A DNA stretch of 64,000 bases from Myxococcota bacterium (GCA_965250285.1 OZ252299.1:3552001-3616000); one strand, 5' to 3'; counted from the stretch's first letter, positions 1 through 64,000 are shown. A program made the numbers and translations. Notes: generated by a model not told the origin, from the sequence alone.

Positions 1-326
1 CCCTGCTCGAGCGACTACCGGCCGCCGAGTGGACCTCGCTTCTCGCCGCCTTCGTCGTGGCGATCTTCTTCGTCACGAGCTCAGACTCGGGCTCGTTCGT
101 GGTCGACATGCTGACCTCTGGCGGCGATCCGGACCCTCCCATCTGGCAGCGCGTCTTCTGGGCCGTGAGCGAAGGGGTCGTGGCGGCGGTTCTGCTCCTG
201 GCCGGCGGGTTGGCCGCACTTCAATCGGCCGCGATCAATACGGGGCTCCCGTTCTGCCTGATCCTGCTGGCGGTCTGCGCCGGACTCGGGCGAGCGCTCT
301 GGCGCGAAGGCGCGCCAGGTCGATAG
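1..326 (+). CDS. BCCT family (betaine/choline/carnitine) transporter, C-terminal part; 5' end outside the window
   Basis: Translation FFVTSSDSGSFVVDMLTSGG...WQRVFWAVSEGVVAAVLLLAGGLAALQSAAINTGLPF matches the characteristic BetT/BetP C-terminal helices. Confidence 0.9.
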   Translation, partial: LLERLPAAEWTSLLAAFVVAIFFVTSSDSGSFVVDMLTSGGDPDPPIWQRVFWAVSEGVVAAVLLLAGGLAALQSAAINTGLPFCLILLAVCAGLGRALWREGAPGR

Positions 327-367
327 GCCTCTCGACCGCAGCAAGCGTGCGCCGTATTCGCATCGCT

Positions 368-1633
368 TCAGCTCCGGGCTGGAGGGCGCAGGCGTGTGAT
401 CACGATGAGCGAGAGGAGCGTCGTGGTGGCCGCGTAGATTGCGGGGGCGTAGTCACTCGCTGTCCGTTCGACCAGGTAGGTCGCGACCAGCGGCGTCGTA
501 CCGCCGAAGACGGCCATGACGAGGTTGTAGCCGATCGAGACTGCGCTGCAGCGGACCACCTTGGGAACCTGATCGGCGAGCACCAGAACACAGAGTCCAT
601 AGTACGGGGCCAGGCCGAGCGTCAGCCCCAGTTGACCCACGAACACCCGCACCACATCCGTCTGGTGCATGAGCCACCAGCATGGGAACGCGATCAGCAG
701 GGTGTAGACGCCGCCGACCCACAGCACTGGGCGATACCCGATCGCGTCGGCAACCCGAGCGGCGACCATCATCGCGACGACCAGCACAGCGAGGTTGATC
801 GTCGACACGTCGAGGGCGGTCGCCGACGAGAAGTGCATCTCGTCGACGAGAAACGAGGCGCCGTACACGAAGAGCAGGAAGTACCAGATCGCGCACGGCA
901 GCAGCAGCCCGACCATCGAGAGCATGTCGCGCTTGTGCGAGCGAAGGGCCACGAAGACGGGGGAGACGCGCTTCTCGCGCGAATCGATGTCGAGCGTCTC
1001 GGGCATCGTCACGCGTAGGGCGATCGACGCCAGGGCCACGACGCCGCCCAGAAGGAACGGGATGCGCCAGCCCCAGGCGATCAGCTGGTCGTTGCTCAGG
1101 GCGCTCGTGACGGCAGCCGGAACGCCTGAGCCAACGACACAACCCGCGATCATCGCGCACGGCACCCACGCGGCCAGACTGCAGCGACGACCTTGCGGGG
1201 CCGATTCGACGATCAGGATGCCCGAAGAGGTGAACTCTCCGGCCACCGAGACCCCCTGAACGACACGCAGCAGGATCAACAGCACGGCGGCCCAAGCGCC
1301 CAGGGTGTCGTAGGTCGGCAAGAGACCAATCAAGACCGAGCAGGCGCCCATGATTGCGATCGACACGATGAGGGCGGGCCGCCTTCCGATGACGTCGCCG
1401 ATGTGGCCGAAGATCAGACTGCCGATCGGGCGGGACAGGTACCCGACCGCGAGAACGGCGAACGAACTCAATAGGGACGTCGTCTCGTCGTTGGACGGAA
1501 AGAACAGGCGGCCGATGATCGGCGCCAGGAAGCCATAGGCCGTGAAGTCGTACCACTCGAGGACGTTGCCGCTGCTCGCCGCGAGGATCGTCCGCTTGGT
1601 CAATCTCGGAGCTCGTTGCGCATCGTCGGCCAT
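368..1633 (-). CDS. MFS transporter, metabolite:H+ symporter (ProP/KgtP-like) family
   Basis: GNVLEWYDF N-terminal motif, RPIGSLIFGHIGDVIGRR (MFS motif A), WGWRIPFL, FGGTTP; about 12 hydrophobic segments. Confidence 0.92.
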   Translation of the reverse strand: MADDAQRAPRLTKRTILAASSGNVLEWYDFTAYGFLAPIIGRLFFPSNDETTSLLSSFAVLAVGYLSRPIGSLIFGHIGDVIGRRPALIVSIAIMGACSVLIGLLPTYDTLGAWAAVLLILLRVVQGVSVAGEFTSSGILIVESAPQGRRCSLAAWVPCAMIAGCVVGSGVPAAVTSALSNDQLIAWGWRIPFLLGGVVALASIALRVTMPETLDIDSREKRVSPVFVALRSHKRDMLSMVGLLLPCAIWYFLLFVYGASFLVDEMHFSSATALDVSTINLAVLVVAMMVAARVADAIGYRPVLWVGGVYTLLIAFPCWWLMHQTDVVRVFVGQLGLTLGLAPYYGLCVLVLADQVPKVVRCSAVSIGYNLVMAVFGGTTPLVATYLVERTASDYAPAIYAATTTLLSLIVITRLRPPARS

Positions 1634-2023
1634 TGCGAGCTCCCAACCGTTCTCGGGTCAATCCGCGTGGGTCCGTCCGAAGTTCTTTGCGGGAGGAACG
1701 GACAAGGGAGGGAAGCCCGGATTCCGACATGCGACAAGGCCGTATGCGGCCGGTGCGCGTCGCGTCTCGCTCGGCGCCGAGGACGGCCGCCGCCCAGCCG
1801 TGATGGGCTTCTGACCGGCCTGCATTCCTCAGAGCAGTGTCTCGTAGAGAACGGCCCCATAGCGCCCGGGCTCTGGAAGCACGCGGGCACGAACGGGTCA
1901 TCCCCTGTTTCGGAGTCGGATCGAGCCGCTTCGCCCGAATAGAGCCGGACTCTACGCCGTCCCACTCCCCTGTGTGCCGCGATCTGCAGGGCCACCGCCG
2001 CAACTCCCCGTTACTTCTTGCGT

Positions 2024-2078
2024 CTGGATCGGTCTTCGAACCTGAGGGTCGGGGGTTCGAATCCATCCCGGCGTGCCA
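2024..2078 (+). pseudogene. Degenerate 3' portion of a tRNA (Arg-like, anticodon loop CTTCGAA)
   Basis: TCGGT-CTTCGAA-CCTGA-GGGTC-GGGGG-TTCGAAT-CCATC-CCGGCGT-G-CCA gives an anticodon arm, variable loop, T arm, 3' acceptor strand and CCA. No complementary 5' acceptor strand or full D arm upstream. Confidence 0.7.
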
Positions 2079-2494
2079 GGCTTTTGCGCACTTGCGCCCT
2101 TCGTACAGCAGCACCCGGCCCGGTCTCGGCCCGGTGACTCCTTTCGGTGTCGGGTTGGTCATCTCGAGGCAATCGATTCCCTGCTACCAATCGACTCGGC
2201 GCCCGGCCCGAGCCCGGTAGAAAGCCGAGCAACCAGCTTCGCGATGGGTCACGCCGAGGGGTAAGCGCGAGGTCGCATGTAGGTCCGCGAGTTCACACGA
2301 GCGAAGGAAGGGAGCAGCTTGCCTGGCTCATTCCTATTGAGCTTGGGGCGCGGCAGAGAGTGCCTCGTGCAACACGGATAGATGCGTGACGTATCGTACA
2401 CGGCGGCTGCGCATCGTGCCTTCCTGCGCGCACTGCACAGGTTCATGACGCCCATCGAGTCTCAAGGTCGATCGCCTAGCTCTCGATCAGGTGC

Positions 2495-2920
2495 ATGGAC
2501 CCGAGGAGAACCCAATTGAGGCTGATCGTTCCTCTGCTTGTTCTCTTCCACGCCTGGTCTGCTCATGGTGATGAGCGGTCTTTCAGACTGTCGATGACCG
2601 CCTGCACCACGATCGTCGGTCACCTGTCGAACCCAGAAAAGGGTTTGGAGATTCGGGAGGAAACACCTGTGAGCTGGCGCTGTAGCAGGGATGAGAGTTG
2701 GGCGACGTGTTCAGCAGACGGTAGATCGTCGGACGATTCTCGCACGATTCGCTTCGCTGTCACCGTCGATGCGCCGATGCGGCTGCGGTTGCTTAGTGTG
2801 AACCGTGCCAGCACCGTGACGGTACGACCCGATATCGGGTCGGTGGCGATGGTGACCCAAATACTTGGTGCAGACTACTCTGGCTCGACCGTCTGCGTCG
2901 GGTCATACGAAGACATCTAG
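2495..2920 (+). CDS. Hypothetical secreted protein
   Basis: AGGT 5' of ATG; signal peptide (RLIVPLLVLFHAWSAHG); four cysteines in a beta-rich mature region. Confidence 0.6.
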   Translation: MDPRRTQLRLIVPLLVLFHAWSAHGDERSFRLSMTACTTIVGHLSNPEKGLEIREETPVSWRCSRDESWATCSADGRSSDDSRTIRFAVTVDAPMRLRLLSVNRASTVTVRPDIGSVAMVTQILGADYSGSTVCVGSYEDI

Positions 2921-3107
2921 GGCGTGCGCGAGCAGCCCATTGCGGAGCCTGAACACATCAGGGTCCCGGCTTGACACAGCGTGGAGTGATCGGGCCTCGA
3001 GCCTAAAGCGGGGCTTGAAGCGCCTCACGGCGCCATGCGGGCACCTGGCCATGCCTTGGGGAGACCCCTGGGCGGCGATGGCCGCAGCGGCACTTGCTCG
3101 CCGACGA

Positions 3108-4466
3108 CTAGCCATCGAGCGCGGCGATGGCTTCCTTCGCGGCCCGTTCCCCCGACTCGATCGCGCCCTCGATGTATCCGGTCCATTCGGTTGCGGTCTC
3201 GGTGCCGGCCCAGTGGAGCGGCCCGACGGGGTCACGTAGACATTCGCCGAACTGCGTCAGGGTACCGGGTGGAGCGTAGGCGCCATAGCAACCCCGAGAC
3301 CATCGCTCCCGCGTCCAGTCGTTCTCGACGTAGTCCACCATCCGACAATCGGGCTTCCCCAGAAAGCGCTCGATCGTTTCGAGTACGCAACTCTCTCGGG
3401 CCTTCTCGCTCTTTGCGCTCCATTCGATGGCTGCGTTCCCGTCGAAGAAGCCGGAGATGATTCCAAGCCCTTGGCCAGGCGGCGATACGTCGAAAGCAGG
3501 AGAAAAGGGAGCCTCGTCGCTGAACAGCATTCCGTTGAGGCCCGCTTCTCGCCAATAGGGTCGTTCGAAGGCGACCCACACCTTGATCACCGAGCCCATG
3601 CTCATGCGAGAATGCAAAGCCGAGTGGCGCTGCGGCAGCAAGGGCTCAAAGTCGATGCGCTCCGTCAAGGCGGGCGGGAGCGCGACGATCGCCCTGTTCG
3701 CACGATACGCTCGTCTCGGCGTCGTCACGACTACCTCGTCGTCTCGCACGAGCTCGACTGTGTGGACCGGCTCGCTCAAGCGAAGCGAGTCGCCGAGTTC
3801 CGCGGCGAGGCGCGTCGCGACCGAGTGCACGCTTCCGTCGAACAGGAAGTTCTGCGCGCCGCCTTCGGCAGCCGAAACGAGAATGGCGATTCCACCCGCC
3901 GCCTTGCAGTAGTGGACCAGCCATAGGAGCGACATCTCCTGGGGCTCAGCGCAGAAAACGCCGGCAACCAGGGCGGTGAACGTCGCGCGAACACGGGGAT
4001 TCTCCGCCTGCTCGTTCAACCATGTTGCGACGGTCTTCTGGTCGAGCTCGCGAGCGAAATCACCGGCCCACGGCGCAGCGGGATCAACCTTCTCCGACAT
4101 CGCGTAGATTTCGCTGAAGAGTCGGCCGAACTCGGCCAGCTCCTCGGGCTCCAGTGCATTGTCGAGTCCCTCGCCGGGCGAGCGGCTCATGACGCCGTCC
4201 ACTTCCCAGACGGACTCGCCCTCCAGCGGGTTCTTGTAGGTCGAGACCCCGAGTCGGTCGGCAAGCGCTGCGAGACGAGTTTGCGTCGGACCCAGCCACA
4301 TTCCGCCGAGGTCGATGGGGATCCCCGCCACCGTTCCGGGCTTGGTTCGACCGCCCACTCGATCACGCGCCTCGAGCACGCACACCGTCTTGCCGGCCTC
4401 CTGGAGCTTCTTGGCAGCCGTCAGGCCAGCAAAGCCCGCTCCGATCACGATGACATCCTGGTCCAC
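3108..4466 (-). CDS. Flavin monoamine oxidase family protein (putrescine oxidase/MAO-like)
   Basis: GAGFAG dinucleotide motif, LEARDRVGGR, DLGGMW, WSRGCY, HWAGTETATEWTGYIEGAIESGERAA. Confidence 0.95.
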   Translation of the reverse strand: MDQDVIVIGAGFAGLTAAKKLQEAGKTVCVLEARDRVGGRTKPGTVAGIPIDLGGMWLGPTQTRLAALADRLGVSTYKNPLEGESVWEVDGVMSRSPGEGLDNALEPEELAEFGRLFSEIYAMSEKVDPAAPWAGDFARELDQKTVATWLNEQAENPRVRATFTALVAGVFCAEPQEMSLLWLVHYCKAAGGIAILVSAAEGGAQNFLFDGSVHSVATRLAAELGDSLRLSEPVHTVELVRDDEVVVTTPRRAYRANRAIVALPPALTERIDFEPLLPQRHSALHSRMSMGSVIKVWVAFERPYWREAGLNGMLFSDEAPFSPAFDVSPPGQGLGIISGFFDGNAAIEWSAKSEKARESCVLETIERFLGKPDCRMVDYVENDWTRERWSRGCYGAYAPPGTLTQFGECLRDPVGPLHWAGTETATEWTGYIEGAIESGERAAKEAIAALDG

Positions 4467-4519
4467 GACGAGCCCCTCTCCTGTATCCGCACCGCGACCT
4501 GAGGATCGGCACGATCGCG

Positions 4520-4555
4520 TTGCTTGTTCCCAAATGGGAGCATATACTTCCTTTT
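4520..4555 (+). promoter_or_regulatory. Sigma70-type promoter for the TetR gene with overlapping imperfect palindrome (putative TetR operator)
   Basis: TTGCTT (4520-4525), 17-bp spacer, TATACT (4543-4548); overlapped by AAATGGGAG-N6-CTTCCTTTT (7/9 arms) between the divergent oxidase and TetR genes. Confidence 0.6.
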
Positions 4556-4586
4556 AGCGAGTCGCCAGACTCCAGGGAGCGATGCC

Positions 4587-5240
4587 TTGTCGAGATCGTC
4601 AATTCAGCTGCGTCGTGTTCCGCGCCAGGCGCGATCGCGGGAGACTTTCGAACGCATCCTTCGAGCGGCCGTCGAGGTCCTCGAAGAGGAGGGGTGGGAT
4701 GGGTTCACAACCAACCTCCTGGCGGAGCGGGCTGACATCGCGATTCAGGCGCTCTACCGGTACTTCCCCAACAAGCTCGTCGTGGTCGCCACGCTCGCGG
4801 AGCGAATGACCATTGAGTGGGACGGTTGGTTCGAAGACTTTGCCGACGCGATCGACGCGGGGGGCATCTGGAGCGAAGTCTGGGCCGATTACATCGACGT
4901 CTTTCTCGAGGGCGTGCGCGACATGCCGGGCGCCCTCGCTGTCCGCCGCGCGATGGCAGCGAACCCCGAACTTCGAGAGATCGACCAGAAAGACAATGAG
5001 CGTCTCGCGAGAGGTCTTGGTGGATCGCTGCGGCGATGCGACCCAAGCCTGTCTGCCCAGGAAAGCTACGCGACTGCGCGAATGTTGATCGAGACCGCAA
5101 CCGCAACGATCGATTCGGCGCTGGTCTCTCCGCCTGCGACGGCGCGAAGAATGATCACCGAATTGAAGTCGATGCACATCGCGTACTTGCGAGAGCGCGT
5201 GAAGTTCGGCGGGCCTACTCGAACACGGCAGCGTCGATAG
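4587..5240 (+). CDS. TetR/AcrR family transcriptional regulator
   Basis: RRVPRQARSRETFERILRAA...FTTNLLAERADIAIQALYRYFPNK HTH. TTG start chosen because GGAG lies 7 nt upstream and the promoter is at 4520-4548. Confidence 0.92.
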   Translation: MSRSSIQLRRVPRQARSRETFERILRAAVEVLEEEGWDGFTTNLLAERADIAIQALYRYFPNKLVVVATLAERMTIEWDGWFEDFADAIDAGGIWSEVWADYIDVFLEGVRDMPGALAVRRAMAANPELREIDQKDNERLARGLGGSLRRCDPSLSAQESYATARMLIETATATIDSALVSPPATARRMITELKSMHIAYLRERVKFGGPTRTRQRR

Positions 5241-5250
5241 GAGAGACCGC

Positions 5251-6384
5251 GTGACAGAAGCACGGCGATCCATGGGAGCGACGAAGCGAACTGGCTTCGT
5301 TTGGCACGAGCGGATGATGTGGCATGACCTGGGCGCCGCTACGGGACCGGTGGCAACCCGTGGAATCTACCAACCCGGCGTCCACGTCGAGAACCCTGAG
5401 ACCAAACGCCGCCTGAAGAACCTTCTCGACGGCTACGATGTGACGCCCTCGCTCGAGCTCATCCATCCTCGACAAGCGACCGAGGAAGAGATTCTCTCCG
5501 TGCACGCCGAGGGATACCTCGAACGGGTGAGACAGCTGAGCGCGGGGCAAGGCGGAGACGCGGGCGAGTTCGCGCTCCTGGGCCCTGGCAGCTACGAGAT
5601 TGCGTTGCTCGCCGCCGGGGCCGCGATCTCTGGAGCGGAGGCGATCGCGACGGGTGCCGTGACGAACGCCTATGTGCTGTCGCGACCGCCTGGCCACCAC
5701 GCCGAGCCTGATCGCGGACGAGGATTCTGCATCTTCAGCAACATCGGCATCGCCATACGACACCTGCGCGACCGATTCGGTATCGGAAGGGTTGCGGTCG
5801 TCGACTTCGACGTCCACCACGGAAACGGAACCGAGACCATCTTCTATGAGGATGCGCAGACCCTCACGATCTCACTTCACCAGGACGGGCTCTATCCGGT
5901 CGGCCGCGGGGGCCTGGAAGATGCGGGGATGGGCGACGCCGCCGGCAAGAACATCAATGTTCCGCTTCCGCCCGGCTGTGGTGGCGGCGCGTACCTGCAC
6001 GCATTCGACGAGATCGTACGCCCCGCGCTCTCGGCATTCGAGCCCGAGTTCCTGGTGCTTGCGGCCGGATACGACGCAAGCATCTCGGACCCGATGGCGG
6101 CCATGATGCTCACCTCGACGCACTACCGCGCGATTGCAGACCAGATGGTGTCATGGGCTGACGCGCACGCTCGTGGGAAGCTCCTGGTCGTTCATGAAGG
6201 AGGCTACTCGGCGGACTACGTACCGTTCTGCGGCCTTGCCGTGATCGAGTCGATGCGTGGCGCGAAGAGCGGCTGTGTCGACCCACTCGTCGTACTCAAC
6301 GACCATCTGCCCGGGCAAGCGCTACAGCCCCATCAGGCCGCCGCCATCGCCCGAGCTTTGGAGGCGTCGCCTCTCTTGTCGTGA
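5251..6384 (+). CDS. Class II histone-deacetylase-like amidohydrolase (Zn-dependent deacetylase)
   Basis: RPPGHHA, GFCIFSN, DFDVHHGNGT, SLHQ, AGYDA..DP and HEGGYS motifs; ENPETKRRLKNLL resembles the HDAH/PA3774 subgroup. Confidence 0.95.
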   Translation: MTEARRSMGATKRTGFVWHERMMWHDLGAATGPVATRGIYQPGVHVENPETKRRLKNLLDGYDVTPSLELIHPRQATEEEILSVHAEGYLERVRQLSAGQGGDAGEFALLGPGSYEIALLAAGAAISGAEAIATGAVTNAYVLSRPPGHHAEPDRGRGFCIFSNIGIAIRHLRDRFGIGRVAVVDFDVHHGNGTETIFYEDAQTLTISLHQDGLYPVGRGGLEDAGMGDAAGKNINVPLPPGCGGGAYLHAFDEIVRPALSAFEPEFLVLAAGYDASISDPMAAMMLTSTHYRAIADQMVSWADAHARGKLLVVHEGGYSADYVPFCGLAVIESMRGAKSGCVDPLVVLNDHLPGQALQPHQAAAIARALEASPLLS

Positions 6385-6696
6385 CGAAAGAGGTGAGAGC
6401 CGGCTCGGCGCGGAATTGATCGTGCCTTCTGCCTCGTCGGTCTTCGACGGTCCCTTCCGCGCTCGATCTCTTTCGCGTGGCCGCCCTCCCGAGACAGGTT
6501 CGATTCTCACCGAACCGCTCGGGCGCGTCCTCAGCTCCGTCGCAGCCCGTCGCGTCTTCTACGCCCGCCGAAGCGCCTGCCAAGCGAAGCCGATCACGAG
6601 AAAGAGCAGCGCGAGAACGAGTCGTGGATCACCCAGCTGAAACCACGGGTCGAGTGGAAACGCGATCGTCTTCTGGATCGCGGCGGCCTTGAACTC

Positions 6697-7011
6697 GTGG
6701 CGCCCAGCATCTGGCGCAATGGCGCCGCTCGAAGCGTTCGCCGTCGCGCTCACAAGCTCATCCTGAGCGAGCCGCCCGGCGGCCCGAGCCAAGAGTGGCT
6801 CTTCGATCTCGCGGTCGACCCGTACGAGCGATCGAACATCGCGGCCGCCAATCCGACCCTTGCCGCCGATCTGCGCGCGCAGCTGGATGCGCACTACGCC
6901 ACTCTGCCCGAGTCGGCCTGGGCGCCCTACATCCATGCGCCGATCAACGTCGACCGAGATGAGTCTCAGCCCGCGCAGCCTGAAGACGAGTTCGCCTACT
7001 GGTCGAACTGA
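6697..7011 (+). pseudogene. C-terminal fragment of a sulfatase
   Basis: IWRNGAARSVRRRAHKLI...WLFDLAVDPYERSNIAAANPTLAADL matches the sulfatase C-terminal LFDLxxDPxExxN signature. No N-terminal catalytic domain (CxPxR) upstream. Confidence 0.7.
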
Positions 7012-7191
7012 GCGCCGCTCGAACCGCCACGAGGCACGCTCGGTGACCGGTACTTTCCGGACGATCGACGCGACGGGCATTCACGCGAGGTTGCTCGATT
7101 TGGCCTTGGAGTCGCACCGCGTGCGGCTTCGGCTGGCTCCTCGCGTCGTTGTTGTAGGCTCGCGGGCTGCCTCCACACCGATCGGAACCGC

Positions 7192-8121
7192 ATGCAGCTG
7201 CTGAACGAATCCACTGTCCTGCCCGAAGAGATCGACTCGCTTGGTCACATGAACGTGCGCCACTACATGACGCGCATGGAGCTGGCCAACCGCGCGCTGA
7301 TGGCCGAGCTGGGCATCGGCGAGGGCGCGCCGGCCGCGAGCTTCCTGCGTCGTACCGACACCTACACGCGCTTTCGCCGCGAGCAGTTCGAAGGCGCGAC
7401 GCTGCACGCGATCGGCGGCCTCCTCGGATTCGGCGAATGGGGGATGCGCAGCTACGTCGAGATCAAGAACCCCGATACTGAAGACGTCGCAGCCGCGTTC
7501 ATCGTCACGACGGCTCTCATCGACTCGGCGACGCGCCGCGCTCTGCCCATGCCGATGCCGGCGACGTCCGCGATCCGGGTCGAGGTGCCCGACTTCGCGC
7601 GTCCCCGCAGCCTGTCGCTCGACGCGGCGAACACGCCCGTCTCGCTCGAAGAGTTGGAGACCCGTGTGCCCGACACCGAGTTCGGGGGCACGGTGAGCGG
7701 CCGTCGCGAGCTCACCCTCGAGCCGCCCGACGTCGACGAGTCTGGCTGGCTTCGCCAGGACGTCGAGCTGATGTTCCTGCCCTTCGCCAGAATGGCTCAG
7801 GAGCCCGGAGTCACGCCGGGGCCGCCCGTATATGAAGCGTCGGATGGGCGACGCATCGGTTGGGCGGTCATGGAGACGCGCACGCAGAGCTTCGGGCAGC
7901 CGCGGCTCGGCGACGAACTCATCTATTTCAGCGCCGACCTGGCACTCGAAGAGAAGTCACGCACGTCGAGGCGCTGGGTCCTCGATCGACGCTCGGGGCA
8001 GCTGTTGGGCATCCACGACATGGTGGGCGTGTGCCTCGACCTCGACGCCCGGCGCGCCATCCCGTGGCCGGACGAGACGCGCGACGAGATCGAACGGCAT
8101 CTGCAGCCCGATCTCGCCTGA
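7192..8121 (+). CDS. Double hot-dog acyl-CoA thioesterase family protein
   Basis: VLPEEIDSLGHMNVRHY 4HBT-type motif; second degenerate hot-dog unit (DVDESG...CLDLDARRAIPWP). Confidence 0.85.
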   Translation: MQLLNESTVLPEEIDSLGHMNVRHYMTRMELANRALMAELGIGEGAPAASFLRRTDTYTRFRREQFEGATLHAIGGLLGFGEWGMRSYVEIKNPDTEDVAAAFIVTTALIDSATRRALPMPMPATSAIRVEVPDFARPRSLSLDAANTPVSLEELETRVPDTEFGGTVSGRRELTLEPPDVDESGWLRQDVELMFLPFARMAQEPGVTPGPPVYEASDGRRIGWAVMETRTQSFGQPRLGDELIYFSADLALEEKSRTSRRWVLDRRSGQLLGIHDMVGVCLDLDARRAIPWPDETRDEIERHLQPDLA

Positions 8122-8324
8122 CTTCGCCTCGAGGGGTGAGGCGAACCGGGGCTGATCGAGCCTTTTTCGAGACGATTGAAGGGGGAAGTTGCCGCGCGTC
8201 CCCATCTCGACCGAGGCCGAGCGCGAGGCTAGGGTCGCAGTCACTCGTCCGTGGCACGAACCGGCCCATCGCCGTGCATCGAGGCGACGGAGTGTCTCTG
8301 GCTGACCCTTCGATCGGGAGTCCC

Positions 8325-10697
8325 GTGAATCGCGAGCGCTTCTCCACCGAGCCGGTCTTCGCCCGGCTGGGTGTCGCCCTGGTGGCGCATCCCGTCCGCT
8401 GGCTGGTCGCCAGCCTCGTCGTCACCGGGCTGCTCGCCTCGCAGCTTCCGAAGCTCCACGTCGACACGTCGGTCGAGGGCATTCTGAACCCCGACTCGCC
8501 GGCGATCGGTCAGTACGCGGCGTTCAAGAATCGCTTCGGCAACGACATGATCTTCATGATCCTCGTCGAGACCGAGGACGCGTTCGCGCCGGCCTTCGTC
8601 GACGCGCTGCGACGCTTCCACGCCGCCCTGCGAGACGAGATCGAGACGGTCGACCGAGTCGACTCGCTGGTGAATGCGCGGCGCAGCTACACCGTCGACG
8701 GTGAGCTGCACATCGAGGCGCTCCTCGAGGACGCGCCGCTCGACGACCCCGCCGCCCTCGAAGTGCTGCGCGACTATGCATCCTCGAACACCACCTACCA
8801 GCGCTACCTGATCTCGGACGATCGCCAGCTCGTGAGCGTCATGGTGCGGCTCCTTCCGTTCCAGGTCACCGAAGACGAAGCTGGCCACGCGGTGCAGCGG
8901 CCGCTGCTCGAGGCCGATCTGGCGGTTGCATCGGCAGCCATCGACGAGATCGTCGAGCGGTTCGGTCGGGAGCTTTCCACCGAGGTGCACGTCGCCGGCG
9001 GACCACGCCTGCAGGTCGAGCAGGGCAAGATCTTCCAGGCCGACTTCGGCAATCTGACGACCCTCGCGATCGTCATCATTTCGGCGCTGCTCTACTGGGT
9101 CTTCCGAAGGCTCTCGGGCGTGCTGATCCCGATCACCGTCATGGTCTTCGGGCTCGTGGCGACGTTCAGCGCCATGCCGCTGCTCGGGGCGCCGATGCAG
9201 CTCACGTCCGCGATCCTGCCATGCTTCCTGCTGGCCGTCTGTGTCGGCGACAGCATCCATCTCCTCAATGCGTTCTTCGCGCGCTATGACGCCGGGGGCG
9301 ACAAGGCCGAGGCGCTGCAGAGCGCGCTCGTGCACACCGGGCCAGCGCTCCTGTTCACGACGCTCACGACGGCGGCGGGTCTGCTCACGTTCAGCACCTC
9401 GAACCTCTATCTCGTCGCGAACCTCGGGACCTTCGCGGCGATCGGTTCGGTGGCCGCGCTCGTCTACACCGTGGTGCTCGCGCCCGTTCTGATCGTGCTC
9501 TGCCCGCTGCGTCGCAGCCCCACGCCGAGGCGCGAGTCGACGATCTTTCATCGCTGGGTGGAGGGCTGCGTGCGGGCGGCCGTCGTGGCCCCCCGAGCCA
9601 TCAGCATCGGGGCGCTCGTCGCGTTCCTGGGCTTTTCCGCACTGGCCCTCCAGCTCGGTTTCAGCAACGACACGCTGTCCTGGCTCGATGCGGCGCACCC
9701 GACGCGCGTCGCCATGGCGAAGGCCGAGGATCGGCTGGGGGGGACGATCCCGCTCGAGATCGTGATCGATTCGGGTCAACCGGGGGGCGCCGCCGAACCC
9801 GCGCTGCTGCGGCGCCTCGATGCCTCGCTCGCCGAGTTCGCCGGTTGGCGGGAGGGACCCATCTGGGCGACGAAGACCACCGGGCTGCCCGAGGTGGTGC
9901 GCGAGATCAATCGTGTGCTCAACGACGGAGACGCAGCCCACGATCGCATCCCCGACGACCGTCAGGCCGTGCGGCAGGAGCTTCTTCTGCTCGAGATGGA
10001 CATGCCGGACAACCTCGTCCAATTCACCGACAGCGAGGTTCGCTATCTGCGCGCGTCGGTGATGGTGCCCTGGGGCGATTCGATCTTCATGCAGCCCTTC
10101 AGCGACCGTCTGGCGGATCATTTCGCGACCGAGTACCCGGAGTTCACGGTGACGCTGACGGGCGTGGGTGTCGTGCTGAGCCGCGTGTTCGTCGAGATGC
10201 TGCGCACCACGATTCAGAGCTACGTGATCGCGTTCATCGCGATCGCCGCCTTGCTGGTCCTGCTCATGGGCGATTGGCGCATGGGCCTGGCGAGCCTGCT
10301 GCCGAACCTGCTTCCGATCGCCATCGTCCTCGGCTCGATGCAGCTGCTCGGGGGGGCGCTCGACATGTTCAGCCTGATGGTCGGTTCGATCGCGCTGGGC
10401 ATCACCGTCGACGACACGGTGCACTTCATTCACCACTTCCGCCGAAACCTCGACGTCTTCCCCGACACGGAGGGGGCGGTGAGAGAGACGCTGCGCACGA
10501 CCGGGCGGGCAATGACGATCACGAGCGTCGCGCTCGCCCTGGGCTTCTTGTCGTTCGGGGCGAGCGATCTCCTCAACCTGAGGAGCTTCGGCCTGGTCAC
10601 GACGGCGTGCGTCGTTCTGGCTCTGCTGGCGAACTTCGTCGTCGCGCCGGCTCTGATGGTCTCGCTGCTCGGCCAGGCGAAGCGCGTCAGCGCGTAG
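8325..10697 (+). CDS. MMPL/RND family transporter
   Basis: Two repeats of a TM helix, periplasmic loop and 5 TM helices; AVCVGDSIH and GITVDDTVHF motifs. GTG start after GGGAG; the ORF extension from 7860 overlaps the upstream gene. Confidence 0.92.
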   Translation: MNRERFSTEPVFARLGVALVAHPVRWLVASLVVTGLLASQLPKLHVDTSVEGILNPDSPAIGQYAAFKNRFGNDMIFMILVETEDAFAPAFVDALRRFHAALRDEIETVDRVDSLVNARRSYTVDGELHIEALLEDAPLDDPAALEVLRDYASSNTTYQRYLISDDRQLVSVMVRLLPFQVTEDEAGHAVQRPLLEADLAVASAAIDEIVERFGRELSTEVHVAGGPRLQVEQGKIFQADFGNLTTLAIVIISALLYWVFRRLSGVLIPITVMVFGLVATFSAMPLLGAPMQLTSAILPCFLLAVCVGDSIHLLNAFFARYDAGGDKAEALQSALVHTGPALLFTTLTTAAGLLTFSTSNLYLVANLGTFAAIGSVAALVYTVVLAPVLIVLCPLRRSPTPRRESTIFHRWVEGCVRAAVVAPRAISIGALVAFLGFSALALQLGFSNDTLSWLDAAHPTRVAMAKAEDRLGGTIPLEIVIDSGQPGGAAEPALLRRLDASLAEFAGWREGPIWATKTTGLPEVVREINRVLNDGDAAHDRIPDDRQAVRQELLLLEMDMPDNLVQFTDSEVRYLRASVMVPWGDSIFMQPFSDRLADHFATEYPEFTVTLTGVGVVLSRVFVEMLRTTIQSYVIAFIAIAALLVLLMGDWRMGLASLLPNLLPIAIVLGSMQLLGGALDMFSLMVGSIALGITVDDTVHFIHHFRRNLDVFPDTEGAVRETLRTTGRAMTITSVALALGFLSFGASDLLNLRSFGLVTTACVVLALLANFVVAPALMVSLLGQAKRVSA

Positions 10698-10716
10698 CGC
10701 GTCAGCGCGTAGCGCG
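10681..10716. repeat. 15-bp tandem duplication (AGCGCGTCAGCGCGT x2 + AGCGCG) at the junction of two convergent genes
   Basis: Read directly from sequence; contains the TAG of the MMPL gene (10695-10697) and the minus-strand TGA of the oxidase (10702-10704). Confidence 0.9.
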
Positions 10717-12483
10717 CGGCTTCTGCGGAATCTCGAAGAAAGCGCGCAGATAGTCGTTCAGGAAGACGCCGTCCGGGTCGACGTCGTCGCGCACGGCGAG
10801 GAACCGGCTCCACGTGTCGGCGTCGCGGTACTGCTGGCGCAGATAGCTCCGCATGCCGCCTTCGGGAAAGTCGGGATGCGGCCATTCCTGACACGGCTTG
10901 GCCTGGTGGCATCGCACCTGGCGCCCCAACGCCTTGTGAGACGTCGTCATGACCTCGTTTGCGCGCTGTGCGAATGCCTCCCAAGCGGGGTGGCCGGCTG
11001 AGGTCACGAGCTCGGGGGCGGCGTAGCGAATCTCGTCGCGGCCCTCGGCGGATTGATAGGCCGGGCTCATGAGGGCCGGGCTCGCCGCGAGCGTGCGCAT
11101 CTCGACCGCGCTCGCGATGGGATTCGATCGCGGGTCGAGCGGCGAATAGCGGTCGAACGCATCCACGACGAGGTCATGGAGCTGGGCGAACGACTGCCGC
11201 ACGCGCTCCCAGCCTTCGCGGTCGTCGAGCGGGGCGCTCGGGCGGAAGGGCACGCTCCATTCGCTCGCCATGGCCGGCATGTACTCGACGCCGGCCGCGT
11301 TCACGAAGTGATTCGCGTCGTACTGGGGCATGACGAAGCGACCTGAGCGCGCGCGCACCCAGAGGTTCGTGAAGCAGCTGAAGTAGGTGAGAATGACCGA
11401 GGCACGGGGAAAGCGTCGGGCGGTTCGAAAGACGAGGCCGCCCGTGAGCATGCTGGCGAAGTCGATGACCTGGAGGTGCAGGAACCGGGTCAGTCGACCG
11501 CGCGGGACAGCATCCGCAGGCACGTCGCGCTTCGTCGCCAGCACCCAGAACTCGGTGTTGATCGTCGGCTTCGAGAGAAAGGGCAGACCGCTGAAGCAGA
11601 AGGGCCACCAGAAGACTTCGACCGAGGTGTGCTCCTCGTGTAGCCGGCGCAGGTTCTCGCGCGCTTCGTCGGTGTCGGCGAAGTAGTCCTCGTACCGGTA
11701 GGTCTGGGCGATGTGGAGCGCCTCGTAGCGCGGCTCGACCTCGAAGGTGATGTCGTAGATCAGACCGAGGCAGCCGAGGCTGCACTGAATCGCCGCGAGC
11801 TCGTCTTCGGAGGCGGTGTCACGGTTCCAGCGCCGCACCTCGCCGAGGCCGTCGACGAAGGTCATGCCCACGACCATGTCGGACACCGACCCGATGTCGA
11901 TCCCCGCGCCATGGGTCGCGGTGGCGGCCATGCCGCCGAGCGTGAAGCAATCCTCGAACGCGCTCGCCGGCATCGAGTAGCCCTGCTCCCAGAGCCAGCC
12001 CTCGAACTCGGAGGAGAGCAGGCCCGGGGGCACAGTGGCCAGCGCCTTGCCGCCGGGCTCCCGCGGCGGCTCGAGTCGCAGGTTGAACCAGCCGCCCGTC
12101 GAGTTGATCAGGCGGTTATCGACGACGTAGCCGTCGTCATTCGGCACGAGCGAGGCCCACGAATGCGACGACCCGAAGACGCGAACCGACACGCCCTCGC
12201 GTCGCGCGTCGCGCACGATCTGCTGGAGGTCTTCGAGAGAGCGAGGCGAAGGCCACGGGCCACGGGAGTCGTCGCAGTAGAGGCGACGCGGCTCGCTCGT
12301 GAGCTCTTCGCTCCAGTTGTGCCAACCACGGCGGGTCACCCGAATCGTCGAGTGGACCCACGGCAACCCGCGGCGGCGCGCCCGGATGCCCCGCCTGCGC
12401 TCACGGCGTTCGGCTGAGTGGATGTAGCTGGCTGCGAGTCCGATGATCGCAGCGGCCAGAAGAACAAAGACGAGGTATGACAC
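10702..12483 (-). CDS. FAD-linked oxidase, aldonolactone oxidase (ALO/GULO)-like, with N-terminal membrane anchor
   Basis: WHNWS, VRVFGSSHSW, TLGGMAATATHG, SLGCLGLI, VEMR and DPDGVFLNDY motifs. GTG start at 12483 precedes a hydrophobic helix (start uncertain). Confidence 0.85.
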   Translation of the reverse strand: MSYLVFVLLAAAIIGLAASYIHSAERRERRRGIRARRRGLPWVHSTIRVTRRGWHNWSEELTSEPRRLYCDDSRGPWPSPRSLEDLQQIVRDARREGVSVRVFGSSHSWASLVPNDDGYVVDNRLINSTGGWFNLRLEPPREPGGKALATVPPGLLSSEFEGWLWEQGYSMPASAFEDCFTLGGMAATATHGAGIDIGSVSDMVVGMTFVDGLGEVRRWNRDTASEDELAAIQCSLGCLGLIYDITFEVEPRYEALHIAQTYRYEDYFADTDEARENLRRLHEEHTSVEVFWWPFCFSGLPFLSKPTINTEFWVLATKRDVPADAVPRGRLTRFLHLQVIDFASMLTGGLVFRTARRFPRASVILTYFSCFTNLWVRARSGRFVMPQYDANHFVNAAGVEYMPAMASEWSVPFRPSAPLDDREGWERVRQSFAQLHDLVVDAFDRYSPLDPRSNPIASAVEMRTLAASPALMSPAYQSAEGRDEIRYAAPELVTSAGHPAWEAFAQRANEVMTTSHKALGRQVRCHQAKPCQEWPHPDFPEGGMRSYLRQQYRDADTWSRFLAVRDDVDPDGVFLNDYLRAFFEIPQKPRATR

Positions 12484-13424
12484 GTGCTCAGGCTCGCTCC
12501 CTGGATGTTGCCGGCATACACACACACGGTGATTCATTGCCGATTTCAAGAGAACTCCGTCGACCAATACCGCGCTGTGTTTGTGATAGGTGGCAAGGCG
12601 TCCCGGCTTGGCGGCCGATGCGAACGCGCCCATCTCTCACGGTCGTCGAGTGCTTCGAGGTGCGGCCGCCGTGCGAAGGCATCGGCCATCGCGCTGTTCG
12701 AGGCCGATCGTGCTGCGGACCGGTACACGCGAGCGCGAGCGCGCCGCAAAGGTGAGCGCTGCTGCGTTGCTTCGCGTTTGCCGAGGGCTCCGGCTCGACG
12801 CGTGGCCGGTCGATCGACACACCCGCGACGGTGAACGGGCTGACATGCGCGACCGCGCGAAGGCAACCGAGCCGATACCTGAGCAACGTCAGGCCCAGCA
12901 GGGGGCCGAACCCCGTCAGACCCCTGCTCGACATCGTTCGGTGTGATTGGTCCTCCGGTAGACAACGTGGGTTGAAACTCCGACCCAAGGCGGCCGGATC
13001 AAAGCGTGTCCAGCTGATCCCCCGAACGTGCAGCCGAGATCGCGCACTCGTTCCCCAGCTGCCGAGGGCCAGGGCGAGGCCAAGCAGGAGGTGACACGCG
13101 GCGGCGGGGCTCGGGAAGGTTCGGGTCGACTCGCGCATCGAGGCTCATCCTGGCTGCGACGCATGCGGCTGGAAGCCGGCTCGGTGACGAGCGGCGCCTG
13201 ACGCTCGACGCCTCCGCCCGAATGCGATGGAACGGAGAGCGATGCGATCCTACGACCACATCGCCGGCGTTTCGTGACCGAAGGGGGGATCACACGGCGT
13301 CTGCACGAAATTCGCACGAATCCGATGCGAGGATCCCGCCCGCGTGAGGCGAGCCGCCCGAGGCGACGCGCTGCGGCGGGGGCGCTGGGCCGGACTCAGC
13401 GCACGGCGACGTGCGCGCGGTGCG

Positions 13425-16331
13425 TCACTCGGCCAGGGCGGCGTGCGCCTCGGTGACGAGCGGAACGTCTTGACCGTCGATGTCCGCGAGCAGCCGGTCG
13501 AGCTCGGCCCGAGCGTGACGTCGCTGCTTCGCGGTCTGGGCGAGTCGCGCCAGCCCCACCGCGGCCCCCAGCCCCTGGGTCGGTGCGCCGATCGCCGACG
13601 CGACGGCGATCCCCTTGCCGTAGGCGGCCTCGGCCTCGCGTCGCTGGTGCGCCGCCTCGGTTCCCGGCCGTGCCAGCAGCAGATCCCCATGCACCTGGTG
13701 GAGCGCGGGCTCGCTCCCTCGCTCGCCCGAAGACGCGGCGATCGCGAGCCCCGCCGCGACGGCCGCGAGCCCCGCCTCGACGTCCCCGTTGAGCGCGTGC
13801 GTCTCGGCGAGCATCGCCTGCCAGAGCGGCATCCCCATCTGCGCGCCGGCCCCCTCGAGCAGGGCGATCCCCTGGCTCGCCTGTTGGGCGCCCGCCGCAG
13901 CGTCGCCCTGCTGCGCGGCGATCCACCCCTGCACGATCAGGGTCGCGGGCACGAAGAAGGGGAAGCCCTTTTCGATGCTCATCGAGAGGCAATGGTCCGC
14001 GGCCGCCTTCGCGCCGTCGACATCGCGAAAGAGCTGGCGGAGCGTCATCGCGTAGTAGCTCGCATGCACCTCGCTCGGCAGGTGCTCATGATGTCGGGCC
14101 AGCTCGATCGCGCGGGCCTCCCACTCGAGCGCCCTGCCGAGTTGGCCGAGCGCACCGAAGACGAGGCTGCCGCAGCCCAGGGCGTTGACGCCGTGGTCGG
14201 TCACCACGGCTTGCATGGACGGGCCGTGCAGGGTCGGGTCGTACGCCTCGATGCACGTCTCGACGAGTTGTCCGGCTCTCTGCGGCTGACCGATCGAAAG
14301 GTTCGAGATCGAAAGACAGAGCGTCGCCACGACCCGATCGAGGGCATCGCCCGTGGCGCCGGCGAACTCGACCTGCTGCGTGGCGATTCGAATCGCCTCG
14401 GCGTGATCGCCGCGCAGCTCGTAGTACGAATGCAGTCCATTCAACACCGTCTGCGCTTCGGGCGCGAAGGCGTGAAGCTCGCCCGAGAGCTCGGCTGCAC
14501 GCTCGTAGACCCGGTGGACCTCCGCGTCGACGTACCCGACCGTGAGCGACAACGCGCGGCCGAGGCGCGCGAGCAGCGAACACTCACGCTGGGTGCGGTT
14601 CTCGTCGTTCTCGAGCCGTCGAAGCAACGACAGCGCGTGGCGAAACTGCTCGATCGCTGCCTCGTGCTCGCTGCGCTGCATCGATTGCTCGCCGGTTCGC
14701 TCGAGGTACATGACCGCGCGTTCGAAGTCGCCGCCGCGCTCGAAGTGCATCGCGAGCGCGGCGGCGATGGGAGACGCATCGCCGGCGTGCAGCGCTTCGA
14801 GGTGGGAGCCCAGCGCCAGGTGAAGCCGCTCCCTCCGCGGCGCCGACAGCCGGTCGTAGAGGAACTCCTGGTAGATCGAGTGCACGAAGTTCCGGTTCGC
14901 GCCATCGACTTCGACGATGCCGTGCTCGCGGGCGACGCGGAGCAAGGCTGCGTCGAAGTCGGCCTGATCGGCGTCGAACGCAGCGAGGCTCGTGGCCGAG
15001 AAAGCGAGGCCCGCGACGCTCGCCGTCTCGAGCACGTGCTGGTCTTCGCGCGTCAACTGCCCCAGCTGGAACTCGACCATCTGGCGCACGCCCAGGGGCA
15101 TCTCCTGGCGCGCGTAGTCGCGGGCGAGCCGCCAGCCTTCGGGGGAGCGCTCGAGGCTCCCGTTTCGGACCATCTCAGAGACCTGGCTCACCATGATCAA
15201 TGGGTTGCCTTCGCTTCGCGAGTAGACGAAGCGAGACAGGTGCGCCGGGACGTCGAAGTCGTCGAGCCGCGTCCCGAGGTAGTCGCCGACCTCCTGCTCG
15301 CTCAAGAGCTGTAGCGGCAGGTCGGTGCACAGATCGTGGAGTGCGAGCTCCGCACGGAGGGACACCAGCTGTGCGAGATCTTTGCGGGCGCCGCTCGCCG
15401 CGACGGGCCGATGCGTCCCGATGATCATGAGCCGCGCGGGCTCGGTGCGCCGAGCCAGCACGTCGATCGCGTTGAGGGTCGCGGCATCGCTCCAGTGCAG
15501 ATCCTCGAGCAGGATCACCAGCGGCCACTCGGCACTCAGGGCCTCGAGGGCGCGCGAGAGCTCGAGCAGCATCCGATCGCGATCGACGCGAATCACGCTC
15601 GCGCGCACCCGCTGCAGGTCGGCGGGCTTGAGCAAGCCGGGCATCTCGACTAGCCAGGTCGGAGCGAAGCGCTCGAGCAGCTCGACGGCTCGGTCCCCGC
15701 CTGGCTGCTCGCAGAGCCGCTGCAGTGCCTCGAGGATCGTCAGGTACGAATCGAACGCACCGGGCCCGTGAGTGCACTGGCCGTGGGTCACGCGAACCCC
15801 CGCGTCCGTGGCCGCCTCGCCGAGGAACGCCTGAGTCAGGGTGGTCTTGCCGATGCCCGGCTCTCCCGAGACGAAGAGCACCTGCCGCCTTCCGCTTCGG
15901 GCGACATCGAGCGCCGAGCGCAGCCGATCGAGATCCTCGTCGCGACCGACGAGTGCGGCCTGCGAAGCGGTCCTCGGGCCTGGGCGAGACAGTGTCGGCT
16001 CCAACCCTTCCGCCTGCTCGACCTCGGCGATGAAGCGATAGCCCCTCCCGTGAACCGTCTCGACGAAGCGCGGAGCGCGCCCATCGTCGGAGAGGGCGCG
16101 CCGCAGCTCGCGCAGCGTGCTGCGGAGGGTGTCGGGGCTGATGCGGGTGTCGAGCCAGACGCGGTCGAGCAGCTCCTCTTTCGAGACCAGCTGACCCGGG
16201 TGCGAGAGCAAGAAACCGAGCATCGCGCTCGTGCGCGCGGTGAGCGGCACCTCTTCGTCGCCGCGCCACAGCCGCTCGCCGTCGCGGTCGTAGCGAAAAC
16301 CTTCGAAGTGGATGAGACGGGCTCGGGACAT
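13425..16331 (-). CDS. OmpR-type winged-helix / AAA (STAND-like) ATPase / TPR transcriptional regulator
   Basis: N-terminal wHTH (LVSKEELLDRVW...ELRRAL...FVETVHGRGYRF); LVGR, Walker A GEPGIGKT, Walker B LLEDLHW, SEGNPL; helical repeat C-terminus. Confidence 0.92.
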   Translation of the reverse strand: MSRARLIHFEGFRYDRDGERLWRGDEEVPLTARTSAMLGFLLSHPGQLVSKEELLDRVWLDTRISPDTLRSTLRELRRALSDDGRAPRFVETVHGRGYRFIAEVEQAEGLEPTLSRPGPRTASQAALVGRDEDLDRLRSALDVARSGRRQVLFVSGEPGIGKTTLTQAFLGEAATDAGVRVTHGQCTHGPGAFDSYLTILEALQRLCEQPGGDRAVELLERFAPTWLVEMPGLLKPADLQRVRASVIRVDRDRMLLELSRALEALSAEWPLVILLEDLHWSDAATLNAIDVLARRTEPARLMIIGTHRPVAASGARKDLAQLVSLRAELALHDLCTDLPLQLLSEQEVGDYLGTRLDDFDVPAHLSRFVYSRSEGNPLIMVSQVSEMVRNGSLERSPEGWRLARDYARQEMPLGVRQMVEFQLGQLTREDQHVLETASVAGLAFSATSLAAFDADQADFDAALLRVAREHGIVEVDGANRNFVHSIYQEFLYDRLSAPRRERLHLALGSHLEALHAGDASPIAAALAMHFERGGDFERAVMYLERTGEQSMQRSEHEAAIEQFRHALSLLRRLENDENRTQRECSLLARLGRALSLTVGYVDAEVHRVYERAAELSGELHAFAPEAQTVLNGLHSYYELRGDHAEAIRIATQQVEFAGATGDALDRVVATLCLSISNLSIGQPQRAGQLVETCIEAYDPTLHGPSMQAVVTDHGVNALGCGSLVFGALGQLGRALEWEARAIELARHHEHLPSEVHASYYAMTLRQLFRDVDGAKAAADHCLSMSIEKGFPFFVPATLIVQGWIAAQQGDAAAGAQQASQGIALLEGAGAQMGMPLWQAMLAETHALNGDVEAGLAAVAAGLAIAASSGERGSEPALHQVHGDLLLARPGTEAAHQRREAEAAYGKGIAVASAIGAPTQGLGAAVGLARLAQTAKQRRHARAELDRLLADIDGQDVPLVTEAHAALAE

Positions 16332-16953
16332 CTCGCTGGAGCGCTACCGGAGGCGTCGCGTGCCGTTGTCGGTGTCGGGGCGCTCGCGCATCGCGATCAT
16401 TCTCTCATGGCTCGCGAGGGCAGACAAGGTCGACGACACGCCCGGAGGACGGGCCGCCGCAGCAGCGTCGGCGTCGGCCTTCGATCGACACGCGGGGCTT
16501 CGTCTGCGTCACCGTCCGCGCTGCGCTGGTGCGCATCGAGACTCGTCGCGCATCATGGCTTCCTGAGGACGCTTCGAGCTGCGGCTTGAATCGAGCTGCA
16601 CCGTAGCCCGCCAGTGAACGGCTCTCGCGCGTTTCCGGGTCGCACGCTGACCCGGGCTCTTCAGAATCGACACGGCGTACCTCGGACGAGTGTCCCGCGC
16701 CCATTCGGCCGGAACTCAGGGTCGGAGATCGGTGTGCGACACCCGAGTGCGTGCCGTTCTCTGCACGGCCAGCGACTCGGCTCGCCTCCCCCGCTCCGTC
16801 CCGCGAAATGCCGCCACCTACGACCTGAGTCGCCGTTTGATCGAGGGCTTGCCTGAGGCTTCGAACCGGAGGGTCGCGGCTTCGGTCGCCGAGCCCAAGG
16901 CGAAGCACGTCGGCAGGCGATCACGCAGTCGCATCGGAGCACCGCGAGGGCCT

Positions 16954-17562
16954 TCAGCGCTCGTCGGTGTACGGCCTGAGCAGGGCCTCCATGCTGCGCA
17001 CCCCTTCGCGGATGAAGGCTTCCTTCTTCTTGGCCGATCGAGAGCTGAGCCAGCCGCGGTACGTCGCCTGCACGACGGCGTACTGGAACTCAGCGAGGAT
17101 GGCGGGCTGCGCAGGCAGTGCACGCGGGTCGCCGGTCGAAGCTCGAATCGTCGCTTCGATGGCCGGAACGATGAGCTCGGGCAGCGTCGGGATGCCGTGT
17201 TCCTGCAGCAGGGGCGCGCTGGAGTCGACGAGGGCGAAGAAGCGACGGTCTCGATCCGCGAAAGCGATGAGGGCGCGGACGATCTGCTCTGCCTGCGGAC
17301 GGCCCTGATCGCGAGGCGCGAACTCGGCGATCGCATCGCGGGCATACGACTCGGTGAGCGCCCGAAAGATCCCGAACTTCGAACCGAACTGGTGGTAGAG
17401 GATCCCCTCCGATACACCGGAGCGCTGAACGATCTGCTTCGTGGTCGTCTTCTCGAACCCGTTGGCAACAAAGAGCTCGCGGGCGGCCTTCAGGAGGCGC
17501 TCGCGCTTCTCTTTCGGGTCACGGCGACGCGGCGCGTCCTTCAGGGTGTGAGCGGCGCTCAA
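16954..17562 (-). CDS. TetR/AcrR family transcriptional regulator
   Basis: KRERLLKAARELFVANGFEKTTTKQIVQRSGVSEGILYHQFGSK HTH; start may be GTG ~17550. Confidence 0.92.
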   Translation of the reverse strand: MSAAHTLKDAPRRRDPKEKRERLLKAARELFVANGFEKTTTKQIVQRSGVSEGILYHQFGSKFGIFRALTESYARDAIAEFAPRDQGRPQAEQIVRALIAFADRDRRFFALVDSSAPLLQEHGIPTLPELIVPAIEATIRASTGDPRALPAQPAILAEFQYAVVQATYRGWLSSRSAKKKEAFIREGVRSMEALLRPYTDER

Positions 17563-17594
17563 GCCTCTGCCTCCACGTTCGGCGAATCAGCGCG

Positions 17595-18920
17595 TCAGAT
17601 CTCGTCTGCGATCCAGCTGCCGTGGAAGCCGAACGGCACGCGAACGCCCAGCTCGACCCGTGCGATCGGCCCCTTCTCGGGCTCGCGCGCATCGAGAACG
17701 ACGAAGTCGCTGGTGTTCTTGCCTTCGTCGTACGTGTAGAAGAGGAGGTATCCGTCGTCTTCGGAAGCCGCGTTCTCGCGCGGCGCGAACACGGGCTCGC
17801 CACAGGACTCGCCACCTGCGAGCCGGAACTCGGTCATCTTCTCGGCTTCGAAGTCGTACTTGACGATACCGCGCCCTGCCGGCACGTCGTCTCGCATGTG
17901 CACCATGTAGCCATACTGGTGCTTCTGCCCCACGAGCGAATCGGGAACACGCGGGAACTCGACGGGCACCTCCATCAACCGCTTCTCATCGACGGTGCCG
18001 GCCGCCGTGTCGATCGTCCAGCGGGTCAAGAGCGTCGGGACGGGCGGGACGTCGGGCTTCATGAAGTGATCGAATCGACAGGTGTCGATCACGATCTGGT
18101 CGCCGTCTTCGAACGCGTTGACCGGGTGGAAGAGGTAGCAGGGGTCGATCTCGTACCAGACGACATCTGCGTTCGAGCCGTCGCGGGGCATGACGCCGAG
18201 GCGTGCTCCGTATTCATCACTCCATGCGAGGGGGATCCCGCCGTCGGCCGCCTTCGAGAGGTCGAACATCACCGGCAGATCCATGAAGATCACGTGGTTC
18301 TCGGTGATGTTGAAGTCGTGCACCATCGTTGCGGCGCCGACTTCGATGACTTCGGACTGAACGAGTTCGCCTTGCGCGCTGACGCGGTGGTAGGTCAGGT
18401 AGGGGGGCACGAGGCCGTAGGCAAAGAAGAGCAGCTCGCCCGTCTTGGCGCAGATCTTCGGGTGTGCGGTCATGCCCGTTGCGAGCTGGCCGCCGAAATC
18501 GTAGGCGCCGACCGTCTCGAGTTCGGGCGTCATCTCGAACGGATAGTGGAGCTCTTCGAGAGCCAGGATCTTGCCTGCGTGCCCGATGACGTGCGTGTTG
18601 CCGAGCCCGTTCTCGAGGCTCTCCATCGCCTTGGCGAAGTAGTTCTCGCCCTCGGGTCGACCGAGCATCGGCGTCTGGATCAGCTTGCTCTTGAACCAAT
18701 TGGCCTTGCCGCCAGCGAGCTCGATGCCGTGGATCATGCCGTCGCCGAGAAACCAGTGCTCCGACGGCCCCGACATGGGATTCGGTCCGGTGCGGAGGTA
18801 TCGCCCGCAGAGGTCGTCGGGCAGGCGCCCCACGACCTCGAGCGACGACGTCGAAACCTCATCGGGCGTCGGTGCGAAGTTGTCTCTCAGCCAAAACGGA
18901 GCATGGATGGCATCGCTCAT
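17595..18920 (-). CDS. Carotenoid oxygenase / lignostilbene dioxygenase (RPE65) family protein
   Basis: [20 protein letters not shown], and four Fe-binding His motifs ([27 protein letters not shown]). Confidence 0.95.
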
Positions 18921-18969
18921 GGGTCTCTCCTCGAGGCCTTCGTGGGCGGGGTGCAGGATCGCGCGCCCG

Positions 18970-19009
18970 TATGGAGCGAGACTTTATAGAGTGCCGCTCC
19001 ATAAGTCAA
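18970..19009 (-). promoter_or_regulatory. Sigma70 promoter of the carotenoid oxygenase-TetR operon embedded in a 34-bp palindromic operator
   Basis: Minus strand TTGACT-17 bp-TAAAGT; palindrome TATGGAGCGAGACTTTA|TAGAGTGCCGCTCCATA (14/17 arms). Confidence 0.75.
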
Positions 19010-19182
19010 CTCGCCGCTCCGGTGCCGGACCGAAGCCCGAAACGCGACCGATCCCACCAAGCTGTTCGCCGAGGCCCGCGGCCCGACTGGGGATTTCGCC
19101 CTCCCCCGCATCGAGGTTTGCGGCCGGCCTCGCGATCGGCCAATATGAGAACGATCGATCTCAGAAAAAGACGGGAGACAGC

Positions 19183-20376
19183 ATGGCCGCCTACTTCGTC
19201 GTCAGCCTCGACGTGCACGACCGCAACCGCTTCGACGAGTACGTCCAGGGCGTGATCCGGACCCTCAAGCCCCATGGCGGCTGGATCCAGGCCGCCGGCT
19301 CTGCCGAACAGCTCGAGGGCGAAGGCCAGGCACACGACCACAACGTGATCATCCGGTTCCCGACCACCGCACATGCCAAGGCCTGGTGGGACAGCCCCGA
19401 GTACCGCGAGATCGTGCCCATTCGGCTCGAGAGCACCGGGCCTGCGCGCCCGTACGTTCAGCCCGCGATCGACGGCGATCGTCCGGACATCTCGGGCCTC
19501 GAGCTCCCCAAGAAATCCGTCGACGTGCTCGGCAAGCGCATGGCCTACGTCGAGGTCGGCGAAGGTGACCCGATCGTCTTCCTGCACGGCAATCCGACGT
19601 CTTCGTATCTCTGGCGCAACGTCATCCCCCATCTGGCCGATCAGGGGCGCTGCATCGCGCCCGACCTGATCGGCATGGGCGACTCCGAGAAGCTCGAATC
19701 GGGCGGGCCCGATCGCTACCGGTTCGTCGAGCACCGCCGCTACCTCGATGCACTGCTCGAGACGCTCGGTGTCGACGAGCGCGTGACGCTCGTGATTCAC
19801 GACTGGGGCTCGGCGCTCGGCTTCGATTGGGCGCGGACGCACGCGGCGTCGGTCGCCGGCATCGCCTACATGGAGGCGATCGTGCGGCCCATGGACTGGA
19901 AGGACTGGCCGAAGGCGGTGACCCCGCCCTTCCAGATGCTGCGATCGGAAGCCGGCGACGCGGCAGTGCTCGAAGACAACTTCTTCGTCGAGCGCATGCT
20001 GCCCATGTCGATCATGCGCAAGATCGGAGACGCCGAACGCAACGCCTATCGTCGCCCTTTCGCGAACGCGGGCGAGGATCGCCGGCCCACGTTGACGTGG
20101 CCGCGTGAGATCCCGTTGGGCGGTGAACCCGCCGACGTCGTCGAGATCGTCGGGCAGTACGCCGATTGGCTGGCCACCAGCGACATCCCGAAGCTCTTCA
20201 TCAACGCAGAGCCCGGGGCGATCCTGACCGGGGCGAACCGCGAGTTCGTCCGCACCTGGCCGAACCAAACCGAGGTCACCGTGCGCGGCCTCCACTACGT
20301 GCAGGAAGACTCTCCCGACGAGGTCGGGCGCGCGATCGCCGACTGGCGTCGCGGGCTGGCAGGGATGAGCGGATGA
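19183..20376 (+). CDS. DUF1330 domain fused to a haloalkane dehalogenase (LinB/DhaA-type)
   Basis: GGGAG RBS then [13 protein letters not shown]...[19 protein letters not shown] (DUF1330-like), continuing in frame into [43 protein letters not shown]. Confidence 0.92.
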
Positions 20377-20999
20377 GCCGGGGCCCCAACCCCTCCTACG
20401 ACCGAGACGAGGTGCTCGAGCGCATCCTGCGCGTCTTCTGGCGCCGAGGCTACGCCGCGACGTCGATGCGCGAGCTTCGCGAGGCGACGGGTCTCGGGTC
20501 GCGCAGCCTCTACGATGATTTCGGCAACAAGCGCGCGCTCTTCCGCGCCGCGCTCGCGCGCTACCGCGAGCGAGCAGTCCTGCCGATCTACGAGCCGCTC
20601 GAACGAGCCGACTCGCCGCTCGGCGGGCTGCTCGCCTTCATCGATCGGTTCGAAGCGATGCGCCCTTCGGACGTGCGCCTGGGTTGCCTGATCGGTGTCG
20701 GGATGGCAGAGACCGTCCGAGGCGAAGACCGTCGACTCGCCGACGAGCTGACGGCGCTGGCCGGCGAGATGAGAGACCGGCTCGAAGCGTCGATTCAGGC
20801 CGCCATCGATCGCGGAGAGATCGAAGACGCCCTCGCCGCCCCCGAGCTGGCCGCGATGCTGGTGGCCGCGCTCCAGGGCGCCCACTTGATGGGGCGCGCC
20901 CGCCCCGACGGAGAACTACGAAGAGACGCGCTCTCGGGAGCGCGTCATCTGCTCGAACGATTCGCGACACGAACGCCCGGCAGCGAGGCCACACGCTGA
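20373..20999 (+). CDS. TetR/AcrR family regulator (NemR/ComR-like)
   Basis: ATGA overlap with the dehalogenase stop; [42 protein letters not shown] motif in the C-domain. Confidence 0.92.
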
Positions 21000-21096
21000 T
21001 TCGAGAGCGAACGCGCGGCTCGATGGTCGAACTGCCTCGAACATGCGTCGGCCGCCCGCAGACCTGAACGACCCCACCCAGCGAGGGAGCCACAAA

Positions 21097-22182
21097 GTGC
21101 AGATTCGCCCCGAACTCACCGCCTCTCATGACCGGGTCTGGCGCAGCCTCGCTGCCCCGGGCACGTGGCTGACCGGCGCAGAGCGCGTCGACGTCGCGCG
21201 GACCCTGCGCACCGCTCGAGATTGCGCGCTGTGCCAGGCGCGCAAGGCGTCGCCCCTCCCGATGTCGGTTCAGGGGCGGCACGAGGCGGCCGTGGCCGAC
21301 ATGCCCGAGGCTCGCGTCGAGCTGATCCACAAGCTGGTCACCGACCCCGGTCGCATCAGTCGTGCCTGGGTCGAGGGACTCTTCGCAGAGGGCATCCCGG
21401 ACGCCGAGTACGTCGAGATCAGCGGCCTCGTGAGCGCGGTCCTCGTGGTCGACACCTTCCACCGGGCATTGGGGCTGCCTGTGCGGGCCCTCCCCGAGCC
21501 CGAAGCGGGAGCGCCCACGCGGCGGCGCCCGCGGACTGCGGTGCTCGACGACGCCTACGTGCCCATGATTCCGGCCGATGGCTTGACCGACGACTTCCTC
21601 GACCTTTACGAACCCGGTCTGCCTGTGGCGAACGTGCATCGTGCATTCACGCTCGTGCCCGACGTGACCCGCCTGGCAAACGACCTGATGGCCTCGCACT
21701 ACTTTCCGTACGAGCACGTCACGCGGTACACCGACGCCGATCACGACTACGCGATCACCAAGACACAGATCGAGCTGACCGCAGCACGCGTTTCTCGCTA
21801 CAACGACTGCTTCTACTGAACGACCGGGCACGCAGGGCTGCTCCGTGCGGGCGGCGAGCAAAGCGAGACCGAGGTCGACGTCGACGTGGTGCTCACCGGC
21901 GAGGGGAATGGCGGCATCGCCCACGGCGATGCGATCGTCGCTTTCGTCGACGCAACGATGGAGGCGGTGCCGGCGGCGATCGAAGCTGCGCGAGAGCGGC
22001 TCGCCGAGGCGATCGGCGACCGCGGCGTCGTCGATACGGCCGCGGTCGCCGCGATGTTCCAGCTCAATACCCGCGCGGCCGATGCGGCGGGCGTCCCGAT
22101 CGAAGAGCCGACGCGCGAGAACCGGAGCCGGCTCGGCGAGCACCTCGGGTTCGATCCGAGGTCGGACGGGCAAGCGCCCTGA
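21097..22182 (+). CDS. AhpD/alkylhydroperoxidase-related selenoprotein (Sec at TGA 21817-21819), 361 aa
   Basis: ORFs 21043-21819 and 21886-22182 are in the same frame, separated only by one TGA. Read-through gives SRYNDCFY-U-TTGHAGLL, the AhpD CxxCxxxH motif with U as second Cys. GTG start after GAGGGAG. Confidence 0.85.
21828..21848 (+). promoter_or_regulatory. Putative bacterial SECIS hairpin
   Basis: GCAC/GTGC lower stem, GCA/TGC upper stem, GGGC apical loop starting at the 16th nt after the UGA, TCC bulge. Confidence 0.6.
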
Positions 22183-22360
22183 GGCCGGCGAGACCCGCAA
22201 GGCGGGAAGCACGTGCCCGACCAGCCAATGCAGTCGGTCTGTGAGGGTGCTGAAGGCGCCGCCACGTCGAAACGCATCGAGTCGCGCCGCGACCGGCCGC
22301 TCGAGTTCCGGCCGCGTTTGGTCGACACGAGGGCATGGCCCTCCGCCGAGACCCAAGACC

Positions 22361-23020
22361 GTGACGACCGCCTCGCCCGCCCTCGCGCAGATCGAGCGCG
22401 CGATCTACGACGATCGCCTCGTCGTCGATGGCGATCGGGTCGTCATCGAGGCGGCGCACGAGAATCGCGACTGGGTCGTCAGCCGGTATCGACCGGTCGC
22501 CGTCGATCTGCCCGAAGGCCGGTTCGCACTGCGCTCGGCCGAGGCAATCGAATCGACCCGTTGGCGCTACGAGCTGACGCGATGGGAGAACGCCGACGGC
22601 GACGCACCGTCGCTCGAAGTCACCTACGACGCAGCGTACGTCGACGCGCGCGACCGACTGCACCGCGCCTCGAAGCTCGGTGACGTCGCGAGCGTGCTCA
22701 CGGCACCCCTGGTCTTGCTGCTCGGCTTTCTGCCCTCGGGTGTCAAGCAGTCGCTGGCGCTGCGCGTCGCGTTCGAACCCCGCGCCGCGACGATGCTGTC
22801 GCTCACGATCCAGCGACTCGCGATCTTCGCGCTCGCGGCCCTGATGGTCGTGCACTGGTCGACGGGCAGCGCGCTGACTTCGGAGCTCGACGGGGGTGGG
22901 TTCGTGCTCGCGGTGCTGCTCGTCGATTGGATGCTTCGCTTCAGCGCGATGCAGGACGAGAGCGCGCGCCCGCTCGGGCTTCTCGAGTGGCTCTGGCCGG
23001 GGAGCTGGGATCGGGGGTGA
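22361..23020 (+). CDS. Hypothetical membrane protein
   Basis: Soluble N-terminal part plus three hydrophobic segments; host-like codon pattern; start uncertain. Confidence 0.6.
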   Translation: MTTASPALAQIERAIYDDRLVVDGDRVVIEAAHENRDWVVSRYRPVAVDLPEGRFALRSAEAIESTRWRYELTRWENADGDAPSLEVTYDAAYVDARDRLHRASKLGDVASVLTAPLVLLLGFLPSGVKQSLALRVAFEPRAATMLSLTIQRLAIFALAALMVVHWSTGSALTSELDGGGFVLAVLLVDWMLRFSAMQDESARPLGLLEWLWPGSWDRG

Positions 23021-23210
23021 TCAAGCCCACTGCTCGGTCAACGAGTCGAGGGAACGAATCGCCTGGCCGTTTAGCACGTGCGTGTCCGTACGGGAAAAGA
23101 CGGCGCCGAGCTGCCCGGTATCGCCGACGTCAAATTGTCGCAGCAGTCATCTGAGATGAACGCCCTGCAACTGACGGGCCCCGTTTCGTGCGGCGCGGTC
23201 TTCCGCCCCG

Positions 23211-23993
23211 TCAGGTCATCGCGAAGGGGAACTTCGCGGTGGTTCCGCCGTCGACGATCAGAGTCTGCCCGTTGACTCGCTCGGCGAGCGAAGAAACGAG
23301 GAAGAGCGCCGCGTTCGCGACGTCTTCGGGCTGGGCGATCCGGTCGAAGATCTCGGGCTCGGGCCGACGCACCTCGCCCGCATCCCACTGCGCCTGAATG
23401 CGGGCCGTGTGCACCGCGCCGGGCGCAACCGCATTCACGCGGATCCGGTGCGCGAACCACTCTTCGCTGAGTGTACGCACCATCGCCATCAATCCCGCCT
23501 TGGCCACACCGTAGGCCCCGTGATGGGGCGCCGAGGTGATGCCGCTGACCGAGGCCACCACCGCGATCGCACCGCCTTCACCGCGCTCGATCATTGGACG
23601 AGCTACGGCGCGAGATACGTATAGATGCTGCTTCAGATTTAGCTGGTGATCGCGGTCCCACGTGTCTTCGTCGACCTCGAGGAGGCTCGACCAGCTGGCC
23701 TGCCCGACGATGTTGACGACGACCTGGATTCCGCCCAGCGTAGCTGCCGCTCGTGCCACGGCCGAGATGCACTGATCCTCGTGCGTGACGTCGGCGCCGA
23801 TCGCCACACTGCGGCGGCCGAGCCCCTCGACTTCTTTCGAAACGGCTTCGGCCCTCGCCTGTTCTAGATCGACGACGGCGACGTCGGCGCCGACCCGCGC
23901 AAGCGCCAGGGCGGCCGCGCGCCCGATGCCCTGCCCGCCGCCGACGACCAATGCGACTCGATCCTGCAGGCCAAACAAGCTCGACTCGGACAT
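23211..23993 (-). CDS. SDR family oxidoreductase
   Basis: GGGQGIG, YGVAK catalytic motif, IRVNAVAPG, VDGG. Confidence 0.95.
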   Translation of the reverse strand: MSESSLFGLQDRVALVVGGGQGIGRAAALALARVGADVAVVDLEQARAEAVSKEVEGLGRRSVAIGADVTHEDQCISAVARAAATLGGIQVVVNIVGQASWSSLLEVDEDTWDRDHQLNLKQHLYVSRAVARPMIERGEGGAIAVVASVSGITSAPHHGAYGVAKAGLMAMVRTLSEEWFAHRIRVNAVAPGAVHTARIQAQWDAGEVRRPEPEIFDRIAQPEDVANAALFLVSSLAERVNGQTLIVDGGTTAKFPFAMT

Positions 23994-24070
23994 GATCGTC
24001 TCCTTTCAAATAGTCGGTGCTGGCCCCTCGCCGCCGACCGCGCGCCCGTCGATCGACCGAAGGGATCGGT

Positions 24071-24559
24071 TCAGGAAAGGGCTCGAACTCGCTCGGCGAG
24101 GGCCTCGTTCATCGCTTCGAAGGCGCGCTGCGTGAACCCGCGCATCTCGCCGTCCATGTTCTCGGCGAGGCGGCCGCGAAACTCCTCGTACTGATCGAAG
24201 CGGATCCGATTCGCGCTGAGAGGCTCGATTGCGAAGACGTGATCGGTGTCGAGGACGCCGCGCTCGCCGACACACCCGCGCCAGTGGAGCACGCGTTCGG
24301 GCTCGGCCCGCATGACGGTCGGCTCGACGACGAGCGGCTCGGGCCAGTTCGCCTGAGTGATCTTCACGCGCAAGATGCGCCCGGGCACCAGCTCTCCGTC
24401 GAGGGCGAGCACGTACGGGTTCCACTCCGGGTAGCGCGCCAGATCCGACAGCACGGCCCACGTCGCTTCGGCGCTGCCCTCGATCTCTAGCACGTGACGA
24501 ATCACGAAGAGCGGCGGATCGCGGTGGGGGTCGGCAGATGCGCCGGTCTCGAGACTCAC
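24071..24559 (-). CDS. SRPBCC (polyketide cyclase/dehydrase-like) domain protein
   Basis: EIEGSAEATWAVLSDLARYPEWNP...FEAMNEALAERV; GTGA overlap with the upstream hydrolase stop. Confidence 0.85.
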   Translation of the reverse strand: MSLETGASADPHRDPPLFVIRHVLEIEGSAEATWAVLSDLARYPEWNPYVLALDGELVPGRILRVKITQANWPEPLVVEPTVMRAEPERVLHWRGCVGERGVLDTDHVFAIEPLSANRIRFDQYEEFRGRLAENMDGEMRGFTQRAFEAMNEALAERVRALS

Positions 24560-25671
24560 GTTTGCATCGTCGCGGCCGAGCTCGGCGACGCCGATGCAGC
24601 CGTGGCCATCGGCCGAAACGTGTCGACGACACGCCGGCACCAGTCGACCGCGTGACCCACCTTCTCGGCGGGCGTGTTGCCGAGGCGCACCACGACGAGA
24701 TCGAGCTTGGGGCTGATCAGCGTGCGCTGACCGAACGCGCCCTGACACGAGAAGAGACCGAGGCTGCCGGGAATCACCCAGAAGTGCGCGCCGTAGGTGC
24801 CACCCGGTGACTGCGGCGAAGGGGTGCGGCTGTAGTCGACCCAGCCCTCGGGCAGAATGCGCACCCCATCCCACACGCCGTCGCGCAGGTAGAGGTAGCC
24901 GAATCGCGCGAAGTCACGCGCGCTGCAGAAGCAGAAGGCCGAGCCGACGAACGTGCCGGCTTCGTCGAAGCGAGGCTTCGGCGTGCGCATGCCGAGGGGC
25001 CCGAAGAGCTCGTCGTGCATGAACGCCCGCATGCCCGCCTCACCGCCGCCGACGATCTCGCCGACGAGGCGCGCGAGCAGATTGCTGGCGCCGCTGTTGT
25101 AGTTCCAGCGCGCCTCGGGCTCGGCCACCTTGGGCAGGGTCGAAGCAAAGCCCGCCGTGTCTTTCTTGCCGTCGCCGAACAGCATCGGGATCACGTCGGA
25201 TTCATCGGGCGGGTAGTAGTAGAGCCCGCCGTCGTCGAGCGTCTCGGCTTCGCGAAAGCGCAGGCCGTCGACCATGCGCAGCATTTGATCGACGGTGATG
25301 CGGCGCCGCGGATCGTCGCCCGTCCACTCCTTGACCGGGATGGGCTCGCGAATGTCGAGTCGCCCCTGCCGCACGAGAATGCCGACGAGCGCACTGGTGA
25401 TGCTCTTGGCCATCGACCAAGAGCCGAACGTATCGTCGGGACTCGCGTCGTGCGCGTAGCGCTCGCTCACCAGGCGCCCCCCCTGGATCGCGACGAACGC
25501 ATGCGAGCGCGCGAGATCGTCGGGCTCCTCGGCGGCGAACGCGTGACCCAACAGCTCGTCGAGTGTCGCGACGTCGACGCGGGGGTCGAGCGGGCCGGTG
25601 GGCCACTCGCGGGTCGGCCACGCGACGTCGGGCGGCTGGGGGTTCAGCGGCAGAAGGGGTGCATCGGGCAC
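24556..25671 (-). CDS. Serine hydrolase, beta-lactamase class C / 6-aminohexanoate-dimer hydrolase-like
   Basis: SWSMAKS (SxxK), WNYNSG, SARDFARFGYLYL, YGAHFW, GAFGQ; GAGGAG RBS before GTG 25671. Confidence 0.92.
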   Translation of the reverse strand: MPDAPLLPLNPQPPDVAWPTREWPTGPLDPRVDVATLDELLGHAFAAEEPDDLARSHAFVAIQGGRLVSERYAHDASPDDTFGSWSMAKSITSALVGILVRQGRLDIREPIPVKEWTGDDPRRRITVDQMLRMVDGLRFREAETLDDGGLYYYPPDESDVIPMLFGDGKKDTAGFASTLPKVAEPEARWNYNSGASNLLARLVGEIVGGGEAGMRAFMHDELFGPLGMRTPKPRFDEAGTFVGSAFCFCSARDFARFGYLYLRDGVWDGVRILPEGWVDYSRTPSPQSPGGTYGAHFWVIPGSLGLFSCQGAFGQRTLISPKLDLVVVRLGNTPAEKVGHAVDWCRRVVDTFRPMATAASASPSSAATMQT

Positions 25672-25800
25672 GTGGGGCTCCTCACATCGATCGGCAGAGG
25701 CGCCATGGTGCCACGGCGCGGCCAGCAAAGGGGGGCGCCGGGCCGGGCCCACGCCTGATATCCTTTGTATACCTTCATCTTCGATCAGGGAGCCGCCCCC

Positions 25801-26694
25801 ATGGCCAGCCATGCTTCGATCTCGAACTCCATCGACGTATCCCGCCTGACGGGCTCTCTGGGCGCCGAAGTTCGCGGCTTCGACCTCGCGAGCGCCGGGC
25901 CGGCCGAGGCCGAGTCGATCCTCGAGCTCGTGGCGGAGCACCTGGTCGTCTTCTTTCCCGACCAGCACCTGACCCCCGATGAGCACATCGCGTTTGGGCG
26001 TCTCTTCGGCCGGCTCGAGGGGCACCCGAACCTCGCGCTCGACGCCGAGCGCCCCGAGTTCTTCGAGCTGCGCGCCGAGGGGGGCTCGGGCGCCATCGCC
26101 GACGAGTGGCACAGCGACCTCACTTGCCAGGCCGAGCCCTCGATCTTCGCGATCCTTCACATGAAGAAGTGCCCGCCGTTTGGCGGCGACACCATGTGGG
26201 CCAACATGTACAAGGCCTACGACGAGCTGTCGCAGCCGCTGAAGGATCTGTGCGAAGGGCTCTCGGCGCTGCACGACGCAAGCCCGCACTACACGCCCGA
26301 GCGCAAGGCGATCCACCCGGTCGTGCGGGTCCACCCCGTCACCGGGCGAAAGTCGCTCTTCGTCAACGAGCACTTCACGCGGCGCATCGTCGAGTTGAGC
26401 CACGACGAGAGCGAAGCGCTGCTCGGCTACCTCACCCGGTACGTCTCGAGCAATCGATTCACGGTGCGCTATCGCTGGAGCGAGGGCACCATCGCGATGT
26501 GGGACAACCGCTGCACGCAGCATCACGTGCTGAACGACTTCGAAGGCGAGCGCGTCATCCAACGCGTCACCGTGATGGGCGACCAGCCCGAGCCCGCCGC
26601 GCCGCCGCGCTACGAACCCTTCTCGAACGAGTTCAGCGCCGCGAGCTGGCACGACAAGCCGCTGTCGGATTTCTTGCGCGGGAAGACGGGCTAG
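25801..26694 (+). CDS. TauD/TfdA family Fe(II)/2-oxoglutarate dioxygenase
   Basis: WHSDLT (HxD), GGDTMW, HPVVRVHPVTGRKSLFVN, WDNRCTQH, distal R. Confidence 0.95.
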   Translation: MASHASISNSIDVSRLTGSLGAEVRGFDLASAGPAEAESILELVAEHLVVFFPDQHLTPDEHIAFGRLFGRLEGHPNLALDAERPEFFELRAEGGSGAIADEWHSDLTCQAEPSIFAILHMKKCPPFGGDTMWANMYKAYDELSQPLKDLCEGLSALHDASPHYTPERKAIHPVVRVHPVTGRKSLFVNEHFTRRIVELSHDESEALLGYLTRYVSSNRFTVRYRWSEGTIAMWDNRCTQHHVLNDFEGERVIQRVTVMGDQPEPAAPPRYEPFSNEFSAASWHDKPLSDFLRGKTG

Positions 26695-26710
26695 CCCGGC
26701 GCGCCGGGCT
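26693..26710. terminator. GC-rich palindrome between convergent genes; possible terminator or stabilising hairpin
   Basis: Perfect 18-bp palindrome AGCCCGGCGCGCCGGGCT starting in the TauD stop codon; no U-tract. Confidence 0.35.
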
Positions 26711-26770
26711 CGCCCGACCCGACTTCGATTCGCTGGCGCCTGTCGACCTGCGATCGAGTGGTCGAACCAC

Positions 26771-27484
26771 TCAGCTCCGCGAGCGCGACCGATCGTTGGC
26801 GCGCCGACTGAGCCCCAGACTCGCAAGCCCGAGCCCAACGAGCAGCGCAGTGGAGGGCTCGGGGGCCAACACGAACGAGTGCTCGAAGTAGCGGGTGCCC
26901 GTCGCGCCGCTCCCGACATCGACCGTCCAGTTCTCGGGCCCGACCGTCAAGGCGCATCCGTCACTGGTGGGCGACACCGCGCGGGCGCCACAGACGCCTC
27001 GAATCGACACGTCGATGCCAGAGAAGAGAGCCGGGGTGCCGCCGACCGGCAGACCGGCACCGTCGAGCTGGGTCTGGGTTCCGATCACGATCGTGGCCAG
27101 CTGTCCTGGATCGATCTCCCAAAGACCCGCGCTGATCTCCGTCGCCTGCAAGCCCGATGCGGTGTAGGTGGTCGACGTGAACAGAATCGACTGAACGCCG
27201 AGGTCAGGGCCGTCGACCGCTTCGAGGAGCAGCGACGTCACCGAGATCGCCAGATCGATCTCACCCGATTCGGACAGGACCGCCGTGCCGGTGTCGCTGA
27301 CGGAGACGCCGTCGAAGGCGAAGGTCGTCACCGCGAGGTCACCACACCCGACGGTGCTGGTGCATCCGAAAGCATCGGTCGTCACGAGCGGAACGCTGTT
27401 GTAGCTGAACCCGTAGGCCGCCGAGACGAGCGGACCGAACGAGAGCAGCAGGGCCAATTGGAATGAGAGCATCAGGTGTCGCAT
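26771..27484 (-). CDS. PEP-CTERM sorting domain protein
   Basis: Signal peptide, Thr/Ser/Gly-rich body, C-terminal APEPSTALLVGLGLASLGLSRR; AGGAG RBS. Confidence 0.88.
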   Translation of the reverse strand: MRHLMLSFQLALLLSFGPLVSAAYGFSYNSVPLVTTDAFGCTSTVGCGDLAVTTFAFDGVSVSDTGTAVLSESGEIDLAISVTSLLLEAVDGPDLGVQSILFTSTTYTASGLQATEISAGLWEIDPGQLATIVIGTQTQLDGAGLPVGGTPALFSGIDVSIRGVCGARAVSPTSDGCALTVGPENWTVDVGSGATGTRYFEHSFVLAPEPSTALLVGLGLASLGLSRRANDRSRSRS

Positions 27485-27598
27485 GGCAGTCTCCTGGAGG
27501 GCAGCCAGCAGCACGAAGGGCGTACATCGCCGCCGCGCACCGGGCCGAGAACACGAGAGAACTCTCTCGCGAGCAACACAGAATTGTATCAGGCGGCT

Positions 27599-27630
27599 TC
27601 ACCGCACATTCGGCACGGTCACCGCACATT
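27599..27630. promoter_or_regulatory. 12-bp direct repeat (TCACCGCACATT x2, 20-bp period) overlapping a sigma54-like GG-N10-GC element
   Basis: Copies at 27599-27610 and 27619-27630; CGGCACGGTCACCGCA at 27611-27626; lies between two divergent PEP-CTERM genes. Confidence 0.5.
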
Positions 27631-27751
27631 TGCATGCGTCGGCTCCGACCCATGCCAAGCGGCGGCGATCCAACTTCGATCGCCACATTCGCGACGCGGC
27701 TGCCACAATACGCTCAAGGGCCGTGGCGAGAGCCGCTCAGGAGGCAGCCGA

Positions 27752-28538
27752 ATGGACCAGATTCGACGTCAGCGATTCGCGATGCCCGCGGGCTCGCTGA
27801 TCTCGTTGCTTGTGTTCATCTGGGTCGCGCCAGCCAGCGCGGCGCGCATCGTCTACGGCAGCCAGCAGCTCTACGTCGGCGCGACGCACTACATCGACGT
27901 GGATGGCCCGATCGCTGTCGAAAACTACGAAGAGGGCGTGAACATCCCAGCGGCCTTCGCTGAGGACGCCGACGTCACGACCTCGACCACTCATCCAGAG
28001 AATCCATCGGTCGTCGAGCATGGCATTCGCACACTGCACTCCGACGGCGCGTTCTCGGTGATGGCATCCGTCGAGAATGAGGGGCCGCAGAGCTTCGCGA
28101 TCGTGGGACACACGGTGGTCACTCAGACCTTCCAAGTCGACGAAGCGCTCGACATCCTGCTGACGGCTGAGGTCTCACACACCGGCTACCGCAGTCTGTT
28201 CTGGGCGAATGGAAGCGCTTGCCATCCTGTGCGGCGGACGATCGGGCGGCGGCGTCATCTGCGCGGGAAGTCCCAGCGTATGGGCGAGCGCGAGCCCGCC
28301 GAACACGGGCGACGCGATCACGGACAGAACGACGTGGGATGACTCGCTGAACGAAGTCATTCGCCTCGAACCGGGTGTTGACTATGTCGTGCGCGTGCAG
28401 CTCAACGCCGGGTTCGAAGGCACATCGACGGCTTCGGTCACGCTGACGATCGTGCCCGAGCCCTCGACGGGCCTGCTCGTGATGCTCGGGATGGGGCTCG
28501 CGTCGGCCCGCGCGAGAGCGATTCGTAGGCTGAACTAG
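27752..28538 (+). pseudogene. PEP-CTERM protein split by a +1 frameshift near 28210-28222
   Basis: AGGAGG RBS, signal peptide and N-terminal body in one frame; the C-terminal IVPEPSTGLLVMLGMGLASARARAIRR lies in the +1 frame (ORF 28209-28538). Confidence 0.75.
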
Positions 28539-28705
28539 CTGACTCCCGATCGCGCCTTCTGGCGACCGCTGCATCGGCCGCAGACCTGCGACGCCGACGT
28601 ACCGGGCCCGGGATCGCCCAGCCCGACCCGCCACAGCCGGCGCTCGAGAGATCGCGTCGCCCCGACGTTCGACGCGGGCGCGCGCGACTTCGAACCTACG
28701 CCCAG

Positions 28706-29908
28706 CTACTCCGCCGCCAGCGCCAGAATCACGGCCTCCGAAGGCGGCACGCGACCTTCGACGATGCGGCGATAGGCGGCCTGCGCGGCCTCTGGGGTCT
28801 CTGAGCGCGAGACCTTGATCCATCCCCCGTCGACCGCAGCATCGACGAACGCGGTGAGCGCGGCGTCGGAGCGCGCGTCCATCTCTTCTCGGCCCCACCG
28901 GGCGAGCAGATCCTGGATGACCGAGGGGGCGAAGAACATCTCGAGCTTCGGGCGTAGATTTCGGGCCGCCCACTTCTTGATGAAGGCCGGGCCCATCATC
29001 TCGGCGATCATCTTGAGAAAGCCCGACGGCCCGAAGGCCGTGAAGACCGAGCTCTCGGCGTCGGAATGCGTGCCGCCGACCGCGAACGCCTTCACGAACT
29101 TCGCCTGGCTGCGCTTGTAGATCTGGGCGTCGCCGGCGACGTCGACCAGCAGGTGGCGCAGGTGCTCGTCGCCCGGAAGCCCCGCGTCGTAGGTCACGAC
29201 ATCGTCGTAGAGCTCGGTCGACCGGACGAAGTCGGCGTTGGTCTCGGCGGTGTAGCCGACGATCTTCTCGAGCCTTCCCTCGTCGCGCTCCTTGCGCAGC
29301 AGCAGTGCGGTGGCGAGCGACAGCTTCGATGAAGCCGAGCTCAACACGACCGAATTCGCGCCGTAGAAGTCGTTCATGCGAAGCAGCTCGGCCATGATGA
29401 AGCCGCTGCCAGCGCCCGGTGCCGAGGCCATGGCCAGGTCGGCCTTCTGGCCGCTGCCGCGAATCGGCGAATGACCGTCGGGATCGACCGTGAGAAAGCC
29501 GTTGTAGGCCGGGTTGATCTTGTCGCGATCGCCCCCGTACGCCGTGAAGCCCTCGGGTGTTCGACGGGCCTTCATCTGCACGACGTTGGTCATATGCAGG
29601 AACCCGCGAAACCGGTCTCCCGCCGAGAACTCGGGGTTGCGCGACTCGGTGACGGTCGCGACGCCCCAGGCCGGCACATTGGCGAGGTGCTTGTTCGAGT
29701 CGCCGAGGGGATAGACGGCGAAGAATTTGAGAAACGGCGCTTCGCCCATCTGCGCGTAGAAGAGGTTGTTGGCCGAGAGCCCGATCTTGTCGACACGCAG
29801 GCGGATCTCGCTCTGCTCGAGCGGCGGCAGCTCGTCGCGAAGCACGACGGTCTCTTTGATGTCGTCGCGGACGCTCGCGATCATGATGCGCGGCGCAGTG
29901 TCTGTCAT
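28706..29908 (-). CDS. DUF2855 family protein
   Basis: KIGLSANNLFYA, VPAWG.ATVTES, VVLSSASSK, FFAP, G.VPP motifs; GAGGAG RBS. Confidence 0.85.
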   Translation of the reverse strand: MTDTAPRIMIASVRDDIKETVVLRDELPPLEQSEIRLRVDKIGLSANNLFYAQMGEAPFLKFFAVYPLGDSNKHLANVPAWGVATVTESRNPEFSAGDRFRGFLHMTNVVQMKARRTPEGFTAYGGDRDKINPAYNGFLTVDPDGHSPIRGSGQKADLAMASAPGAGSGFIMAELLRMNDFYGANSVVLSSASSKLSLATALLLRKERDEGRLEKIVGYTAETNADFVRSTELYDDVVTYDAGLPGDEHLRHLLVDVAGDAQIYKRSQAKFVKAFAVGGTHSDAESSVFTAFGPSGFLKMIAEMMGPAFIKKWAARNLRPKLEMFFAPSVIQDLLARWGREEMDARSDAALTAFVDAAVDGGWIKVSRSETPEAAQAAYRRIVEGRVPPSEAVILALAAE

Positions 29909-29955
29909 GGGCCTTCTCTCCTCGGTCGAGCGCGCTTCGAAGTCGCCGAAACGGC

Positions 29956-30327
29956 TCACGCAGGAACGAACTCGAACTCTTCGGCGAGCCACAGAGGTGA
30001 GCGCTCGAGATCGATGAAGCGACGCTCGTCTTCGAGCAGCGCCTTTGCGGCTTCAGCGCCGCCGGGGCGCGTCATGCCCTCGGCGATCGCGGCCTCGCTC
30101 TCGAACCAGATCTCGGCCACGCCGTCGTAGGGCTCGGGCCCGCCGCGCGATGCGCGGATGCCCTGACTCAGCTCGTCGTCGCGGGTATGCACCTGCACGT
30201 AGCGCCGAATGCCGAGCACTTCGGCGTGCTCGGCGACGAGGGGCGCGTGGCGCTCGCGCCAGTAGGTCTGGAACGCTTCAAGGCTGAGATCCGATCGACG
30301 ACGCAGCACGAAGACGAGCTTGATCAC
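29956..30327 (-). CDS. EthD domain protein
   Basis: IKLVFVLRRR.DLSLEAFQTYWRERHAPL, YDGVAEIWF, DERRFID; AAGGAG RBS. Confidence 0.92.
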   Translation of the reverse strand: MIKLVFVLRRRSDLSLEAFQTYWRERHAPLVAEHAEVLGIRRYVQVHTRDDELSQGIRASRGGPEPYDGVAEIWFESEAAIAEGMTRPGGAEAAKALLEDERRFIDLERSPLWLAEEFEFVPA

Positions 30328-30709
30328 GGTGCACTCCTTCTTCTTTGAGCGACGATCGCAGCGGCCGCGACGGCCCCCGAGACGATCCCCCCGGCAGGAT
30401 AGAGCCTCGCGGGATCGACGCGACGGGGCCTGTCGCAAGCGACTAGTGAGAGCGACCTCCTCAGGCTGACGCCGGCTCGCCGCCGACCGCCACGCCCTGC
30501 CCCGCTCCCATCCGAGTGACCTGCTCGCGAATTGCCGGCGCGCCCCCGGCGAGTCACCCCGGCCGCCCGACGACATCGAATCGACTAGAATCAGACACAC
30601 ACCGGGTCGATGTCGCGGGTTCACGTTTGCGCGATGGCGTCCCCCCACCGAGTCGCTCATCCGAACGACCGGTGAGCCCCCCGGCAACTCGCTCGACCCG
30701 AGCGCGCCC

Positions 30710-32053
30710 ATGCGGAGCGAAGTGCAGATGAACATGAACGCGACGGCGTACCCCGACCGGGTCATGCAGCAGCGCGACGCCAACCCCGTGATGTACGGCG
30801 AGGTCGACTTCTCGACCGTGCCCGAGCGCCTCGACGTCGAAGCTCGGGTCGATGACGCCCGCTTCGCCGAGATGCGCTCAGCGGTGCGCCGGGTGTTCGC
30901 AAAACCCGACCTGATCGAGACCGTGCGCGGCTACACGATGCTCGGCGACCGCGTGGTCGACGCCTATGCCGCGTTGATCCCCGAGTACGGGTTTCAGAAG
31001 CTCGGCGCGATGCTCGACACGGCCTGCGAGCAGGGCATCGAGGCCGTCGAAGACGCGCCGGCCGAGCTCATCGACTTCATCGCGGCCATGGAGAACACGC
31101 CGAGCTGGGTCGACCTCGAGCTCGTGAAGCAGGGGGCGCACGAAGAGCGCATCTCGATGGCCACGGCCGTGCCGCTGACGATCCGCGGCGCGTTCCTCGC
31201 GACCTTCCTCAACAAGTACGCGGCGCTCCCGATGACGATGACGGGCACGCTCTCGGATGAAGCCGCGGCGAAGCGCGTCTTCGAGACGGCCAGCTTCTTC
31301 ACCGCGACCACGCTGCCCGGGGCACTCGACCGATTCGGCAAGGGGTTTCACGCGGCTGCGAAGGTGCGCCTCATGCACTCGATGGTGCGCTTTCACCTGC
31401 TGCGATCGGGCAAGTGGGATGTCGACACCTACGGCATTCCGATCCCGCAGGTCGACCAGATGCCGGCGGGTCTGATCGGCGTGTTCCTGATGTCGGCGCG
31501 GCTGCTGCAAGAGGGCAAGACCGAGTTCACCGCCGCGCAGAAGGCCACCGTCGAGCTGTCTCGCTATCGCTGCTTCTTGCTCGGGTTGCCCGAGGATCTG
31601 CTCGGCGAGACACCGCAAGAGATCGTCGACCTGCTGATCGCCCGCCACGTCACGCTCCGCGAGGCCTACGACGACGAAACGTGCGGAGCATTGGTGCGCG
31701 GCACGCTGAAGGCCGATCTGTTCGACAGCGCGTCGGTCACCGGGCGCGTGCATACCTGGCTCGAAGACGGGCTGTCACGCCTCGTGCTGATCAAGAGCTT
31801 CCTCGGCGGCGACGCCGGTCGGGCCAATTCGATCGGCATCGACTTCGGGCTCGAGAAGAAGCTCGCCGCGACGGTGGGCATGGCCGCCGTGGTCACGCAC
31901 TCGCTGTACTACCGCGTGGGGCTCCAGGTACCGGGCCTATCGCAGCTCGTCGACGATCAGCTCAACGCCCGCCTCGCCGGCCTGCTCGAGCACTACGGCC
32001 ACGCCGACTTCGTCACCGACCCCGAGCGCTACAGGGTCAACGCGTCGGCGTAG
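30710..32053 (+). CDS. Oxygenase MpaB/DUF2236 (Lcp-related) family protein
   Basis: PSWVD, RVFET, KVRLMHSMVR (heme-ligand His position in Lcp), YGIPIPQVDQ, LLGLPEDL; start may be 30728 or 30734. Confidence 0.85.
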   Translation: MRSEVQMNMNATAYPDRVMQQRDANPVMYGEVDFSTVPERLDVEARVDDARFAEMRSAVRRVFAKPDLIETVRGYTMLGDRVVDAYAALIPEYGFQKLGAMLDTACEQGIEAVEDAPAELIDFIAAMENTPSWVDLELVKQGAHEERISMATAVPLTIRGAFLATFLNKYAALPMTMTGTLSDEAAAKRVFETASFFTATTLPGALDRFGKGFHAAAKVRLMHSMVRFHLLRSGKWDVDTYGIPIPQVDQMPAGLIGVFLMSARLLQEGKTEFTAAQKATVELSRYRCFLLGLPEDLLGETPQEIVDLLIARHVTLREAYDDETCGALVRGTLKADLFDSASVTGRVHTWLEDGLSRLVLIKSFLGGDAGRANSIGIDFGLEKKLAATVGMAAVVTHSLYYRVGLQVPGLSQLVDDQLNARLAGLLEHYGHADFVTDPERYRVNASA

Positions 32054-32168
32054 GTGTAGCCCGGCTCGCGCACCGCCTCGCCCCGAGATCGCGGCCTCAC
32101 GCGCCGGCCGCCACCCCGTAGACCGCCACGACGCCCCCTGCGATGACCAGCTCGACGACGAGCGCGCG

Positions 32169-32783
32169 TCAGCTTCCCAACAGCTGCGACATCGCTGCGC
32201 GACTCTCTTGTGCGGTCTCGAGCTGGAGCATCCGGTCGGCGTAGTCACCGAGCTGGCGCGTGTCGTCGAGCAGATCCGCTGAAGCGCGTTGGCCCAGAAC
32301 CCGCGCGTAATGGAGCGCGGGCAGCAGCGCGCAATCGGCGAGGCTCCAGGTGTCGCCCACCGCGAACGAGCCGACGCCCACGAAGTGATCGACGACCCTG
32401 ACAGCGGCACGCGCCCCATCGGCCGCCTCGCGCGTGGGCTCCGAGACCATCAGGGGTCGGAACGCCGGGAACAGCGTCGTATCGACGAGCTGGCAGATGA
32501 GCTCCATCCGACTTTGCGCGATCACATCCTCCGGAACGAGCGCTGGCCCGGGCAGAACTCGATCCAGGTAGCCGCAGATCACCTGCGATTCGGGCAGCGC
32601 CGTTCCGTCGTCGAGAACGAGGCACGGGATCTTGCCGCCCGGATGAATGCGGAGGTAGGCGTCGCTCTTCAGACCGCCCTCGGGCAACCCGACCAGCTCG
32701 ACTGCGTCGGGCTTGCCCTTGAGTGTCCATACGAGGTGCACGCGTTCGAAGTACGGCGAGAACCGAGCGCCGTAGAGCTTCAT
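32169..32783 (-). CDS. Glutathione S-transferase family protein
   Basis: SPYFERV, HPGGKIPCL, LPESQVICGYLD, SLADCAL. Confidence 0.93.
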   Translation of the reverse strand: MKLYGARFSPYFERVHLVWTLKGKPDAVELVGLPEGGLKSDAYLRIHPGGKIPCLVLDDGTALPESQVICGYLDRVLPGPALVPEDVIAQSRMELICQLVDTTLFPAFRPLMVSEPTREAADGARAAVRVVDHFVGVGSFAVGDTWSLADCALLPALHYARVLGQRASADLLDDTRQLGDYADRMLQLETAQESRAAMSQLLGS

Positions 32784-33565
32784 GCGGGGCTCTCCGAAGG
32801 CAGAACCTCGGCAGCCGCCCGTCGGGCAATCGCCGCGACGGGATACCCCGCGTAGTAGGCGAGGTGGAGCACCAGCTCTCGAATCTCGTCGGGACGCACG
32901 CCCGCGCTCAGCGCGCCCCGCATGTGAAAGCGAAGCTCTTGCTCACGGGCGAGCGCCGTGAGTGCGGCGACCGTGATGAGGGAGCGGTCTCGAATCGCGA
33001 GCCCCGGGCGCATCCAGATCTCGCCGAAGAGGTGCTCGAGCCCGGGCGACAAGAACCCGTCTTCTGAGGTCTCGGGGATCGCTTCGATGCCCCACAAGCG
33101 CTTTGCGAGCGCGCGAGCGCGCTCGTTGCGCTCTTCGGGCCCGGGGTTCTCGCCCGCGTTCTCGAGGTCAGGCACCCGGATCATCCCGATCTGCTCGAGC
33201 ACCGATGCCAGGTTCCAGTTGTCCTCCTTGCGCCGAATCTTGTCCCCGCGAAGCCAGAAACGCGAGCTCGACCTGACAGACCATCGAGCGCCCGATTCGG
33301 CGGCGCTGCCCGACATCGTGAGTTCGACCGAGGCCTGGTCTTCCTCGATGAGCATGCTGTGGGGCTCGAGCTTCAGATCGGGGGCCATCGCCGCGCTCGA
33401 GCGGACGAACGCTCGCAGTGCGTCGAGCCCCTCGCTCGTGCGGTCGAGGGCATGGTCATGAAAGACACAGTCATCCGTGAACACGGCGGCCACGGCATCC
33501 GGGTCGAGCGCGTTGAACGCTTCGTAATACCGATTCAAGATCGCTTCGACGTCGCTTCGCAGCAT
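32780..33565 (-). CDS. SnoaL/NTF2-like domain fused to a carboxymuconolactone decarboxylase (CMD) domain
   Basis: N-half YYEAFNALDPDAVAAVFTDDCVFHD...GDKI; C-half FGEIWMRPGLAIRDRSLITVAAL...FHMRGAL..G....EIRELVLHLAYYAGYP; ATGA overlap with GST. Confidence 0.88.
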   Translation of the reverse strand: MLRSDVEAILNRYYEAFNALDPDAVAAVFTDDCVFHDHALDRTSEGLDALRAFVRSSAAMAPDLKLEPHSMLIEEDQASVELTMSGSAAESGARWSVRSSSRFWLRGDKIRRKEDNWNLASVLEQIGMIRVPDLENAGENPGPEERNERARALAKRLWGIEAIPETSEDGFLSPGLEHLFGEIWMRPGLAIRDRSLITVAALTALAREQELRFHMRGALSAGVRPDEIRELVLHLAYYAGYPVAAIARRAAAEVLPSESPA

Positions 33566-33590
33566 GGCTCGGTTCTCCAACGGGGCGCGC

Positions 33591-33641
33591 ACTTGCTTAT
33601 CGATACTGACAGGCTAGAGAAGTCAGTCTCGATATGCAAGT
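33591..33641. promoter_or_regulatory. 20-bp inverted repeat (18/20) with 11-bp spacer; putative operator of the HxlR-type regulator
   Basis: ACTTGCTTATCGATACTGAC-N11-GTCAGTCTCGATATGCAAGT fills most of the divergent intergenic region. Confidence 0.75.
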
Positions 33642-33649
33642 ATTGGGCG

Positions 33650-34594
33650 ATGGGCGCCCAGAGAGTCGATCCGTTCGAAGCGGCGGTCGCCGAAGTGGGC
33701 GACGAATGGACGTTTCTGCTCACGCGTGAGGCGTTCTTCGGCGCGCGGCGCTTTGGCGACTTCCTCGAGCACACGTCGATCCCGCGGTCTCGATTGAGTG
33801 AGCGCCTGGCCCGCTTGGTCGCAGTCGGCGTGTTCGACCGGCTGAAGTATCAGTCGAACCCCGAGCGCTTCGAGTATCGGCTCACCGAGAAGGGGCTCGC
33901 GATCTATCCGGTCGCGCTTGCGCTGCTCGCCTGGGGTGATCGATGGCGGCCGACCGAGAACGGCGCCGGGCCTCTGCAGCTGACGCACCTGACCTGCGGC
34001 AAGCGGCTTCGTGTCGAGATGCGCTGCGGCGATTGCGGGCGACCGCTCGACGTCGACCACATCGATTGGCCGACGCCCGGTGCGCAGCCAACGAAGAACG
34101 CAACGAAGCGGCGCCGACGCATTCGATCCGTGGTCGCCGCAACGAGTCGCCCCGATTCGGTGGCGAGGGCCCTCGATTCGCTCGGCGGCCAGTGGACCAT
34201 GTTGGTCATGCACTGCGCGCTTCGGGGAACGAGTCGGTTCGTAGACTTCGAGCACGAGCTCGGGATCGCCACCAACGTGCTGTCCGACTGCCTGGCGCGC
34301 CTCGAGGCCGACGATGTGCTCACGCGCCGGGATCAGGCCCCGGGCTCTCCGGCCGGCTACGCGCTCACCGCTTCGGGTCGCGATGCGCTGGCGGCGGTGT
34401 TGACGGCCCGCCACTTCGGCAAGCGCTGGTGCGCCGGCACCGCGCGATCTACGCCGCGACATACGCTCTGCGGCGCCCGCACCGACGGCATCCTGGTCTG
34501 CCGAGCCTGCGGCGAAGAGGTCGTTGCGACCGAGGTCAGCTACCGACAGACCGAAGCGGCGAAAGCACTCACGGCGCCTCGCCCGGAGGGCTAG
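33650..34594 (+). CDS. Tandem (double) HxlR-type winged-helix regulator with Cys/His metal-binding motifs
   Basis: Two repeats: GDEWTFLLTREAFFGARRF...EYRLTEKG...HLTCG..CGDCG and GGQWTMLV...RFVDF...YALTASG...HTLCG..CRACG. Confidence 0.9.
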   Translation: MGAQRVDPFEAAVAEVGDEWTFLLTREAFFGARRFGDFLEHTSIPRSRLSERLARLVAVGVFDRLKYQSNPERFEYRLTEKGLAIYPVALALLAWGDRWRPTENGAGPLQLTHLTCGKRLRVEMRCGDCGRPLDVDHIDWPTPGAQPTKNATKRRRRIRSVVAATSRPDSVARALDSLGGQWTMLVMHCALRGTSRFVDFEHELGIATNVLSDCLARLEADDVLTRRDQAPGSPAGYALTASGRDALAAVLTARHFGKRWCAGTARSTPRHTLCGARTDGILVCRACGEEVVATEVSYRQTEAAKALTAPRPEG

Positions 34595-34607
34595 TCGTGT
34601 CAGCGCC

Positions 34608-36179
34608 CTACGGCTGCGCCCTCTCACGCGCAGCATCGACCCAGGTGGCCCGGTCTTCTTCGCCCCCGAACGAATCGGGATCGAGCAGCCCATCGACGAT
34701 GCTGAACTCGGCGGCCCCCGCCCGCGGCCAGGCGTCGAGGGCCCCGACCAGATCGGCAACCAGCTCCGGCCGATCAGCCGACTGGTCACTTTCTTCGAGC
34801 GGGTCTGCGTAGACGTCGTACAGCCTGGGCGGGTCGCCTTCGATGAGCTTCCAGGGCGGGCGATAGAGGGCTGCGCCTTCGAGCAGACCCGTGACGACGT
34901 AGTCGGGTGTCTCGCTGCCGGTCGGATCGCCCCGAAGCGCGGCCCACTGGCTTCGGCCGTCGAGGTCGTCGGGGATCGCGTCGGGCGCGCCGATCGCCTC
35001 GAGCAGGGTCGGCAAGACATCGGAGACCGTCATGAACCCATCGTGACGGCCGGCTTCGAGATGCCCGGGCCACAGGATCGCCGCCGGCACGCGGGTGCCG
35101 CCCTCGGCGACGCTGCCCTTCCCTCTCGACAGCGGGCGGTTGTCGCTGCCGCCGTCGAGCACGTTCGCCGCGAAGAACTCGAGCCCCGGGTGAAAGAGCG
35201 GCCGACCGAACCAATCGGTCAGCTGGCGCAGTACGATGCCCGGAAACGTGCCTTCGTAGACGCCCGAGTTGAGCCCGCCGTTGTCACTCGCGAACAGCAC
35301 GAGGGGGTCGTCGAGCATCCCCTCGGTTTCGAGTGCGGCGAGTAAGCGACCGATGGCGACATCGAGCTCGTGCACCATCGCTGCATGCAGCCGGCGCTGC
35401 CGATCTTCGATGTGCGCGTAGCGCTCGACGACACCCGCCGGCGCTTCGTTCGGCAGGTGGGGCGCGCTGAACGACGCGAAGAGAAAGGTGGGCCTCGACC
35501 GGTCACGCTCGGCCAGCAGTCGCACGGCCTCGTCGGCGAGCAAATGCGTCACGTAGCCCTCTTCGCGCAGGGTCGTGCCGTTTCGCTGCCAGTCGTAGCC
35601 GCCCCCGTGCACCCGATCCCAATAGCCGACGCCGCCCGAGAGAAAGCCATAGAACGACTCGAAGCCCCGCGCGTTCGGAAACAAGTCGGGCGTCGAGTGC
35701 CCGAGATGCCACTTGCCGACCATGAGGGGCTGATAGCCCTGGCGCGCCAGGTGCGTTGCGAGCGTGGTCTCGGCCACCGGGAGCCCGCCTTGCTGATTCT
35801 TCGAGATCGGCCGCTCGATGCCGAGACGCTGCGGCGACTTGCCGGTCATGAGCGCAGCGCGGGTCGGGCTGCACGAGGGCTGCGCGTAGAAGCGGTCGAG
35901 CTCGACGCCCTCTCGGGCGATGCGGTCGATCGATGGCGTGTCGATCTCGCTGCCGTGATACGACACGTCTCGCCAGCCGAGGTCGTCCGCGAGAATGAGC
36001 ACGACGTTCGGCCGAGCGGCCGGCTCGGGCCCGCTCGCCTCGGCGGCGCCCACGGGCGGCGCCAAGGCGAGCAGAGAGGCGAGCGCAGACGCCAAGACAA
36101 AGCCCGGCCCCCTCCCGACCCACGCATCTGCCGAGCCCTCCGTACGACGAAGCGAGGCCGCCGTGCCTCCCGTCGACAC
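34608..36179 (-). CDS. Arylsulfatase (Cys-type, secreted)
   Basis: PNVVLILADDLG, CSPTRAALMTG formylglycine motif, GKWHLG, APH, SDNGG, KG...EGG.RVP; signal-like hydrophobic stretch; start uncertain. Confidence 0.95.
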   Translation of the reverse strand: MSTGGTAASLRRTEGSADAWVGRGPGFVLASALASLLALAPPVGAAEASGPEPAARPNVVLILADDLGWRDVSYHGSEIDTPSIDRIAREGVELDRFYAQPSCSPTRAALMTGKSPQRLGIERPISKNQQGGLPVAETTLATHLARQGYQPLMVGKWHLGHSTPDLFPNARGFESFYGFLSGGVGYWDRVHGGGYDWQRNGTTLREEGYVTHLLADEAVRLLAERDRSRPTFLFASFSAPHLPNEAPAGVVERYAHIEDRQRRLHAAMVHELDVAIGRLLAALETEGMLDDPLVLFASDNGGLNSGVYEGTFPGIVLRQLTDWFGRPLFHPGLEFFAANVLDGGSDNRPLSRGKGSVAEGGTRVPAAILWPGHLEAGRHDGFMTVSDVLPTLLEAIGAPDAIPDDLDGRSQWAALRGDPTGSETPDYVVTGLLEGAALYRPPWKLIEGDPPRLYDVYADPLEESDQSADRPELVADLVGALDAWPRAGAAEFSIVDGLLDPDSFGGEEDRATWVDAARERAQP

Positions 36180-36187
36180 GACCGCGC

Positions 36188-36712
36188 CTACTCGGTTCGC
36201 CAGGGGATCCGCGCGCCCAGCCCGTGCAGCGGCTCGTCCGCATCGGGGTCGGCGTCTTCGACGTCGTGCACCGAGGGCGAGTGAAACGTCGAGTCGGGCG
36301 TGATGCGCACGACGACACGGTCTTCTTTCTCCATCACCTTGCGAATCACGGGGCGGGCTTCGTCGGGCACCGGGTTGCCGCTCATGATGGGGATGATGCG
36401 CGTGGCGACGTCGACGACGTGATCCATGTCGTTCGACAGACTCGCCTTGCCATCGACGACGAGATACTCGGGCGGCCATGAGAGGCCCGCCTGCTCGCCG
36501 GCGAGAATGCAGGCCGAGAGCTGGCCGAGTCGGTTCACCGCCTTCGCCTTCTGGCGGGCGGCCATCGTGAGAAAGACGATGTCGTCGCCATCCATCGCGT
36601 AGTGCACGATCGACATCGAGGGCGGGGCCGTCCTGCGTGCGTACGAGATGACGCACGTGTGGTTGCTGCGGACGAAGTCACGTCGGGTCTTGGCATCGTT
36701 CATCATGGCCAT
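36188..36712 (-). CDS. Pyridoxamine 5'-phosphate oxidase-like split beta-barrel protein
   Basis: RRDFVRSNHTCVISY...P.MSIVHY..DGDDIVF.T...RQKAK...YLVVDG.A...DRVVVRITP pattern; AAGGAG RBS. Confidence 0.8.
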   Translation of the reverse strand: MAMMNDAKTRRDFVRSNHTCVISYARRTAPPSMSIVHYAMDGDDIVFLTMAARQKAKAVNRLGQLSACILAGEQAGLSWPPEYLVVDGKASLSNDMDHVVDVATRIIPIMSGNPVPDEARPVIRKVMEKEDRVVVRITPDSTFHSPSVHDVEDADPDADEPLHGLGARIPWRTE

Positions 36713-36785
36713 TGAGGTTCTCCTTCGAATGGCCTCAGGATGCGGCGACCGGGTATGTTCAGCTATTTCGCCATGCGACTCCGAT

Positions 36786-36800
36786 ATACTTTCATGGCAT
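36786..36800. promoter_or_regulatory. Putative LysR box (ATAC-N7-GCAT) upstream of the PNPOx-like/sulfatase genes
   Basis: T-N11-A geometry; one mismatch from the ATGC-N7-GCAT box in front of the LysR gene. Confidence 0.55.
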
Positions 36801-36825
36801 AACCCTAGAGTGCCTCACACGCGCC

Positions 36826-37713
36826 TCAGCCGCCCACCGAGTCGAGCACGCTCGTGAGAAGCAGCTCGACGGCCGGCGGCAGCACCTCTTGCCGGTGGAT
36901 GAACCCCGCCGCGAGCTTGGGCAGCCCGCCGATTGCCAGCGAAGCCACCTGGCCGGCTTCGAGCTCGCTTCGCATCGCGCCGCGAGGCAGCGCCGTCAGA
37001 AAGTGCTCGCGCATCACGAGCGCCTTCAGCAGATCGAGCGAATCGGTCTCGACGCTGATGCGAGGTGAGTCGATGCCCCGCGACGCAGCGATCGCCCGAA
37101 ACATCTCGATGATCGAAGGCGGTCGGCTGATCAGCGCCCATCGCTCGTCGGCGAGCGCAGCGAGCTCGACCTTTCTCTTCTTGCGCAAGCGGTGCTCGGG
37201 GTGGCAGAGCACGAGCACGGGGTCTTCGACGAGCCCGTGCACCGTCAAGCCTTCGTGCGCCTCACCGGGCACGAGCAACGTAAACGCCCCATCGATCTCA
37301 CCGCTGCGGAGCGCGCGCACCAACGCATCATACGTACCCTCGATCACCGTGAACGTGATGCCCGAGCGTTCGGCCGAGAGCCGCTCGATCGCGCCCGGCA
37401 ACAGACTCGACAGCGCCGGCGCGATGCCGATGCGCGCGTGCCCCTGCACCCCGTCGCGCAGCGACTGCAGCTCGTCGAGCGCCTGCTGCCGATCTCGAAG
37501 CACGAGCCGCGCATGCCGCTCGAGCAGCGCGCCGTACACGGTGGTGGTCACGCCCTGACTGCTTCGCGTGAGCAGCTGGACGCCGAGCGCCTCTTCGAGC
37601 GCTCGAATGCGACGGCTGAGCCCCGGCTGCGCAACGCCCCGCTGCTCAGCAGCGCCGAGGATGCTTCCGTGCTCGACGACCGCGAGGAAGTCTTCGAGAT
37701 CGCGTATATCCAT
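36826..37713 (-). CDS. LysR family transcriptional regulator
   Basis: MDIRDLEDFLAVVEHGSILGAAEQRGVAQPGLSRRIRALEEALGVQLLTR HTH plus substrate-binding domain. Confidence 0.95.
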   Translation of the reverse strand: MDIRDLEDFLAVVEHGSILGAAEQRGVAQPGLSRRIRALEEALGVQLLTRSSQGVTTTVYGALLERHARLVLRDRQQALDELQSLRDGVQGHARIGIAPALSSLLPGAIERLSAERSGITFTVIEGTYDALVRALRSGEIDGAFTLLVPGEAHEGLTVHGLVEDPVLVLCHPEHRLRKKRKVELAALADERWALISRPPSIIEMFRAIAASRGIDSPRISVETDSLDLLKALVMREHFLTALPRGAMRSELEAGQVASLAIGGLPKLAAGFIHRQEVLPPAVELLLTSVLDSVGG

Positions 37714-37723
37714 GGATGAGAGT

Positions 37724-37738
37724 ATGCGAAAAATGCAT
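37724..37738. promoter_or_regulatory. LysR autoregulatory box ATGC-N7-GCAT
   Basis: ATGCGAAAAATGCAT with perfect 4-bp arms and T-N11-A, 10 bp upstream of the LysR start. Confidence 0.65.
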
Positions 37739-37896
37739 ATCCCGCGCTTGGGCACAGGTCCAATAGGGCATCGCCGCGAGCGCGAGGCCCGGGCCGAACC
37801 CCAGCATGATGCCCGGGGTGCTGGCGATCTGCCGTTCGAGAGGATGGCGCGGCACTTTTTTGAGCACTGATACGGAAGATCTCCTTGGGAGATTCA

Positions 37897-37958
37897 GATC
37901 ATATGATATGCTTTGGCTCAACCGCCCGGTCCGTCTAGCCGAGAAGGATCATATGATC
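37897..37958. promoter_or_regulatory. Two GATCATATGATC palindromes 50 bp apart; putative antitoxin operators
   Basis: GATCATATGATA at 37897-37908 (11/12) and perfect GATCATATGATC at 37947-37958; each contains TATGAT (-10-like). Confidence 0.7.
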
Positions 37959-38024
37959 TATTCGGGGAGGCAGTGTGGGAAGAGATGAACTCCGAGCAAC
38001 CACCATCACGATGGCGACTGAGCA

Positions 38025-38390
38025 ATGCGTGAACCACCCAACGACCATGATCTCGAGTGGGTCCGGGAGCAGATCATCATACGGGCGCGCGCCAGAAAGC
38101 GTCGCCGTCGAGGCTTCACGAGCGAGCGACCCACGCGATGGGCACCCCGCGCGGTTCTTACACCGACGTCACACACGTGCTTCAACGACGCCGATGCTTG
38201 GCGGTTCATTGCAGACCAGGCCGAAGCCGGTGCCGAGATTGGAATCGTGGCTCTCGAGAAACCACCGGACTGCATCGGCTACGTGATGCTCGTACCGGGC
38301 GGTGACGGCCGGCGCAAGATCTACATCAAGGTGGAGTTGGCTCCCGACGGTTCGATCATCGCTCGGAGCTTCCACTACAGCGATTACTAG
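38025..38390 (+). CDS. Putative MqsR-like (RelE-superfamily) toxin
   Basis: Small basic ORF directly upstream of an MqsA-like gene; C-terminal KIYIKVEL....IIARSFH resembles the MqsR-family YxK...ISFH ending. Confidence 0.65.
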   Translation: MREPPNDHDLEWVREQIIIRARARKRRRRGFTSERPTRWAPRAVLTPTSHTCFNDADAWRFIADQAEAGAEIGIVALEKPPDCIGYVMLVPGGDGRRKIYIKVELAPDGSIIARSFHYSDY

Positions 38391-38400
38391 AGGTTTGACG

Positions 38401-38958
38401 GTGCTAGACGAGAACATCACTGCTGATTCCAGCTCGATGCACTGCCCGAGGTGCGACGGTCGGGCAGGGGCCCGGTTCGAGATCGACCAATTCGACTACG
38501 GGGCCGGTGAGGATGCCGTCGAGCTGCAGGCACGCGTCGTGGTGTTTCGGTGCGATGCTTGTGACTACGACTTCATGGACGCATCTGCCGATGATGCGCG
38601 GCATCGCTCGGTTTGCGACCACCTCGGGCTCCTCGCACCGGACGACATCAAGTCGATCCGGAAAGCCTACGGGCTCTCAAGGGTGGATTTCGCTGCGATC
38701 ACCCGACTCGGCGAGGCAACCGTGGGTCGGTGGGAGCGCGGCGAGCTGCTTCAGAACGCTGCGTACGACAACTATCTGCGGCTCTTGAGTGACGAGCACA
38801 ACTTCAGCTTCGTACGTGACCGCGACCGTCGCGAGTCGGTGTCGACTCAGAGAGTCGCAAGCGGTGGCGTTGGCCAAATCGTCGAGTTGAGAGCGTTCAA
38901 GGATTCCCCAGACCGATTGGAATCGTCTCTGCGTAGGCAGAAGACCTTCCAGCTCTAG
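38401..38958 (+). CDS. mqsA: MqsA family antitoxin (Zn finger + XRE HTH) with C-terminal extension
   Basis: CPRC...CDAC zinc ribbon; LLAPDDIKSIRKAYGLSRVDFAAITRLGEATVGRWERG HTH; GAGGT RBS before GTG. Confidence 0.88.
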   Translation: MLDENITADSSSMHCPRCDGRAGARFEIDQFDYGAGEDAVELQARVVVFRCDACDYDFMDASADDARHRSVCDHLGLLAPDDIKSIRKAYGLSRVDFAAITRLGEATVGRWERGELLQNAAYDNYLRLLSDEHNFSFVRDRDRRESVSTQRVASGGVGQIVELRAFKDSPDRLESSLRRQKTFQL

Positions 38959-38969
38959 GTGTACAGATA

Positions 38970-40799
38970 GTGTTCGTAACGACCTTCTACTCATTCAAGG
39001 GCGGTGTTGGACGCACGCTGTCGATGGCGAACGTCGCGGTTCTCCTGGCACAGTCGGGGCGAAGTGTCCTCGTGGTCGACTTCGACCTTGAAGCGCCCGG
39101 CATCGATACTTTCCGCGAATTCGCCCCTCTGAAGCCCAACCGTGGCGTCGTCGACTTCGTCCATGATGCTCTGGAAGATGGCGCGACTCCTGATGTGTCA
39201 GCGTACGTCTATACGTGCACTGGGATCGGAGCGCGAGGCGGCGTACTTCGGGTGATGCCCGCAGGTATACGTGACGAGGGATACGCCCGACGTCTCGCGG
39301 ACATCAACTGGAGGCAACTCTATGAACACGGAGACGGGTTCCTGATTTTTGAAGACCTCAAGCAGCAATGGGAAGATCGGTTCAGTCCTGACTACGTCTT
39401 GATCGATTCGAGGACCGGTCACAGCGACGAGGCCGGCATCTGTACTCGTCAGCTTCCCGACTGCGTCGTGGCGCTCTTCTTCCCGAACGCGCAGAACCTC
39501 GAAGGTCTAGAGAAGGCGGTGTCCGACATTCGAGCAGAGAGTCAGGGCGTGGATGGGCGGCGGATCGAGTTGGTCTTCGTCATGTCTAATGTGCCTGATT
39601 TGGACGACGAGGATCACGTAATCAGCGACCGCCTGGGGGAGTTCGGCCGACGGCTTCAATTCTCTGAGCCCCCCGAACGGATTCATCACTACAACAGTCT
39701 CGCTCTGCTCAATCAGTCGATTTTCGCCATCGACCGTCGGCGCAGTCGACTCGCCCAGGAGTACCGGCACCTCACTACTCGGATTCGACGACTCAACTCG
39801 AGCGACCGCGAGGGGGCACGACGATTCCTCGCCGACCTCGGCAGGGCGCGGACTCGTCGCCCCATCGAAGAGGAGATGTCCGCGAGTGCGATCGAGGACA
39901 GGCTCCTTCGAATCCAAGTTGAGCATTCGGAAGATGGGGAGATACTGTACCTACTCGCACGGCACAGAATGCAGCAGGGTGAGCTCGAGCAGGCACGGGA
40001 GATCTTCTGGGATGCGCAGCGAACGGGCGAAGCGCCAAGCGACGTTTGGCTTCGGCGCGCTGAGTGTGCTCGCAGCCTCGGCCTGAAGAACGAGGCTCGC
40101 GATGACGCGTTGGCCTACCTACGCGAAGACCACGGCGACCTTCAGCCGTTCGATGTGATCGTCGCTCTAAGGATCTTGAGGCAAGTTGACCCCGAATCTC
40201 TCTCGGAGATCGCAGAGACGAATGCGGTCGAGAAGCTGAGAAACGTAGACCGCGTGTGGATCGCCAGGAATCTTGCGCGGTCCGCTCGCGAGCTGTCCTC
40301 GGCGTGGACCATCCTTCAGCCTGCGCTGGACGACCGACGAACGCATGAAGATGCACTGCAAGCTGCCAAGCTAATTCTGATCGGTCTAGGACGGTTCGAC
40401 GAGGCTCTCGAGGCGTTCTCTGACAGTAGCGAAGCGCAGCCCAGCCTCCCTGATGCGTTCAATCGAGCAATGGCTACCTGGGGGAGGGACGGTCAACCAG
40501 ATCGATCACTCTTCGCCGAGATCGTGCGACTGTCCGAGGGCTACGATGAGCACGAGGCCAACTTCTTCCAGTGCATGGCGCTCGCCAATCACGTAATCGG
40601 GAACTCGGCTGACGCCAACGAGTTCTTGTCGCGCGCTCGGACGCGTGCGATCGGATCGCCGCAGCCGATGTTCAGCTGCTGGCGGTACCGCGAAGTCGGA
40701 ACAGACGCATTTCTTGACGACTTGAGGTCCATCGAATCCCTAATGGAAGGGGCGGACGAAGTGCCGAAATTCATCTCACGGCTGGCGGCGGGGGAATAA
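38970..40799 (+). CDS. KGGVGR-variant ParA/MinD-like ATPase fused to TPR-like helical repeats
   Basis: TFYSFKGGVGRT (deviant Walker A with K to R), LVVDFDLEAPG, VMPAG, DYVLIDSRTG; C-terminal ~330 aa of TPR-like helices. Confidence 0.85.
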   Translation: MFVTTFYSFKGGVGRTLSMANVAVLLAQSGRSVLVVDFDLEAPGIDTFREFAPLKPNRGVVDFVHDALEDGATPDVSAYVYTCTGIGARGGVLRVMPAGIRDEGYARRLADINWRQLYEHGDGFLIFEDLKQQWEDRFSPDYVLIDSRTGHSDEAGICTRQLPDCVVALFFPNAQNLEGLEKAVSDIRAESQGVDGRRIELVFVMSNVPDLDDEDHVISDRLGEFGRRLQFSEPPERIHHYNSLALLNQSIFAIDRRRSRLAQEYRHLTTRIRRLNSSDREGARRFLADLGRARTRRPIEEEMSASAIEDRLLRIQVEHSEDGEILYLLARHRMQQGELEQAREIFWDAQRTGEAPSDVWLRRAECARSLGLKNEARDDALAYLREDHGDLQPFDVIVALRILRQVDPESLSEIAETNAVEKLRNVDRVWIARNLARSARELSSAWTILQPALDDRRTHEDALQAAKLILIGLGRFDEALEAFSDSSEAQPSLPDAFNRAMATWGRDGQPDRSLFAEIVRLSEGYDEHEANFFQCMALANHVIGNSADANEFLSRARTRAIGSPQPMFSCWRYREVGTDAFLDDLRSIESLMEGADEVPKFISRLAAGE

Positions 40800-41938
40800 T
40801 GCTAGATCCCGCGAGCCTTGAAGCGCTGCAGCTCCAGATCGATGAGGCTATCGAGGCCGACCGAGGTCGATTCGATGAGCTGTGCGCAGAAGTGAGTCCC
40901 CTTGGGCGGTCGACCAGGCGCATCAAGCCGTACAGGACTACCGCGATCTCGCTCGTTGGTACTGATGGCGGGAACAACCAGGTCTCGTTCGATCCATTCA
41001 TGGTTCAGCTTGTACGAGTCGTCGACTCAAGCAACAACGAGTACTGCCTGGAGGCCGTTACCCCGTCAACCCCCTTCGATGTTCTTCATGCTCGTCACTT
41101 GTCGAGCGAGGGCAAGGGTCTGACGGCGCTTGGTCGCATGATGGAGCTACTTGGTGTCCGCACGCTGCACGAACTTTCGATGATCTCGCCGCCTCCGGAA
41201 GAACCGAAGCCCTCATGGGTTCAGGTTTACCGTGAGCTGACCGAGTGGGCGATTCTCCTCGACCTCGTGCGCTCGCGGAGTTTCGCAACGGATACGTTGA
41301 TCATCCAAGATGGGCTGCTGCGGAGCAAAGTCTTCCGAGGGTACCTGTTTCGCGACTATCGACGAGCTCTCGAGCAGGCGATCGAGGACCAATACAAGAA
41401 AGACCGTCGGCGTGTCTTCGTCGCTGGCGTTTCGAAGCACAGCAAGGTTCTACAGACTTACAATCTCGCGATGCACTCTAAGGGCGTGCTCCGGACAGAG
41501 TACCCGGCGTTCGTTGAAGTCCCGCGCGCCATCGAGCTCTCTGTCTACAAGTGGGAAGAGTATGCGCGGGGCGGTGACGATGAGGGCGCTGGAGGTGAGG
41601 GGAACAAGTTCGTCGCAGGCCGCATGTACTTTGTGAAGTTCGGGACGAGCCCAATCGACCCGGTTTGGGCGGTCGACTTGTTCGAACCCCAAGTTACCGA
41701 GGCGGACAGGATTTTCGGCTACATGCTCGAGGATGCGATTGAGGGGTTTCCCGTCCCCTTCTACCCGCAGTGTCTACAGCGTGCCCACGACAATGCCGCG
41801 CTGGCGGGCTTCGACATGGAGATTCTCTCGGATCAGATCAAGACAGGCGTCAAGGCGTCGCTCGGCGAAGCCGGCTCGATCGTTGATGAGCTCGCGGTGA
41901 TGGTCGACGACCCCGCTGCGCGTCGATACGGAGCCTGA
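40799..41938 (+). CDS. nurA: NurA family nuclease
   Basis: VGTDGG and LIIQDGLL acidic catalytic motifs, AGVSKHS, GFP...YPQCLQRAHDNA (NurA GYP..L..AH); TAATG overlap with the upstream gene; adjacent to HerA. Confidence 0.8.
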   Translation: MLDPASLEALQLQIDEAIEADRGRFDELCAEVSPLGRSTRRIKPYRTTAISLVGTDGGNNQVSFDPFMVQLVRVVDSSNNEYCLEAVTPSTPFDVLHARHLSSEGKGLTALGRMMELLGVRTLHELSMISPPPEEPKPSWVQVYRELTEWAILLDLVRSRSFATDTLIIQDGLLRSKVFRGYLFRDYRRALEQAIEDQYKKDRRRVFVAGVSKHSKVLQTYNLAMHSKGVLRTEYPAFVEVPRAIELSVYKWEEYARGGDDEGAGGEGNKFVAGRMYFVKFGTSPIDPVWAVDLFEPQVTEADRIFGYMLEDAIEGFPVPFYPQCLQRAHDNAALAGFDMEILSDQIKTGVKASLGEAGSIVDELAVMVDDPAARRYGA

Positions 41939-41939
41939 C

Positions 41940-44066
41940 ATGTCCGATCTGTTTCCGAAGGAGATGGTCATCGGGGCCTTTCGGGGGTTTTCTCAAGGGG
42001 GGCTCGAGTTTCACGCGGACCTCGCGATCCCGTATCGGCCAGATCTCCACTCAGTCCCCATGCACGGGCAGTTCGTCGTGGTCCAACTCGAGAACCCCGA
42101 TGAGGGTGTACTCGGCCGAATCACCTCCCTCTCCGCAGACGGCCGACTCTCAAGCAGCGTTGGAGAGGACTACAACATTCGTGCGATTCGCGAGGATCGA
42201 CCGATCTCGGAACAGCTTCGTAGCGACTACCTGAAGTACCGAGTCGGCATTCGAGTGCTCGGCTTGCTCCATGTCAGGGACGACGAGCCTGCTTTCGTAC
42301 CGTCGCATCGACGTTTGCCGCATGTGGGCAGCCCTGTTGCGTTCCTAGATCCGAAGATTCTTCAGACGCTTGTTGGCCACCGCGGAGCAGGGGCCGACAT
42401 CGGCGTGTTCGCGCTTGGCGAGTACGTGTACGGACGGGGCAGCGATCTGATTGAGGCGGAGGACTGGATGCAGATCGAGGATCCGGAGATCGTAGTCCGG
42501 TTCCCAATCATGAATCTCGTCTCGCGTCGGACGTTCGTCTTCGCGCGGGCGGGCTTCGGAAAGTCGAATCTAAACAAGCTGCTGTTTTCGAAGCTCTACG
42601 AGAAGACTCCAACCGTTTCCAAGCGAGGCGGGCGAGAGGTTCCTGTTGGGACACTAATCTTCGACCCAGAGGGTGAGTACTTTTGGCCCGACGACTCAGG
42701 CCGCCCTGGCCTCTGCGACTGCCCGCAGTTGTCGGACCAGATCGTCGTGTTCACGCCCCGAGAAGCACCCAGCCCGTTCTATGGAAGCTTCGTTGCAGGC
42801 GGAATCAAGCTCGACGTCCGGAGACTTCGCCCTCGTGACGTGATCTCGATCGCGCTGCCTCCCGAGAAACAGGACCAACAGAATGTCGGGAAGCTGCGCA
42901 GCTTGAACTCGGGCGCATGGGCGGAACTCGTGGACCTCATCTACGCGCAGGGGCGGGGTGCCGACCTCGACGAGATCCAGCGCATCCTGAATCTAGAGAG
43001 GGACCAACAGAAGGCCGAAGCGCTCGCTGCTCGCTCGAACATGGCTCTTGTAGTCGGCGGACTGCATGATCCATCTAGTCAGTTGATGGACAAGCTGCTT
43101 GCCGCTCTTTCGGACGGAAAACTCTGCATCGTTGACGTCTCGCAGATGAGAGGCAACGCTGCTTTGATTCTCTCAGGTCTGATTCTTCGAAGAATCTTCG
43201 ACCGGAATCAAGAGGAGTTCACCCGGGCGGAGCCGAGAACGATTCCTACGATCGCGGTTGTGGAAGAGGCACAGTCGGTTCTAAATGAGAAGGCATCCGC
43301 GGCCGGGCCATACATCGAGTGGGTAAAGGAAGGGCGGAAGTATGATCTCGGGGCCATGCTCATTACGCAGCAGCCGGGCAGTATCCCGAAGGAGATTTTG
43401 AGCCAGGGCGACAACTGGTTTGTCTTCCACTTGCTGTCGGAGGACGATCTAGGCAGGGTGCGATCTGCGAACGCACACTTCAGTCGAGATCTGCTCAGCA
43501 CTCTTCTCAATGAGCCGATCAAGGGGCAAGGTCTCTGCTGGAGTTCAGAGGGCACGGCCCAGTTCCCCGTTTCTCTGCGTGTGGCATCGTTCGAGTCACA
43601 ATACTCGAGACTCGACAAGTCGTACTCTCGAGATGCGGTCGAGTGCTATGCGGGGACGCTAAGAGACCGTTTCGATTCGAATCGCTCGGTGTTGGCACCT
43701 TCGATCCGCGAGAAGGCCGAAGCTAACGTTCCGGATGCGTCCGACGACGCGGCTGGGTTCAGGCTGACTGGATCGCCACCTGACCACTTCCGATCGCACC
43801 AAGACACCGCTATCGACACTCTGCGAAACGATCCCAGTTTCTGGGCCTCGATCGACGCCGGCGGTATCCCGTATGGCAAGGTGGTTGGAATCCTAAAGGA
43901 TGCCTTGCCGGAAGACCTGGATGGTCGAGGCGACCTAGCCTTCAATTTGGTGCCGGCAGCCCTGGACGAAGTCTTCGATGGTGAGCAGGAAGTCGCCTGG
44001 GCGACCGAGATACGCACCACGAGAAGTGGTAAACCAACAAGATTCGTCGTGCGCGTTCGGAGCTAG
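41940..44066 (+). CDS. herA: HerA/FtsK-family ATPase (HAS barrel + ATPase) with C-terminal extension
   Basis: N-terminal beta barrel, Walker A ARAGFGKS, LIFDPEGEY, Walker B VVEEAQ, Arg finger EGRKY, ITQQP. Confidence 0.9.
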   Translation: MSDLFPKEMVIGAFRGFSQGGLEFHADLAIPYRPDLHSVPMHGQFVVVQLENPDEGVLGRITSLSADGRLSSSVGEDYNIRAIREDRPISEQLRSDYLKYRVGIRVLGLLHVRDDEPAFVPSHRRLPHVGSPVAFLDPKILQTLVGHRGAGADIGVFALGEYVYGRGSDLIEAEDWMQIEDPEIVVRFPIMNLVSRRTFVFARAGFGKSNLNKLLFSKLYEKTPTVSKRGGREVPVGTLIFDPEGEYFWPDDSGRPGLCDCPQLSDQIVVFTPREAPSPFYGSFVAGGIKLDVRRLRPRDVISIALPPEKQDQQNVGKLRSLNSGAWAELVDLIYAQGRGADLDEIQRILNLERDQQKAEALAARSNMALVVGGLHDPSSQLMDKLLAALSDGKLCIVDVSQMRGNAALILSGLILRRIFDRNQEEFTRAEPRTIPTIAVVEEAQSVLNEKASAAGPYIEWVKEGRKYDLGAMLITQQPGSIPKEILSQGDNWFVFHLLSEDDLGRVRSANAHFSRDLLSTLLNEPIKGQGLCWSSEGTAQFPVSLRVASFESQYSRLDKSYSRDAVECYAGTLRDRFDSNRSVLAPSIREKAEANVPDASDDAAGFRLTGSPPDHFRSHQDTAIDTLRNDPSFWASIDAGGIPYGKVVGILKDALPEDLDGRGDLAFNLVPAALDEVFDGEQEVAWATEIRTTRSGKPTRFVVRVRS

Positions 44067-45175
44067 CCTGTCACAGCGTACACGTCGAACTCCTGGCGCG
44101 ACCTCCCGATACCTCGCGCAAACTGGTCGGATTGGCGTTTGCCATCTGTCGCCGCACCCGCGTCGCGACGTGTGACGATCTTCCAGCCCGAATCCTGGAA
44201 CGACTGCATGCACACGTCGACGGGGTCTGCTCTTCGATCATGGATGCCTCCAAAGCGGCACACGAGGCGCGCGCTGGAGTTGGAAACAGCCGCGCAGGCA
44301 CGCCAAACATCCCGAAGCTGCGCGGCGAAGCTCTCCGGGCTGTCGTGTTGAAGCTGGCCCGATTGCTGGCGGTAGTCGATTTCATCCGATGCGCCAACGA
44401 ACCAGTCTCTGAGCCACTGGTCCTGCACGTATGTGCGGAGGCCGTAGTACGGTGGTGACGTCACGATCCAGTCTACGCGATCTACGTCACGAAACGAATC
44501 AGGTTCACGAGCGTCACCGCACACAATCGTGTTGTCCGCGGTCGGAAGGGCGTCCGCCAGGTACCACGTCGCCCGCTTGCGTACGACGTCTAAGACCCGG
44601 ACACCCGGCGGGCGGAGCCCTCGCCTTGACCAAAAGCCGATCGCGTAGCGAGGCTTCGGCGCAAACGTTCGAGGTGCTTGGTTGGAGAAGTAGGATGGCT
44701 CTCCTACGTTGAGCGGCCCGTGTAGCGCGCCGAGCATGATCCCTCGAAGCGCGGCTCGGGCGGGGCTCCGGCAATCGCGCATCAGCGCTTCCCGGACCTT
44801 GCAGATGTCGTGGAGAGTCCGAGACGAGAAAGCCAACCGCCAGAACATTCCCTTCGGAATGTCGGGTGAGTTCGATTCGTCGTCCAGAATTCTCTGCGCC
44901 GCCCTAACAACCTGAGCGGCGGTAGTCGCCTCCATCTTCGATCGAGAGATGGCAGCGGCTACAGAGCTGCTGTCGATTCCTACCGACGGCAGGCCAAGCA
45001 CCCGGGCCGCGAAGGTAGTCGTCCCGCGCCCGCAGAAAGGGTCGAGGACACGGTCGCCAGGCCGTGCGCGGCGCGCAAGTAGACGCAGCGGGAAGTCGAG
45101 CGGGAACATCGTAAAGTAGGGGCAGATCGCGTTCAGACGCGGCTGGCGAGTCGGTACCTGGAGTTGATTGATCAC
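44063..45175 (-). CDS. DNA methyltransferase, amino-type with SPPY motif (probable N4-cytosine, alpha motif order)
   Basis: CPYFTMFP (motif X), VLDPFCGRGTT (motif I), long central region, IVTSPPY (motif IV); stop overlaps the HerA stop (CTAG). Confidence 0.9.
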   Translation of the reverse strand: MINQLQVPTRQPRLNAICPYFTMFPLDFPLRLLARRARPGDRVLDPFCGRGTTTFAARVLGLPSVGIDSSSVAAAISRSKMEATTAAQVVRAAQRILDDESNSPDIPKGMFWRLAFSSRTLHDICKVREALMRDCRSPARAALRGIMLGALHGPLNVGEPSYFSNQAPRTFAPKPRYAIGFWSRRGLRPPGVRVLDVVRKRATWYLADALPTADNTIVCGDAREPDSFRDVDRVDWIVTSPPYYGLRTYVQDQWLRDWFVGASDEIDYRQQSGQLQHDSPESFAAQLRDVWRACAAVSNSSARLVCRFGGIHDRRADPVDVCMQSFQDSGWKIVTRRDAGAATDGKRQSDQFARGIGRSRQEFDVYAVTG

Positions 45176-45515
45176 GGGGCCCCCGGCGAGAAACTAGATT
45201 GCGACCTGGTCGCTCACAACGTGTTCAAACTTAGCGCCGACCACGAGGCGCCGTGGCGATCAGCTCGACCGGTCACGAGAACCGGCTTCCGCAGACTGCC
45301 AGCAGCAGCTTCAGGGCGACCCGAAGCAACAGACGATGTGCCATCTACGCCGCGTCCGCCTGTTCGAATCGAAGTCGCAGCACTTCGCGACGCGTGCGAT
45401 ACACCTGACCTACCGCCTCATCTGAATCATCGGCGGCGTGATTGGCGTTGAGTTCTTGCTTCGAGCCGGCACGAACTGATAGAACCGATAGCACCCATTC
45501 TCGAAAGGGATCGCA

Positions 45516-46214
45516 ATGCCGGGTCTATTTCGATGCGTATTGCTCTCGCTATTGGCTGCTGGAGTGGTTGGTTTCCCCGCGGCCTCCCGCGCCGCCCTCC
45601 TGATCGACGGCTTCGATGGCTCGCAGCAAGCCGAGGGCGGCCTCACGAGCCATCTGCTCGCGAACGTGCTCGGCGGTGAGCGCGACGTTCACTCGGGCTT
45701 CCCCAACTCGACGGCGCGGGTCGAGAACGGGCAGTTCATCGTCGAAGCCGCCGAAGGCGACATCGAGGTCGAAGGCTGGTTGATCTACGACGGCATCGAC
45801 GACTCGCCCGTGCGCGACGTCGACGGTCTCGGGGGCGTCGACCTGACGGCGGGCGGCACCCTCGACGCGTTCGCGATCAGGCTCGATTCGGCGAGCGCCG
45901 AGTTCAACATCCGCATCTGGATCTACTCTGCGACCGATCTGAGGATCTACCAGTCGCCCTCGATCGATCCGTCCGAGCTCGTGGCCCCTGTCGACCTGAT
46001 CTTCCCGTTCGCCGACTTTCCGCCCGGCACACCGCTGACCGAGGCCGGGCTGATCCTCGTGAACTTCGAGAACGACAGTCGAACGACCGGCCTCGAGCTG
46101 GCGGTCTCTTCGATCAAGCTGATCCCCGAGCCCAGCACGGTCCTGCTCACCGGGGTCGGGCTTCTGTGGCTCGGCCGATGCAGTCGCCGAAGCGGTCGGC
46201 GACTCATCTTCTGA
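45516..46214 (+). CDS. PEP-CTERM sorting domain protein
   Basis: Signal peptide; LLIDGFD...LGGERD acidic beta-rich body; IPEPSTVLLTGVGLLWLGRCSRR tail. Confidence 0.9.
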   Translation: MPGLFRCVLLSLLAAGVVGFPAASRAALLIDGFDGSQQAEGGLTSHLLANVLGGERDVHSGFPNSTARVENGQFIVEAAEGDIEVEGWLIYDGIDDSPVRDVDGLGGVDLTAGGTLDAFAIRLDSASAEFNIRIWIYSATDLRIYQSPSIDPSELVAPVDLIFPFADFPPGTPLTEAGLILVNFENDSRTTGLELAVSSIKLIPEPSTVLLTGVGLLWLGRCSRRSGRRLIF

Positions 46215-46272
46215 GGCCTGCCTGACGACCAGCTGCTCTGTCGAGGATGCGGGGTGAGCGCAGGCCGCCTAC

Positions 46273-46608
46273 CTAGCCCGACGATCGCAACCCCGGAAGA
46301 ATCGCGAAGCGGGTCTCTCCCGTGAGCTCTTCGACGCGGATCTTCTTGAAGGGCGCGTAGGCGTCTGATTCGTAGAGCTCGCGGGCGACCTGGGCGCTCG
46401 GCACCTTGACGATGACCGTCCAGTTGCCCGACCACTCGCCCTCGAGCACTTCGGGCTCAGACGTTGCGACGAGAATCTCGGCACCGGCCTCGGCGAACAT
46501 CCGACCCACGGGCATGCCGTATCGCTCACCGTAGGCTTCGAAATCCTTCACATCGATCATGGCGACCATGTACACGGGCGATTCCACTGCCGTCTCCTCT
46601 GTGTTCAT
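46273..46608 (-). CDS. DUF1330 domain protein
   Basis: YMVAMIDVKDFEAY...EVLEGEW...VIVKVPS...A..LYESDAY pattern. Confidence 0.85.
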   Translation of the reverse strand: MNTEETAVESPVYMVAMIDVKDFEAYGERYGMPVGRMFAEAGAEILVATSEPEVLEGEWSGNWTVIVKVPSAQVARELYESDAYAPFKKIRVEELTGETRFAILPGLRSSG

Positions 46609-46665
46609 GCGAATCGAATCTCGGCGACGGTCACTGACCGCCCGCGGCGCCGCCCTACCCTGAGC

Positions 46666-47310
46666 TCATTCGCTCGCCCAACGCTCCCAATGCGTGCAGT
46701 CTTCAGGCGGTTTGCGTCGCGGTCGCCCCCAGCCGCCGACCGGGTATCCGACCGGGATCAGGGCCACGGCGCGAACGGTGTCGGGCAGCTCGAGTACTTC
46801 GCGCACCGGCGTGCACTCGAGCGCGCCGGCGGGGCAGTAGTCGGAGCCCAGCGTCAGCAACACCGTGCCCAGTCCACGCGAACGAGCGGCCAGCATCAGA
46901 TTCTGGATCGCCGGATAGATCGAACCGAACAGACCCGACGCCACCGCGGCGCTGTCGGGGCACGGCACCGTCAGGCAGGGCACGATGATCGCCGGCGCCT
47001 CGTCGAGGTGCTCGACGTTGTGCATGGCCTGGCCGTACACGCGGCGCTGCTCGTCGCCGGTCGCGGGGCTCGCCAGCACCCCGTCGCGGATGTAGCGGCG
47101 CCCCGCCTCGCGATACGCGACCGCGATCTGCTCGCGTTGGCGAGGCTCGGTGACGACGACGAACGACCAGAGCTGAAGGTTGCCGGCGCTCGGCGCCATG
47201 GTCGCCGCCTCGATGACGTACTCGAGGTCGGCGCGCGGCACGGCATCGGGCAAGAGCCGGCGCATGGAGCGCAGCGTGAAGATCGCATCATGCGTCGAAA
47301 GATCGGCCAT
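46666..47310 (-). CDS. Nitroreductase family protein
   Basis: LRSMRR, AATMAPSAGNLQLWSFVVV, AIQNLMLAARSRGLGT, IPVGYP. Confidence 0.93.
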   Translation of the reverse strand: MADLSTHDAIFTLRSMRRLLPDAVPRADLEYVIEAATMAPSAGNLQLWSFVVVTEPRQREQIAVAYREAGRRYIRDGVLASPATGDEQRRVYGQAMHNVEHLDEAPAIIVPCLTVPCPDSAAVASGLFGSIYPAIQNLMLAARSRGLGTVLLTLGSDYCPAGALECTPVREVLELPDTVRAVALIPVGYPVGGWGRPRRKPPEDCTHWERWASE

Positions 47311-47412
47311 GCAGGTCTGACTCCTTCGCGTGCGCGCGGGGCGCTTCCGCGCCGATCGGTGTCGATCGACCCGGCGAAGCGCCTCATCGGGGCCACCCGA
47401 GCGGCGACGAGC

Positions 47413-48267
47413 TCAGTCGAGCTGGATGATGTCGAGCCCCTCGACGTCGCCGTAGGGGTTCGTCGGGTTTCGGCTTGCTTCGATGTCGGCATAGCGAACC
47501 CGAAGCGCCTGCTTCGTGATGTCGTGGGTGAAGATCCAGAACTTGTCCTGGCGCATCGCCTCGACGATGTCGCCCGCGACCTGCGTCGTCGTGATGCCCA
47601 TGGCGGTGATCGCTTCGCGCAGGGGCGCGATCGTCGCGGTCTGCGCCGCGGTCATCTCGGCGCCGTCGTCGCGGTTGCGCTCCGAGTGAAAGATGCCGGT
47701 GTTCACCAGGTTCGGGCAGAGGCAGTGCACCGATACGCCCGTGCCCTCGAGCTCGCGAAAGAGCGATTCTGAGAGGCCGACGACCGCGTGCTTCGTCGCC
47801 GTGTACATGCCGAGCACGGCGCTCGATACGTGACCCGCTTCGCTCGCCGTGTTGATGATGTGGCCCTCGCCCGCCTCTTTCAGGATCGGTCCGAAGGTCG
47901 TGACACCGTAGGCGACGCCGAGCACGTTCACGTCGACGATCCACTTCCAGTCGGCCGGGGTCGTCTCGAGCATCGGCCCGACCGGCGCCACGCCGGCATT
48001 GTTGACGACGACGTGCACTGCGCCGTAGTGCTCGAGGGTGCGGTCGGCGAGCTCGCGGACCGACTCGGGGTCGCGCACGTCGCAGACGACCCCGACGACG
48101 TCGGCCCCCTCACCCGAGAGACGCGACGTCTCTCGGTCGAGCGAACCCTGCTCGATGTCGGCCATCACGACCTTCATGCCTTCGGCGACGAAGCGCTCGG
48201 TGACCCCCAGACCGATGCCACCCGCGGCACCGGTCACGACGGCGACCTTCCCGTTGAAATCCTGCAT
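47413..48267 (-). CDS. SDR family oxidoreductase
   Basis: TGAAGGIG, NNAGV, NTAS, YTATK; GAGGAG RBS. Confidence 0.95.
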   Translation of the reverse strand: MQDFNGKVAVVTGAAGGIGLGVTERFVAEGMKVVMADIEQGSLDRETSRLSGEGADVVGVVCDVRDPESVRELADRTLEHYGAVHVVVNNAGVAPVGPMLETTPADWKWIVDVNVLGVAYGVTTFGPILKEAGEGHIINTASEAGHVSSAVLGMYTATKHAVVGLSESLFRELEGTGVSVHCLCPNLVNTGIFHSERNRDDGAEMTAAQTATIAPLREAITAMGITTTQVAGDIVEAMRQDKFWIFTHDITKQALRVRYADIEASRNPTNPYGDVEGLDIIQLD

Positions 48268-48492
48268 TTCTCTCTCCTCGTCGCAGCGCTCGATCGAGCG
48301 CTCGTCACGCGATTCGTCCCGCGGCGAGGCGCGCGGGGCCCCGAGTCTAGCCGCCGCGGAGCCGGTCCGACGGCGCGGGTTCACGCGTCGGCGAGGCGCA
48401 ACGTGCGACTGCGCGGGGCCACGGGCCGGCCCGACCCGTTCGACCCGGGTCGGAAGACGGGCCACCATGTCGAAGCGACGCCCGAAGAAGCC

Positions 48493-49191
48493 ATGGAGAC
48501 GAGCGTGCAAGCCGATTTCTGGAAGAACCGCTGGGAGCAGCATCAGCTCGGCTGGCATCAGCCGAAAGCAAACCCGGCGCTCGTGCGCGAGTGGCCCGGG
48601 CTCGGCCTCGACGCGAGCGCGCCGGTCTTCGTGCCGCTCTGCGGCAAGAGCCTCGACATGCACTGGCTGCGCGAGCGGGGCCACGAGATCGTGGGGTGCG
48701 AGCTCTCACCGATCGCGTGCCGCGAGTTCTTCGCCGAAGCCGAGATTCCGGTCACGCCGGTGCCCGACGGCGCGCGTGAGCGCTACGAGGCCGCGGGCTA
48801 TCGACTGATCTGCGGCGACTTCTTCGACCTGACGCCTGAAGACCTCGAAGGGGTCGGCGGCGTCTTCGATCGCGGCGCACTCATCGCACTGCCACCCGCC
48901 ATGCGCGCCCGCTACGCCGAGCACATGGCGCACATTCTGCCCGCGGCGGTCGAGATCTTGCTCGTCACCCTCGAGTACGACCAGTCGGTGGTCGACGGCC
49001 CGCCGCACTCGGTGCCGACCGATGAGGTCGAAGCGCTCTTCGGCCGAAGCTTCGCGGCCGAGCGCCTTCATCTTTCCGAGCCGTCGAAGCCCCAGCAGCC
49101 GCGCTTCGAGGCGGCTGGCCTCGAGGTGTGGCAGGAGGCGATCTGGCGCATCACACGCACACCGGGCGGGTCGACCGGCGCGACGAGCTAG
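48493..49191 (+). CDS. tpm: Thiopurine S-methyltransferase (Se/Te methylase family)
   Basis: FWKNRW....GWHQ, VFVPLCGKSLDM.WL, GCELS, CGDFF, DRGALIALP, GPPHSV; start may be GTG 48505. Confidence 0.93.
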   Translation: METSVQADFWKNRWEQHQLGWHQPKANPALVREWPGLGLDASAPVFVPLCGKSLDMHWLRERGHEIVGCELSPIACREFFAEAEIPVTPVPDGARERYEAAGYRLICGDFFDLTPEDLEGVGGVFDRGALIALPPAMRARYAEHMAHILPAAVEILLVTLEYDQSVVDGPPHSVPTDEVEALFGRSFAAERLHLSEPSKPQQPRFEAAGLEVWQEAIWRITRTPGGSTGATS

Positions 49192-49640
49192 AGGTGGGTC
49201 AAGCCGTACCAGCCCGTCTGGAAGAGCATGATCACCAGACACACCTCGGCGAGGAGGAACGAGCCCGAGCGCCACGGCTGCATCGCCTTCAGGTAAGCCA
49301 CCGTGAAGACGGTTCGCAACAGGGTGAAGACGACGAAGACACCGGTGGCAAGCCCGCTGCCAGGATCGGTCGCGAGATAGATCATGCCGAGGATCAAGAA
49401 GGGATACGTACTCTCGACGTGATTTCGGTGAAGCCGCTCATAGCGTGAGATCTCGGGGTGCGGCGCGCCGACCTCGCCATCGTCGAGATTGAACGCAGCA
49501 AAGTCTTCTTCGTTCGTCGCGTGACCGACGGCGATTCGCCGAAAGCCGGTCAGATGCCCGACCCCGAGCATCAGCAGAATCAGGTAGCTCGAACACAGGG
49601 CGAACATCGGAAAGGCATCGTGTTGCAGGAGCTGGCTCAC
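49188..49640 (-). CDS. MAPEG family membrane protein (microsomal GST-like)
   Basis: NEED, ERLHRNHVE, four TM helices, QPWRS. Confidence 0.9.
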   Translation of the reverse strand: MSQLLQHDAFPMFALCSSYLILLMLGVGHLTGFRRIAVGHATNEEDFAAFNLDDGEVGAPHPEISRYERLHRNHVESTYPFLILGMIYLATDPGSGLATGVFVVFTLLRTVFTVAYLKAMQPWRSGSFLLAEVCLVIMLFQTGWYGLTHL

Positions 49641-49698
49641 GGTGTTTCCTCCAAAGCTTGAGTCGGCCGGTGCGCGTCGAGCGACGGCCGATCGCCCG

Positions 49699-50472
49699 TC
49701 AGGCGCAGAAGCCGCCGTCGACCGGGATCTCGGTGCCGGTGATGAAGCTCGACTCGTCCGAGGCGAGATAGACGGCGAGCGACGCGACCTCGCCCGCCTG
49801 CCCGAGCCGGTTCATCGGATGAGCCGCCCCCAGCGCAGCGCGCGCGGCCTCGGGATCGCCCCCGGCTTCGAGGAACGGCGTCACCATCGGCGTCTCGATC
49901 GCGCCGGGATGGATCGAGTTGCAGCGAATCGGCCAGCCCGCCTCGGCACAGCGCAGCGCGACCGACTTCGAGAGCATCCACACCGCCGCCTTGCTGGCGC
50001 CGTAGACCGGGAAGAGCGAGCCACCTCGAATCCCCCAGGTCGACGACACGTTGATGATCGAGCCCGGCGCCTCGCTGCGGCGAATCGCTTCGAGGCCGTA
50101 CTTGCAGCCGAGGAAGACGCCGTCGGCGTTGATCGCCATGGTCTGCTTCCACTGGGCGTAGTCGACCATGTCGATCGGCCCGCCGGTGCTGATGCCCGCC
50201 GAGTTCATCACCACGTGGATCGCGCCGAAGGCGGCTTCGGCCTCGGGCACGTGCTCGATCCACTGGGCCTCGTCGGTCACGTCGTGCTGGATGAAGTGCG
50301 CCGCTTCGCCGAGCTCGGCCGCGAGCTTCTCGCCGCGTTCCTGCTGCAGGTCGAGCAGCACGACGCGCGCGCCCTCGGCCAGCATCTGCCGCGCAGTCTC
50401 TTCGCCGATCCCCGAGGCGCCCCCGGTGATGAGCGCCACCTTGCCTGCCAATCGTCCGGCCTCGAAAGCCAC
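49699..50472 (-). CDS. SDR family oxidoreductase (hydroxysteroid dehydrogenase-like)
   Basis: GRLAGKVALITGGASGIG, NSAG, YGASK, IRCNSIHPG, VDGG; GAGGAGG RBS. Confidence 0.95.
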   Translation of the reverse strand: MAFEAGRLAGKVALITGGASGIGEETARQMLAEGARVVLLDLQQERGEKLAAELGEAAHFIQHDVTDEAQWIEHVPEAEAAFGAIHVVMNSAGISTGGPIDMVDYAQWKQTMAINADGVFLGCKYGLEAIRRSEAPGSIINVSSTWGIRGGSLFPVYGASKAAVWMLSKSVALRCAEAGWPIRCNSIHPGAIETPMVTPFLEAGGDPEAARAALGAAHPMNRLGQAGEVASLAVYLASDESSFITGTEIPVDGGFCA

Positions 50473-50694
50473 GGCTTCCTCCTCTGTGAGAGCCGGCGAT
50501 GGTAACCCGCCCGGCCGACACGGTGGAACGCCGAACGGAACGAACGTCCACAACGAATCGGACATACCCGAAGCGCGATGGGGTATCCCAGGTGAGGCGA
50601 CCCAGCCCCGCGCGCCGGCGGATCGGTCGACGGTCGAGTCCTGCCGCGCGCGGTGTATTCTGAGAAGCCACTCCGCCCTGCTACGGAGATCCAG

Positions 50695-51783
50695 ATGAGC
50701 ACGCACACATCCTCGCCCCCCGCCGGCCTGCCCCGAGACTACGCGAGCGCGCGACGCGATTTTCTCGCGGCGTGCGAGACGGCCGGCGCCACGGTCCGCA
50801 GCGCGGTGCACCCCCAAGCCGGGCCCGATGGCGAGATCGCCATGGACATCGCATCGCTGGGCCCCGCGCATGCAAAGAGCGCGGTCTTCGTCGTGAGCGG
50901 GACCCACGGTGTGGAGGGCTACGCGGGCTCGCCGCTGCAGACCCATTGGTTGCTGAACCACGCGAGCTCGCAGCCCGAAGGCGTGCGCAGTGTCTGGCTG
51001 CACGCGCACAACCCGCATGGGTTCGCCTGGACGCGTCGTGTGAACGAAGACAACGTCGATCTCAATCGCAACTACATCGACTGGGCGGAAGCTCCCGTGC
51101 AGAACCCCGGGTATGACCAGCTCGCCGATCTCCTTGTGCCCGCCGACTGGAGTGAGGCTTCGCAGCAGAGCTCGACCAAAGCGCTGCTCGAGTTCGCGGC
51201 CGAGCACGGCATGGCGCAGATGCAGGCGCACATCAGTCAGGGGCAGTACGCACATCCGACCGGGGTCTTCTACGGCGGATCGGGGCCGACGTGGTCTCAT
51301 GAGCAGATGCATGAGATCACGCGCCGCGAGCTCGCAGGCCTCGACCGCGTGGCGGTGATCGATCTGCATACCGGTCTCGGCGAGTGGGGATACGGCGAGA
51401 TGATCAGCCACCACGCGATGGGTTCGAATGCCTACCAGCGCGCGGCGCAGTGGTGGAAGGGCGTTCGCTCCATGGTCGATGGCGACAGTGTGTCGGCGCG
51501 GCTCTACGGCGACTGGCTCGATCGCTTCGACGACTGGATGGCAGGCACCGAGGTCACCTCGGCCGCGCTCGAGTACGGCACCGTCGATCTGATCGCGGTG
51601 CTGCAGTCGCTGCGCGCCGATGCGTGGCTACACGGTCATGGCGATCCGCACGGCGCCGCGGCCGAAGGCGTGCGCCGCCAGGTGCGCGCCGCCTTCGCCG
51701 ACGACGACCCCGCTTGGATCGCGAAGCTCTGGCCGCGATTCGTCGAGGTCCTCGAGGCGAGCTACACGCAACTCGCGCCGTGA
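50695..51783 (+). CDS. M14-like metallopeptidase (DUF2817 family)
   Basis: SGTHGVEG, NPHGF, RRVNEDNVDLNRN, DLHTGLG, EYGT motifs. Confidence 0.9.
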   Translation: MSTHTSSPPAGLPRDYASARRDFLAACETAGATVRSAVHPQAGPDGEIAMDIASLGPAHAKSAVFVVSGTHGVEGYAGSPLQTHWLLNHASSQPEGVRSVWLHAHNPHGFAWTRRVNEDNVDLNRNYIDWAEAPVQNPGYDQLADLLVPADWSEASQQSSTKALLEFAAEHGMAQMQAHISQGQYAHPTGVFYGGSGPTWSHEQMHEITRRELAGLDRVAVIDLHTGLGEWGYGEMISHHAMGSNAYQRAAQWWKGVRSMVDGDSVSARLYGDWLDRFDDWMAGTEVTSAALEYGTVDLIAVLQSLRADAWLHGHGDPHGAAAEGVRRQVRAAFADDDPAWIAKLWPRFVEVLEASYTQLAP

Positions 51784-51866
51784 GACCCTCGTGATCTTCG
51801 CTCTGAGCGCATGAAGCCCAGCCCTCGCTCCGGATCATGCCAGGGCGAAGCGCGTCGGCCCAGCGT

Positions 51867-54197
51867 TCACGGCCTCCGTGCGTCGCCCAGCGCGTAGTCG
51901 CACACGCCCGTCGGGAAGATCTGGTCGAGTTTGGCCCGCTGCGCCGCGTCGAAGACGACGCCCCCGTAGACACCCGCATCGATCGCATCGTCGACCGACT
52001 GCAGATGGCACTTGAAGACGTCGCCGGTGACCGGCCCGCCCGCGACGATGCGACTCGTCGAGTACGGCGGCAGCGCCTGTGCGCAGGGGCCCTCGGGCTC
52101 GTCGTTCAAGATGCCGTCCCAGGCGTCTTCACCCGCGTAGATCAAGGTGCCGTCGGGCGCGAAGCAGCTGTCGACGGCCATGGCGGGCTTGTTCTCTGCG
52201 ACGCTCAACCAGGGCTTCTCGGCGATGTTGCGCATCCACTCGTCGATCACCTCGAAGGCCATCGGCGTCTGGTCGAACTGCTCGAGGTCGGTCATCCAGA
52301 TCACCTGGTTCGACGCATCGCCGTCGTGATCGAGCAAGCGCTGGCGTGCGGCGAACGACTGGATCGAGTTGTGCATGTCGAGATCGGTCTCGAGATAGTT
52401 GCGCCAGTCGATGAGCGGAATCTCCACGTCGCCCGTCATCACGTGTCCCATCTCGTAGGCCCGCTCGATCGCGCTTGGGTCTGCCTCACGCCGCGGGGCC
52501 GGTGTCGCGCCGCCGTCGGGCGAGAGCGCCATGTTCCGCGCGCTCCAGTAGTCGATCGTGTTCGGCCAGATATCGGGGAACGGCGGCAGCACGAGTAGAC
52601 CGCCGAGATCCGTCGGGCACAGCTCGAAAATGAACGGGCAGCCCTCCTGGAGCATCTCCGACTCTTGCTTCCACGAGCCGACCTCGGCATTCAGCTTCAG
52701 AAACTCGTCCACGCCGATGAAGCCGTTCGTGAGGGCCTCGAGGCCGTACTGCACGCCGATGTTGTCCCAGGTGCTCGCCGCGAAGCCGTCGTCGGCCACG
52801 CCGTAGACGTTGATCGCGTCTGCGTAGTGCGTCCACTCGGTGGCGACCTGGTCTTCGAGCGAGATGCCCGGCGCAGTGCCGAAGAGCGGGTTGAGCGCGA
52901 GCGGCGACAGGCCACGCCATGCGTTCACGCATTCACTCGAGCCAGGCGGAAGGAAGGGAAAGAGCTGCAGAAAGTCGTTGTCGAAGCCGTTGATCGCGTT
53001 CAAGCCCTCGATCTGCGAGCGGCTCGGCCAATCGGCCCACTTCGTGTTGCCCGCGGCGACCTCGAAATCCATCCAGCGCTCGAGCAGCTCGCAGTCGCCG
53101 ATGTGAATCGTCTGCGAAACCATGTCGGGGTACGAGTACTGCGGCACGCCGGCGTCGATCAGCCCGCGATGATTCTGCCCGTACACGTACTGCTGGATAC
53201 CACCCCCCGAGCCGCCGACGCCGACGGTGTAGTCGGGGTCGCCGTATGCGGTGACGAAGCGATCCTTGACCATGACCGCCGTCTCGCCGCCGAGCACCAG
53301 GTTGTAGTGCGTGCCGGTCTTCGTGCCCGTCGAGTACGCGATGGCGTAGCCCAGACCGAGACCATGGTCGTAGAGCATGCGGCTTCGACTCGGGTCGCCC
53401 TGGTAGTGACCGATGCCGACACCGCCCTGGAAGTAGTAGATGAGGCGATGGTTCCAGGCCGAGAGATCGGGCTCGTCGACGTTCTGTGCATCGGGCGAAA
53501 GCACGGCGATCGAGTAGATGAAGCGATTGATCGTGCCGCGCTCCCAGCGAACGATGTAGTCGACCGTGTCCCCATCCATGGTGGTGGTCTGGGCGAGATC
53601 GGCGGGCGCCGGCGCGGCCGGATCGTAGTCGGCCCAGCCTCCACTCGTCGTGCGGTACTTGAACGAGACCACGGTCTCGACCGCGCAGTCTTCGTCGAGC
53701 GCTGGCCCGAGCTCGGCGTTCGCGCGGTCGCCGTCATCGGCGCACAAGAACACGTCTTGCTGCGGGCCCGAGAACATCGGCCCGCTCGAGGGATGGTTGG
53801 TCAGCACGACCTCGGTCTTCGGCGCATGGCCGAAGAAGCTGCGCGTGCCGACGCTGAGCACGTTGTCGCCGACGTCGAGACCGTCGACCACACCTTCGAG
53901 CACGAGCGGCCAGCGCTCGGTCACCTCGAAGCCGTCCTTCACGTCGCGGCCGTCGACCTCGATCTCGAGCCAGCGGCTCGAGAACGCGAGCGGTGCGATG
54001 ACGAGAACGCGCGCATCGCCTCCGCTCACCTGATCGGGCGGGCTCGACAGCACGTCGACGTAGTAGAACGAGCACGACGTCGGTGCCCCTGTGCCCATCA
54101 ACAAGAGCGCGGTCAGCGCGAGGAGCGCGGCGCGCGTGTGCCTTCGCATTCCATCGACTCGGCGATGCTGTTCTCGGTGCGACTGCAGCTCGGTCAT
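51867..54197 (-). CDS. Secreted DUF6351 family (tannase-like alpha/beta hydrolase) protein
   Basis: Signal peptide; VSGGDA, GPMFSGPQ, ERGTINRFIY, WNHRL, GGSGG nucleophile elbow, DNIGVQYGL, FPTGVCDY; start may be ~54149. Confidence 0.8.
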   Translation of the reverse strand: MTELQSHREQHRRVDGMRRHTRAALLALTALLLMGTGAPTSCSFYYVDVLSSPPDQVSGGDARVLVIAPLAFSSRWLEIEVDGRDVKDGFEVTERWPLVLEGVVDGLDVGDNVLSVGTRSFFGHAPKTEVVLTNHPSSGPMFSGPQQDVFLCADDGDRANAELGPALDEDCAVETVVSFKYRTTSGGWADYDPAAPAPADLAQTTTMDGDTVDYIVRWERGTINRFIYSIAVLSPDAQNVDEPDLSAWNHRLIYYFQGGVGIGHYQGDPSRSRMLYDHGLGLGYAIAYSTGTKTGTHYNLVLGGETAVMVKDRFVTAYGDPDYTVGVGGSGGGIQQYVYGQNHRGLIDAGVPQYSYPDMVSQTIHIGDCELLERWMDFEVAAGNTKWADWPSRSQIEGLNAINGFDNDFLQLFPFLPPGSSECVNAWRGLSPLALNPLFGTAPGISLEDQVATEWTHYADAINVYGVADDGFAASTWDNIGVQYGLEALTNGFIGVDEFLKLNAEVGSWKQESEMLQEGCPFIFELCPTDLGGLLVLPPFPDIWPNTIDYWSARNMALSPDGGATPAPRREADPSAIERAYEMGHVMTGDVEIPLIDWRNYLETDLDMHNSIQSFAARQRLLDHDGDASNQVIWMTDLEQFDQTPMAFEVIDEWMRNIAEKPWLSVAENKPAMAVDSCFAPDGTLIYAGEDAWDGILNDEPEGPCAQALPPYSTSRIVAGGPVTGDVFKCHLQSVDDAIDAGVYGGVVFDAAQRAKLDQIFPTGVCDYALGDARRP

Positions 54198-54372
54198 GAC
54201 GGCGCCCTCCTCGATCCGCGGGGTCGGTCCATTCTATGAGCCAGATCGAAATCGGGACAAGCGAGAAGAGACCGAGGCGTGAGGGGAGGAGCCAACACCC
54301 TGTGGGCGAGACTCGCCGACGTCTTGCTGAGCGCGCGGCGCCCGCCGTAGCACGCTGACCCGCGACGCAGAC

Positions 54373-55317
54373 TCAGTCGCTGGCTGCGCGCCGCAAGCGA
54401 TCGCGAATCGCCGCCCAGGCCGGTCCTTCGGGGGGCGCGCGTACGACGATGCGCTCGACGTTCGCATCCGCCTCGAGCCGACGCAGCTCGGCGTAGAGCA
54501 TGGCCCCGGCGCGCGCGGCGTCGGCGGGCAGCTCGATCACCCCCACGCCGGGCGCGGTCGCCACTGCGCTCGAAGAGGCGTCGACGATCGACAGCGGCTT
54601 GCTGGGTGCGTAGTGGCGAAGCCGTTGGCCGGGCGAACGTGCGGGCTCGGTCGCTTGCGCGCTCGAAGAGCTCGAATCGACGGCGTCGCCCGGCTCGACG
54701 ACCGAGGGGTCGAGGCGCAGCATGCCGGGGCGCAGCACGCGCGGCGGCGAGACGGTGACGTCGACCACGGTGCTCTCGATGCCCACCGCGCACGGCCCCC
54801 CGTCGATCACGACCAGATCGTCGACGTACGGGCCGAGCGAATCGACGACGTGCTGGGCCGTCGTCGGCGACACCTGCTCGGAGCGGTTCGCGCTCGGCGC
54901 CGCGATGGGCAGCGCCGCAGCGCGCAGCAGCGCCTGCGCCACCGGGTGATCGGGTACGCGCAGCGCGACGGTCGGCCCCGAAGCAGTGACTCGGTCGGGG
55001 ACGCTGGCCGCCTTCTCGACCACGAGCGTGAGCGGCCCGGGCCAGTGGGCCCGCGCGAGCTCGTCGGCCGCCGACGGCCAGGTCGACGCGAGCGTCCGGG
55101 CCGACTCGATGCCCTCGACGTGCACGATCAGCGGGTTGTCGGCCGGACGCCCCTTCGCGGCGAAGATGCGACCCACGGCCGCCGGGTCGAGCGCATGGGC
55201 CCCGAGCCCGTAGACCGTCTCGGTCGGGAACGCGACGAGCCCGCCCGCGCGCAGCACGCGCGCCGCTTCGGCCAGACCGGCGGCGTCGGGTTCGAGGATG
55301 CTCGGGGCCATCGCCAC
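54373..55317 (-). CDS. sua5: L-threonylcarbamoyladenylate synthase (Sua5 type)
   Basis: VAFPTETVYGLGA, KGRPADNPLIVH, WPGPLT, APSANRS, GIESTV, SPG...HYAP, AIRDRLRRAA. Confidence 0.96.
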   Translation of the reverse strand: MAMAPSILEPDAAGLAEAARVLRAGGLVAFPTETVYGLGAHALDPAAVGRIFAAKGRPADNPLIVHVEGIESARTLASTWPSAADELARAHWPGPLTLVVEKAASVPDRVTASGPTVALRVPDHPVAQALLRAAALPIAAPSANRSEQVSPTTAQHVVDSLGPYVDDLVVIDGGPCAVGIESTVVDVTVSPPRVLRPGMLRLDPSVVEPGDAVDSSSSSAQATEPARSPGQRLRHYAPSKPLSIVDASSSAVATAPGVGVIELPADAARAGAMLYAELRRLEADANVERIVVRAPPEGPAWAAIRDRLRRAASD

Positions 55318-55449
55318 GAGGGTATCCCGTACGCACGACGCCGCGAGCGCCGGTCGATGTCGACCGGTCGCTCGAACGCAGTGTCTCGGCTGGCCCGGCC
55401 CTGCGCCGATCGCGCACGCGCGACCGCCCCGTGCTTCGATCGACCTCGG

Positions 55450-55902
55450 TCAGCGCCTCGGGCGGGCGCCGACTGCGCCCACGGCGAGTCCGGTCGTGAT
55501 CGCGACCAGGGCGATCCACGAGAGCCAGTTCATCGTCGCGGCCAGGCCCGAAAGCGTGCGGCCCGCGCCGAGAAACAGATGCGCGCCGAGCAGCGCGGCC
55601 CCCCCGCCATTGCTGACGATGCCCATCGCGACGATGCCCCACGGCATGCGCCCTGCGCGCACCTCGAGCAGCCCGGCGGCGTACCCCACGATCAGCGCGA
55701 CGTAGCACCAGCCGAGCAGTCGAAGCGAGAAGAGCGGCGTCGGGACGACGCCCATCAGCGGCTCGAGCAGATCACGCGAAAAGAACAGAAACGGCATCGC
55801 CCAGAGCAGCGTCGTGAGGATGATCTTCAGCACGAGGGTGCGTTCGAGCAGCCGAAGCGAGCCTGCCTGCGTTCGTTCGAGGCCGCGAAGCAGCGATGAC
55901 AT
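55450..55902 (-). CDS. Hypothetical four-TM membrane protein
   Basis: Four hydrophobic helices; GGAG RBS; divergent from the GlxA-type regulator. Confidence 0.7.
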   Translation of the reverse strand: MSSLLRGLERTQAGSLRLLERTLVLKIILTTLLWAMPFLFFSRDLLEPLMGVVPTPLFSLRLLGWCYVALIVGYAAGLLEVRAGRMPWGIVAMGIVSNGGGAALLGAHLFLGAGRTLSGLAATMNWLSWIALVAITTGLAVGAVGARPRR

Positions 55903-56014
55903 GTGGCGTTCTCCCTGGCGACGACGCGCCGCGCGCTCCGCTGAGGCCAGGGGGCGCACCGTGCACGGCGGGTGTGTGGCGCCGATCATCGGGTCTCCGG
56001 GCCCGCACCGACAC

Positions 56015-56049
56015 TGGCGCGAAAGACGTTTTCTGTGCAAAATGCGCCA
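56015..56049. promoter_or_regulatory. TGGCGC-N23-GCGCCA inverted repeat around an AT-rich core; possible regulator site
   Basis: Directly abuts the ATG of the AraC/GlxA gene in the divergent intergenic region. Confidence 0.4.
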
Positions 56050-57069
56050 ATGCCGAAGCTCGCGATCCTCACGCTCGACGGGTGCCACGCCGGCACGGTG
56101 TACGGGCTGCGCGACCTCGTCGCCGCCGCGAATCGCGTGAGCGAGATCGCGGGCCGCGGGGCGGAGGCGCGGATCGACGTGCGCCTGCTCGGGCTCTCGA
56201 GATCGGCGGCGGTCGCGGCCGACGGCGGGGCGATCGAGGTCGACGGAACGCTTGCACGCGCGCGCAGGGTCGACGCGGTCGCGGTGCCCGGGTGCATGAC
56301 CGACCCGGAGCGTCTCGAAGAATGCATCGGCACCCACCACCGAGCCGCGGCCGCACTCGACCGCGCCCACGCCGCCGGTGCGATCGTGGCCGGTCACTGC
56401 AGCAGCATCTTCTTGCTCGGACAGGCTGGCCTGCTCGACGGACGCCGCGCCACCGTCACGTGGTGGGCGCAGCCGCTGTTTCGAAAGACGCACCCGCACG
56501 CCCGCCTCGACGAAGAAGAAGCGCTGACCGAGGACGGCCGGGTGCTCTGCTCGGCCGGCCCCTTCTCACACCATCGGCTCGGTCTCCGCCTGATCGAACG
56601 ACTCGTCGACGCCGAGATCGCTCGCCTGACGGCCCAGTTCTGCATGCTCGATCTCGCGTTCCCCGGCCAGTCGGCGTTTCGGTCGGCGGAGATTCAACAG
56701 CACGAGTACCCGCTCGCCTATGCAATCGAGCTGGTCGTGCGCCGCCGGCTCCCCGAGGTGCCCTCGGTTCGAGAGCTGGCGCGAGAGCTCGGGCTCTCGC
56801 ACCGAACCCTGCAGCGCAAGCTCGATCAGCTGGGGCTCGCGAGCCCCCGCACCCTCATCGAGCGCGTGCGCATCGACCGCGCCCGCGAGCTGCTCGGCGC
56901 CACCGAGACGCCGCTCGCTGAGATCGCGAGCCAGGTCGGCTACGCCGACGCGAGCCGGTTCGGTCGCGCATTCGCACGCGTCGTCGGCACGACTCCCGCC
57001 GATCACAGACGACGTCTTCGGCGAACGCAGAGCGCGATGTCGGCCCCAGCTCGCCCGCGCGGTCGCTAG
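56050..57069 (+). CDS. GlxA family regulator (DJ-1/PfpI domain + AraC HTH)
   Basis: GHCSSIFLLGQAGLLDGRRAT, LCSAG; C-terminal LARELGLSHRTLQR...IASQVGYAD...F.RAF...GTTP. Confidence 0.93.
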   Translation: MPKLAILTLDGCHAGTVYGLRDLVAAANRVSEIAGRGAEARIDVRLLGLSRSAAVAADGGAIEVDGTLARARRVDAVAVPGCMTDPERLEECIGTHHRAAAALDRAHAAGAIVAGHCSSIFLLGQAGLLDGRRATVTWWAQPLFRKTHPHARLDEEEALTEDGRVLCSAGPFSHHRLGLRLIERLVDAEIARLTAQFCMLDLAFPGQSAFRSAEIQQHEYPLAYAIELVVRRRLPEVPSVRELARELGLSHRTLQRKLDQLGLASPRTLIERVRIDRARELLGATETPLAEIASQVGYADASRFGRAFARVVGTTPADHRRRLRRTQSAMSAPARPRGR

Positions 57070-57380
57070 GGCGCGCCCGTCTCTTCGCCGATCTGCAGAC
57101 GGACCTCGATGCGGGTCGCGTTGCCCGCCTCGTCGGTGGCCCCCAGATCACGTTGCCCCAGGCCGCCCTCGCCGATCTCGAGCACGACCGTGGCTTCGCG
57201 TGCGGTCGACTCGTCGTCGCCGATCGTGGCGACCTCGTCGAACACGAGCCCGACCTCGGCGGCATCGATCTCGAACGTATCCGAGCCGGTCGAACCCGCT
57301 TCGGTGCACGCCGCGGTCACCGTCGCGACCAGCACGAGCATGGGCAGGCCCTTGAGTATCGAGCGGGGGCGTCGCGTCAT
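57066..57380 (-). CDS. Small hypothetical lipoprotein
   Basis: Basic N-terminus, hydrophobic core, TAAC lipobox-like site; ATGA overlap with the upstream giant gene. Confidence 0.55.
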   Translation of the reverse strand: MTRRPRSILKGLPMLVLVATVTAACTEAGSTGSDTFEIDAAEVGLVFDEVATIGDDESTAREATVVLEIGEGGLGQRDLGATDEAGNATRIEVRLQIGEETGAP

Positions 57381-60300
57381 GGCTGATCGGCTCCTCGTTG
57401 CGTCACCTCGACATCGACGGGCGCTCGCAGGATCTCGCCATCGGCATCACCGAAGATCAGATCGAAGGGCGCGCCCCCACCCGGCACCGCAGCACGAATC
57501 TCGAAGCGACCCTCGCTGTCGACGGGGCGGGTCTCGTCGCCGAGCGTCACCCGGGTGGCCCCGGCCGGTGCCGCACCCGACAACGCGACCCAGCCCGCGC
57601 GGGCGATCGGAGGCGCCGCGTCGCGCCGCGGCTCGACGTCGGTCTCGCAGGCGTCTCCCACGCCGTCGCCGTCGTGGTCCCATTGACCGGCATCGGGAAC
57701 GAACGGGCAGACGTCGAGCGCGTCGTGCCAGCGATCCCCGTCGGCATCGGCCTCGGGCGGGATAACACCGATGGCGGCCAAGGCAGGAGCGGGCACGGGA
57801 TCGGTCGGATCCCCCTCGGTCAGCTGCACGTCGTAGAGGAACGCGAGCGGGGCTTCGCGCTCGAAGACGAGCTCGACCGAGGCGGCTTCGCCCGGGGCAA
57901 GCACGGACCCCGCTTCGAGCACGAACACGACGGGCCGGCCCGCCGCGTCGGCCGCCGCCACGTCGGGCATGGCGACCCCCAGCCGATCGATCAAGATCGT
58001 CGCCGCGAGTGGACCGACGAGATCCTGCTCGCGCGTGTTCGTCACGGTGAGCCGCGAGGTGCTCGTGAGGGTGCGTGTCAGGGGGTCGAGGGTCGTGCGC
58101 TCATCGCCGATGCCGAAGCCCAGTGCTACCTCGCTCGAGAACGAGAAGTCTTGCCGTACCGGGCCGGCCGCGCTGACCTCGACCTCGGCCGAGCGCTCGT
58201 CGCCATCGCGGCTCGCCGTCACGAGCCACGTGCGAGGCTGGCCCTCGGGCGTGAGCGGGGCCTCGCCGAGCGAGTAGGCACCGAGGGCATCGGTCGTCGC
58301 ACTGCCGCCCCAGCCCGAACCGACGAAGACGCCCTCGATGGGCTCGCCCGTGCGCTCGTCGGTGACGGTGCCGACGACCTCGCCGAAGCCGCCGGGCGGG
58401 GACCCGAACTCGACGAAGATCTCGGCGCCGCAGAAGATCGTCACCGTCTTCGAGGCCGAGATGAAGCCGGTCTTCGACGCCGTGATCTCGACCTGCCGGG
58501 GCGAGTTCGAGAAGCCGGGCAGGATCTTCTCGAGCCGAAATCGCCCGTCGACATCCGTATCGACTCGCTGGCTCGAACCCGAAACGCGCAGCGTCGCGGC
58601 TTCGAGCGGCTCGAGGGTTTCGGCGTTCACGACGACGCCACTCACGGCTCCGCCCTCGCAGCGCAGCAGGCGGTCGAAGTCTTGCACGATCGTCTGCCCG
58701 GGTTCGGCGAACCTCGTGAACGACTCGCCGTAGTAGCGCCGCTCGACGTCGCCTTCGAAGATCGACGACTCGAGGCCCTGGATCACGAACGAGGTCGGCG
58801 TGTTGTCGACGCCGGGCGAGACGCGTTCGAGTCTGTAGAAGCCGTTCTCGTCGGACAGGACCGTGATCCGGCCATCTCGATCGTTCTCGACGCGCACGAA
58901 CATCTCGGGCAGCGCCTCGCCGGTCTCGCGGTCGCGCACGATGCCTTCGACGTTGATGAAGTCGACGGCCTGGACGCTCAGGTCGACCTCGACCGTCTCG
59001 TCGGCGAGCACCTCGAACGTCTCGCCGATAACGCCCCAATGGGCGCCGCTCTCTTCGGCCTCGACGAACACCACCTCACTTCGATCTTCACCCGTGCCGA
59101 CGAGGATCTGCAACGAGAACGATCCGTCGCCCTGCGTGCGCTGACTCGCGAGCGTCGTGCCCCGCTCCCGCGCCACGCGCACGTCGGTGCGGACGGGTTC
59201 ACCCGTCTCGGCGTCGCGGACGAAGCCCGACACCGTCGCGAAGTTGTCGACGGGCGGCAGGGGGCGCAGCTCGAGCGTGATCCGGATCGGCTCGAAGGTG
59301 TTCTCGCCGCACCGATCGGCGAGGGGCTCGTTCTCGATCGTGACTCGGAACGTCTGGCGACCCGGCGGCGGCGTCACGAAGAGGTCGGCCGTGCGCTGCG
59401 AGTTGTTGGTGCCGGGCTGGAGGACCGAGCGGGGCAACGTGAACGATCCGTCTCCCCCGACCGGGACGCGCTGCGTGTCGGACGTCGTGCGCCAGTTGAC
59501 CTGCGCGCCGACGGCGGGCGTGCCGTCGGGGTACAGGACCGTGCCCGATGCCTCGACGATGAACTCGCACTTCTCGACCAGCGCAAAGTCGAGCATGGCC
59601 GTGCCTTCGCGCGTGATGTTGACCGACGTCGAGGCGGGCCAGTAGAGGTCGTCGCGGAACGCACGCGCGAAGTAGTCGACGGGACCGTTGGTGCCCTGGC
59701 TGAGGCCGATGCCGACGACCGTATAGGCGCCGTCGGCCCCCGTCTCGCCGCGCGCACCGCCGACGTCGACGGTCGCGCCCTCGATGGGCTCGTCGGTCGG
59801 CGTCACGGCGCGCGACGCGCTCGTGTCGTCGGGGTCGGCCACGCCGACGAAGACCCGGCCGACCATCGTGCCCGTCTCGATCGGCACCATCGCGGCATCG
59901 AGATTGGCGACGTCGTCGCAGCGCACGTCGGCACCCAGGGCGAGCGAGTAATAGCCCGCCTGGTTGAATCGCACCGAGTAGCGTCGCACGTCCACGTCGA
60001 GCAGCTCGAACAGCCCGGCGGCGTCGGTCGTCGTATCGAACCCGGTCGTACTGACGCGGACGCCCTCGAGAGCGGCTCCCGTGTAGGCATCGCGCACGAC
60101 ACCCGCGATCCGACCGAAGCACTCGGGGATCAGGCCGAAGACCAGGTTCGCGGTGCCCGACGTCACCCGCACGAGATCGCCCGAGACGCCCTGCACGACG
60201 ACCGGTACGGGCTCTTCGGGTGCACTCGGGGGCGCGGTGACGACGAGGGTCGACGTCGCGCCGACCCGCACCGTGCTGCGCGAGAACCGGGCCGTCCAGC

Positions 60301-63300
60301 CCTCGGGCAGATCGATCGCGCTGAGCGTCACGTCGCGGCTAAAGCCGTTCAGGCCCGTCACGAAGACGGTGAACTCGGCCGACTCACCCGGGTTGATCGC
60401 GGCCGACGGCGGATCGAGTCGCATCGAGAAGTCGGGCGACTCGACCTTCGGCTCGGGCAGGCGCGTGATCTCGATCTCGACCGCGTCGCTGCTGGTGGCG
60501 CCGTCGGCATCGAAGACACGCGCCGCGATCAGGTGCCGGCCCACGCTCAGCTCGTTCGCTCGAACGTCGAGGCGTGGGCCCGATCCGAGATCGCCGTCTC
60601 GGCTCGACCACCAGAGGATCTGGTCGGGCGGCACACGGCCGTCTTCGCGGTCGAACGCATCGACATCGAGGCCGAGCGCCTGCGAGGCCGCAAACCGGCT
60701 GTCGGCCTCGGGCGACTGGATCAGCGCAACCGGCGGATTGTTGGCGATGCTGAACGCCTCGGATGTGACGGTCGTCGAGCGCACGCCGTCGCTCGTCGTC
60801 ACGCGAAACCGCGCCTCTTCGCCTGCTCTCAGCCGCCCGCGCGGCAACTCGAACCGCGGCGTCTCGAGGTCTAGGGCCAGCGGCACCCAGGTCGCGCCGT
60901 CGTCGTGGCTGTAATCGAGCGCGTGAAAGAGCGCGTCGCCGTCTGCATCGTCGGCCACCCAAGTGAAGACGACCTCGTCTGAAGACTGGGTGCTCGCGGC
61001 CGCCGGTGCGACAGCAGCAACCGTCGGCGCGTTCGCGCTGGCCGCCACCCGCAGCAGCTCGTCGCCGCCGCGGCGAATCACGACCTCGGCCACGTCGTCG
61101 CTCGGCTCGGGCAACGCGACCAGAAAGGGCACCGCATCGGGCTCGAGCACGGGCGGGCCATCGGGGTCGGGGCGCGCCGCGTCGGCGACCGACGGATCGA
61201 TCTCGATCAGCGTGAAGCTTCGCGACGCGAGCGTCGAGCCATCGGCCCCCACCAGCTCGGCCGTGTAGTCGCCCGGCCGATCCTCGAAGGAGGCGCTCTC
61301 CATCACGTAGACGGGCTCGAGCACGGCGTTGGTGGTGGGATCGTTCGGGCGCACCGCCCCCTTGAGCAGCACCTTCTTCTGCTGCTCGAGCGCCGGGAAC
61401 GGGAAGACTTGAGTGAAGTCTCGGCCGCGAAGAAAGTCGATCGTGGCCTGATAGGTGTCGAGCGAAATCCATTGCTGGTTGCGTGACTCGTTCGCACCAT
61501 CGACCGGCGGGTCGACCTTGCAATAGCTCATGACGGGCCAGTCGCCGTTCGGGTTCGCGATGGCGAGCGCCTGAAACGCATCCCAATCGGCAATGTGGGT
61601 GTCGACCCCCCAGCCCTCGACGTCGCTGTCGCGAAGCGCCGAGAACAAGAGCGGGCCGAGGGTCGGCCGCTCGCCGTTGTCGCCCGCGCCGAGCTCTCCG
61701 ACCCGATCACTGAAGAGCGCGAAGTCGGGAAAAGCGGTGCCGGGCACGCTTAGCGATCCGCAGGCCCCATTCACGTACTCGGCCCCGTCTCGAATCTGCG
61801 TACCGAACAGGCTGGCTTCGCCCGGGTGCTGCATGCCGAAGTTGTGAAGCAGCTCGTGCGAAGCGGTGTTTCGGTGATAGCCCGCCGCGTTGGGCGCTTT
61901 CGCTTTGCCCACCGAGCTGACCGAGACAGGCAGGCCGAAGTCGAACCCCGCGGCCTTGCCCTCGATGCCCGCGCCGCCGGCTGCGAGGCCATGGATCCGC
62001 GTCTGCGTGCAGGTCGGGCTCGAATCCGATTCGCACTGCGTTCTCAGGTAGTAGAGCAACAGCTCGGTGAGCACGGCCGAGTCGAGGCGCTCGAGCGGCA
62101 GCGCGACGCCCCCACCGGGCTCGGTCGGCACCGCAAACGCGGCGCCCTTCGGCGCATACGACTCGATCGACGCATCGATCTCGCCGACGGGGAGCATGGC
62201 CTGGGCCCGTCGAATCTGCTCTTCGATGTCGGGATCTTCGAGCTCGACAACCGGCAGCAGCGTCGGCGGCGTGGCGCCGACGTCGACCGGGCGAGCGGGT
62301 AGGCCCACCCAGACGACACTCGGAAAGTCGATCTTCTCGAACGTGAGTGTCTTCTCGCAGCGCTCGCTCACGAGCCCATCGCCACAGTCGACGCCGTTCG
62401 GCATCTCGAGGTAGAAGGTGACGTCGGTCGAAACCTGGCCTTCGGGCACGGCGAGCCAGTCGGGCGGGATGCGAAAGTTGAGACTCGACTCGGCGAAGTC
62501 GCGCGCCTCACCGGGCCGACAGTCGAAACGGCCCCGCAGACTGCCCGTCGGCAGAAGCGGCGCCCCCATTCTCACGCCCTCGCGAAAGACCTCGAGGCGG
62601 CCCGTGGCGGTGGCCGTCGCGTCGGCGTCGACGCTGCACGCTACCGGGCCGCCGGGCTGCAGAAAGGCGCGCACGATCGTCGCCTTGCCGGCGATCAGGG
62701 GTACTTCGTCGTCCCACGTCTGCACCGACTGGTTGACTTCGAGCGCGCGCAGGGCGACCGGATCGGCGAGGCAGTTTTCGCCGGCGAGCACCAGAATCTC
62801 GGGCGTGTTGGTAGCGAAGACGAGCTGGCCATCGCCGTAGACGGCCGAATCGAAGGCCTCGATCGCCGCGATCTCGTCGAACTGGCTATCGGCAAACGCC
62901 GCCACCGAGAGCCGCTCGACCGTCTGATCGGCCTCGAACCGAACGAACTGCGAGGCATCGAAGACGCTCGGGCCGCGGTTCGACGAACCGTCGGTCAGCA
63001 GACAGAGCCGCTGCTCGGCCGCATCGCCGACACCGAACGCGGCGAGGTGCGCTGCGCCCTCGAGAATCGCGGCGCCCCCTGACGTCTGATTCCGAATCTG
63101 ACGCATGCCCGCGATGACGGCCTTGATCGCATCGACGTCTTCTTCACTGCTGATCTGGGTCAGGCACTGCTCGACGCGCACGAGCGGCTCGCCCCCGAAC
63201 GACGAGTACTGCAGCACGGCGAGGGCCAGGCCGCCGTCGCGCGAGACGAGCCCCTCATCGTCGAGCAAAGCGGTGAGCGCATTGCGCTCGAGCACCCAGT

Positions 63301-63520
63301 CTTCGTCACTGATGCTGAGCGAGCCGTCGACGAGCAGCGCCACCTCTCGCACGACCGCAGACCCCGCCGGCAGGGGCTCACAGTTCGGCGGGGTCTGGGC
63401 CGCTGCACCCGAGAGCAGCGCCATCGACCAGGCGCACTGCACGGCCGCCAGCCAGAGCGCCAGGCGAAGGCCGCGAACCCGGGGCTGCGGTCTGCGCGCG
63501 CGGCGCCCTCCCCTGCTCAT
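57377..63520 (-). CDS. Large secreted multidomain protein: VWA + metzincin protease + Ig-like + carboxypeptidase-regulatory-like repeats + TSP3 repeat (~2047 aa)
   Basis: Signal peptide ending AAA-Q; MIDAS DGSLS and TDG; HELLHNFGMQH and VMSY Met-turn; repeated G.V.D..TGEP...V units; DADGD...D.CP......DHDGDGVGDACE; ATGA overlap at start. Confidence 0.88.
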   Translation of the reverse strand: MSRGGRRARRPQPRVRGLRLALWLAAVQCAWSMALLSGAAAQTPPNCEPLPAGSAVVREVALLVDGSLSISDEDWVLERNALTALLDDEGLVSRDGGLALAVLQYSSFGGEPLVRVEQCLTQISSEEDVDAIKAVIAGMRQIRNQTSGGAAILEGAAHLAAFGVGDAAEQRLCLLTDGSSNRGPSVFDASQFVRFEADQTVERLSVAAFADSQFDEIAAIEAFDSAVYGDGQLVFATNTPEILVLAGENCLADPVALRALEVNQSVQTWDDEVPLIAGKATIVRAFLQPGGPVACSVDADATATATGRLEVFREGVRMGAPLLPTGSLRGRFDCRPGEARDFAESSLNFRIPPDWLAVPEGQVSTDVTFYLEMPNGVDCGDGLVSERCEKTLTFEKIDFPSVVWVGLPARPVDVGATPPTLLPVVELEDPDIEEQIRRAQAMLPVGEIDASIESYAPKGAAFAVPTEPGGGVALPLERLDSAVLTELLLYYLRTQCESDSSPTCTQTRIHGLAAGGAGIEGKAAGFDFGLPVSVSSVGKAKAPNAAGYHRNTASHELLHNFGMQHPGEASLFGTQIRDGAEYVNGACGSLSVPGTAFPDFALFSDRVGELGAGDNGERPTLGPLLFSALRDSDVEGWGVDTHIADWDAFQALAIANPNGDWPVMSYCKVDPPVDGANESRNQQWISLDTYQATIDFLRGRDFTQVFPFPALEQQKKVLLKGAVRPNDPTTNAVLEPVYVMESASFEDRPGDYTAELVGADGSTLASRSFTLIEIDPSVADAARPDPDGPPVLEPDAVPFLVALPEPSDDVAEVVIRRGGDELLRVAASANAPTVAAVAPAAASTQSSDEVVFTWVADDADGDALFHALDYSHDDGATWVPLALDLETPRFELPRGRLRAGEEARFRVTTSDGVRSTTVTSEAFSIANNPPVALIQSPEADSRFAASQALGLDVDAFDREDGRVPPDQILWWSSRDGDLGSGPRLDVRANELSVGRHLIAARVFDADGATSSDAVEIEITRLPEPKVESPDFSMRLDPPSAAINPGESAEFTVFVTGLNGFSRDVTLSAIDLPEGWTARFSRSTVRVGATSTLVVTAPPSAPEEPVPVVVQGVSGDLVRVTSGTANLVFGLIPECFGRIAGVVRDAYTGAALEGVRVSTTGFDTTTDAAGLFELLDVDVRRYSVRFNQAGYYSLALGADVRCDDVANLDAAMVPIETGTMVGRVFVGVADPDDTSASRAVTPTDEPIEGATVDVGGARGETGADGAYTVVGIGLSQGTNGPVDYFARAFRDDLYWPASTSVNITREGTAMLDFALVEKCEFIVEASGTVLYPDGTPAVGAQVNWRTTSDTQRVPVGGDGSFTLPRSVLQPGTNNSQRTADLFVTPPPGRQTFRVTIENEPLADRCGENTFEPIRITLELRPLPPVDNFATVSGFVRDAETGEPVRTDVRVARERGTTLASQRTQGDGSFSLQILVGTGEDRSEVVFVEAEESGAHWGVIGETFEVLADETVEVDLSVQAVDFINVEGIVRDRETGEALPEMFVRVENDRDGRITVLSDENGFYRLERVSPGVDNTPTSFVIQGLESSIFEGDVERRYYGESFTRFAEPGQTIVQDFDRLLRCEGGAVSGVVVNAETLEPLEAATLRVSGSSQRVDTDVDGRFRLEKILPGFSNSPRQVEITASKTGFISASKTVTIFCGAEIFVEFGSPPGGFGEVVGTVTDERTGEPIEGVFVGSGWGGSATTDALGAYSLGEAPLTPEGQPRTWLVTASRDGDERSAEVEVSAAGPVRQDFSFSSEVALGFGIGDERTTLDPLTRTLTSTSRLTVTNTREQDLVGPLAATILIDRLGVAMPDVAAADAAGRPVVFVLEAGSVLAPGEAASVELVFEREAPLAFLYDVQLTEGDPTDPVPAPALAAIGVIPPEADADGDRWHDALDVCPFVPDAGQWDHDGDGVGDACETDVEPRRDAAPPIARAGWVALSGAAPAGATRVTLGDETRPVDSEGRFEIRAAVPGGGAPFDLIFGDADGEILRAPVDVEVTQRGADQP

Positions 63521-64000
63521 CGACGCCGGGCGGCGCGTGCGCCGCGACCTCGGGTCGACGCGCACAGGGCAAGCCCCACCCCGATCAACACGGCGGTGCC
63601 GGGCTCGGGGATCGGCAGCAGTTGCACGTCGTCGATCTGCACCGCGCTGTCCCCCGCGACAAAGGCCAGCTCGAACAGCTCGAACGTCGTTGCGACGTAG
63701 GGCGCCGGCGTCTCGAACTCGACTTCGACGTGGAGCCAACCCGCCCCGCGCTCGGCGGGCGAGACAGACCCGAGGCCTGCATACGGGCCCGACGCATCGG
63801 CCGTCAGCACCGAGACGGCGCCCGACGCTGTGCCCGAACCGGGAGCGACGTCGGCGCCTTCAGAAAGCAGAATCGATACGGTGAAGACGTCGGGAAACCC
63901 GAACGGGTCGGCCGGCGTGGTGGCGCCGAGGCCCGAGAGAAAGTCGAACGCCAGCACGGTGCGGGGCGCGAGCACCTCGACGACCTGCCAAGCCGCACTA
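63517..64000 (-). CDS. PEP-CTERM sorting domain protein; 5' end outside the window
   Basis: C-terminal IPEPGTAVLIGVGLALCASTRGRGAR; the frame appears open to the window edge. Confidence 0.85.
   Translation of the reverse strand, partial: SAAWQVVEVLAPRTVLAFDFLSGLGATTPADPFGFPDVFTVSILLSEGADVAPGSGTASGAVSVLTADASGPYAGLGSVSPAERGAGWLHVEVEFETPAPYVATTFELFELAFVAGDSAVQIDDVQLLPIPEPGTAVLIGVGLALCASTRGRGARAARRR

Follow-up and report, generated by a model that had tools for sequence, protein, structure and literature searches.

The locus described here consists of two mobile three-gene modules that have been joined, each of which also occurs on its own, and the six-gene fusion was acquired horizontally. It lies in a window (the whole stretch of DNA analysed) of 64,000 nucleotides from a Myxococcota bacterium (GCA_965250285.1 OZ252299.1:3552001-3616000). 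Module A comprises a toxin, a tailed antitoxin and a protein with a KGGVGR P-loop and TPR repeats (KGGVGR-TPR, or the ATPase), and module B comprises a NurA-like nuclease, a HerA ATPase and a methylase. On balance, we lean toward reading the locus as a restriction-like defence under TAC-like tripartite toxin-antitoxin control, with a ParA-TPR protein in the place of SecB.

Gene content and composition of the locus

The features of the locus, in window coordinates, are as follows.

37898-37907, no strand: palindrome ATCATATGAT (upstream copy), which the MqsA-like antitoxin is predicted to use as operator
37948-37957, no strand: palindrome ATCATATGAT (downstream copy), 50 nt beyond the other and with TATGAT inside it
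38025-38390, plus strand: toxin (T) ORF, 121 aa, start codon uncertain
38401-38958, plus strand: antitoxin (AT) ORF, GTG start
38970-40799, plus strand: KGGVGR-TPR ORF, 609 aa
40799-41938, plus strand: NurA ORF
41940-44066, plus strand: HerA ORF
45175-44063, minus strand: methylase ORF, convergent on the operon

An earlier note on this DNA had proposed identities for the six ORFs, and profile and structure searches upheld them. The spacing it gave for the five co-directional ORFs (10, 11, -1 (TAATG) and 1 nt) and the overlap of the HerA and methylase stops, which is 4 nt (44063-44066), were also read correctly. The lower-GC block that it described was borne out at 60.0% GC versus 68.6% genome-wide; GC as low as that of the six-gene block is found in 4 of 873 equal-sized genome windows, and GC3 is 0.68-0.74 in the block versus 0.81-0.87 in five flanking genes. 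The view that the locus is mobile and not core agrees with its distribution, as the NurA query had no match in 40 relatives (27 of which reach 90% completeness with no more than 5% contamination) and a search of 400 genomes of the phylum at E 1e-80 did not find the ATPase-TPR. One public contig, possibly the source DNA itself, carries positions 35500-47500 in a single piece with no differences. Immediately beside the locus are genes for a LysR and a PEP-CTERM protein, with no defence gene in evidence.

The toxin, the antitoxin and the upstream palindromes

The toxin had no match in Pfam, NCBIfam or PADLOC, and sequence-level searches were empty. With its structural model (pLDDT 93.7), Foldseek returned nothing at E<=0.001; the best structural match was MqsR 3hi2_D (Z 8.9, rmsd 2.7, 90 aligned residues), the next having a Z of 4.9. 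The fold is the same as that of E. coli MqsR, but identity is only 9%. Atlas row 7 for the toxin (score 0.91) is a cluster in which 17% of the members carry MqsR_toxin. Residues Y100, K102 and S115-F116-H117 are conserved in 91-98% of 66 homologues, and the gene stands first in the operon, as the MqsRA order demands. From the model, we regard this protein as a candidate MqsR-fold toxin (RelE/BECR superfamily) of an unnamed family.

The antitoxin passes TIGR03830 (62.5 against a cut-off of 61.8) and contains a zinc-binding CxxC-CxxC motif, whose four cysteines are invariant among homologues, followed by an XRE-type HTH, as in MqsRA systems. Its family profile aligns with MqsA (3gn5, E 1.1e-7) only from position 16 to 137; beyond that match lies a C-terminal tail of about 48 aa (median 48 aa), which distinguishes it from E. 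coli MqsA. Across 58 homologues, F163 is conserved in 86%, R164 in 64%, F183 in 90% and L185 in 93%, and 39 of the 58 contain both the F163-R164 and the F183-x-L185 motifs (shuffle mean 2.7, maximum 8). In an independent sample of 401 Acidobacteriota genomes, all nine tail-reaching antitoxins were followed by the ATPase, compared with 0 of 21 other antitoxins; the profile had itself been made from ATPase-linked antitoxins, so that kinship confounds this link.

The two copies of ATCATATGAT, both overlooked in the earlier note, are the only ones in the 6.25-Mb genome. Of 74 module-A loci, 57 have the arms ATCA-NN-TGAT ahead of the toxin gene (shuffles gave 0.4 on average and 3 at most), compared with 0 of 76 control regions upstream of stand-alone NurA genes. 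In homologous loci, the TATGAT within the palindrome takes the position of a would-be -10 box. Among 34 loci carrying both a palindrome and TTGAC[AT], a palindrome copy starts 17-22 nt after the latter in 14 and lies 20-23 nt before it in 10. A promoter search of this window gave no -35 match and 0 promoter-like sites. MqsA of E. coli binds operator palindromes, and the palindromes here are probably the operator of the MqsA-like antitoxin. E. coli MqsR/MqsA also shares with module A the toxin-first order, a Zn-finger plus HTH antitoxin and paired upstream palindromes; it differs in the palindrome itself and in that a third gene is nearly always present here.

The KGGVGR-TPR protein and the recurrence of module A

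KGGVGR-TPR passes NF047398 (163.7 bits versus 90), with TPR matches as well, and consists of a MinD/ParA fold (residues ~1-275) followed by helical TPR-like repeats. Its model (pLDDT 87.5) has Soj/MinD as top Foldseek matches. The P-loop has an arginine where ParA/MinD carry a lysine, and K10-G11-G12 and G14-R15 are invariant in 24 sequences. The TPR half is short or missing in several module-A loci, where the protein is 329-383 aa long (L112, L116, L117, L136 and L143). The PADLOC model PDC-M28B matches the ATPase domain partially, only at residues 4-217 (E 1.4e-30), and neither the six proteins nor 58 antitoxins match any other PDC-M28 model. The PDC set is described in 10.1101/2024.01.29.577857, where the available part of the main text does not mention M28.

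Among 70 metagenome loci with 1 kb upstream, the antitoxin lies ahead of the ATPase in 68 and the toxin in 61; a second small family holds the toxin slot in six loci. NurA follows the ATPase-TPR in nine of 50 metagenome loci, four of the 50 being identical copies, and module B lies behind module A in one of nine Acidobacteriota loci and none of four plasmid loci. Defence-type neighbours were seen around homologous loci, as anticipated; those of module A include CBASS, a Piwi protein, SIR2, GmrSD, Mrr, KAP and TIR. Many module-A loci lie amid housekeeping genes.

Module B

The NurA-like protein falls under the cut-off of PF09376 (19.3 versus 21, E 8.5e-4), and the only PDB match of its family profile is a weak one to TdpB 8wet_G (E 1.3e-3 over 119 positions). 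Residues D56, D171 and H330 are intact and invariant in 22 sequences; their catalytic role is one that we presume by carrying it over from NurA. HerA, a ring ATPase of the HerA/FtsK type, matches DUF87 (E 5.5e-20) and, as its best PDB match, TdpA 8wet_A (E 7.7e-24; next 6.6e-12). Its Walker A (ARAGFGKS) and Walker B (VVEEAQ) motifs are intact and conserved in 77 homologues. The methylase matches N6_N4_Mtase (PF01555, E 2.4e-13) and a PADLOC type II MTase (E 8e-16), and is an amino-methyltransferase (N4C or N6A) in which DPFCGRGTT precedes TSPPYY. These motifs and a central LGALHGP...PRTxAPKP region are conserved in 66 homologues.

NurA is followed by HerA in 79 of 80 GTDB loci, the remaining contig ending at that point. 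Of the module-B loci with room, 62 of 70 contain the methylase; since eight lack it, methylation is not obligatory for carrying NurA-HerA. Module B spans 13 phyla, with NurA 53-59% identical to the query, and usually stands alone, the ATPase being upstream in one of 68 GTDB loci with room. By raw count, at least 34 of the 80 loci include RM, BREX, GmrSD, HEPN, AIPR, Shedu, HNH, TIR or WYL genes. Searches of 72,556 plasmids and 50,697 phages gave no match to NurA.

Loci in which the modules are joined

The six genes had been noted as one combination. Their order was found again in distant bacteria, but they do not form an obligate unit and the two modules are often apart. We found the fusion in 11 loci (this window, L041, L082, L084, L088, L089, L113, L125, L139, L141 and L157). 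The fused NurAs form one clade (SH-aLRT 88 with outgroup, 90 unrooted) and the fused HerAs fall on one side of a branch (support 98), with identities among members of only 39-71% for the ATPase and 45-86% for NurA. Distances are correlated between ATPase and NurA (Mantel rho 0.68) and between ATPase and HerA (0.72; p 2e-4), and remain so at 0.70 and 0.80 without L088, a member of a close pair. Antitoxin distances are uncorrelated with those of NurA (rho 0.19, p 0.20) and of the ATPase (rho 0.19, p 0.16). The ATPase stop overlaps the NurA start in six of the ten other fused loci, and the methylase is on the opposite strand in eight of the nine fused loci in which it was seen; the L113 and L125 methylases group apart from the other five fused methylases. 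Because the fused state requires seven changes on the ATPase tree, module B has been lost or gained repeatedly.

Comparison with known systems

PADLOC gave no full system match among the models matched. The earlier note took Sir2 and DUF4297 as precedents for the HerA partner, but the closest solved relatives of the nuclease-motor, ahead of archaeal repair HerA as well, are instead TdpA and TdpB of TdpABC (An et al., Nat Chem Biol 2025, doi 10.1038/s41589-024-01832-w; PDB 8wet, 8wfd, 8y1k). TdpABC is also mentioned in PMC12914056 and PMC13223576. TdpABC and module B alike couple a motor and a nuclease to a single gene for DNA modification, which in TdpABC is that of the phosphorothioation enzyme TdpC. 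The HerA match to TdpA is partial and one of homology, not orthology; module B has an N4C/N6A-type methylase in the place of TdpC, and the toxin-antitoxin-ATPase head in front of the fused locus is absent from TdpABC. None of the six genes is tdpC, all being assigned to other families. We take TdpC to belong to the PAPS-reductase family, and the two genes of that family in the genome are more than 1.5 Mb from the locus. TdpAB reportedly degrades unmodified DNA.

Sir2-HerA and DUF4297-HerA likewise place a HerA ATPase beside an effector in a defence setting, and PADLOC HerA models match the HerA of this locus (E 6e-18), but the partner here is a NurA-like nuclease plus a methylase. No Sir2 or DUF4297 partner is found among the six genes, and the NCBIfam anti-phage HerA models score below cut-off (54.8 versus 800 and 21.6 versus 850 bits). 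As in type II RM, there is an amino-methyltransferase with intact SAM-binding and catalytic motifs; Pfam, NCBIfam and PADLOC found no endonuclease of a known restriction-enzyme family among the six genes, the nuclease being NurA-like.

The TAC systems MqsRAC, HigBAC and CmdTAC (PMC5105189, 10.1101/2024.02.24.581848, 10.1101/2023.02.25.529695) resemble module A in the order toxin, antitoxin, third gene, in the MqsR-fold toxin and in a tailed MqsA-like antitoxin, whose C-terminal extension carries conserved aromatics here. According to the available parts of these sources, a SecB-like chaperone keeps the antitoxin stable by the mechanism given in 10.1101/2024.02.24.581848, MqsRAC acts together with restriction systems (10.1101/2023.02.25.529695), and ChAD tails are highly variable, whereas the module-A tail is conserved across the family. 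The third gene of TAC encodes that chaperone; in module A it encodes the 609-aa MinD/ParA-fold plus TPR protein.

Alternative explanations and proposed mechanism

The strongest competitor, which we consider rather unlikely, is that A and B are independent cassettes stacked passively by an old insertion of B behind A and hitch-hiking since, A being only an addiction module or a separate defence and B having its own promoter. The modules mostly stand alone, the seven changes on the ATPase tree and the many unrelated defence systems beside module A, which also occurs on plasmids (four loci), all fit this, and linkage alone would yield co-divergence. Against it, the ATPase-NurA gap has remained between -14 and +41 nt across ten loci with ATPase identity down to ~43%, the TAATG coupling here leaves no intergenic room, and every one of the 10 fused loci having upstream sequence carries the palindrome, compared with none of the 76 upstream regions of stand-alone NurA genes. 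Still less probable is a selfish double addiction in which the methylase and NurA-HerA kill cassette-free cells like a type II RM, the toxin-antitoxin is a second post-segregational lock and defence is incidental. The patchy spread, the recombinase, integrase or transposase genes that adjoin some module loci, and the plasmid copies and insertions amid housekeeping genes of module A speak for it; the failure to find NurA in plasmids or phages, the eight loci retaining NurA-HerA without a methylase and the frequency of defence-gene neighbours speak against it.

The wiring first proposed, which makes the ATPase-TPR a sensor or gate for the NurA-HerA complex and leaves the toxin-antitoxin an accessory part, draws on the coupled ATPase and NurA genes and on co-divergence that is strongest between them in fused loci. 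As a primary role it is unsupported, because the partner of the ATPase is the toxin-antitoxin pair (68/70) and not NurA-HerA (9/50), and in 67 of 68 GTDB loci NurA lacks an ATPase of this kind ahead of it; we consider it very unlikely. The locus is not core repair: the NurA query found nothing in 40 relatives, and the locus has no mre11/rad50. A DNA end-resection or repair locus stress-regulated by MqsRA is the least credible reading of all: it shares NurA and HerA domains with intact motifs in one operon with archaeal and Deinococcus HerA-NurA and has weak matches to repair HerA models and to archaeal HerA 4d2i (E 9.8e-10), but it is patchy, foreign in composition and methylase-linked, scores far under the repair-HerA cut-offs (46.6 versus 800; 31.4 versus 970) and has no Mre11/Rad50 among the six genes or 77 neighbours scanned.

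Under the restriction-like reading that we prefer, the locus would be a two-layer anti-phage or anti-plasmid defence, with a toxin-antitoxin head followed by a predicted NurA-HerA motor-nuclease; until infection, toxin and DNA-cutting machine alike would be held off by the antitoxin. We place most confidence in the first step, in which the MqsA-like protein would bind the palindromes and repress one promoter driving five genes; if the antitoxin so represses the operon, NurA-HerA would therefore be co-regulated with the toxin, and the methylase, on the other strand, would be expressed independently and mark self DNA first. Second in confidence, module B may be an RM-like machine of the TdpAB type that reads methylation instead of phosphorothioation, NurA-HerA destroying DNA that lacks the mark written on the host genome by the convergent methylase. 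Third, by analogy with SecB in TAC, KGGVGR-TPR may bind the antitoxin tail and keep the antitoxin stable until KGGVGR-TPR is driven off the tail by a phage protein or a nucleotide change. Least certain, loss of the antitoxin would free the MqsR-like RNase and halt translation, and would also derepress the nuclease-motor so that unmarked DNA is cleared.

It is tempting to speculate further, though we would sooner bet against it, that module A represents a new type of three-part toxin-antitoxin immune switch. A nucleotide-binding MinD/ParA-fold TPR protein, and not a SecB chaperone, would grip the conserved tail of the antitoxin and let go once infection is sensed, and in this clade the switch would also control a methylation-guided, TdpAB-like DNA shredder. 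If true, one trigger would yield dormancy and DNA clearance together.

Organization of the six-gene block

The six open reading frames described in the earlier note were found at the positions it gave, and encode, in order, a toxin, an antitoxin, a KGGVGR-motif ATPase with TPR repeats (ATPase-TPR), NurA, HerA and a convergent methylase. The intergenic spacing of 10, 11, -1 and 1 nt was also as read there, as was the overlap between the end of HerA and that of the methylase, which measures 4 nt, and the low-GC block was borne out: its GC content is 60.0% versus 68.6% for the genome, a value equally low in 4 of 873 equal windows, and its GC3 is 0.68-0.74 versus 0.81-0.87 in five flanking genes. 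Each of the six genes is present as a single copy in the genome. A public contig covers 35500-47500 with no sequence difference and may be where this assembly came from. The features of the region are as follows.

36826-37716, divergent LysR regulator, GC3 host-like
37898 and 37948, two copies of the palindrome ATCATATGAT, with no other copy in the genome
38025-45175, the six-gene block, methylase on the opposite strand
45516-46214, PEP-CTERM-tailed secreted protein, GC3 host-like

Direct and inverted repeats were sought around the block as insertion borders and none was convincing. The flanking LysR gene had a close match in one of 25 relatives, an order-level genome, and none in family-level relatives, so that an empty insertion site could not be demonstrated. 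A promoter scan of the window returned no promoter-like consensus site and no -35 match, and terminators were found at no more than chance level.

Identity of the toxin, antitoxin and KGGVGR protein

The first gene product had no family match in Pfam, NCBIfam or PADLOC, and its sequence profile gave no significant match to the PDB or Pfam. Its structural model (pLDDT 93.7), compared with 48,161 chains, best matched MqsR (Z 8.9, rmsd 2.7, 90 aligned positions), with the runner-up scoring Z 4.9. Foldseek gave no match to the model at E<=0.001, and an NTF2-like identity, seen only as weak Foldseek hits, was discarded in favor of the MqsR match. The antitoxin scored above the cut-off of TIGR03830, a model of the MqsA family, and the ATPase-TPR protein above that of NF047398, the KGGVGR ATPase model. 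The structural model of the latter (pLDDT 87.5) shows a domain of MinD/Soj fold with helical repeats after it, and its P-loop has an invariant arginine at the position of the ParA/MinD lysine. Since this change often permits ATP binding yet slows hydrolysis, we regard the protein as having an ATP-binding fold and not as a proven ATPase. The antitoxin profile aligns with MqsA up to position 137 only; the tail beyond has a median length of 48 aa, with conserved F163, R164, F183 and L185, and both tail motifs occurred together in 39 of 58 antitoxin tails (shuffle maximum 8).

Distribution of the toxin-antitoxin-ATPase module

The toxin, tailed antitoxin and ATPase-TPR are referred to here as module A, and NurA, HerA and the methylase as module B. 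Because the ATPase was present at only one of 68 GTDB NurA loci, ATPase-TPR loci were fetched separately, and 80 were collected from metagenomes in a scan of 23 of the 64 parts of the collection. Upstream of the ATPase, the antitoxin was found in 68 and the toxin in 61 of the 70 metagenome loci with at least 1 kb of room. In six loci (L117, L135, L143, L146, L147 and L161) the toxin slot is filled by a second, divergent family of small proteins, 14-19% identical to the toxin of the window. As an independent sample we used 401 genomes of the Acidobacteriota, the phylum of the GTDB locus L041, with 30 of 34 antitoxin matches taken as loci. All nine antitoxins whose match reached the tail had a toxin before and an ATPase after them, versus none of the other 21, a count that is confounded by kinship. 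Loci L174 and L203, with a tail-less antitoxin and no toxin or ATPase match, were considered as a natural control and were excluded from the evidence because they appear to be a truncated remnant. Short ATPases without most of the TPRs (L112, L116, L117, L136, L143, L200 and L202) still follow a tailed antitoxin, a pattern that points to the ParA-fold domain as the core partner. The ATPase is frameshifted or split in L096 and L140, and L200 (genome G765) has an extra MqsA-like gene some 1 kb ahead of module A.

Plasmids from cultured Rhizobium, Massilia and Polymorphobacter likewise have module A by itself.

L165, plasmid of Rhizobium gallicum
L166, plasmid of Massilia forsythiae
L167, plasmid of Polymorphobacter
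L168, plasmid of Rhizobium phaseoli

L165, L166 and L168 do have the toxin gene, though it is missing from the gene tables. In L168, module A converges on a cluster of DUF3320, DNA-repair exonuclease and AAA ATPase genes. Among 80 hand-picked neighbor proteins of module A were CBASS, Piwi, SIR2, GmrSD, Mrr, KAP and TIR proteins and recombinases, together with many housekeeping proteins. Module A adjoins CBASS-type genes (SMODS cyclase, HORMA, AAA ATPase) in four loci, co-directionally in L085 and divergently in L130, L150 and L121.

A palindrome upstream of the toxin gene

A palindromic cis element upstream of the toxin had been overlooked in the earlier note. Once near-identical loci had been removed, 57 of 74 module-A loci had ATCA-NN-TGAT, the arms of ATCATATGAT, no more than 220 nt upstream of the toxin (shuffle mean 0.4, maximum 3), whereas none of the 76 sequences preceding stand-alone NurA had it. 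The copies are often paired at a spacing of 40-53 nt, their centre is mostly TA, and the element is present in all 10 loci with upstream sequence in which module A is followed by module B. Of the 34 loci that also have TTGAC[AT], 19 have a palindrome copy some 20 nt to one side of it or the other; the downstream copy coincides in part with the expected -10 position, so part of the conservation may reflect a -10 box. MqsA is known to be autorepressing, and the simplest reading is that the pair is a putative antitoxin operator straddling the promoter.

The NurA-HerA-methylase module

NurA gave a weak Pfam match below the cut-off, with D56, D171 and H330 invariant; the Walker motifs of HerA are intact, and in the methylase DPFCGRGTT precedes TSPPYY. 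A NurA query had no match in 40 relatives or in the plasmid and phage collections. In the GTDB species collection it found 291 relatives, and the best 80 of them, from 13 phyla, were kept. HerA followed NurA in 79 of these best 80, and a methylase was present in 62 of the 70 module-B loci with room (43 co-directional, 19 opposite), leaving eight without. Cultured hosts of module B alone are Methylococcus, Cupriavidus and Desulfacinum. RM, BREX, GmrSD, HEPN, AIPR, Shedu, HNH, TIR, DUF3223 or WYL genes were found in at least 34 of the 80 loci (27 of the 56 of at least 13 kb), a raw tally without a background rate and a lower bound because 77 of 248 neighbor proteins were scanned.

The methylase-less loci are L049, L051, L060, L044, L030, L033, L061 and L081; DUF3223 lies downstream in L049, L051 and L060, while L044, L049 and L060 have a WYL gene on the upstream side, next to type I RM genes. 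HerA or the methylase is frameshifted or split in L005, L034 and L053. Myxococcota copies of module B have a GmrSD-N and HEPN (RiboL-PSP) pair inserted between HerA and the methylase.

L005, 13363-15706, GmrSD-N and HEPN pair
L011, L015 and L026, the same pair
L009 and L053, also with the pair

The best PDB match of HerA was TdpA (E 7.7e-24), and the sole PDB match of the NurA profile was TdpB, a weak one (E 1.3e-3). Sir2-HerA, DUF4297-HerA and core HerA-NurA identities were excluded by family-model searches and the survey of relatives, and a full PDC-M28 identity by PADLOC model matches. Because the central region of the methylase is conserved across 66 homologues, the sequences suggest that module-B methylases may have one common target site. 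Depleted palindromes in the genome (AAGCTT 0.39, AACGTT 0.42, CTAG 0.30) are not attributable to this methylase.

Fusion of the two modules

The earlier note had treated the six genes as one system. As an obligate unit this was rejected, the modules being mostly apart in metagenome, GTDB and plasmid loci; its expectation that the genes would co-occur elsewhere held. The single GTDB locus of the 68 with 2 kb of room that had an ATPase upstream of NurA, L041, has the same six-gene order. Among 50 metagenome loci with room, nine had NurA after the ATPase (eight by a distance rule plus L113, with a short ATPase; four of the 50 are identical copies); the order was also seen in one of nine Acidobacteriota loci and in none of four plasmid loci. 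There are 11 fused loci in all, including the window and L041, and all six genes are at least partly visible in nine. In the ten fused loci other than the window the ATPase-to-NurA gap is -14 to +41 nt, with six overlapping.

With 18 distant homologues as the root, the fused NurAs formed one clade (SH-aLRT 88; a quick tree with 24 of 79 stand-alone sequences), and in the full-set tree they lay to one side of a branch (90; a quick tree with long branches flagged). The fused HerAs likewise lay to one side of a branch (98, FastTree). Sampling may add to this clustering, since 10 of the 11 were found via the ATPase and nine came from another collection than the stand-alone sequences; L041, found via NurA in GTDB, falls within the fused clade. 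The fused loci are not near-copies (median identity 43% for the ATPase, 53% for NurA), and their ATPase distances correlate with those of NurA (rho 0.68) and HerA (rho 0.72; p 2e-4), while antitoxin distances were uncorrelated with NurA or ATPase distances. The ATPase tree needs seven changes of the module-B label. The trees fit an old fusion from which module B was lost repeatedly, and repeated gain may be an alternative. Of the fused loci, 8 of 9 have the methylase on the opposite strand, versus 18 of 61 stand-alone loci, a contrast that is no independent test because those 18 belong mostly to the neighboring clades. The top NurA and top ATPase matches share eight contig-size values among 119 x 119 (jitter mean 0.5, maximum 4), an indirect hint that more fused loci exist.

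Proposed function and alternatives

Given the demonstrated anatomy, modularity, co-inheritance and conserved palindrome, we consider it somewhat better than an even bet that modules A and B together form a toxin-antitoxin-controlled, restriction-like defense, by a mechanism that we infer. The antitoxin would repress a single promoter serving all five co-directional genes, from the toxin to HerA; the methylase, read from the other strand, would mark the chromosome. NurA-HerA would pump and degrade unmarked DNA in a TdpAB-like manner, and the ATPase-TPR would grip the antitoxin tail, taking the part that SecB has in toxin-antitoxin-chaperone (TAC) systems; this putative contact is the weakest step. 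A trigger would then free the RNase toxin and lift the repression of the nuclease-motor, resulting in arrest together with DNA clearance.

Passive stacking of two independent modules has perhaps a one-in-several chance of being correct. It is rather unlikely that the locus is a selfish addiction element. Gating of NurA-HerA by the ATPase-TPR seems less likely still, the two being apart at most loci. A DNA repair locus is very improbable: the NurA query found nothing in the 40 relatives, the GC is foreign and HerA scores far below the cut-offs of the repair-HerA models.

PMC12914056 and PMC13223576 describe tdpABC as a phosphorothioate-based defense in which tdpC is the single modification gene, and PMC5105189 and the abstract of 10.1101/2024.02.24.581848 describe SecB as holding the antitoxin tail in TAC. 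The proposed system would work like Tdp plus TAC yet belongs to neither: the window locus has no TdpC and no SecB. According to the abstract of 10.1101/2023.02.25.529695, MqsRAC acts with separate restriction systems to give arrest and DNA clearance. A full-text literature search, with subscription papers and bioRxiv supplements outside its scope, returned no paper on NurA-HerA-methylase, MqsRA with ParA-TPR or their fusion, and its sole match to the KGGVGR motif was irrelevant. The portions consulted of PMC11980606, PMC10853773, PMC7251087 and the PADLOC PDC preprint (10.1101/2024.01.29.577857) do not describe the combination. KGGVGR ATPases are unstudied and module B is uncharacterized.

Module A, its palindrome as a putative operator and the clade of fused loci can be tested directly. 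Modules A and B each exist alone in cultured strains and the sequence of the putative operator is known, which makes every step cheap to test. If the proposed defense is correct, the locus would be a natural single-operon cooperation of toxin-antitoxin and restriction, for which the precedent in the abstract of 10.1101/2023.02.25.529695 involves separate loci. It would also be a methylation-based counterpart to the phosphorothioate Tdp system, with the HerA-NurA motor-nuclease re-keyed to another self mark, and KGGVGR ATPases would gain a function as antitoxin-holding sensors, extending the TAC principle beyond SecB.
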